A stretch of DNA of 32,000 nucleotides from Pyrobaculum aerophilum str. IM2 (lineage in GTDB: Archaea > Thermoproteota > Thermoprotei > Thermoproteales > Thermoproteaceae): the NCBI RefSeq assembly GCF_000007225.1, contig NC_003364.1, forward strand, positions 1,110,001 through 1,142,000, given 5' to 3'. Below, in pieces: positions 1 to 32,000 of this stretch (its first letter is position 1; every line of letters begins with the position of its first letter). The translations under genes were made by a program, and so were the position numbers. The notes beneath the pieces are model-generated. The model ran no database searches. It worked only from the letters and a program-made list of their open reading frames with translations, and was not told where the DNA came from.

Positions 1-1270
1 TCTGCAATTAAAAGCGGCGGGGGTAGGGGCGAGGTTTTGTCTAGAATAAGCGGCGACGTTCTCAACGCCGCTATTTACTTGTTTTTTCCTGTGGACGTGG
101 CGGTGGTTCTCGCCAGGCTTGCGGCGCAACTGGCGGCTTCTTTTTACATTTCCCCCGTGCTCACCCTAACGGCCTTGCCGCTAATAGCGCTTTACTTTTA
201 CGTAGTCAGAAGAGTGGGGCCTGCCTTTCTCGCCTACGCCCAAAGGGAGAGGCTTCTCTACTCCGCGTGGTTTAAGAGGGCAAAGGAGGTGGTGGACGGG
301 GCCCACAGCCTTTATAGAATGGGCGTGAGGGAGTTGCCTGGGGTATTGCTCAAGGCCACAGCTGAGTGGCTGTCTAGCTACAAAAAGCTCCAGCTCTACT
401 CCAAGTCTCTAAACTTCGGCGCAAGCGCCATTGCCTTCGCCGCGCCGCACTTCGCACGGCTCTGGTGCTTTTCCTAACCCCCCCCCCTGGGGCTGTCCAC
501 AGTGGGCTCTGCGGTGGCTGTGAGACACCTCTTAGCCGGGGTTTTTGAACCAGCGTCTCAGCTAATGGCTAAACTGAGCTCCTTTTACCAGTTCAAGGCG
601 TCTTTTCAGAGAGTGGCCGAGCTAGTAGAGGGCTGGGCGGAGCCCCCCGCCGTAAAGCAAGGGACCAGCGTCGTCGTTAAAAACGCCGTGTTGGGCCACG
701 GCGGTAGGGCGGTGTTACACGTCGAATCCCTCGTGCTTGAGCCTGGGGATTTCCTATGGATCAGGGGGCCCACCGGCGCCGGGAAGTCCACTCTGGGCAA
801 GGCCATCGCAGGCCTTATAAAGCCCCTGGAGGGCTCCGTGGAGGCGCCGGAGGGCGCAATCTATATCGGCAATGACGATTATATCTCGACGGGACTGTGT
901 ATGAAAACATCACGCTTTGGGAGGAATACCCGCGGGAGGAAGTGGAAAGGGCCGCGCGGCTCGCCCGCATAGAACTTCCCCCTGGATAAGCCGTGCGGCG
1001 AGGGGGGGATCAAGCCTCTCAGAGGGGCAGAGGCAGCGGGTAATAATGGCAAGGGCCCTCTTGAGGAGGCCCAGGTCGCTTGTCATGGGCGAAATTACGT
1101 CGGGGCTAAACGCAGAGGTGGAAGAGGAAGTGCTGGAGGCAGTTAAGAGGGAAGTGCCCATTGTCGTGGTGATATCCCACAGAGACACCGCTGGGAAATA
1201 CGCCAATAAAATCGTAGAGGTGAACAACGGCATTGTGCGCGTGGTGAAATGTGCAACGCCTCGGCCGTAA
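1..1270 (+). pseudogene. ABC exporter (fused membrane domain plus ATPase), cut by the window start and internally disrupted
   Basis: The frame is open from nt 1 and is TM-rich to 477. Walker A GPTGAGKS lies in ORF 502-972. ABC signature LSEGQRQR and a degenerate Walker B lie in ORF 917-1270. An in-frame TAA at 475-477 abuts a C10 run (478-487). The frame changes near 886, at C5 978-982 and at G7 1002-1008. The segment DGTVYENITLWEEYPREEVERAARLARIELP is readable only in a third frame (888-986). Confidence 0.8.
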
Positions 1271-1314
1271 AAATTACTGGCCCTGTGACGTGAGGATCTT
1301 CGGCGGGGCTTTGG

Positions 1315-1393
1315 GGTGCTTGTGCCCCTTTCGGGGCCGCATCTCCCCTGCATTTCGTTCGGGCGGTGCTTGTGCCCCTTTCGGGGCCGCATC
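1315..1393. repeat. Tandem direct repeat of the 29-bp unit GGTGCTTGTGCCCCTTTCGGGGCCGCATC at 1315-1343 and 1365-1393 (50-bp period); each unit holds the hairpin GCCCC-TTTC-GGGGC
   Basis: Read directly, 29/29 identical. It lies in the spacer between the ABC pseudogene stop (1270) and the DUF3800 gene start (1447). Confidence 0.9.
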
Positions 1394-1446
1394 CCCGCCT
1401 ACATACAATTAGGCAGATGCAGTAATTTATAAGCTTTTTTCACGTT

Positions 1447-1914
1447 GTGAAGCGAGTTGCCTTTGTGGACGAGTCTGGCCTCAAGTCGCCGTGTAGTTGC
1501 ATAGCCGTGGCTGTAGTGGTGGCTGAGGTGAGGGGTAGCTACCTATACTGGGGCCTTGACATCCTCTCCCAGCTGAAGGCGTCTGCGGGCGTTAAAGGGG
1601 AAATTAAGTGGAGGTTTGTGAAAAGGCGGGGTCTGGCGAGCCGGGCCTTGGCTCTTATAGGCAGTTTAGAGACGCATAGGGACGTCCACCATTATGTAGA
1701 CAGAGAGAGTTTTGAGGCGTGGCTGTGGCGGCTCTTGACTGGGATTAAAGCTGACTTGTACGTACTTGACGAGGGGCTGGCGGATCCGCGTAAATTTCCC
1801 CGTGCTGTTTCAAAGCCGTCGCATAAAGTGCCGGGAATTCAGCTTGCCGACCTTTTAGCAGGCTATACCGCGGAGTTATTTTGTAAACGTAGCCGGGGCT
1901 TTTCTCAGCCGTGA
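1447..1914 (+). CDS. DUF3800-family protein (function unknown)
   Basis: N-terminal VAFVDESG and C-terminal IQLADLLAGY match the two motifs I associate with DUF3800. GTG start with TATA-like TAATTTATAAGC at 1424-1435. Confidence 0.6.
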   Translation: MKRVAFVDESGLKSPCSCIAVAVVVAEVRGSYLYWGLDILSQLKASAGVKGEIKWRFVKRRGLASRALALIGSLETHRDVHHYVDRESFEAWLWRLLTGIKADLYVLDEGLADPRKFPRAVSKPSHKVPGIQLADLLAGYTAELFCKRSRGFSQP

Positions 1915-1938
1915 AAGCCGGCGTGAGAGGGATGGCTG

Positions 1939-2643
1939 TTAGACGTTTTCAGCCTCCTCCGGCTTGACCACCCTTATCCCCATTTTCTCCGCCACTGCGA
2001 CCACAAGCGCGGGATTTCTGTCGTGTATAAACGCCGTCACGACGATTATTTTATCAATTCTCCTGCCGGATACCCGCTGGTATAGCTCGGCCTTTCTCCT
2101 AACCACTTGGAGATCGCCTCTTTTCAAAGCCGCAGTTATTTCAACTGCCATCACCACGCCGTCTTTAACCACTACGTCTAGCTCCACCTCGCTGGGGTGG
2201 CCGTAGACGTGGCCCTCGGAGTCGAAATAAACCCACTTCTCCACGGCGTAGCCGGCCTCCCTAAGGAGCTCCCTAACCCCCTCCCTAAAGGCGTCCTCAG
2301 AGGCCAAGCCCCAACGGGCGCCCAGCGCCTCAAGCCTCAAATTCAACCTCCTCTCCAAAGCCCTAATCTCTTTATAAACTGCCTCGAAACCCGCCGTCAT
2401 CCTCTCCTCCAAGGCCTTGAGCTCCTCCTTTGTCGCCACTTTCTCCCTCACGTCTGCAATTTCTTTTCTCAACGCCTCTGTTTCTCTCCTCACGGCTTCC
2501 ACGTCCTCTCTCGTGGCCAGCCTCTCCCACGGCGTTATTTTTGAAAGAGCCTCGTATATGATCTGAGGCCTCGCCGTGAGGACCTCCACTAAAATCTCCG
2601 GGTGCTCCAACAAAACCCTCTTCACCTCCTCAGCAAGAGACAC
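1939..2643 (-). CDS. Coiled-coil protein with a C-terminal PD-(D/E)xK-like (restriction-endonuclease fold) domain
   Basis: The N-terminal half is heptad-rich (EAVRRETEALRKEIADVREKVATKEELKALEERM). The C-terminal half has ELDVVV...AVEITAALK followed by a beta-alpha pattern typical of archaeal DUF3782/PDDEXK-type proteins. GTG start with AAATATAAAAAATTT at 2661-2675 upstream. Confidence 0.5.
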   Translation of the reverse strand: MSLAEEVKRVLLEHPEILVEVLTARPQIIYEALSKITPWERLATREDVEAVRRETEALRKEIADVREKVATKEELKALEERMTAGFEAVYKEIRALERRLNLRLEALGARWGLASEDAFREGVRELLREAGYAVEKWVYFDSEGHVYGHPSEVELDVVVKDGVVMAVEITAALKRGDLQVVRRKAELYQRVSGRRIDKIIVVTAFIHDRNPALVVAVAEKMGIRVVKPEEAENV

Positions 2644-2827
2644 GGAGTAAAGGGCGAGGAAATATAAAAAATTTGCCGGCGGCGAGTGCTCAATGCCTAG
2701 CGCATGGCGTGTTAACCGCCTTTCCGCCCGCCGGTGAAGATAAACGACGTTTTTAGTAAATCTCCGGCCTCTAATCTCCTCGGGGCCAAGGGGCTTGCGC
2801 CTTTTTTAACGTGTTAAACTCGTCTAT

Positions 2828-3727
2828 TTAGCCGAGTCTCCATGTGGCCATGGCGAATGTTACTAACGCCGAAAAAGCCGCTCCCAGCAACGGGCTGGTG
2901 AGCCACCCGATAAATATCCTCTTTAAAGCCCTGCGCTCAGCGCCTAGCTTGGCCATGGCTCCGATTAAAGTCTGATTCATTGAGGCGTTTAGGCCTAGGG
3001 AGTTGAATATCGCCAAAGTCGCTATTTTAGTCACATGGGCTGCTAGATATGATCTGGGGCTGAGATTCCCCAGCTCCCCTCCTATAGTCTCGACGAGTCT
3101 GTGGCCCCAGGTTAAAAGCCCGATGGACATGAAGAAGTCCGCGAGCCCCTTGGCTGTTATGAAATCTATTACCACGCCCACTAGACTCGTCGCCGCATTG
3201 CTCACGTCGTTTAGGCCTAAGACTAATGCTGATAAAAACATGGAAATTCGCAATAGAAGTTTTGTGTTAGACGGCGTGAGTTTGCTCACCAGGGGGGCTA
3301 GTGCATATGCCGTAAGGGGGGCCGCGGCCCACGCGGCCACCAGCACTGCTAATAGTTGTAAATTCACCGCGGCCCCCACTGTCAGCGCGGCGCCGATTAA
3401 AGACGCAGTATATAACTGTATAGTTGAGGTAGGTATTTTGGCGTAAGTGGCCAGCGTGGTCGTCGCCGCGGCTGATAATAAAGCTGAGTAATGACCCGCG
3501 GGCCTCAAATTGGTTAATTGGACGTAGGTTTTCACAACGGGGCTGACTAAAGAGCCTATTAACACAAGAGCCCCCGCCACGAGCAACCCCTTTTTTATCG
3601 TAATGGCCCCGCCTCCAACAGCCGGGCCGACCACCGCGCCTGCGTAGTGATGTCCCATACTCCAAGCGAAAAACGCCGAAGTTATCAGAGCCAATACGAC
3701 GAGAATTTCCACGGCTAATTCCCTCAC
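2828..3727 (-). CDS. PiT-family-like inorganic ion (phosphate/sulfate) permease, short and divergent
   Basis: Polytopic membrane protein. The C-terminal half carries GLNDVSNA, matching the PiT signature GANDVANA. The N-terminal half has GHHYAGA at the equivalent place. Confidence 0.55.
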   Translation of the reverse strand: MRELAVEILVVLALITSAFFAWSMGHHYAGAVVGPAVGGGAITIKKGLLVAGALVLIGSLVSPVVKTYVQLTNLRPAGHYSALLSAAATTTLATYAKIPTSTIQLYTASLIGAALTVGAAVNLQLLAVLVAAWAAAPLTAYALAPLVSKLTPSNTKLLLRISMFLSALVLGLNDVSNAATSLVGVVIDFITAKGLADFFMSIGLLTWGHRLVETIGGELGNLSPRSYLAAHVTKIATLAIFNSLGLNASMNQTLIGAMAKLGAERRALKRIFIGWLTSPLLGAAFSALVTFAMATWRLG

Positions 3728-4127
3728 AACTTATTTAACTCTATTGCCGCCCGATCCCTCTAAAACGGCGTTTTGCTCTTCACGACGGATCTCTGCCGTT
3801 TACATACGCCTCCGAGGCGCGGCGCTTTCCCTGCGAAGTCAAAATCTCCACGACGCCTACCTCACGCCTATTCACGGCCTAGTTGTTTTCAGTCTTGCAT
3901 AGGGGCGAGCAACTAAGGCTATCATGAGTTGCGTCAATTCCGTGTGTTTGCTTTTGAAGGCCCTTGGAGCTTATCGTAGCGGAAGCTGGCTGATACAAAA
4001 CGCCTTTATACACACCTGCAGGAGAACTGAACACACGGCGTAGTGCAGACAGCCGGCAGAGACAAACGCGATGCGTCTAACTCCCTGGGGCGCCGCCGTC
4101 AAATGGGCGAGCTCTTCGCCGAGCGGA

Positions 4128-5561
4128 TTATTTAACTGCTATGTTTATCATCATGCCCCCGTCTTCATGTTCTAAATTGTGGCAGTGGAATGGGAAGAGT
4201 TGCCCCCTCTTTTTTGCGTCAAAATTCACAACGATTTTAACTGTCTCGCCTGGCCATATTAACACTGTGTCTTTCAAGCCGAGATCTGTGGGGAGTCTGC
4301 CCCTATTGTCCACGGCAAGTTCCGCCACTTGTCTTGGGCTGTCTTTACGCTCAATTATCCACATGGGAAAGCCGTGTAAGTGCATAGGGTGGGGCATAGA
4401 CGCCTTGTCGTTAACTATTTCCCACAGCTCGACGCCCTCTACAGATACGTGTTCAAACAGCGGGTTTGAGGCATTCCAGAACATGCCGTTTATCGTCCAC
4501 TGCATTCCTGATAGAGATAACGCAAACCTCCTCGTGCGAGTGGGTTTTGGGGGCTCTGGGGGCGGATCAGACAAGGCCTCCACAGGCACCGCCTCGCCCT
4601 TGCCTTCAACTAAGAAAGTGGCTATTGTGTACTCAGAGCCCTCGGGGAGCGCCTCTTGCATCCCGTGGCCCATTTCTAAATGCATGGGATCAAAAGGCGT
4701 ATTCTTCAAGAGGTAAACGCCCTCGCCCAGCTCTACCACAACCTCAGCCCTCTCAGCTGGCGCGAGGAATAACGCCCTTACCTCTATTGGCCTGGCCAAA
4801 AAGCCCTGGTCAACGGCAATAAGCCTCATGGGCACAACATCGCCGTTTTTCTTAACAATAGAGAGCATATACAGCCTCGCGTTAGAGCCATTTACGAGCC
4901 TGAGTCTGTAGCTCCCTCCTGATAGTTTAAATACGGCGTCTTTAACGCCGTTTACTAAAACAGCGTTTCCCAAAAACCCAGCGATCATCTCCATTGGCGT
5001 CGGGTTGTAAACGGGCGCTCCGCCTATAAATCTCCTGTCAGATATCACCAGCGGCAGATCGTTTACGCCGTATTTAAACCCGAGATCAGACCCCGAGTCC
5101 TCCACTATGACGAGACCTAGTTGTCCCATGTAGAACTGTTTTGCGGTCAGCCCATGGGGGTGGGGGTGATAGAGATATGTGCCAGCCCTATTCACAACGT
5201 CGAAAGAATAATTGTAGCTCTCCCCCGGCGTTATGGCGAAGGAGGGATGCGCATCGTTATGCCAGTTTACATCAAAGCCGTGCCAGTGGACAATGGTCGG
5301 CTCAGTGAGTTTATTTTTTAATGTCATATCAACTCTTTGTCCACGCCTAAGTATTATTGTGGGATTTAATACTCCCTCTGCCATATATCCACTGGCAGTG
5401 GCCTCAATATATGTCGCCTCTTTAATTAACGGGGGGACAGGCGCGGATGTCTCAGGCCTCTTGACTTCACCAGTTCTCAATATATACTGCAATGTAAATC
5501 CCATGGCCAACATGGCCCCTGCGCCGAGCCCTATTTGCAAAAACCTCCTTCTAGTGATCAT
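4128..5561 (-). CDS. mcoP: Tat-exported three-domain multicopper oxidase (McoP-like laccase/metallo-oxidase)
   Basis: Twin-arginine signal MITRRRFLQIGLGAGA. Copper-ligand motifs HWHG, HPHPHG, HPMHLHG and HCHNLEHEDGGMM in canonical order. 477 aa. Confidence 0.95.
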   Translation of the reverse strand: MITRRRFLQIGLGAGAMLAMGFTLQYILRTGEVKRPETSAPVPPLIKEATYIEATASGYMAEGVLNPTIILRRGQRVDMTLKNKLTEPTIVHWHGFDVNWHNDAHPSFAITPGESYNYSFDVVNRAGTYLYHPHPHGLTAKQFYMGQLGLVIVEDSGSDLGFKYGVNDLPLVISDRRFIGGAPVYNPTPMEMIAGFLGNAVLVNGVKDAVFKLSGGSYRLRLVNGSNARLYMLSIVKKNGDVVPMRLIAVDQGFLARPIEVRALFLAPAERAEVVVELGEGVYLLKNTPFDPMHLEMGHGMQEALPEGSEYTIATFLVEGKGEAVPVEALSDPPPEPPKPTRTRRFALSLSGMQWTINGMFWNASNPLFEHVSVEGVELWEIVNDKASMPHPMHLHGFPMWIIERKDSPRQVAELAVDNRGRLPTDLGLKDTVLIWPGETVKIVVNFDAKKRGQLFPFHCHNLEHEDGGMMINIAVK

Positions 5562-5575
5562 GGGGCTGAGAAAAA

Positions 5576-5589
5576 CTTATAGATTAAAA
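5576..5589 (-). promoter_or_regulatory. TATA element of the multicopper oxidase gene (leaderless layout)
   Basis: The minus strand reads TTTTAATCTATAAG, 15-28 nt upstream of the ATG at 5561. Confidence 0.55.
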
Positions 5590-5595
5590 CACGCT

Positions 5596-5646
5596 GTGAA
5601 ACACAAGTTTCACTATCATGAAACCCTTATAACAGAATATTGAAAC
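5596..5646. promoter_or_regulatory. Phased TGAAAC hexamer array with palindrome; candidate transcription-factor operator
   Basis: TGAAAC occurs at 5597-5602, 5619-5624 and 5641-5646, with exact 22-bp spacing. A perfect palindrome GTGAAAC-ACAA-GTTTCAC spans 5596-5613. Confidence 0.5.
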
Positions 5647-5888
5647 TTAAACAACAGCCCGCCGGGAGGAATCAGCTCCGCCCCCAATTAGCGTAAGCGC
5701 CGGTAACAATACCCCTTCCGGGCGCCGGGGCTGAGCGCCAGCCCGGGCGGAGCCTTGTCCAGTCAGCCCCAGCCTGGCCTACTCGCCTTCTGCCCGCGCC
5801 AGGTGGCGCTAATTCCTTTTATGCGACGCTCTAAACTGTCCCACTGCTTTAAGCGTTGGGCAGAACTGTTGTGCCCCCGCGTAAAGAG

Positions 5889-5900
5889 TTTTTAAATATT
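5889..5900 (+). promoter_or_regulatory. TATA box for the UPF0175-PIN operon
   Basis: TTTTTAAATATT is centred about 22 nt upstream of the in-frame GTG at 5916. Confidence 0.6.
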
Positions 5901-5915
5901 GGTATCGGAAGTGGC

Positions 5916-6137
5916 GTGGAGGAGCTGGCTAGGTATTTCGAGGATTTAGAGGAGGAGCTGAGGAGAATTCGCAGGGAGAGGGCTGATTGGGAGTTTATTA
6001 ACAGTCTCCCTCCTCGGCTTAGAATTGCCTTAATGTACTACATAGAGACGGGGGATTTATACGTGGCGTCTCGCATCGCCGGCATAGCCGCGGAGGAGTT
6101 TAACGAGCTGAGGAGAAGGGCGAAAATACCTAGTTAA
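5916..6137 (+). CDS. UPF0175 (COG2886) family antitoxin, copy 1
   Basis: RIALMYYIETGDLYVASRIAGIAAEEFNELRRRAKIP fits the UPF0175 pattern (short helix, then an HTH-like part ending in IP). The ORF track starts at TTG 5856, but the TATA at 5889-5900 lies inside that extension, so GTG 5916 is preferred. The stop overlaps the PIN start as TAATG (6135-6139). Confidence 0.75.
   Translation: MEELARYFEDLEEELRRIRRERADWEFINSLPPRLRIALMYYIETGDLYVASRIAGIAAEEFNELRRRAKIPS
5947..6056 (+). repeat. 110-bp direct repeat, copy A (partner at 6673-6782)
   Basis: Base-by-base comparison at offset 726 gives 109/110 identical. The only mismatch is 6008 C versus 6734 T. Confidence 0.95.
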
Positions 6138-6712
6138 TGCAGGCAGTTGTAGATACTTGTTTTCTCGTGGACTGGGTCAAGTTCAGCATGCGCGACTTGC
6201 TCTTTGAAGTGTTTAAAGTGGTGTGGATCCCCGAGCCTGTGTTGGGGGAGTTGAGGAGCGAGGAGACTTTGGCTTGGCTCGCCGAGCGCTTGGCGGAGAG
6301 AAAGCTGGCGGTTCTGCCCGAGTTGCCCGAGCTGAGGGCTAAGGCGTTGAGCTTAATGGCAACTGTGGCGTCTAGGCTCTCCTCGCCTATTATTGACTAC
6401 CCCGAGGCCTATTGTCTAGTGGTGGGGAGAGAGATGGGATTTGTCGTATTGACTGAGAATAGAGGCGCCTTTGCCGTCCCGAGGGTAGTACAAGAATATT
6501 TTAACGTCGCCGTGTGGAGATCTCTTGAGGTGCTCGCGCAAGCGGTGCGGCTGGGAAAGGCCGACTGCGGGGTTTTCGACCTATATAGGGAGGAGGCGTT
6601 ACACGAATTCCCCCGCAGGGATTTAGAAAAGGTTTTAAAAGAGCTGGGGTGTAGAAGCCGTGGAGGCGGAAATAGAGGAGGAGCTGAGGAGAATTCGCAG
6701 GGAGAGGGCTGA
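6137..6712 (+). CDS. PIN-domain toxin of the DUF3368/COG2405 type
   Basis: MQAVVDTCFLV (N-terminal acidic residue), IPEPVLGEL, DYPEAYCLVVGREMGFVVLTENRGA and VWRSLEVLAQAVRLG follow the DUF3368 PIN-like pattern. It is translationally coupled to an upstream UPF0175 gene. Confidence 0.75.
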   Translation: MQAVVDTCFLVDWVKFSMRDLLFEVFKVVWIPEPVLGELRSEETLAWLAERLAERKLAVLPELPELRAKALSLMATVASRLSSPIIDYPEAYCLVVGREMGFVVLTENRGAFAVPRVVQEYFNVAVWRSLEVLAQAVRLGKADCGVFDLYREEALHEFPRRDLEKVLKELGCRSRGGGNRGGAEENSQGEG

Positions 6713-6869
6713 TTGGGAGTTTATTAACAGTCTTCCTCCTCGGCTTAGAATTGCCTTAATGTACTACATAGAGACGGGGGATATTAGAAAGGCGTCTAAA
6801 CTAGCCGAAATGCCGCTGGAGGATTTCAGAGAGCTTATGAGAAAGGCCAAGATCCCCTTAACTGCGTGA
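6660..6869 (+). CDS. UPF0175 (COG2886) family antitoxin, copy 2; overlaps the PIN 3' end by 53 nt
   Basis: The N-terminal half is encoded by the same DNA as copy 1 (EEELRRIRRERADWEFINSLPPRLRIALMYYIETGD). The C-terminal part DIRKASKLAEMPLEDFRELMRKAKIPLTA is 14/28 identical to copy 1. GTG start. Confidence 0.7.
   Translation: MEAEIEEELRRIRRERADWEFINSLPPRLRIALMYYIETGDIRKASKLAEMPLEDFRELMRKAKIPLTA
6673..6782 (+). repeat. 110-bp direct repeat, copy B (partner at 5947-6056)
   Basis: See copy A. The identity boundaries are sharp on both sides (5946/6672 and 6057/6783 differ). Confidence 0.95.
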
Positions 6870-7001
6870 GTGAGAGCGAGAGGCTGATCCGCCCGGCAAT
6901 GAGGTCGAGGCCGAGTGGCGACAGCCCCGCCAAGTGCGCTGAGGCGCCCTGCGTCTTGTCGAGACGCGTCGGGGCGTTAAACAGGGGTTAAAAACGCCTT
7001 T

Positions 7002-7406
7002 TCATGGAGCGGCGACCCACCCGTGGCGGGTTCTAACGAGGCCTCTCCTCTTGATATACTCCTCCACCTCCGCCTTAATGCGCGCGAAAACCTCGAAATC
7101 GCCGCATAGAGGCCTTCCGTCTACCACGGCGTCTAGAATCACCATAGAACGCTCCAACACCTCCTCTAGTTTATCCAGCGGAAGCCACACCACTTGGCCA
7201 ATCCGCCTCTGCTCTAAACGGTACTCCCCCCTCTCAATCACGGCCAGGAGATCCCAGTCGCTTAGGGGGGTGAAGTCCCCCCTGGCCCTAGAGCCGAACA
7301 AAACCACGACTAAAGCGTTGCGACACAGCTCTTCAATTAACCTTGAAGCCTCCGCCTCTTTCCACCTTGTCAACTCACGCAACGCCTCCAGCCACCTGTC
7401 GTACAT
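7002..7406 (-). CDS. Minimal nucleotidyltransferase (MNT) of a HEPN-MNT module
   Basis: VVLFGSRARGDFTPLSDWDLLAV matches the GSxxRGxxxxxSDxD polymerase-beta-type motif. The track ORF starts at 7466, but the internal ATG at 7406 (MYDRWLEAL) gives the usual short overlap with the upstream HEPN gene. Confidence 0.85.
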   Translation of the reverse strand: MYDRWLEALRELTRWKEAEASRLIEELCRNALVVVLFGSRARGDFTPLSDWDLLAVIERGEYRLEQRRIGQVVWLPLDKLEEVLERSMVILDAVVDGRPLCGDFEVFARIKAEVEEYIKRRGLVRTRHGWVAAP

Positions 7407-7761
7407 ACTCCCACAAGGCCTCCATGCACTTGACGGCCTCCTCCCCTTCCCACTTTCTGTACTCATTTAACCGCGCATCTGGATACCTCGCCTGTATATA
7501 ATGAGACTCCAGCGCCTCGGCGCACCTCATCGCCTCCTCAGGCACAGAAACCCCGAGCACTTTAGCCAATAGCGCCAGGAGCTCCGAGAGAGAGTGCGTC
7601 AAGGGTCGGGATCCCGTCAGTTTAATCAACACTCCCTTGAGCAGAAACTCCACGGACTGTTGCGCGAAAAAAGCCGCCGAGTCGTACCTATTGTTAATTA
7701 AATCCTCGCGGGCATAGTCGCGGTATCTTAACGCCTTTTTGATCCAAGCCTCGTAGCCCAC
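7375..7761 (-). CDS. HEPN-domain protein of a HEPN-MNT module
   Basis: DSAAFFAQQSVEFLLKGVL ... HSLSELL ... ESHYIQARYPDA is the classical HEPN (PF05168-type) helix pattern. GTG start at 7761. Confidence 0.85.
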   Translation of the reverse strand: MGYEAWIKKALRYRDYAREDLINNRYDSAAFFAQQSVEFLLKGVLIKLTGSRPLTHSLSELLALLAKVLGVSVPEEAMRCAEALESHYIQARYPDARLNEYRKWEGEEAVKCMEALWEYVRQVAGGVA

Positions 7762-7775
7762 AGTTAAAACTTGCA

Positions 7776-7788
7776 GTTATTTAAAAAC
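7776..7788 (-). promoter_or_regulatory. TATA element of the HEPN-MNT operon
   Basis: The minus strand reads GTTTTTAAATAAC, 15-27 nt upstream of the GTG at 7761. Confidence 0.5.
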
Positions 7789-8687
7789 CAAGAACTCCGC
7801 CGACCGGCCAACAAGCCCATCCCCAGCACACCTTTAGGGCGTAGGAGGAGCGAGTTCTCTATTTCTACAGGCGCACGTGAGATTGCGCCCACCAAGTGCG
7901 GGGAGGAGCCTCCGCGGGGCTGCGCCGCACCCACGAAGAGGTATGTCTCCTATACTTAACGTGACCAGCCGCTATATTGCGGTCAATGTCTGCGGCTCTT
8001 GTCAGCTCCCTCGTGACTTAGTTTGAGCCATATAAAGCCCCTCAAAGGCCTCTATGTCTTTAACTCCCAGGCGTTTCTGTAGAGGATGGCTTCTGCAACG
8101 CCCTTATCTTCCCAGGGGATTTAGTCCTCGGCGACTCGCCCATTTCACGTACTCCTCCAGCAGAGTTCTCGCCCTTCGCAAGTGCAGTTTTGGCTATCTC
8201 GGCGAAAGGGGGGTCTACATCTGCCTCTCAATCTGCGCGGTGTTTTCCCCACAGTCAACTCAGCTGTAAAACCCGCGATGATTATGCTGAAGCTCCTCGC
8301 GTCGTGTAGCCGCCTTGTTTTGACGTGCAAACTCCCGTTCTCGCCGCTCGTCGAGGAATACGGCGACTCTCCCCCTAGGGGCAGACAGCCCCGTCTCTCC
8401 CGCAAACCTCCGGGCCGTCTGCCTTTTGAGCTACGGGTACTTAAGCGCGGCGTAGACATCACATCCCCCGAGTCCGGCGATTGTCCCGCTTTTTTAAAGC
8501 TGGAAAGTCCCCCTAAATCTGTCCAAGTCCCGCAGACCCCTGTGGGTCGGCCTTAACAGTTTTAATGTAGCCCAATGTGCCGTTGTACTTTTGGGGAATA
8601 TGTACACTGCCCTTAAGGATCTGCCTATACGGCGGTCACTTGTTATCACTATTTTTGCTCAGTTCCTTCGGCGTGTTATGCCGCCTG

Positions 8688-8700
8688 TAATTTTTTTAAA
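8688..8700. promoter_or_regulatory. A/T-rich TATA element upstream of the 8721 membrane-protein gene
   Basis: TAATTTTTTTAAA is centred about 25 nt upstream of the ATG at 8721. Confidence 0.5.
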
Positions 8701-8720
8701 CACAGATCGAAGGCGTTTTT

Positions 8721-9116
8721 ATGTTATACGAAATTCTGCTTTCAATTCATCTGCTCTCTCTAGTGGGATGGGCCGGCCTCTCCACAGGCGCGTATTTAGT
8801 GGTGAGGGAAGTCGCGGGGAGCGTGTTGCCGAATTCATACAAAAGGCTTGTCCACGCCCAAGCCGCCTTTGCGGGGCTGCTCTTCCTCTCAGGCCTAACC
8901 ATGGCAGTTCTCGTATACGGCTTCCCCAAATCGCCGCTGTGGATACACTACGCCCTAGGCGTGGCGCTTGTCGCGGGGGCTATAGAGGCGTATCACGTCC
9001 GCGCGGCTAGAAGATACAGCGCTGAGAGATACCACAGGGCGATTAGGATGTTGGCGCCGGCCTGGGCTGTAATACTCGCAGTCATGTTATGGCTCATGGT
9101 CTGGAAGCCCTTTTAA
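8721..9116 (+). CDS. Small integral membrane protein (about 4 TM helices), function unknown
   Basis: There are four hydrophobic stretches. The ATG is placed correctly relative to the TATA. The overlapping ORF 8591-9010 has no protein-like composition past 8720. Confidence 0.5.
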   Translation: MLYEILLSIHLLSLVGWAGLSTGAYLVVREVAGSVLPNSYKRLVHAQAAFAGLLFLSGLTMAVLVYGFPKSPLWIHYALGVALVAGAIEAYHVRAARRYSAERYHRAIRMLAPAWAVILAVMLWLMVWKPF

Positions 9117-9200
9117 AACGCCAGGCGTAGAGCGTTAAGAACACGCCTCCACAACCGCTGGCGGAGCCTGTTTTAAAAACAGCTACAGCTTAATTTCACG

Positions 9201-10240
9201 ATGGGAGGGGCCGTGAGGGGAATTGGATTAAGTATTTTGGCTACATACCTCCTTTCGTTCATTTCAAGCTTTGTTTTCTCAAATGTTTTTATGTCTTCGT
9301 TATTTTCAGCAGGCGTTGATAAGACGAGGCTGTTCCTCCTCACGTTGGCCTTCTCCGCCTCAAGCGCCGCGGTGTATATCTCCGTTAGGCTGAGGGCTGT
9401 GAGAGAGCGGTATTACTTCATGTTCCCCCTCATCTGGGTTGGGCCGCAAGAGTTGCGTTTTTTCTTCGCCTCCCTCCTAGTGGGGCTGTTGGGAGTTCAC
9501 ATCTCCGCCGTGCTTCCAAGCCTTGTGAGCAGGGAGAGGCTTGGTAGAGTGAACGCCGAGAGGGCTATTGCGGGGGCTTTGGGGGATTTTGCAGGCATAG
9601 CGGCGGCGTTATTTATTAAAGAGCCGTGGCCTCTCCTGGCAGCCCCCGCCCTTGCCTTCGCCGGATTGATGCCTAAAATGGAGTATGAAAGAGGCGAGGG
9701 AGTTGTCCTATCCGTAGGCGTGCCTCTGTATCTCAACGCATTTCTATTGGGCATCGCTTACAGCCTCACCCCGGCCACGTTGGCTCTATGGGCGCGCGGT
9801 GAGAGCATCCCGTAGGCCTTGATATACACGGCTCCGTCTATTAGCAGACTGATAGGCGGCTTTACAGCCCGCCGGTTGCTTAAGGGGAGCTAGAGACAGC
9901 GATTCTGGCGACGCTGGGCATAGCGGCCGCCACAGGCGCCTTGGGCTACACCGGAGAGGTCGCGCACTGCTGGGCCTTGGCGTTTACAAGATGGTTTTTT
10001 ATGTATTTAGAGGGGATAGCCTACTCTACTTTTGTACAGGCTAAATTTAAGCGCTAGCTGCTGCCCGTGATTTTTACGACTATTAACGTGTCGAGCGAGG
10101 CCGGGAGGCTGGCCGGCTCGTTCCTCGTCCCCTTGATAATTTCGCTATCTGTGAGAGACGCCTTTTTAACCTCGGCGGCGTTAATGGCGGCCGCCGCAAC
10201 GGCGCTCGCCCCGTACTTAGCCTATAAGACCAGGCGTTGA
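9201..10240 (+). pseudogene. Polytopic transporter-like membrane protein (MFS-like), disrupted
   Basis: TM-rich translation continues past an in-frame TAG at 9813-9815 (LIYTAPSISRLIGGFTARRLLKG). It shifts frame at a G4 run (9884-9887) into ETAILATLGIAAATGALGY...VQAKFKR. It then crosses an in-frame TAG at 10055-10057 and continues as LLPVIFTTINVSSEAGRLAGSFLVPLII...AYKTRR to the TGA at 10238-10240. Confidence 0.6.
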
Positions 10241-10326
10241 GGAAATTCGCCGTTGCGCCCAGAGCGTCGGACTAGCGTCAGCACAAAGCGTTTTAAAGAG
10301 TAAAAAACCTGTGTTTTCCTCTAGCC

Positions 10327-11412
10327 GTGGAGATCTCAGTGGAGAGGAAGCCGCTGGAGCTAGGGGGGAGGTTGCCGAGATGCCTAGTAGTTTTTAAGGG
10401 CGAGGGCGGCGTGGAGATCGCCCGGATTTCTCTATACTGGATGCAGGGGAAGCTCTACGCCAAGTTTAAGGGGACGCGCGAGGCCGCAGAGCGCCTTGTG
10501 TCAATCCTTAGGGATCTCGGCGGGGCGGCTGAGGCGAAGCAATACGGCGGCAGTTGGTACGTGGTTTTAACCACTAACGCCATAGCGGCAATAGGCCACG
10601 GGGGGTGGAGAGACGCGGTGAGGGGATTCGTGGAGGACCTCCACAGCGCTGGGGTTATAGACGAGCAACGGCGCGATGCGCTTTTAGAAAAACTAGCCGC
10701 GGCGGAGAGTAAAATCCCGCTTGCTGGGGTTTATTTCAACGTTAATTACGACAAGTCGAGGGGAGCGCTTGCGGCCGTTTATAAGCCTAAAAGCGAGAAG
10801 AGGTTTAAAAAAGCCGTGGAGCTGTTAAAACGCTACGGGCTGGCCGAAGGGCTTCACTTCACTGGGGGGAGGACCCCGGGAGGCAGGTATTACATACGGC
10901 TGACTTACGACGGCATTAGAGAAGTGGCGAGGCGGGCCTCTGCAGGCGACATTGCGGCTAAAATCCTCGTCGAGAGGTTTAAGAAAGAGGCCTCGGCCTT
11001 AGGAGCTGGCGAGGCGGCTGAGAGGCTGATAAACTCGGCGCCAGGAGCCCGCAGGTTGCCGCTAATGGTGGAGGGCGGCGGGGCCGTGGTCAAGGCGCTG
11101 TCCGCCGAGCTTTCAGAGGGGTGTAGAGGGCTGGACTGTCGCCTCAAAATAACAGTTGAATACGAGGCGGGCGGCCGGACTAACCGCCTCTCTATTGTCT
11201 ACAGGTGGGAAAAGAGCGGAGGGGGATACGCGGCGAGGGCCGAGGTGAGGCTCGGAGACTCCGTTAAGGCGGCGGTATTAAAAGCGCTTGTGGGGGAGTA
11301 CGCTGTCAGCGCGGGCAAGGCTAAGTTATTCATGCGCCATCTGGAGAAATTAAGCGAATTCGCGGAGTTGGCAGAGGCCGTGGGGAAGTGGCTGAGGACA
11401 AAAGCCGAGTAA
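10327..11412 (+). CDS. PaREP2-like repeat-family protein (Pyrobaculum-specific, function unknown)
   Basis: Overall resemblance to the PaRep2 family as I remember it. There are internally repeated modules (10399-10593 and 10726-10926). GTG start with TTTTAAAGAGTAAAAAACC at 10291-10309 upstream. Confidence 0.55.
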   Translation: MEISVERKPLELGGRLPRCLVVFKGEGGVEIARISLYWMQGKLYAKFKGTREAAERLVSILRDLGGAAEAKQYGGSWYVVLTTNAIAAIGHGGWRDAVRGFVEDLHSAGVIDEQRRDALLEKLAAAESKIPLAGVYFNVNYDKSRGALAAVYKPKSEKRFKKAVELLKRYGLAEGLHFTGGRTPGGRYYIRLTYDGIREVARRASAGDIAAKILVERFKKEASALGAGEAAERLINSAPGARRLPLMVEGGGAVVKALSAELSEGCRGLDCRLKITVEYEAGGRTNRLSIVYRWEKSGGGYAARAEVRLGDSVKAAVLKALVGEYAVSAGKAKLFMRHLEKLSEFAELAEAVGKWLRTKAE

Positions 11413-11421
11413 CGCTCCGCC

Positions 11422-11901
11422 TTACTCGCCGAGCACGCGCCTAGTGAGCTCCTCCACTAACCTGCTCACTTTTTTCAAAGCGCTTGCCACTTGCTCCCGC
11501 GTCGCCCAGCCCTCGTAGAAGTTTATGTGCATGGCGTTTGCCTGGGCCCAAGCGTCGTGTACCCAATCGCCAAGCTCCCCGGCGATTTTACTGGCATAAC
11601 GCCACAGCTCTCCATGGGAGGACAGCCTAACTCCCTCCCGCCAGTAGGCGTAGGCCTTAACGGCAAGCGCCGCGGCTCCCCACGCCTTTTCGCTGGCCTG
11701 GCGCAAATCCCCCCTCTCCAGCCCCTCACCGGCGGCGGAAAGCAACTCCCTCGCCGCCTCTGCATATGCCCTGGCCCTCTCAGGGGGATCCGCGCCCGCC
11801 AAGGACACCTCCAAGAGGTAGTCCTCAAGGGAAATCCCCGCCGACTCTGCCGCTTTTCTAAGCCTTTTTGTTAAAACCTCAGGCAAGGAGAGGATCTCCA
11901 C
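11422..11901 (-). CDS. PaREP1-family protein (N-terminal RHH-like segment plus helical HEPN-like domain)
   Basis: EKAWGAAALAVKAYAYW ... SHGELW ... AMHINFYEGW matches my recollection of the PaREP1/PaREP8 family (PF05942). The N-terminus ILSLPEVLTKRLRKAAESAGISLEDYLLEV looks like a ribbon-helix-helix. Confidence 0.65.
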   Translation of the reverse strand: MEILSLPEVLTKRLRKAAESAGISLEDYLLEVSLAGADPPERARAYAEAARELLSAAGEGLERGDLRQASEKAWGAAALAVKAYAYWREGVRLSSHGELWRYASKIAGELGDWVHDAWAQANAMHINFYEGWATREQVASALKKVSRLVEELTRRVLGE

Positions 11902-11998
11902 GAGTTGAAATAAAGTAAATTAATTAAAGAGTTTCGACACTCTCCCTGCACTCCACAGCGCCGTTACTAAAGATTTTAAGTGGGATGTCTATATTTCC

Positions 11999-12388
11999 GT
12001 GAATAAAGACGCCGAGCTCTGGCTTAGACAGGCTGAGCGGGATTTAATTAAGGCAGAGAACGACTTAAAGACGGGCGATTGGGACTCTGCGGCTTTCTGG
12101 TCGCAGCAATGCGCAGAGAAGGCGCTAAAGGCTTTACTCTTAAACGCGGGTAAAGCATATAGAGGGCACGAGCTTTTAGAGCTGGCGAGAGTAATTAAGG
12201 AGGAGATCGGCGTTGACGTCTCGCCTATTGAGGAGGACTTGAGGGAGTTGACAATTCATTACGTTATATCCCGCTATCCAAACGCGGCGAATGCAGTGCC
12301 CTACGAGCTTTACGATGAGAAAAAGGCCAGGGAGTTAGTGGAAAGGGCCAGGAGGGTGTTGGAATGGGCAAGGCGAAATCTGCGCTGA
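11999..12388 (+). CDS. HEPN-domain protein (second HEPN-MNT module)
   Basis: DSAAFWSQQCAEKALKALLL ... GHELLEL ... IHYVISRYPNA is the classical HEPN pattern. GTG start. Confidence 0.85.
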   Translation: MNKDAELWLRQAERDLIKAENDLKTGDWDSAAFWSQQCAEKALKALLLNAGKAYRGHELLELARVIKEEIGVDVSPIEEDLRELTIHYVISRYPNAANAVPYELYDEKKARELVERARRVLEWARRNLR

Positions 12389-12705
12389 AATCTCAGACAA
12401 GGGCGTTGGAGCTGGCTAGATCTGCCGTAAACAGCGCCGTGTCTATATGCCGGGCGAGAGGCTGTAAAATCGCCGCGGCCTATCTAGTGGGCAGCAGGGC
12501 GAGGGGGGACTATCGAGAGGACAGCGATATAGATCTCGTCCTTATAGTCGAGGGCGTCGAGGGGCTGAACGCCCTGCAGAGACTGGAGCTTTTCAAAGAG
12601 GCCCTGCAGCCAAACGTAGAGCTCAGAGTATACTCGCCGTCGGAGTGGCACAGCGACAGCCCCTGGATGAGGGAGTTGAGGAGGGAGGCCCTGCCGTTGT
12701 ATTGA
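12364..12705 (+). CDS. Minimal nucleotidyltransferase (second HEPN-MNT module)
   Basis: YLVGSRARGDYREDSDIDLVLIV motif. It overlaps the HEPN gene by 25 nt. Confidence 0.85.
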   Translation: MGKAKSALKSQTRALELARSAVNSAVSICRARGCKIAAAYLVGSRARGDYREDSDIDLVLIVEGVEGLNALQRLELFKEALQPNVELRVYSPSEWHSDSPWMRELRREALPLY

Positions 12706-12764
12706 GGCGGCGACGTCGTCCGACCGGAGTTTAAAACAGCTATATGCGGGACGCCGGGCCTAGA

Positions 12765-13555
12765 TCACTTCGCTTTACGCATTTTCAAAGCGGCGTAGAG
12801 GGAAAGGGGTAGCCAGCCCAGAGTCCCGACGAATCCCGCCGGGTTTGAAAGCCATACCGGCTCGGGAGGGTATACGAGGTAGTAAATCCCAGCAAAGGCG
12901 TTGACTCCGCCGTGGAGCGCGGAGGCGCCCCAAACGCCATATCTAAGATAAATGTATGTAAAGAAGGGCGACGCGGCGGCACAATAGAGAGCCATGAGCG
13001 CTACAGACGGCGGCCAGAACTTCAGGAAGAAATTATGCCCTAGCATGAGCACGGGGGCGTGCCAAACCCCCCATAAAATGCCTGTCACAACAGACGCTTT
13101 AACCCAGCCTATCCTTTTGGCGAGTCTCGGCGTTAGGTAGCCGCGCCAGCCGTACTCCTCGCCGAAGGCAATAAATGTATTTACCACAAGCGCAAAGGGT
13201 ATGAGTAGAGGGGCCAATAGGTTCTGTACTTTTACGAGTTCCACTACTTCTTTTGGCAAATCCTCAGGGGGATGTTAAGACTCTTTGCTAAAACTAAGGC
13301 CAGCGACTCCCCTACGGCGGGCCTTATGCCGAGTAAATAAGCCACAATGAGAGTAGCTCCCGCCCATGCAAGGGGAAAGGAAAAGGGCTTAAACGCAGAC
13401 AGATTCAGCTCAGGCCTTTCTTTATGTCCGGACGCCAACACTCCAAGGGCAGGCGTGAACATTATTAACACGGCCCACGGGCCGCAACCTGAATAGTACA
13501 TTAACGGCATTAGGGCCTACGGAATTCCGAAGGCGACGACGAAAAACCTCCACAT
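12765..13555 (-). pseudogene. CPBP (CAAX protease / Abi) family intramembrane protease, disrupted
   Basis: Motifs FGEEYGWRGYL (EExxxR), GILWGVWHAP and ALHGGVNA. The gene starts at ATG 13555-13553 (MWRFFVVAFGIP). It has an in-frame TAG (plus-strand CTA at 13517-13519). It also has a frameshift at a 5-nt G run (13267-13271); one extra base there would read NIPPEDLPKEVVELV. Confidence 0.8.
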
Positions 13556-13761
13556 CACCTCACAGCGTCGGGGGATAGGCCGGGGGACGATAGTATGTAA
13601 GTATTGTCCGGACACTTCGACACCATTACCCACTCGGACGGCCTAACGACAAGCCCATAGCCGCTGGCCGAAACGCCGTTTTTAACCGACAGCTTTCCAA
13701 CCGCTATTTTATCTGTGCCAAAACCCATAGCTCTATAAATTTTAACGTCAGATGCGCGCAA
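13555..13761 (-). CDS. Hypothetical 68-aa protein whose stop overlaps the CPBP start (TGATG)
   Basis: Open frame with a TTG start and an A/T-rich element 13775-13800 upstream. The stop TGA (13557-13555) shares one base with the CPBP ATG. I recognise no family. Confidence 0.3.
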   Translation of the reverse strand: MRASDVKIYRAMGFGTDKIAVGKLSVKNGVSASGYGLVVRPSEWVMVSKCPDNTYILSSPGLSPDAVR

Positions 13762-13807
13762 CCTGTAAGGATTGAGAAAGGCTTTAATTTTCTTAAATTA
13801 AACAATT

Positions 13808-14956
13808 ATGTGGATTAAACGGAATATAGCAATGCTTTACGGCGTTGGTTATAGCAAGGGCTTTATCAACGGATTTTTATCGTGGTATCTATCGCTTAGG
13901 CTATACGACTGGGGCCTGGCGGTTTTCGCCGCCGTAAGGCTTGTGGCTCAAGTCCTGGACTCCCTCGCCAATTTGGCGGGGGGCTATCTGGCGGACAAAA
14001 TAGGCAGGAAGCCCACGTTGATTATAACCGACGTGATTTACGTTTCGTCGATCCTCTGTCTGTTGAGGTCTGAGCTACTGCCACTCGCCGTATTGCTCTT
14101 CTACGTCGCAGACGGCTTGCCCACATCGGCATCTTTTGTCATGCGTATAGAATCTGTGCCGGAGAACTGGAGGGGGAAGATCATATCAATAGGCCCCGCG
14201 CTTTCCTACGCGTCGTACGCTGCCGGCTCCTTCGCCTTGGGATTTATCGCCGCATCCTAAGGGAGCGCGTCGGCCGTCTACGCGATGTTGGCAATTTCTT
14301 GCGCCGGGCTTATCGCGAGGTTTTTCCTCGTCGAGACGTTGAGGAGGATATCCACGTCCACCTCGGCGGGCTACCTCAAGGAGCTGAAATACGTCTTTAC
14401 ATCCCGTGAATACAGTAGAGTAATTGCGGTAATGGCCCTCCTCGGCGTGTCTTTCGCCATTTCGCCGTTTTTAGCGCCGTTTTTAAAAGACGTGGCCGGC
14501 ATGGGCGATTACGAAATCGCAGTGTTTTTCTCGCTTTACAACCTAGTGCTAATACCCTTTTCGCTTATCTTAGGCCATTTGGTGGACAAGTACAAAGACT
14601 CTATTCCTAAATTCCTGGCTGTGCTTCTCTACCTCGATGCCCCCTTTATCGCCGCCTTCGCGCTATTAACCCCCGTCGCGCCGATATTCGCATACGCCGT
14701 ATTGGGAAGCGTCTTCCTGGCGTCGATATACAGAGCGGCGCTCAACATCTACGTATCCGACGTCTTTAAAACCCATAGGGGTCTGCTCGTGGCGCTAAAC
14801 GCAGTCCTCATGGCCAACCTCCCAGGAGTTGCGGTGCCGCTAGTCGCCGCATTGTGGGCGGCGCTAGGCCCTCCCCTGGCGATCTTGCTAGTGGCGACGG
14901 CGACGAGAATAGGAGCCGCGGCGTTGCTGTTAGCAAAGCACAGCCGCGCCCGTTAA
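13808..14956 (+). pseudogene. MFS transporter interrupted by a single in-frame TAA
   Basis: MFS motif A GGYLADKIGRKPTLI. ORFs 13808-14260 and 14285-14956 are in the same frame and are separated only by the TAA at 14258-14260 (..GFIAAS*GSASAVYAMLAIS..). Confidence 0.8.
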
Positions 14957-14994
14957 GGCGCCTTTTTAAACCGGCTAGTCGCCGCAACGATTTG

Positions 14995-16101
14995 TTACAC
15001 GACGGGATCTCTCAGCGGCCTGTCCCTCCTCACTAGGCCAGCCCTTAGCGCGTGGTCGGCCAGCGTAATGGCGGTCATTGCCTCTAGGGCGACTAAAGCC
15101 TTTGGCACTACTGAGACGTCGTACCTCCCCTTGAACTCTAAAACTGCCGGCTCCATTTTTGCTAAGTCCACAGTCCTCTGAGGCTTCCGCACTGACGGAG
15201 TTGGCTTAAACCACACTCTGAAATATATAGGCTCGCCGACGGTTATCCCGCCGAGGACGCCGCCTATTTTATTGCTCTCTAGGGCGGGCCTCCCGCTCTT
15301 GATTATTATTGGGTCGTTGGCCTCGCTCCCCCTCATTTTCGCCAGCGCCCTGCCGGCCCCCCAGTCCAGCGCCACAACGGCGGGGATTGAAAAAGCCGCC
15401 ATTGCCAACTCCGCCTTTATTTTCCCAAAGTGGGGCTCTCCCAGGCCGGGCGGCACGCCCACAGCCCAGATCTCCACGCCGCCTCCAACGCTGTCTCCCT
15501 CAGCGGCGTTTTTCCTCAGAGTCTCTAACATCGCCGCAAGTGCCTCGTCGTCTACAACGGGCAACGGCTTTGCCCAACTGCTCTTTACCTCCTCAAAGGT
15601 GTAGCTCCTCCTCACCTCTATCCCCCCCAGCTCAATTATATGGCCGCACACATCCACCCCCAATTGCGACAGCAATTTCTTCGCCACAGCCCCCGCGGCC
15701 ACAATAGCGGCTGTGGTGCGGCCGGAAGCCCTGCCGCCGCCTCTATGGTCGTAGAATTTGCCGTATTTCAAATAGTAGGCCAAATCGGCGTGGCCCGGCC
15801 TGGGCTTCATCCAAAGCTCGTCGTAATAACTAGAAATCGCCCTCTTGTTCCAAATGACTATTGCTATGGGAGTGCCCTGGGTGTGGCCGTTTTTTACGCC
15901 GGATAGTATCTCAAACTCCTCGGGCTCGCACCTCGGGTTTAGCCAGTGGATGTGGCAAAACATCCTCCTCTCCAACTCCCTTTTAATATCCTCCTCGCTC
16001 AGCGGCAGGCCTGCAGGCACGCCGTCAATTACCACGCCGACTGCCTTGCCGTGAGACTCGCCAAAGGTAGTTATTCTGAACTCCCTGCCGAAAGTGTTCA
16101 T
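14995..16101 (-). CDS. aroC: Chorismate synthase
   Basis: [32 protein letters not shown] and family-wide similarity. ATG 16101 is preferred over the track start 16164 because it forms an ATGA overlap with the aroE stop (16098-16101). Confidence 0.95.
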
Positions 16102-16886
16102 AGGCCTAGGAACTCTAAAACTGCTTTTTTCATCACAGCCCTGTCGGGCTCCACACCCAGCCATATTTTCTCGGCCTGGGCGCCCTGCTCTACCAAGAGA
16201 TCCACGCCGTCTACGACCTTTACGCCAAGCCTCTCGGCCTCTTCCACCATTTTAGTCCTCGGCGTAGGCGTGTAGACGAACTCCACGTATAGAGACGCGC
16301 CGGTGAGATCCGCAATTACTGCGTCGTGTATAGGAGTGGCGTTTATTACGACATCCGCCTTAACGGCGCCGCTCCACGGAATTGCCTCAATAGGCCTTTC
16401 GAACTTCTCCCGGAACTCCCGGGCAAGCGCCTCAGCCCTCTCCGCCGTGCGGTTTTTGACGTATATCTTTTTAGCCCCCGCCTTTATGGCGGCGAAGAGG
16501 GCGGCCCTCGCTGCTCCCCCTGCCCCCAGGATTAACACCTCTGCGCCCTCCATGTGTCCCCCCGCCAGTTTATACACGGCGTGGGCGTCTGTGTTATAGC
16601 CCACCATTAAATTCCTCTCCACCAACACCGTGTTGACCGCGCCAATTGCCCTTGCCTCCGCTGAGAGGGCGTCTAAAAACTTTACGACCTCTTCCTTATG
16701 CGGAATTGTCACGTTAAAGCCTCTGAAATTCAACCTCGCTATTTGGGCGAAACAGCCCAATTCCTCTTTAGGCACGTCTACGGCTATATAAACTGCGTTT
16801 ATGCCCAGCGCCTTGAAAGAGGCTGTGTGCATCGCCGGACTCGCCGATTTGCCCCTCACGTGCGCCCCAATCACAGCGAAGTACAT
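16098..16886 (-). CDS. aroE: Shikimate 5-dehydrogenase
   Basis: [18 protein letters not shown] and NADP-binding [13 protein letters not shown] 16886 is preferred because TTTAATTTTATATC (16905-16918) lies 19-32 nt upstream. Confidence 0.9.
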
Positions 16887-16999
16887 ATACCCCAATACGA
16901 AGGGGATATAAAATTAAACAACGCCGCAGTGTAACTATTATAAAACCGTTACTCTACGCGAGCCCACAGGGCAGTTATAGGCGCCGCGTTCGCCGCAAG

Positions 17000-17634
17000 G
17001 TGGTGCTGGGCTCCCGCTATTTTATTGATAGATGTACGCTAGGCTTTCCAGCGGCTAAGGTCAGCTCCTCCTCAACGCCCTTTGGATACGTCAGCGCCAA
17101 ACACTGCGTGGGTGACTGGCCTTGGGTAGATATCTACCAGCCGAGGGGCACCGACGACCAAAACCACATCGGATGGCCAGAAGCCCGCAGTAATAATCCA
17201 GATGCCTTTGTCATTAGAGTTAAAGATACGTCGTGGGTAAGCAACCAGATAGTGTCGTTGCCATCGGGCTATCGCTTCAAGATAGCAGGCTATTTAAGCA
17301 ACGACGTTATAAACGGAAGCGATAGAAATAAGTTATACCAGAAGACAGGCAGATCCACCCTTACCACAGCTGGCTACAACTTAGGACTTAAGACTGTTTG
17401 GATAGATGGGTATATAAAAGTGGTAGGGGTGTTAGATTACAATGGCGTTGAACGAAAAAAGATGATTGTAAAAATACTTGGGTCATTGCGGGGCAGGGCG
17501 ATAGCGGAGGTCCGGTATTTAAGACTGTGGGCGATATGGCGTATGTCGCTGGCATAGCGTTTGCCATTGATGGCTGTTGTTGGAACATACAAATATGGGA
17601 TGGATCAACAATACGTTGTGATACATTACTTTAG
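17000..17634 (+). pseudogene. S1-family (chymotrypsin/alpha-lytic-like) serine protease, frameshifted
   Basis: His motif SAKHC and Asp motif DAFVIRV lie in ORF 17000-17557. The Ser motif GQGDSGGPV is encoded at 17494-17517 in a different frame that stays open to the TAG at 17632-17634. The frames join at an A6 run (17455-17460). No signal peptide or pro-region is visible upstream. Confidence 0.8.
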
Positions 17635-17678
17635 ACTTAAGATAATATCGCAAGGGCATTGGGGGTAGTGGGCTGGCG

Positions 17679-18632
17679 ATGAGAGGCGTATTGTTGATCT
17701 TAGTTCTCTCATCTTTGGCCTTTGCTGGGGTGTTGTATATCGACGTCGCAAAACATATGCAAGTAGTGGAGGTGGAGACTAAATGCGGCAACATTTACAT
17801 AGCGCCAGTGGAGTTCCACCCGTCGGAAAGACTAAAGGTCAACCCGCCGTTTATAGACGACGCCAATGTGACTGCCATGAGAATCGCGGCGGAAAAGGCC
17901 GAGGTGGAGATGAGAAAAAGATACGGCGAGAACTGGCGCAACGTCACGGACCCCCGGGAGAGGTGGTGGAGGGAGTTTGAATACAACGGCACTAGGGTCA
18001 ACGCCCTCATTCAGATTTCAGATGAGCTATCTAAAGTCTTTGTGGAGGAGCTCAGCAAAAGCGGCGTTTTAGTGTACTACGCAAATTTAGTCCCGGGCCG
18101 CCTCCCCGGCGATAAAAAGGCCTTTGGGACAATGCTAGGCTATATACATCACAAGGGCGACGTGGAGGAGATGCTGAGAATAGCCAGGGAGCTGTCCAGG
18201 CAGTACAACGTCTCCGTAGTCATCTTCAACTACCCCGAGATTAAATTCCGCGCCTGGTGTAATATCACCGCGGGCCTATTAGTGGAAGAGGTAAATCGCT
18301 TGAACCTGCCCGTGTGGGGGAGGCCCAGGCAAGGCGTGATGAGCCTCGGCGGCCCGTTGACTGGCCTCTCGCCTATATACGGCGACGCGTGGGCCTTATT
18401 GCACTTCTACCCCGTGGAACAGCCTACTCCTAAGGAGTGGGAGGAGATTAAGAAATACCTAAGCGACACTAGGCTTGCCTATACTATAATCTTCTACTCC
18501 GAGAGAGAGGCGCCGCTGCTTCAAATAACCCCGCTTGCGGAAACAAATACGGGAGGGTGGCTAATACTTTTAGCGATTTTAGCCGCCGTTGCCGCCGGGG
18601 TTGTTATTGCGATACTCATGCTTAGCCGGTAA
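17679..18632 (+). CDS. Secreted, C-terminally membrane-anchored protein with N-glycosylation sequons; function unknown
   Basis: N-terminal hydrophobic signal MRGVLLILVLSSLAFAG. C-terminal TM helix WLILLAILAAVAAGVVIAILMLSR. Five N-x-S/T sequons (NVT, NVT, NGT, NVS, NIT). Confidence 0.6.
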   Translation: MRGVLLILVLSSLAFAGVLYIDVAKHMQVVEVETKCGNIYIAPVEFHPSERLKVNPPFIDDANVTAMRIAAEKAEVEMRKRYGENWRNVTDPRERWWREFEYNGTRVNALIQISDELSKVFVEELSKSGVLVYYANLVPGRLPGDKKAFGTMLGYIHHKGDVEEMLRIARELSRQYNVSVVIFNYPEIKFRAWCNITAGLLVEEVNRLNLPVWGRPRQGVMSLGGPLTGLSPIYGDAWALLHFYPVEQPTPKEWEEIKKYLSDTRLAYTIIFYSEREAPLLQITPLAETNTGGWLILLAILAAVAAGVVIAILMLSR

Positions 18633-18675
18633 AGAATTTAAAGCCTTTTTGATTTTCCTCTTATGCGTCCCCCAG

Positions 18676-19392
18676 TTGACAGCAGGGGTTATCGGCGCCG
18701 GTAAACTGGGCTCACAAATTGCGCTTAGACTACACGGCAATAGCGTTAGAGTTATCGCCTCTGTCAAGACCGAGAGGTCGAGGCAGAGGCTCAGCGCCCT
18801 TGGGCTTGAGGTGTACACGGACAATAAAATAGTGGTTGAGAACAGCGACGTGCTGTTCCTGGCGGTTAAGCCGGCTAACTTGGCGGAGTTGAATTTCTAC
18901 GTCGACAAGCCGCTTATATCCTTTGTGGCGGGGGCGACGCTGGAGTATTTAAAGAGGCTTTCCGCGAGGCCCTATAGGGCGATGACTAACGTGGGCTTGA
19001 CGGCTATAGCAGTCGCCGGGCCTTACGACGAGGAGGTGAACAAGCTCTTGAGCTACATAGCGCCTACTTTTTGGGTGGAGGAGAGGTTAATAGACCCGCT
19101 TACTGTACTGCTCGGCTCGGGGCCGGCAATTGTCGCGGAACTCGCCCTGGCTCTTATAAGAGCCGGCGTAAATATAGGCATTCCGTGGGATTTATCTAGG
19201 GAGATAGTGCTGTCGTTAATGGCAAGCCTCCCGTCTCTTGACGACAAGTTCTCAATGGAGAAACTGGCGCAGTACGTGGCGACTCCCGGCGGCACTACAA
19301 TAAAAGCCCTTGTGGAGTTGTCCCCGGCCGGCCAGTTAGTGGGCAGGGCCGTGGAAGAGGCCTATTTAAGAATTTCAAAACTCCGACAGTAG
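18676..19392 (+). CDS. proC: Pyrroline-5-carboxylate reductase
   Basis: GVIGAGKLGSQIA Rossmann start and VATPGGTTIKAL near the C-terminus. TTG 18676 is preferred over track start 18589, which overlaps the upstream gene. Confidence 0.85.
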   Translation: MTAGVIGAGKLGSQIALRLHGNSVRVIASVKTERSRQRLSALGLEVYTDNKIVVENSDVLFLAVKPANLAELNFYVDKPLISFVAGATLEYLKRLSARPYRAMTNVGLTAIAVAGPYDEEVNKLLSYIAPTFWVEERLIDPLTVLLGSGPAIVAELALALIRAGVNIGIPWDLSREIVLSLMASLPSLDDKFSMEKLAQYVATPGGTTIKALVELSPAGQLVGRAVEEAYLRISKLRQ

Positions 19393-19785
19393 TCTCTCCA
19401 ACACTTCTCTAGTTGTTTTTGTTAATTCCATCTGCAACGCCTCCTTAATTGGTACTATAACTGCGTCGGCCGCATCGTCTGAAGCCCTCGGCTCGGCGTC
19501 TTCTAACAGCTCCACCAAATAGACAAGGATAATAAAGTGGTATTTCACCCTGTCCCCCTCCCGCTCGATGTATTCCACTGGCTGGAGGAATTTTACAACC
19601 CTCCCTGCAAGTCCGGTCTCTTCTTTCAACTCCCTCAGGACAGCCTCCTCTAGCCTCTCCCCCAGCTCCACGTGCCCCCCAGGGAGGCTCCACTTCCCTG
19701 GGTTCGGCGGGTATTTCCGCTTCACTAGCACTATTTTGCCGTTTTTCACAGCCGCCGCGGCAACGGCGACAGCCGGCTTTTGCAC
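19375..19785 (-). CDS. Nudix hydrolase
   Basis: Nudix box GGHVELGERLEEAVLRELKEETGL. Confidence 0.9.
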   Translation of the reverse strand: MQKPAVAVAAAAVKNGKIVLVKRKYPPNPGKWSLPGGHVELGERLEEAVLRELKEETGLAGRVVKFLQPVEYIEREGDRVKYHFIILVYLVELLEDAEPRASDDAADAVIVPIKEALQMELTKTTREVLERLLSEF

Positions 19786-19832
19786 CGTCTTTCGATATTT
19801 AATGTTTTTAAGCTCTTATATACGGATGGCAT

Positions 19833-20948
19833 ATGTTTGACAAAATTAAACCGATGACAGTAGGCCAGGAGAGGGCTGTTAACGTGTTAAAAGACCCCGA
19901 CAACGAGCTGGTGGGACTCTTCGGGCCCACCGGCACTGGCAAGTCGCTCATTAGTATTGCGTACGGCTTATGGGCCGTGGAGAACGGCAGGGCGAAGAGG
20001 TTTATTATAGCGAGGCCAATAGTAGACGTCGCAACGGGTGAGATCCTCACGCCGGAGAAATTAGGCGAAATGTACTACAAAATTGCCTCGGCATATTTAG
20101 AGGACATCCTCGGCCCATATGCTGACAGGGAATACATTAACAAATTGTTAAAAGAAGAGAAGGTCATTGTCACAGACGTATCTTACTTAAGAGGGCGTAC
20201 TTTTGACGAGAGCGTTATATTTCTAGACGACGCGCAAAACGTAAGGCCTGAAAGCGCGGCGGAGATTTTAATTAGGCTCGGTAGGGGGAGTAGATTAATT
20301 GTGGCTGGGGATCCCATTTTTCAAAAACCCGCAGACTCGGAAAAAGACGGGGCAACTCTCCTAAGAGAGGCCCTTTTGGGGGAGGAGAAGGCCGAGGTGG
20401 TGGACTTAGGCGTTAAAGATATCGTTAGGCCCGGCGCGAGGCGCGGCATAAAGCTGGCCTTAGAGTTGCGCATGAGAAAACGCCAGCTTTCAGAGACTGA
20501 GAAGTATATATACGAAACGGCGAGGATCTTCGCCCCAGACGCCGATATAATAACTGCAATTGAGTTCAAGGCAGATAAAGACTCCCTGGGGATAAGGGGG
20601 GAGAACGTGCCCGACGCCATTGTAGTTGTAAAAGAGGGGCAATTGGGCAGAGTTGTGGGCCGCGGCGGCGAGCGTATTAAAATGATAGAGGGCGAGGCGG
20701 GGGCAAGGCTGAGGCTGTTGGAAATGTCTCTCGACTTTAAACAATGGGTGAGGGCGATACACCCTGTGGGGTGGATTTATAAACATATTGTAGACGCAGA
20801 CTTCGCAGGCCCCGAGCTACAAGTACAAGTGAGGAAGAGCGAGTTCGGCGCCTTTATAGGCCAGAGGGGGGCCTACGTCCGTCTAGTGGACAGGGTTTTC
20901 AGGAGACTGCTCGGAATAGGCGTTAGGGCTGTTGAGGCCGAGGAATAA
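19833..20948 (+). CDS. PhoH-like ATPase with two C-terminal KH-type (GxxG) RNA-binding modules
   Basis: Walker A GPTGTGKS and Walker B VIFLDDAQN. KH-like VVGRGGERIKMIE and FIGQRGAYVRLV. Confidence 0.8.
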   Translation: MFDKIKPMTVGQERAVNVLKDPDNELVGLFGPTGTGKSLISIAYGLWAVENGRAKRFIIARPIVDVATGEILTPEKLGEMYYKIASAYLEDILGPYADREYINKLLKEEKVIVTDVSYLRGRTFDESVIFLDDAQNVRPESAAEILIRLGRGSRLIVAGDPIFQKPADSEKDGATLLREALLGEEKAEVVDLGVKDIVRPGARRGIKLALELRMRKRQLSETEKYIYETARIFAPDADIITAIEFKADKDSLGIRGENVPDAIVVVKEGQLGRVVGRGGERIKMIEGEAGARLRLLEMSLDFKQWVRAIHPVGWIYKHIVDADFAGPELQVQVRKSEFGAFIGQRGAYVRLVDRVFRRLLGIGVRAVEAEE

Positions 20949-20975
20949 ATAAAAAGCGGGTTTATTCCTCTCCTT

Positions 20976-21968
20976 ATGAAGGCGTACGTATTGAGAAATT
21001 TCAAAGAACTCGTCTTGTCTGAAGTCGATAGGCCGAAGCCGGGGCCTGGAAGGGCGGTGGTGAAAATCGTCGCGGCTGGCGTTTGTTATAGAGATTTCCT
21101 TGGGTGGCAGGGCTTTCAGCGAGTAAAACTCCCCCTAATTGCTGGCCACGAATTCGCCGGCGTGGTGGAGGAAGTTGGCGAAGGAGTGTCGGAGTTTAAA
21201 CCGGGCGATGCCGTTGCGGGCATGATGTATGAATATTGCGGGGAGTGCGAGTATTGTAAATCGGGTAGGGAGTATTTATGTAAAAACAGGAAAATCTACG
21301 GCGAGGATCTCCCCGGGGCCTTTGCCGAATACATCTCAGTAGATCAGAAGTCTCTTGTGAAAATCCCGCCTGGCGTGTCCTTCGAGGCGGCCTCTTACGC
21401 CGCGTGCGTCTTGTCCACAGTGGTGAGGGGGGCTAGGAAAATCGGCGTCTCCCCCGGCCGCCAAATTCTCGTCACTGGCGCGGGCGGCGGCGTGGGGGTA
21501 CACGCAGTACAAGTGGTCAAGGCCTACGGGGCCAGGGTAATAGCCGTGACTTCTCCATCCAAGGCTGAATACGTGGCTAAATTCGCAGATTATGTAATTA
21601 CCAACAAGGCGTTTTCCGATGAGGTTAAAAAATTGGGCGGCGCCGACGGCGCAATAGAAGCAGTGGGAGGGCCCACATTAGAACAGACGCTTAGGTCGTT
21701 GAACTGGGGGGCCAAGGTGGCGTTAATTGGCAATGTAGACCCCCAGCCTGCCCCCATCCCCCTCGGCATTTTAATACTTAAGGAAATTGACGTGCTCCCA
21801 GTCATACAGGGGTCTAAGGCTGACTTACAAGAGGCGTTGCGGCTTTTGGCCTCCGGCGCCGTAAAGCCCGTCTACACAGTCCACGGCTTTTCTGATATTC
21901 CAAGGCTTTTAGAAGAGACGCCTAAAGCGTCTCACGTTGGGAGGCGGGTGGTTAAGATGAGCACTTAA
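20976..21968 (+). CDS. Zinc-dependent alcohol dehydrogenase (MDR family)
   Basis: GHEFAGVVEEVGEGV, structural-zinc cysteines CGECEYCKSGREYLC, and GAGGGVG. Confidence 0.9.
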   Translation: MKAYVLRNFKELVLSEVDRPKPGPGRAVVKIVAAGVCYRDFLGWQGFQRVKLPLIAGHEFAGVVEEVGEGVSEFKPGDAVAGMMYEYCGECEYCKSGREYLCKNRKIYGEDLPGAFAEYISVDQKSLVKIPPGVSFEAASYAACVLSTVVRGARKIGVSPGRQILVTGAGGGVGVHAVQVVKAYGARVIAVTSPSKAEYVAKFADYVITNKAFSDEVKKLGGADGAIEAVGGPTLEQTLRSLNWGAKVALIGNVDPQPAPIPLGILILKEIDVLPVIQGSKADLQEALRLLASGAVKPVYTVHGFSDIPRLLEETPKASHVGRRVVKMST

Positions 21969-22025
21969 CCCCCCTGCGCCGCCACCAAGTGTAAATTATA
22001 ATTCCGGCGAGCAACGCAGCGGAGA

Positions 22026-22970
22026 TTAACGTGTCTGCCATAGCTCTTTAGCCAAATCCTCCGCGGTTTTTCTCACCGCCTCGCCGCTTGTCATTGTCGG
22101 CCTCCAGCCCGTCATTTTCATTAGTTTTGTAATAGAAAGAGTCATGTATTTAACGTCGCCGGGCCACCCGCGGCCGTCTGGAGTAGTTGGGACGAGTTTA
22201 ATCTCAGGCCTTAAGCCGAGGACTTCGGCGACTATTTGAGCTATGTCGAGCACTTTAATTGCGTCTAAATTGCCCACGTTTAGGGCTAGGAAAGGCTCTT
22301 TTATTTCCTCGAATTTTTTCCACGCCAGTATTGTGGCGTCAATTGCGTCTTTTATATAGAGGTAGCTTTTCCTCTGAGTGCCATCGCCTAAGACTTCGAG
22401 GACATTTGGATTTCTCTTAAGCTTCATGATAAAGTCATAAATCACGCCGTGGCGGAGCCGCGGCCCTATAATATTAGCATATCTAATAGCAAGGCATTTA
22501 ACGCCGTAAAGCCTCGCATAAGTGGCGCACATAACCTCTCCCGCGGCCTTCGCCGCTCCATATACAGAAATGGGCTTGTAAGGCGCCTCTTCCGGCGTTG
22601 GGATCACCTCGGCGTCGCCGTAAACTGTCGAGGAAGAGGCAAATATCACGGACTTAACGCCGGTTTGCCTGGCCCACTCCAATACGTTAAATGTGGCCAA
22701 CACGTTTTCATTAAAATGCACAACGGGCTCAGTGGTGGACAGGCGTACCTCTGGGTTTGCCGCAAAGTGAAAAACGACGTCTCCGCGTATCCCAACGCCC
22801 CAGTCGCTTTCTTTTAAATCTCTGATATACAGCTCGGCTGCCTTATTGACAAACTCCCTTCTTCCGCTGGATAAATTGTCCACGACAACAACCTCATGTC
22901 CCTCTTCCACTAGCCTATCCACTAAATGGCTGCCTATAAACCCAGCGCCGCCCGTGACCACAATTCTCAT
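22026..22970 (-). CDS. NAD-dependent nucleotide-sugar epimerase/dehydratase (extended SDR)
   Basis: VTGGAGFIGSHLVDRL and catalytic YGAAK. Own TATA at 22988-22999 (minus-strand ATATATAAAACC). Confidence 0.9.
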   Translation of the reverse strand: MRIVVTGGAGFIGSHLVDRLVEEGHEVVVVDNLSSGRREFVNKAAELYIRDLKESDWGVGIRGDVVFHFAANPEVRLSTTEPVVHFNENVLATFNVLEWARQTGVKSVIFASSSTVYGDAEVIPTPEEAPYKPISVYGAAKAAGEVMCATYARLYGVKCLAIRYANIIGPRLRHGVIYDFIMKLKRNPNVLEVLGDGTQRKSYLYIKDAIDATILAWKKFEEIKEPFLALNVGNLDAIKVLDIAQIVAEVLGLRPEIKLVPTTPDGRGWPGDVKYMTLSITKLMKMTGWRPTMTSGEAVRKTAEDLAKELWQTR

Positions 22971-22999
22971 GTGGCGGCTCTACGCAGTGGTTTTATATA

Positions 23000-24208
23000 T
23001 TACTCGCTTATAAAATAAAGCACGGCGGCGGGCCACGATTTAGCCACTGGGCTGATGTCGTCAACACAACCGCCCACTATTTTTGAAGCGGCCAGCGCCA
23101 TGAGGCCAATTCTGTGGTCGCCGTGTGAGCTAAACGCCACGTCCCTCCTCTTGGGCGGGCCTTTGATATAAATTGCGTCTTTTTCATGGCGCACTTGCAC
23201 GCCGAGTCTCTCCAACACGTCAATAACTGTGGCTATCCTATTGCTTTCCTTATAGCGCAATGTCTCCACGCCTCTTATTGTCGACTCCTCCTCAACCATG
23301 CCCGCCGCCAAGGCGGTGGGCATGACTAAATCGGGATTGTCGCTTAAATTTACGTCAATACCCCGGTAAAATCCCCCCTTGGCCCTAACCCAACCCTCCC
23401 CCGTAGTTATATCAACGCCCATAGCCTTGAACGCATTGACAAGCGGCTCGTCGAGTTTAGAGAGGGGGCCCCGGATCTCGACCTCTCCCCCCGTCGCCAC
23501 ACCGGCTACTACTAAAAACGCCGAGAGGCTGAAATCGCCCGGCACGGCCAACTTACCCGGGCTCTTCATCCTGCCCCCGACTTCTATATACTCTCCCAGT
23601 TTCACCTCAGCTCTAAACGCTCTCAATACCTCTGCCGTCGCCTCTACAAAACTCCAAGACTTCCTCTCGCCGAGGGGCTTAATGACGCCGCCACTGCCCA
23701 CAGCCGCGAGAAACATGAGCCCGGATATATACTGCGACGATATGTCGGCCCTAATCTCCACCTCAAGGCGTCCCAGCTCCTTTCCTTTAATTATTACGGC
23801 GCCTGGCAACTTGACCACCTCTGTGAGTTTTCTCAATACCTCTATCAATTCGTCGATAGGCCTCCCCCTCAGCGTGCCGCCGAAATATACGGCGGTTAGC
23901 CCTGGTATTCCGGCATATACCGATACGGCTGTTCTTAACGTGAACCCGCTCTCCCCCACGTTAAAAGCCCTGTAAAAATCCGGCTCTCTCCGGGATACAA
24001 CTGCCCTGTCCCCCTTGATTAGTATAGAGGAAATGGGCTGTACGGCTCTCGCCGTGGCCACCACATCGTCGCTCCACTCAATTCTCGTAATTTCAGTCTC
24101 GCCCTCGGCTAGCGCCGCGGCTAGGAGATACCTCTGCGACATCGGCTTTGAAGGAGGCGATTGGAACCTCCCCTCAAGCCGTCCGGCCTTGAGGCACAAC
24201 ATACTCAA
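23000..24208 (-). CDS. aroA: 3-phosphoshikimate 1-carboxyvinyltransferase (EPSP synthase)
   Basis: [23 protein letters not shown] and family-wide similarity. Overlaps the aroB 3' end. Confidence 0.9.
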
Positions 24209-25211
24209 CTGCGCGGGCGACCTCCTCTACTCTTAGCCTTTCAAGGATCCACTTGCCCGGCCTTATCACTAGGGGGAGGTATACGTAATCCCTGCGTCTT
24301 TTCTTGTCGTATTTAATAAGGCCCTTTGCGGCGGCCAGTTGCTCGCTGGACAGCCCAGCCTCAGTGGGCAGTTCAAACGCCTTTAATAACGACTTAGTCT
24401 CCTCGACATATTTCTCCCTTAAATATCCCAGCTCGGCCGAAAGGCGTAGCTCTGCCGCAATTCCTAAAGACACAGCTTCGCCGTGTAAAAGACCTAACAC
24501 GCGCTCTAATGCGTGGCCAACTGTGTGCCCCACGTTTAACACCTGTCTAATTCCCCTCTCCTCAAATTCGTCGGCCTCCACGACGGAGGCTTTGAGTTTA
24601 AGCGAGCGGTAGACCGCCTCCTCCAGCGCGTCTTCCCCTCTGTTTAACAAAGCCGTTGTGCTCTGGCGTAGCCAGCTGTAAAACTCCTCGTCAAGGGCAA
24701 GCCCGTATTTCACCACTTCAGCAAAAGCAGAGCGGTAAACCCGCGGGGGGAGGGAGCGGAGCCACTCTAAGTCGCATAATATCGCCTTAGGCTGGTAGAA
24801 CACGCCGACGAGGTTTTTCACAAGCCCCCAGTCAACAGCCCCCTTCCCCCCAAGCGCCGCGTCTACCATGGCCAGGAGAGTAGTCGGCACTTGTACAAGG
24901 CCGATGCCCCTCATATACGTCCCGGCGGCAAAGGTGGCTAAGTCGAGCAACGCCCCGCCCCCCACGGCCACTAAAGTACTCCCCCTGTCAGCCTCCGCCT
25001 CTTGCAGAAATACATATACTTTGCTGAGCGCCTCTAGGGACTTAACTCCCTCCCCGCCCTTAAGCGCCAGAGCGGGGGCGTTTGGCAAGGGGTTTTCAAG
25101 CCCCTCCTCAATTAACACCACAGGCCTCTCGACGTATTTATCATAGGGAATCCCTCTGCCGACTACAACTTCTGTCACTCCTCTGCTGTGAGTATAAAAG
25201 AAGCGCCTCAT
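24174..25211 (-). CDS. aroB: 3-dehydroquinate synthase
   Basis: [48 protein letters not shown] overlap with the transketolase C stop (25208-25211). Confidence 0.9.
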
Positions 25212-26152
25212 TTTAATTTGACGAGCTCCTCGGCTCTCGCCGCGATGTTTTCCGGCGTCAGGCCGAAGTACTGGTAAAGCTCCTGCGGGCTTTTCGCAGT
25301 CCTCCCGTAGGACTTCAACCCCATAATGGCCATTTTCGTCGGCCTAGTCTGAGAGAGGTACTCCGCAATTGCCGAGCCGAAGCCTCCGTATACCATATGC
25401 TCCTCAACTGTCAACACAGCCCCCGTCACAGAGGCGTATTTCTCCACCGCCGCGTAATCAAGCGGCTTTATAGTGGGGAAGTGCACTACGGCTGCCGATA
25501 TCCCCCTGTCTTTTAAAAACTGGGCGGCCTCAATGGCGAAGGGGAGCACCACCCCAGTGGTGAAAATAGCAACATCGCTTCCATCTAACACAACATAGGC
25601 CTTGCCGATTTCAAATTTGTCGTATAGGCCGCAAGTGACAGGTATGTGGAAATCCCTGCCCACTCTAATATACGCCGGCCCTTTTAAAGTGGCAGAGGCC
25701 GTAACTGCCTTATAAACCTCGCAGGAGTCCGCAGGCGCCATTACTGTGAAATTGGGCAACACGCGGAAAAGCGCTATGTCCTCAAGGGCTTGGTGGGAAG
25801 GGCCGTCGTATGCGTCGGCAAAGCCCGCGTGAGTCCCCACCAGTCTCACGGGCAACGCCAGTCTGTCTACTGAGTTTCTAGCCTGTTCCCACCCCCTGGT
25901 CATAAAAGCGGCGAAAGTCAAGGCGTATGGCATAAAGCCAGCGAGGGCGAGCCCAGCCGCTATCCCCACTAGAGACTGCTCGGCTATCCCCACGTTGAAA
26001 AACCTCTCTGGGTGCCTCTCAGCGAATAACTTCGCCCTTGTGGTCTCCCCGGTGTCTGCCACGAGGACGACCACGTCGCTTCTCAAATCGCCTAAATCCG
26101 CCAGCGCCTTTCCCAGCGCCTCTCTAGGCGTCAAAGACTCAATATCTAGCAT
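25208..26152 (-). CDS. Transketolase, C-terminal (pyrimidine-binding) subunit
   Basis: [19 protein letters not shown] pattern and length typical of split archaeal transketolase. Confidence 0.9.
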
Positions 26153-26949
26153 ATATCCCTCGCGTATTTTAAAGCCTCGTCGCGGGGGAGCCTCTGCTTC
26201 GCCGTGTCTTCAATTTGGGCAATTCCCCTTCCCCTAATTGTTTTTGCAATTATTACCGCTGGCCTCTCCCCCCTCTCGGCCTTTTCCAAAGCGGCTATTA
26301 TCTCGCCTATGTTGTGCCCGTCCGCCTCTATTACTTCAAAGCCGAGTGATTTAAACCTCCCAGCCAAGTCGCCCTTTCTCAACACCTCCTCGCTGTGCCC
26401 GTCCAGTTGAACTCCGTTGAAATCCACAATTGTGACGAGGTTAGTCAAGTTGTAATGGGCAGCGACGGCGAAGGATTCCCAGCTCTGGCCCTCGTCCAGC
26501 TCTCCGTCGCCCACAACGAGATATACCCTCCCCTTCTCCCCCTTGATTTTCATGCCCAGCGCCAGCCCCACCGCCAGGCTAATGCCCTGTCCCAGAGATC
26601 CCGAGTTGGGAACGTCGACAAAAGGCGTGTCTACCTCCGGGTGGTTCTGAAGGCGGCTCCCCAAACTCCCCGTTTCCCTCAACTCGTCTAGGCTGAGATA
26701 GCCCATGGCAGCGGCCAAGGCGTAAACTGCGTGTATGGCATGTCCCTTTGAGAGCACGAAATAATTCCTATTATGCGCCCCGTTGGCCACGTTGAACTTC
26801 ACCCGCCCGGTCCCGTACAGCGCCGCGACGATTTCAATAACTGAAAGCGAAGAGCCGAGGTGTATCCCGGGGTCGTAGCCTGCCATTAACACTACATACC
26901 GCCTGGCCTTACACGTCAAAGCCTCAAGCTCTGAAACCCCTCTTCCCAC
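26146..26949 (-). CDS. Transketolase, N-terminal (TPP-binding) subunit
   Basis: SKGHAIHAVYA, GSLGQGISLAVG and GDGELDEGQSWE. Overlaps the C-terminal subunit start (ATGCTAG). Confidence 0.9.
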   Translation of the reverse strand: MGRGVSELEALTCKARRYVVLMAGYDPGIHLGSSLSVIEIVAALYGTGRVKFNVANGAHNRNYFVLSKGHAIHAVYALAAAMGYLSLDELRETGSLGSRLQNHPEVDTPFVDVPNSGSLGQGISLAVGLALGMKIKGEKGRVYLVVGDGELDEGQSWESFAVAAHYNLTNLVTIVDFNGVQLDGHSEEVLRKGDLAGRFKSLGFEVIEADGHNIGEIIAALEKAERGERPAVIIAKTIRGRGIAQIEDTAKQRLPRDEALKYARDIC

Positions 26950-27021
26950 CCCGACAGCAAATACCCCTGTGACATGGCGTCAATAAAAAAGGGAATATTT
27001 AATTTTTTGTTCTTGCCAACG

Positions 27022-27030
27022 ATTTATAAA
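27022..27030 (+). promoter_or_regulatory. TATA box of the tyrS-DAHP synthase unit
   Basis: ATTTATAAA is centred about 24 nt upstream of the ATG at 27050. Confidence 0.55.
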
Positions 27031-27049
27031 CAGGTGAAATAATGACCTC

Positions 27050-28000
27050 ATGGAGCGCTTACTAATGAACGTTGAGGAGGTGGTGACCAGGGAGGAGTTC
27101 TTGCGTCTAAAAGGCGGCTCGGCGTATTTGGGGTTTGAGCCTCTGTGGCCTATACACATCGGCTGGCTGATATGGGCGTATAAACTCGCCGAGTTGAAAG
27201 AGGCCGGGTTTGACGTAATAGTGTTGGTGGCCACGTGGCACGCGTGGATAAATGACAAGGGCTCTATAGAGGAGTTGAGGGCGCACGGCGAGAGAGTAAG
27301 GGCCGTTCTCGACAGAATAGGGAAGTTTAAGTACGTCTACGGCGACGACGTGGCAAAAGACCCCAAGTATTGGGAGCTTGTTGTGAAAATCGCCAAGGAG
27401 ACCTCCCTCGCCAGGGTGAAAAGGGCCACGCCGGTTATGGGGAGGCGGGCTGAGGAAGTGGAGCTTGACTTCTCTAAGCTCATGTACCCCTTAATGCAAG
27501 TAGCCGACATATTCTACCTGGGGGTGGACGTGGCGGTCGGGGGGATGGATCAGCGGAGAGCCCACATGTTGGCCAGAGACGTGGCGGAGAAACTGGGGCT
27601 GAAAAAGCCCATAGCCCTCCACACTCCTATTATCACATCGCTATCAGGCACGGGAAGGATGGAGGGCACTCACAGAGAGATCGACGAGGTATACGCCATG
27701 TATAAAATGAGTAAGTCCAAGCCGCAGAGCGCCATATTAATAACAGACTCGGAGGAGGATGTGAGGAAAAAGATCTGGGCGGCGTACTGCCCGCCTAGGG
27801 AGACTAAATTCAACCCCGTGTTTGAAATCGCGGCATACCTCCTAATCCCCTACCACGGACCCCTGGAGATCAAAGGGAGGCGATATGAAGAGGGCAATGC
27901 CCTTGAGAGAGATTACAGAGAGGGCGTCGTTACGCCGCAAGAACTAAAAGAGGCCGTGGCGTCTGCTTTAGTCGGGCTGTTGTCTAAACTAAAGCTTTAA
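27050..28000 (+). CDS. tyrS: Tyrosyl-tRNA synthetase (archaeal type)
   Basis: Collinear with archaeal TyrRS as I recall the M. jannaschii enzyme: SAYLGFEP, MQVADIFYLGVDVAVGGMDQRRAHMLARD, KMSKS. The HIGH motif reads HIGW. Confidence 0.85.
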   Translation: MERLLMNVEEVVTREEFLRLKGGSAYLGFEPLWPIHIGWLIWAYKLAELKEAGFDVIVLVATWHAWINDKGSIEELRAHGERVRAVLDRIGKFKYVYGDDVAKDPKYWELVVKIAKETSLARVKRATPVMGRRAEEVELDFSKLMYPLMQVADIFYLGVDVAVGGMDQRRAHMLARDVAEKLGLKKPIALHTPIITSLSGTGRMEGTHREIDEVYAMYKMSKSKPQSAILITDSEEDVRKKIWAAYCPPRETKFNPVFEIAAYLLIPYHGPLEIKGRRYEEGNALERDYREGVVTPQELKEAVASALVGLLSKLKL

Positions 28001-28020
28001 ACACCAAATAACTAACAACT

Positions 28021-29007
28021 ATGCTTTATGTAGTCGACAGCAGAGAGCTGGGCAAGGCCTTGAAAGAAGAAATAGAGTCTAAAGGAGTCCCGGCCTGGTA
28101 TGTAGAACTCTGGGGGCACTATATAGTTGTTACGCCGCCTAATTCAAAAGTCAACGGGCTGAAGACGCCCGTGCGGGCGGCTGTGGAGTTGAAAACAGAT
28201 TACCAATTAGTTTCAAGGCAGTGGAAGCGTGATCCAACGCCGGTTAAAATTGGGGACAGGGAGATTGGGGAGGGGAGGTTGTTCATAATCGCAGGGCCTT
28301 GCTCTGTGGAGACAGAAGAACAGATCTTAACCACAGCCAAGGCGGTGAAAGAGGCAGGGGCAGACGCTTTAAGGGGAGGGGCCTTTAAGCCGAGGACTAG
28401 CCCCTATACTTTTCAAGGCCTGGGAGAGAGGGGGCTTATTCTGCTGGCCAAAGCCCGCGAGGCCACCGGGTTGCCTATTACGACAGAGCTAATGGACCCC
28501 GAGGATTTGCCCTTGGTGGTTAAATATGCAGACGCCATTCAAGTGGGGGCGAGGAATATGCAGAACTTCACTCTGCTGAAAAAACTGGGACGCGCCGGCA
28601 AGCCGGTTTTGTTAAAGAGGGGCTTTGGCAATACAATAGACGAGTGGCTACTCGCCGCTGAGTACATCGCCCTTCACGGCAACGGCGACGTTGTGCTGGT
28701 AGAACGCGGCATTAGGACATTTGACAGAACGCTGAGGTTTACTCTAGACGTCGGCGCCATTGCCTACGCGAAACAGCACACGCACCTTCCAGTTATTGGA
28801 GACCCAAGCCACCCGGCGGGCGACCGGAGATTTGTCATCCCGCTGGCTCTCGCAATATTAGCCGCTGGGGCAGACGGGCTGATTGTCGAAGTACACCCAG
28901 ACCCCGACAACGCGTGGAGCGATGCAAAACAACAATTGACTTTCGAGCAATTTAAAGAGCTTGTAGAAAAGGCCAGGGCTGTGGCAAGGGCGCTGGGACG
29001 GGTTTAA
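28021..29007 (+). CDS. 3-deoxy-7-phosphoheptulonate (DAHP) synthase, type I-beta, with an extra N-terminal domain of about 90 aa
   Basis: [50 protein letters not shown] and GDPSH. The N-terminal extension precedes the barrel. Confidence 0.9.
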
Positions 29008-29570
29008 CAGGGGAGTCTCTGTAAATCCCCTGGGAAGTCCACGTCGGCCAGCACGCCCGCGTCTTCAACTTCAAGGCTTAGAGTGGGAACGGCGTTTAGT
29101 AAAACGCGGAGGCCGACGTCGCCAGTAATTCCCAAGGCGAGGGCGTAGACGTCTCTACACGACGCGACTGGATTGCCCCGTGCTCCCCTATACACCGGAA
29201 CGGCCAAGCCGCTTTTACACGCAGAGGCTATTTTCAACACGGTGTCCGGCTTTACACAAGGCATATCGCCGGGCATCCACACAATACATTTCTTTTGGTA
29301 CAGGGCTATTAAAGCGGCTTTTAGGCTGGTGGAAAGTCCCTGCCGCCACCACGGGTTGTATATTATGCCGTCAACTCTGCCCGCGGCTGAGGCGACCTCC
29401 CGGCTGTTCACTACTATGTACGTTTCAAGGCCTGCCGACCTTAATGTCTCGGCGGCGTGCCAGACTAAAGGCCTCCCTTTAAAATTGGCCAGGAGCTTTT
29501 GAGAGCCAAAGCGGGCTGAGCCGCCAGCGGCGAGGACAACTCCAGCGCATTTCACCTCAAGAGGCGCCAC
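29004..29570 (-). CDS. MobA/MocA-like nucleotidyltransferase (molybdenum cofactor nucleotidylation)
   Basis: GVVLAAGGSARFGSQKLL glycine-rich N-terminus. GTG start. Overlaps the 3' end of the Mo-hydroxylase large subunit. Confidence 0.7.
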   Translation of the reverse strand: MAPLEVKCAGVVLAAGGSARFGSQKLLANFKGRPLVWHAAETLRSAGLETYIVVNSREVASAAGRVDGIIYNPWWRQGLSTSLKAALIALYQKKCIVWMPGDMPCVKPDTVLKIASACKSGLAVPVYRGARGNPVASCRDVYALALGITGDVGLRVLLNAVPTLSLEVEDAGVLADVDFPGDLQRLPC

Positions 29571-31723
29571 AGAAATTCGGGCGTTACCGGCGTCTTGTTA
29601 ATCCTAACCCCCGGCTTTATTCTCCTTACCGCGTCTTCCACCGCGGCGATGACGGCCGGCGTAGAGGCAATTGTCGCTGCCTCGCCTATTCCTTTTGTGC
29701 CCGTTGGGTGTTTCGATCTGTGGGGACTCTCGGCGAAGTAAACCTCGTATTTAGGCGCCTCGGCCGCTGTCGGGACGTAATAAAAGGCAAGGTTTGAGGT
29801 AATTAAATTGCCGCTCTCGTCGTAAACGACCTCTTCATACAGCGCCTGGGCTATTCCCTGCAACGCGCCGCCGGTGATCTGGCCTGACGCCAGTAACGGA
29901 TTGACCACAACGCCCACGTCGTCATAGGACTTGTAGAGCATGGGCTTGACAAAGCCGGTCTCGGGATCCAGCTCTACCACGGCCAAATGCACGCCGAATG
30001 GAAAGGTTGAGTCTGCGTGGTAAATAGCCTCTACAGTGAGCTGGGCCTCCGCCTCTCCTCTGTACACTGCTCTAACTACGTCTTTAACTGTAGCGGACTT
30101 GCCCCCGCAACTAAACTTCCCGCCGCTGTACTCCGGGTCGCACCCCAACACTTTCCGCGCCGCTTTTAAAAGCTCCTCTTTCAGCCTCCTGGCCGCAAGT
30201 ATTGCCGCCGAGCCCCCAGCTGTTATTGACCGGCTGCCCATAGTCCCAATGCCGTCAGATATCAGGGCTGTGTCCCCCCAGACGACTTTAACAGACTCAA
30301 TTGGCACGTCTAACTCCTCGGCGACTATTTGAGCCAGGGCAGTGGCCAGGCCCTGGCCGTGCGGCGTGAGGGCCGTGTACAACGTGAAAGTGCCGTCTCT
30401 CTCAGCTCTGAGAATTGCCGTTTCGTAACCAAATGTTGTAATCTCTACGTATACCGAGAAGCCGACTCCTACGACGCGTCCGCGTTTAAGCTCCTCCTCA
30501 GCCCACTGTTTAAGCTGGGAATAGCCCAGCCTCTCTAGCCCTTGTTTAAACGTGGTGAGGTAGTCGCCGGTGTCGTACGTAATGCCAAAGACATTTGTAT
30601 AGGGCAGCTGTCGAATTAAATTCCTCTCCCTAATCTCCACTCTGTCTATGCCGAGCTCGTCGGCGAGGCGGTCCATAATTCTTTCAATAAAAAACGTGGC
30701 CTCGGGCCTGCCGGCCCCCCTGTACGCGCTAAGCGGAGTTTTATTAGTCAACACTGCAACGGCTTTAACTCTGCCGTTGCGTATATCGTAAGGCCCCGGG
30801 AGCATTCTCGCGGCCGTATCGGCCAGCCCCTCCCCCCAGTAATAAGCCCCTGCGTCGGCATATACAGTCCCCTCAATAGCTAAAATCCTCCCGTCGCGCG
30901 TGGCGCCTACTCTGTAATCTAGTATTAACGCCCTGCCGTGAGTAGTCGTTTTGAAATCCTCGCTTCTAGTTGCAACCCACTTCACAGGCCTTTTCAATAA
31001 ATACGCCGCCTTGGAGACCCATATCTCCTCGGGGTAGACTATCAGTTTTGAGCCGAAGGCGCCGCCCACAAAGGGCTGTACCGCTCTTACTTTCACAAGG
31101 GGAATGTCAAGCGCCTTGGCCACTTCTTTTCTTATATCAAAAGGCACTTGGGTAGAGCTCCAAATAGTCAGCATATCGCCGTCATAAGCCGCCACCACCC
31201 CCCGGGGCTCCATAGCCGCCGGCACTACTCGTTGTATTGTAAGCCTCTCCTCTATCTTGACCTCAGCCTCTCTCATTGCACTGTCAACATCGCCTCCTTC
31301 ATACACCTCTTCATGTGCTATATTAGTGCCGAGGTTTTCGTCTACCAACGGCGCTCCTGGCCTCAAGGCCTCAAAGACGTCTAACACCGCCGGGAGGGGC
31401 TCGTAATCCACTACTACCTTCTCTAACGCGTCGTATAAAAGATAGCGGTCACCAGCCACGACCATGGCCACGGCCTCTCCCTGGTATCTCACCTTGCCCC
31501 CAGGGGCGAAGCCCATCTCCTCCGGCCCGAACACCGCCACAACTCCCTTTTGTTTAGCCGCGTCGGAGAGATCAACCCTAAGGACTCTGGCGTGGGCGTA
31601 GGGGGAGCGGACAAATCCCGCGTACAACATTCCAGGAAGGACTATGTCGTCGACGTACTGCGCCCGTCCGCTGAGAATTACGTCGTCCTCAAACCTGGGT
31701 ATCGGTCTGCCGACGTACTTCAT
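29552..31723 (-). CDS. Xanthine dehydrogenase/aldehyde oxidase family molybdopterin-binding large subunit
   Basis: 723 aa. VGGAFGSK, AYRGAGRPEATFFIERIMD and C-terminal GIGEAA motifs. No CO-dehydrogenase-specific VAYRCSFR loop was seen. Confidence 0.9.
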   Translation of the reverse strand: MKYVGRPIPRFEDDVILSGRAQYVDDIVLPGMLYAGFVRSPYAHARVLRVDLSDAAKQKGVVAVFGPEEMGFAPGGKVRYQGEAVAMVVAGDRYLLYDALEKVVVDYEPLPAVLDVFEALRPGAPLVDENLGTNIAHEEVYEGGDVDSAMREAEVKIEERLTIQRVVPAAMEPRGVVAAYDGDMLTIWSSTQVPFDIRKEVAKALDIPLVKVRAVQPFVGGAFGSKLIVYPEEIWVSKAAYLLKRPVKWVATRSEDFKTTTHGRALILDYRVGATRDGRILAIEGTVYADAGAYYWGEGLADTAARMLPGPYDIRNGRVKAVAVLTNKTPLSAYRGAGRPEATFFIERIMDRLADELGIDRVEIRERNLIRQLPYTNVFGITYDTGDYLTTFKQGLERLGYSQLKQWAEEELKRGRVVGVGFSVYVEITTFGYETAILRAERDGTFTLYTALTPHGQGLATALAQIVAEELDVPIESVKVVWGDTALISDGIGTMGSRSITAGGSAAILAARRLKEELLKAARKVLGCDPEYSGGKFSCGGKSATVKDVVRAVYRGEAEAQLTVEAIYHADSTFPFGVHLAVVELDPETGFVKPMLYKSYDDVGVVVNPLLASGQITGGALQGIAQALYEEVVYDESGNLITSNLAFYYVPTAAEAPKYEVYFAESPHRSKHPTGTKGIGEAATIASTPAVIAAVEDAVRRIKPGVRINKTPVTPEFLWRLLR

Positions 31724-32000
31724 AGACCCGCTGCCTCTTTTATTGCATTAATAATGTTCTGGTAACCAGTGCATCTACACAATACCCCGCTAATGCCCTC
31801 TATGACTTCCTCCTCGCTCTTCACGCCCCTTTTCAGAAGGTGATAAGCCGTTAACAACATGCCCGAGGTGCAGAAGCCGCACTGCGCGGCGTGATTTCTC
31901 TTAAAAGCCTCTTTCAGCCTGTCCATAACTTCATCGCTGTGTTCAATTGTGAATATCTCCGCGCCGTCTGCCTGCACGGCGAGTATATTACAGCTCTTAA
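31720..32000 (-). CDS. [2Fe-2S] small subunit of the Mo-hydroxylase (partial; continues past the window end)
   Basis: QCGFCTSGML and CRCTGYQNI cysteine clusters. The frame stays open upstream of the track start to nt 32000 (KSCNILAVQADG). ATGA overlap with the large subunit. Confidence 0.85.
   Translation of the reverse strand, partial: KSCNILAVQADGAEIFTIEHSDEVMDRLKEAFKRNHAAQCGFCTSGMLLTAYHLLKRGVKSEEEVIEGISGVLCRCTGYQNIINAIKEAAGL

Follow-up and report, generated by a model that had tools for sequence, protein, structure and literature searches.

Closest described systems

The usual description of a toxin-antitoxin module is that of a gene pair, and there is debate over the ways in which hosts can safely lose such modules. 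Three-component systems are also known, i.e., toxin-antitoxin-chaperone, omega-epsilon-zeta and paaR-paaA-parE. Concerted evolution by gene conversion is familiar from the bacterial duplicated tuf genes and rRNA operons, and deletion between short direct repeats proceeds by RecA/RadA-dependent recombination or by replication slippage. In the passages of Makarova et al. 2009 (PMC2701414) that bear on the genes discussed here, paREP6 is an HTH family related only distantly to COG2886 and often found beside PIN genes in Pyrobaculum, other Thermoproteales and Korarchaeum, and the corresponding passages of Matelska et al. 2017 (PMC5499597) give HTH, PIN and DUF955 as a three-component system. The literature searched, including those passages of the two papers, yielded no mention of flanking paralogues, half-gene identity or repeat-mediated toxin loss.

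The locus described below lies in a 32-kb window, i.e., the whole stretch of Pyrobaculum aerophilum IM2 DNA that was analysed. We read it, with a probability of roughly 0.72, as an ordinary member of a conserved archaeal module, A1-PIN-A2, in which the N-terminal halves of A1 and A2 are homogenised by gene conversion and the repeats allow the toxin gene to be deleted.

Layout of the locus

Three genes on the forward strand make up the locus. The upstream paREP6 gene, A1 (5916..6137, 73 aa, GTG start), encodes a putative antitoxin or regulator of an all-helical HTH type; it is followed by a PIN-fold gene for a putative toxin (6137..6712, 191 aa, AAL63796.1), recognised by its AlphaFold model and VapC structural matches, and by a downstream paREP6 gene, A2 (6660..6869, 69 aa, GTG start), which is paralogous to A1 but has another HTH half (IRKASKLAEMPLEDFRELMRKAKIPL). 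As in type II toxin-antitoxin loci, the small genes are adjacent, co-directional and translationally coupled: at TAATG (6135-6139) the TAA stop codon of A1 overlaps the toxin ATG at 6137, and A2 starts 53 nt inside the 3' end of the toxin ORF, just as the initial annotation had described.

A TATA-like box (TTTTAAAT, 5890..5897, forward strand) lies 26 nt 5' of the A1 start codon, a spacing that is the same in loci L001, L075, L078 and L081, and a second one (TTTTAAAA, 6633..6640, forward strand) lies within the toxin 3' end, 27 nt 5' of the A2 start codon, with the same spacing in L001 and L003. By the archaeal promoter consensus, the former is a putative promoter of a leaderless transcript from which A1 and the toxin would be co-translated; the latter might be a separate promoter, in which case A2 would be expressed on its own. 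Rfam and tRNA scans of the whole 32-kb window returned no matches, and the GC-rich spacer at 5650-5830 was predicted to fold no better than shuffled sequence (z = -0.53).

The 110-bp direct repeat claimed for the two small genes holds at all its coordinates. Copy 1 (5947..6056, forward strand, encoding LEEELRRIRRERADWEFINSLPPRLRIALMYYIETGD) lies in A1 and copy 2 (6673..6782, forward strand) inside A2, and when compared in register, at an offset of 726 bp, they are identical at 109/110 positions, the sole mismatch (6008 C / 6734 T) being a synonymous third position (CTC/CTT, Leu). The abrupt identity boundary is equally real, with A1/A2 identity down to 45/81 nt directly 3' of the repeat and to 8/31 nt directly 5' of it; the C-terminal halves of the two proteins are identical at 12 of 26 aligned residues, which corrects an earlier figure of 14/28. 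No further copy of the repeat occurs anywhere in the 32-kb window.

The small proteins

The products of A1 and A2 are 100% identical to P0054 and P0042, respectively, both with the UniRef name PaREP6, and by this identity with proteins so named they are members of paREP6 (P. aerophilum repetitive family 6). A1 had been annotated as a canonical UPF0175 antitoxin, which was not borne out: A2 matches Pfam UPF0175 (PF03683) at E = 0.013 and 15.6 bits, below the gathering cut-off of 27.9, and A1 has no Pfam UPF0175 match. Among 23 relatives, the Pfam scan gave weak UPF0175 matches for 10 (best E = 0.0035) and weak Sigma70_r4_2 matches for 5, and the family profile built on the small proteins retrieves only 119 representative clusters and not the wider UPF0175 family. 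Judging from these profile comparisons, A1 and A2 are paREP6 proteins and only distant relatives of UPF0175 rather than canonical members. Viral contigs contained no relative of either small protein; therefore, this is not a viral module.

The A2 model (pLDDT 93.8) is a bundle of five helices (residues 2-16, 19-24, 27-39, 42-48 and 53-62). The PDB structures closest to it are those of sigma-E region 4, sigma-A domain 4 and Fis, all with E > 1 and thus not significant; the C-terminal halves would form the two helices of a sigma-region-4/Fis-like helix-turn-helix. The A1 C-half (LYVASRIAG..EEFNELRRRAK) is of a position-specific 'A1 type' that is kept across loci, and pN/pS in the A2-specific half is 0.36, which points to purifying selection. 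A domain of the A1 type is also found at the cytoplasmic end of large membrane proteins.

The putative PIN-fold toxin

The AlphaFold model of the toxin (pLDDT 89.5) has the alpha/beta/alpha fold of PIN proteins. Its top Foldseek matches in the PDB are VapC15, Rv0301, P. horikoshii VapC4 and Shigella VapC, all at probability 1.0 and with target-normalised TM-scores of about 0.6-0.7; the best matches, all VapC toxins, include 4chg, 3h87 and 5h4h. The acidic residues D6, E33, E38, D87 and E107, candidates for the active site, are invariant in 16 homologues. The only Pfam match of the toxin is PIN (PF01850), at E = 0.069 and 14.2 bits, below the gathering cut-off of 23.6, and weak PIN matches were obtained for only 4 of 16 relatives. 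The earlier label 'DUF3368-type' could not be demonstrated: a direct scan of the toxin and 15 relatives gave no DUF3368 (PF11848) match at E <= 1, while precomputed tables list PF11848 for toxin relatives at 42-50% identity, weakly so for the two paralogous modules looked up. A search of PDB sequences with the toxin profile returned only a chance match to a viral polymerase (E = 0.24) and did not retrieve 2mdt, the structure cited for COG2405. What can be said is that this is a PIN-fold protein whose Pfam score is sub-threshold, and the PIN protein and the small genes together form a putative VapBC-like toxin-antitoxin system.

The conserved core of the toxin comprises residues 1-174 (6137-6658). 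Residues 175-191 (6659-6709) are a lineage-specific tail, unmatched in the homologues and modelled as disordered (pLDDT < 50), and repeat copy 2, in a different reading frame, supplies the final 40 nt of the ORF (6673-6712). The end of the toxin core is separated from the A2 core by 23 nt, the same number as in L001 and L008. The toxin ORF reads about 54 nt beyond the family median because the stop codon alone has moved, the geometry of toxin end and A2 start being conserved.

A conserved three-gene module

In genome loci anchored on the toxin and sampled across Thermoproteota, a paREP6-type ORF lies on both sides of the toxin in 54 of 61 cases. The sandwich is found in Pyrobaculum, Pyrodictiaceae, Desulfurococcales, Thermofilum, Ignisphaera, Methanomethylicia, Njordarchaeota and a Korarchaeia-type MAG. 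P. aerophilum-like genomes have a second module of the same layout, P. islandicum has one as well, and one MAG holds five, each with its own matched N-half. Comparison across lineages indicates that the sandwich is no local accident but an ancestral layout conserved throughout the family. A1 and A2 would then be ancient paralogues with diverged C-halves that are each kept, according to position, across lineages. An independent duplication in each lineage, considered as the source of the N-half identity, was rejected because the C-halves group by position across lineages.

Concerted evolution of the N-terminal halves

Protein identity of A1 and A2 within a locus is 90% for the N-half and 47% for the C-half; between loci it is 65% for the N-half, and for the C-half 71% among A1 genes and 57% among A2 genes. 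The nearest neighbour of an N-half is accordingly its same-locus partner in 82/116 cases, and that of a C-half is the same-position gene of another locus in 100/116. The identity is found in the DNA as well: N-halves are 89% identical within a locus, synonymous sites included, and among codons for a shared residue 83% are identical there, compared with 45% between loci and 47% in the C-half. Synonymous sites of N-halves within a locus differ in a proportion (pS) of 0.30 (median 0.22); the corresponding values are 0.64 for the C-half and about 0.8 between loci. The observed within-locus identity was reached in 0 of 10,000 permutations. Co-evolution at the protein level without conversion was rejected because the identity extends to synonymous sites.

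The switch from one half to the other is sharp and shared. Across all 56 loci, the fraction of identical codons is 0.61 at the Asp codon and drops to 0.00 over the three codons that follow. Of the 56 loci, 26 have an identity block of 90 nt or more, 23 of these without a mismatch; when blocks of at least 60 nt are considered, 33/41 end within 15 nt of the Gly-Asp codons and only that of L059 runs further past them. N-half identity at synonymous sites, C-halves that follow position and the shared Gly-Asp switch thus lead us to interpret the half-gene identity throughout the family as the probable product of recurrent short-tract gene conversion. The N-terminal 35 or so codons (three helices) would repeatedly be overwritten, one copy by the other within a locus, and in most lineages the identity block stops no more than about 15 nt from one and the same Gly-Asp codon pair. 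As a result, near-perfect direct repeats of 90-130 bp, about 705-830 bp apart, flank the toxin.

For the window, the suggestion of recent gene conversion is upheld: in the IM2 lineage A1 has taken on EEELRR, the 5' segment of the A2 type, while the shorter EEA(R/K)R is kept by the L069-lineage allele and by the A1 genes of other Pyrobaculum.

As to function, the shared N-half may be the face that A1 and A2 alike present to a common partner, be it the toxin or each other, and the distinct HTH halves may give A1 and A2 different, putative DNA or partner specificities. A test by distance correlation did not single out the N-half as co-evolving with the toxin, all halves correlating with toxin distance (Spearman 0.51-0.53 for N-halves, 0.63-0.70 for C-halves). 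It is conceivable, though on balance we think it rather unlikely, that the half-identity is itself functional, i.e., that conversion keeps one surface in step, that the toxin is excisable and that the chimera is an orphan antitoxin which immunises the lineage against related modules. If this were true, one recombination mechanism would govern the maintenance, specificity and loss of the module, at the price of a permanent repeat pair and a toxin that is excisable at high frequency.

Toxin-less chimeric derivatives

Recombination between the repeats had been predicted to delete 726 bp (6057..6782, equivalently 5947-6672, forward strand), an interval that takes in the toxin together with the C-half of A1 and the N-half of A2. 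This product exists, and of the initial interpretations the deletion is the best supported. P0045 is the exact chimeric protein predicted from the deletion, and P0045 and P0046 are encoded, without a toxin, at the syntenic locus in L069-L074, which are from close relatives of P. aerophilum; the P0045 site lies between a multicopper oxidase gene and an NT/HEPN pair. In these loci, sequence matching the window as far as repeat copy 1 is joined straight to window-matching sequence from copy 2. Comparison of the locus among close relatives, a check proposed earlier, found the toxin-less chimeric one-gene form in L069-L074 and the full form in L075 and L076.

The deletion form is not confined to this lineage. 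P0053 (L077) represents it in a P. oguniense-like lineage, and A1-front/A2-back chimeras occur in about eight further lineages. A metagenome scan anchored on the small-protein profile found solo genes at 24 of 80 loci, and of the 19 solos with enough upstream sequence, 13 combine an A2-type C-half with upstream DNA that matches, at 81-100% identity, the DNA ahead of A1 in a sandwich locus, in a sample that was ranked by A2 similarity and so favours solos with that C-half. Synteny is two-sided for the pairs L149/L157, L110/L093, L127/L146, L130/L118 and L111/L115, and sandwich and deleted form have 100% identical upstream DNA in L107/L027, L110/L093 and L130/L012. An exact-pattern metagenome scan for two allele types (A1-specific 5' sequence, gap, either C-half start) gave 0 matches. 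In a P. aerophilum-like lineage at 98% identity, one MAG contig (JAWBAX010000028.1) has the full module at one end (L165) and the chimeric gene at the other (L070), so that the two forms need not be alleles there and may instead be a strain mixture or paralogous copies of a block of ~7 kb.

In our reading, the flanking repeats would be a substrate for recombination or replication slippage, and a single deletion would remove the toxin precisely, leaving an in-frame A1-front/A2-back chimeric gene behind the A1 promoter. The deletion is probably a side effect of having the repeats and not something that selection maintains. The built-in excision route first proposed, if taken as one favoured by selection, is not supported, although the deletion is indeed frequent.

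Alternative readings

The first alternative turns that relation around: the repeats would be kept as an adaptive escape hatch by which the toxin can be safely discarded, deletion being the function, and the leftover working chimeric antitoxin may also protect against re-acquired modules. Deletion products are frequent, always in frame and retain the A1 promoter region, the two forms share identical upstream DNA in several populations, and the repeat is near-perfect in about half of all loci. Nevertheless, gene conversion between paralogues and selection on the proteins suffice to explain the repeats, the sandwich persists across classes of Thermoproteota, and toxins are lost by frameshift and other deletions as well (L100, L098/L099). 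Moreover, a deletion is irreversible and therefore cannot maintain the element that carries it. We consider this alternative unlikely.

Somewhat more doubtful still is the possibility that this is no toxin-antitoxin system, the PIN protein being a housekeeping or regulatory RNase and A1 and A2 ordinary co-evolving transcription factors. Conservation is higher in the A1 C-half than in the toxin (71% vs about 49% identity), which is unusual for an antitoxin, and the membrane proteins with an A1-type domain would suit such a role. Against this, copy number varies (up to five per MAG), module neighbourhoods differ between genomes, the PIN gene is often lost or frameshifted (in nine metagenome loci by frameshift), and the module in the window sits beside other toxin-antitoxin-like pairs. 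Variable copy number, variable context and toxin decay are behaviour typical of toxin-antitoxin modules, and paREP6 and PIN genes are filed as predicted toxin-antitoxin pairs in the pertinent passages of PMC2701414.

That the duplicated DNA is a cis-acting element, e.g., two operators or an RNA signal whose copies are held identical by selection on the element itself, would account for the identity at synonymous sites and for the position of both copies just downstream of putative promoters. We regard it as improbable, since the repeat varies freely between loci (65% protein identity, synonymous sites saturated), so that no common motif is conserved. In addition, within-locus N-half identity runs continuously from 68% to 100% across loci, as expected of episodic conversion followed by decay, and no inverted repeats that could serve as operators were found near the start of A1 or A2.

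Assembly artefacts would mean that the window repeat was mis-assembled and that the toxin-less contigs are short-read collapses of the repeat. For the window repeat this is excluded, because independent assemblies of close relatives (L075 and L076, with repeats identical at 110/110) and dozens of unrelated loci carry the same three genes, the full module also being present in the assemblies of L162-L171. All deletion forms do come from short-read metagenome assemblies, and the two forms stand at opposite ends of one MAG contig. However, the chimeric joins occur in MEGAHIT k141 and k127 contigs (L071, L074), whose word length exceeds the 97-110-nt repeat, so that, from the way this assembler works, spanning reads would be required. 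The k=31 Logan contig L077 passes the join without a branch, the L069 haplotype differs by 1-2% from the full-module haplotype on both flanks, and about eight unrelated lineages, sampled separately, have chimeras of their own. As a whole, this explanation is very improbable.

The least probable account, and one that we practically dismiss, is that a recent local unequal recombination or duplication made the second antitoxin gene and left the toxin C-terminus as a junction scar: the toxin tail is indeed the repeat out of frame and is not conserved, but the tail is no recombination junction, the 23-nt core spacing being that of L001 and L008 with only the stop codon different, and the three-gene layout with positional C-halves in 54/61 loci of distant lineages refutes it.

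Significance and comparison with known systems

Unusual in the paREP6-PIN family is that two paralogous regulator genes bracket the toxin and that half of each is homogenised. On at least ten occasions the repeats appear to have eliminated the toxin, and what remained was in every case an intact hybrid gene downstream of the original promoter. The matched loci before and after deletion are a natural series on the role of each small-protein half, and they also bear on whether orphan antitoxins protect against related toxins and on the speed of conversion and repeat deletion in hyperthermophilic archaea. For annotation, many solo paREP6 genes are probably deletion scars of three-gene modules.

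The module resembles VapBC type II systems in its PIN-fold toxin with VapC toxins as best structural matches, in the upstream small gene whose stop overlaps the toxin start, and in being multi-copy and mobile with frequent toxin decay. It differs in that a second gene, the A1 paralogue, follows the toxin and overlaps its end, and in that the small proteins are predicted to be compact, with five helices and no obvious disordered tail to wrap the toxin. With COG2405 (DUF3368)/COG2886 (UPF0175) and its paREP6 subfamily the module is linked by the small proteins of the window, which are the named PaREP6, and by weak precomputed DUF3368 matches of toxin relatives; those genes are, however, treated as a gene pair in the relevant passages of PMC2701414 and PMC5499597.

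With three-component systems the module shares the number of genes and possibly a split of regulation from neutralisation. Its third gene, however, is no chaperone, protease or unrelated regulator, as in those systems, but a paralogue of the first with an identical half. Like tuf genes and rRNA operons, A1 and A2 are homogenised within a genome, synonymous sites included, while orthologues diverge; unlike in those cases, conversion covers no more than half of a gene of 70 codons, stops at a 3' limit shared by most of 56 loci in distant lineages, and acts on segments with a third gene between them. Finally, as in other deletions between short direct repeats, one copy and the intervening DNA are precisely lost and a hybrid copy is left, but here the repeat is coding and appears to be renewed by conversion, and the product is an in-frame hybrid gene with a promoter.

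Organization of the locus

The module consists of three plus-strand ORFs, namely A1, the upstream small gene (5916-6137, 73 codons, GTG start), whose TAA stop overlaps the ATG of the middle ORF, a putative PIN-fold toxin gene (6137-6712, 191 codons), and A2, the downstream small gene (6660-6869, 69 codons, GTG start), which begins 53 nt inside the middle ORF. A direct repeat connects the two small genes (5947-6056 and 6673-6782, plus strand, in-register offset 726). Its copies are identical at 109 of 110 positions, the sole mismatch (6008 C, 6734 T) being a synonymous Leu change, and identity is 8/31 directly upstream and 45/81 directly downstream; no third copy was found in the 32-kb window. 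All positions of this layout and of the repeat were re-read as first described. The broader interpretation in the initial annotation was partly borne out, i.e., the layout, the gene conversion and the toxin deletion stood, while the family labels, a recent origin and a junction scar did not.

The small and middle proteins

A1, A2 and the middle protein each match P. aerophilum database proteins at 100%, and UniRef names the A1 and A2 products PaREP6. Their labelling as canonical UPF0175 antitoxins was not upheld by the curated-profile scan, in which A2 matched UPF0175 only below the threshold (E = 0.013) and A1 not at all; weak UPF0175 and Sigma70_r4 matches occur among their relatives. For A2 the model shows five helices in one domain (pLDDT 93.8); its closest PDB matches, sigma region 4 and Fis, are non-significant. 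The family profile retrieves just 119 representative clusters from 1.84 billion proteins, and paREP6 is a small family set apart from mainstream UPF0175. The profile and structure results agree with the passages on paREP6 in Makarova et al. (2009, PMC2701414), which describe an HTH subfamily, distantly related to COG2886, that often adjoins PIN genes. The A1-type half is also found outside toxin modules: four large proteins (P0108, of 777 aa, P0126, P0140 and P0170), which are repeat-rich towards the N-terminus and have a hydrophobic segment, terminate in an A1-type paREP6-like domain (..TGD.YLA.R.SGL..DEF.EL..).

The DUF3368 label for the middle protein was likewise replaced: the direct curated-profile scan gave PIN as its sole match (E = 0.069) and no DUF3368 match for it or for 15 relatives, and precomputed tables give weak DUF3368 matches for relatives. 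Since the structure model (pLDDT 89.5) has VapC toxins as its top PDB matches (probability 1.0), D6, E33, E38, D87 and E107 are invariant across homologues, and a weak PIN match is present, we regard it on this evidence as a PIN-fold protein.

Conservation of the three-gene layout

Other Pyrobaculum toxin homologues have the identical layout. A toxin-anchored scan of one genome per species yielded 61 loci in Thermoproteota and beyond, and the A1/A2 profile matched an ORF on either side of the toxin in 54 of them; the other seven are contig-end cuts, partial toxin matches only, or distant relatives. The second module of P. aerophilum-like genomes and the P. islandicum module are both of the same form. 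Given these further modules and the 54/61 loci, the A1-PIN-A2 layout is ancient, contrary to the recent recombinational origin first proposed for this locus. Two distant toxin relatives (24-30% identity), from Methanophagales (L063) and ANME-1 (L066), have a small-gene match upstream only, in L063 despite about 2 kb of downstream sequence; these two suggest that an ordinary two-gene arrangement may be ancestral.

The toxin's C-terminal tail, which is unconserved and disordered in the model, had been read as a recombination junction. Toxin stops mostly lie 8-45 nt upstream of the A2 shared core (median -29). In the window the stop falls 25 nt within that core, and no other intact locus reads through as far. 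The end of the conserved toxin core is 23 nt from the A2 core in the window, as in two other loci (L001 and L008). The tail reflects a moved stop codon in a conserved overlap and is no recombination junction.

Gene conversion restricted to the N-half

Within a locus, A1 and A2 proteins are 90% identical in the N-half (the shared front part) and 47% in the C-half (the position-specific HTH part), while between loci the N-half is 65% identical and the C-half 71% (A1 vs A1) or 57% (A2 vs A2). The nearest neighbour of an N-half is its same-locus partner in 82/116 cases; that of a C-half is the same-position gene of another locus in 100/116. N-half DNA identity inside a locus is 89%, and where a residue is shared the same codon is used in 83% of cases (45% between loci, 47% in the C-half). 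At synonymous sites, the proportion that differs is lowest for the N-half inside a locus, at 0.30 (median 0.22), compared with 0.64 for the C-half and about 0.8 from one locus to another; pN/pS of 0.25-0.36 indicates purifying selection on both halves of both genes. None of 10,000 partner permutations attained the observed within-locus identity.

The 3' limit of the similarity is sharp. Across 56 loci, the per-column identical-codon fraction stays at 0.65-0.9 throughout the shared part, is 0.61 at the Asp of a Gly-Asp pair, and reaches 0.00 over the three following codons in 56/56 loci, where A1 typically has L-Y-V and A2 I-R-x. Identity blocks of at least 90 nt occur in 26/56 loci, 23 of them without a mismatch. 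Of the 41 blocks that reach 60 nt or more, 33 terminate no further than 15 nt from the Gly-Asp codons, seven stop 46-58 nt earlier, and only L059 (Desulfurococcales MAG JAGGXK010000059.1; a 188-nt block of about 90% identity, 81% in protein) continues into the C-half, which may represent conversion past the usual limit. The 5' end of the block varies (further 5' in, e.g., L094 and L095), whereas its 3' end is fixed. In the A2 model the boundary falls in a loop ahead of the last two helices, the predicted helix-turn-helix proper. Spacing of the two copies ranges from 705 to 827 bp across loci.

This pattern carries the signature of repeated short-tract gene conversion restricted to the N-half, and the 109/110 repeat in the window is typical of it. 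Sequence divergence past the limit, together with selection for two distinct C-halves, presumably keeps the limit in place. The suggestion of recent conversion gained support, as IM2 A1 bears the A2-type EEELRR, whereas other Pyrobaculum A1 genes and the allele of the L069 lineage keep the shorter EEA(R/K)R. In two close relatives (L075, L076) the copies are 110/110 identical.

Toxin-less chimeras

It had been predicted that recombination between the copies would delete the toxin and leave a chimera, and exactly such a gene was found. P0045 (75 aa), retrieved in a search with A2, is exactly A1 residues 1-47 joined to the A2 C-half; P0046 is a variant with an EEARR segment. The contigs that encode them (L069-L074) show synteny with the window (multicopper oxidase, chimera, NT/HEPN pair; toxin absent), matching it up to repeat copy 1 and resuming from copy 2 onward. 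Three deletion haplotypes were distinguished: C at the diagnostic site (L073), T (L074), and a short 5' segment with T (L069-L072). Full modules of the same lineages occur in other samples (L075, L076, L162-L171). A further toxin-less chimera (P0053, L077), from a P. oguniense-like lineage, sits at the locus proper to that lineage.

When metagenomes were scanned with the small protein as anchor, so that the toxin played no part in the selection, 80 loci emerged: 45 three-gene modules, 24 solos (small genes without a toxin) and 11 cut or partial. In 13 of the 19 solos with sufficient upstream sequence, a stretch of about 170 nt upstream, chosen to exclude the repeat, matches the DNA ahead of A1 in a module locus at 81-100% identity. 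The C-half is A2-type in all solos in this sample, which was ranked by A2 similarity; A1-type solos were not shut out entirely, since the loci obtained include at least one anchored on A1 (L125). Two-sided synteny between solo and module relatives was found in five pairs, with the L127 crossover inside the repeat. Solos with A1-type upstream DNA span about eight lineages, giving, with the Pyrobaculum cases, at least 10 separate deletion events. One solo (L119, compared with L118 and L012) has a front like the A2 N-terminal extension but upstream DNA homologous to that preceding A1.

The toxin is also lost in other ways, by a larger deletion (L100), as partial toxins (L098 and L099, where the 3' part alone is left) and by frameshifts in nine loci. 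In L094, L096, L121, L123, L132, L146, L150, L152 and L156 the toxin matches are split across frames, several at profile position ~91. Judged by sequence, split or partial toxins could be pseudogenes or sequencing errors.

All evidence for the deletion forms comes from short-read assemblies. Speaking against an artefact, chimeric joins occur in MEGAHIT contigs of 141- and 127-nt words, exceeding the repeat length, and in a 31-mer Logan contig without a branch, and the L069 and full-module haplotypes diverge by 1-2% on either flank. From the workings of assemblers, we infer that such joins need real spanning reads. A separate Logan contig (L068, run SRR24490442) equals window 6073-7055 bar one base (toxin Q to R); it begins 17 nt past copy 1 and crosses copy 2 unbroken, which is unexpected in a 31-mer assembly if the reads covered copy 1 as well.

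In a P. aerophilum-like lineage that shares about 98% identity with the window, a block of about 7 kb (PHO4, multicopper oxidase, module, NT/HEPN, 131-aa gene) lies between copies of DUF3800 and DUF3782/PD-(D/E)XK genes (L170), and one MAG contig of this lineage (JAWBAX010000028.1) carries a full module at one end (L165) and a chimera at the other (L070). Here the full and chimeric forms may represent paralogues or a mixture of strains, not alleles.

Proposed mechanism and comparison with known systems

The compared loci establish a conserved A1-PIN-A2 module, N-half conversion and repeat-mediated toxin loss leaving an in-frame hybrid. A1 and the PIN gene would be coupled in translation and preceded by a TATA-like box at -26, and A2 would have its own TATA-like box at -27, inside the toxin 3' end. 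The module probably behaves as a toxin-antitoxin element, because a single MAG contains five modules whose N-halves match within each module, the context is variable and toxin decay is frequent. We propose that the shared half could be the surface of both paralogues for the same partner and that the two HTH halves could confer different DNA or partner specificity; a distance-correlation test gave no confirmation of this. Deletion might itself be advantageous, as an adaptive escape hatch, which is possible, but we regard it as a by-product of the repeats.

Directly downstream of the module lies a minus-strand HEPN and nucleotidyltransferase (MNT-type) pair (7002-7466 and 7375-7761), and a second is on the plus strand (11999-12388 and 12364-12705). 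Such pairs are another predicted toxin-antitoxin kind, and the module therefore sits in a stretch rich in these elements. A PaRep2b gene (10327-11412, plus strand) and a PaREP1 gene (11422-11901, minus strand) mark a region whose content varies among close strains (L069, L075, L170).

The open-access papers and preprints searched contained no description of the three-gene layout, the half-gene conversion or the recurrent chimeric deletion, although absence there is no proof. The COG2405 three-component systems of Matelska et al. (2017, PMC5499597) contain, in the passages concerning them, a protease and an HTH protein and, unlike A1-PIN-A2, no two paralogues. Among known systems, the nearest in kind is the VapBC-type module, more precisely the PIN/paREP6 pair predicted by Makarova et al. 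(2009, PMC2701414).
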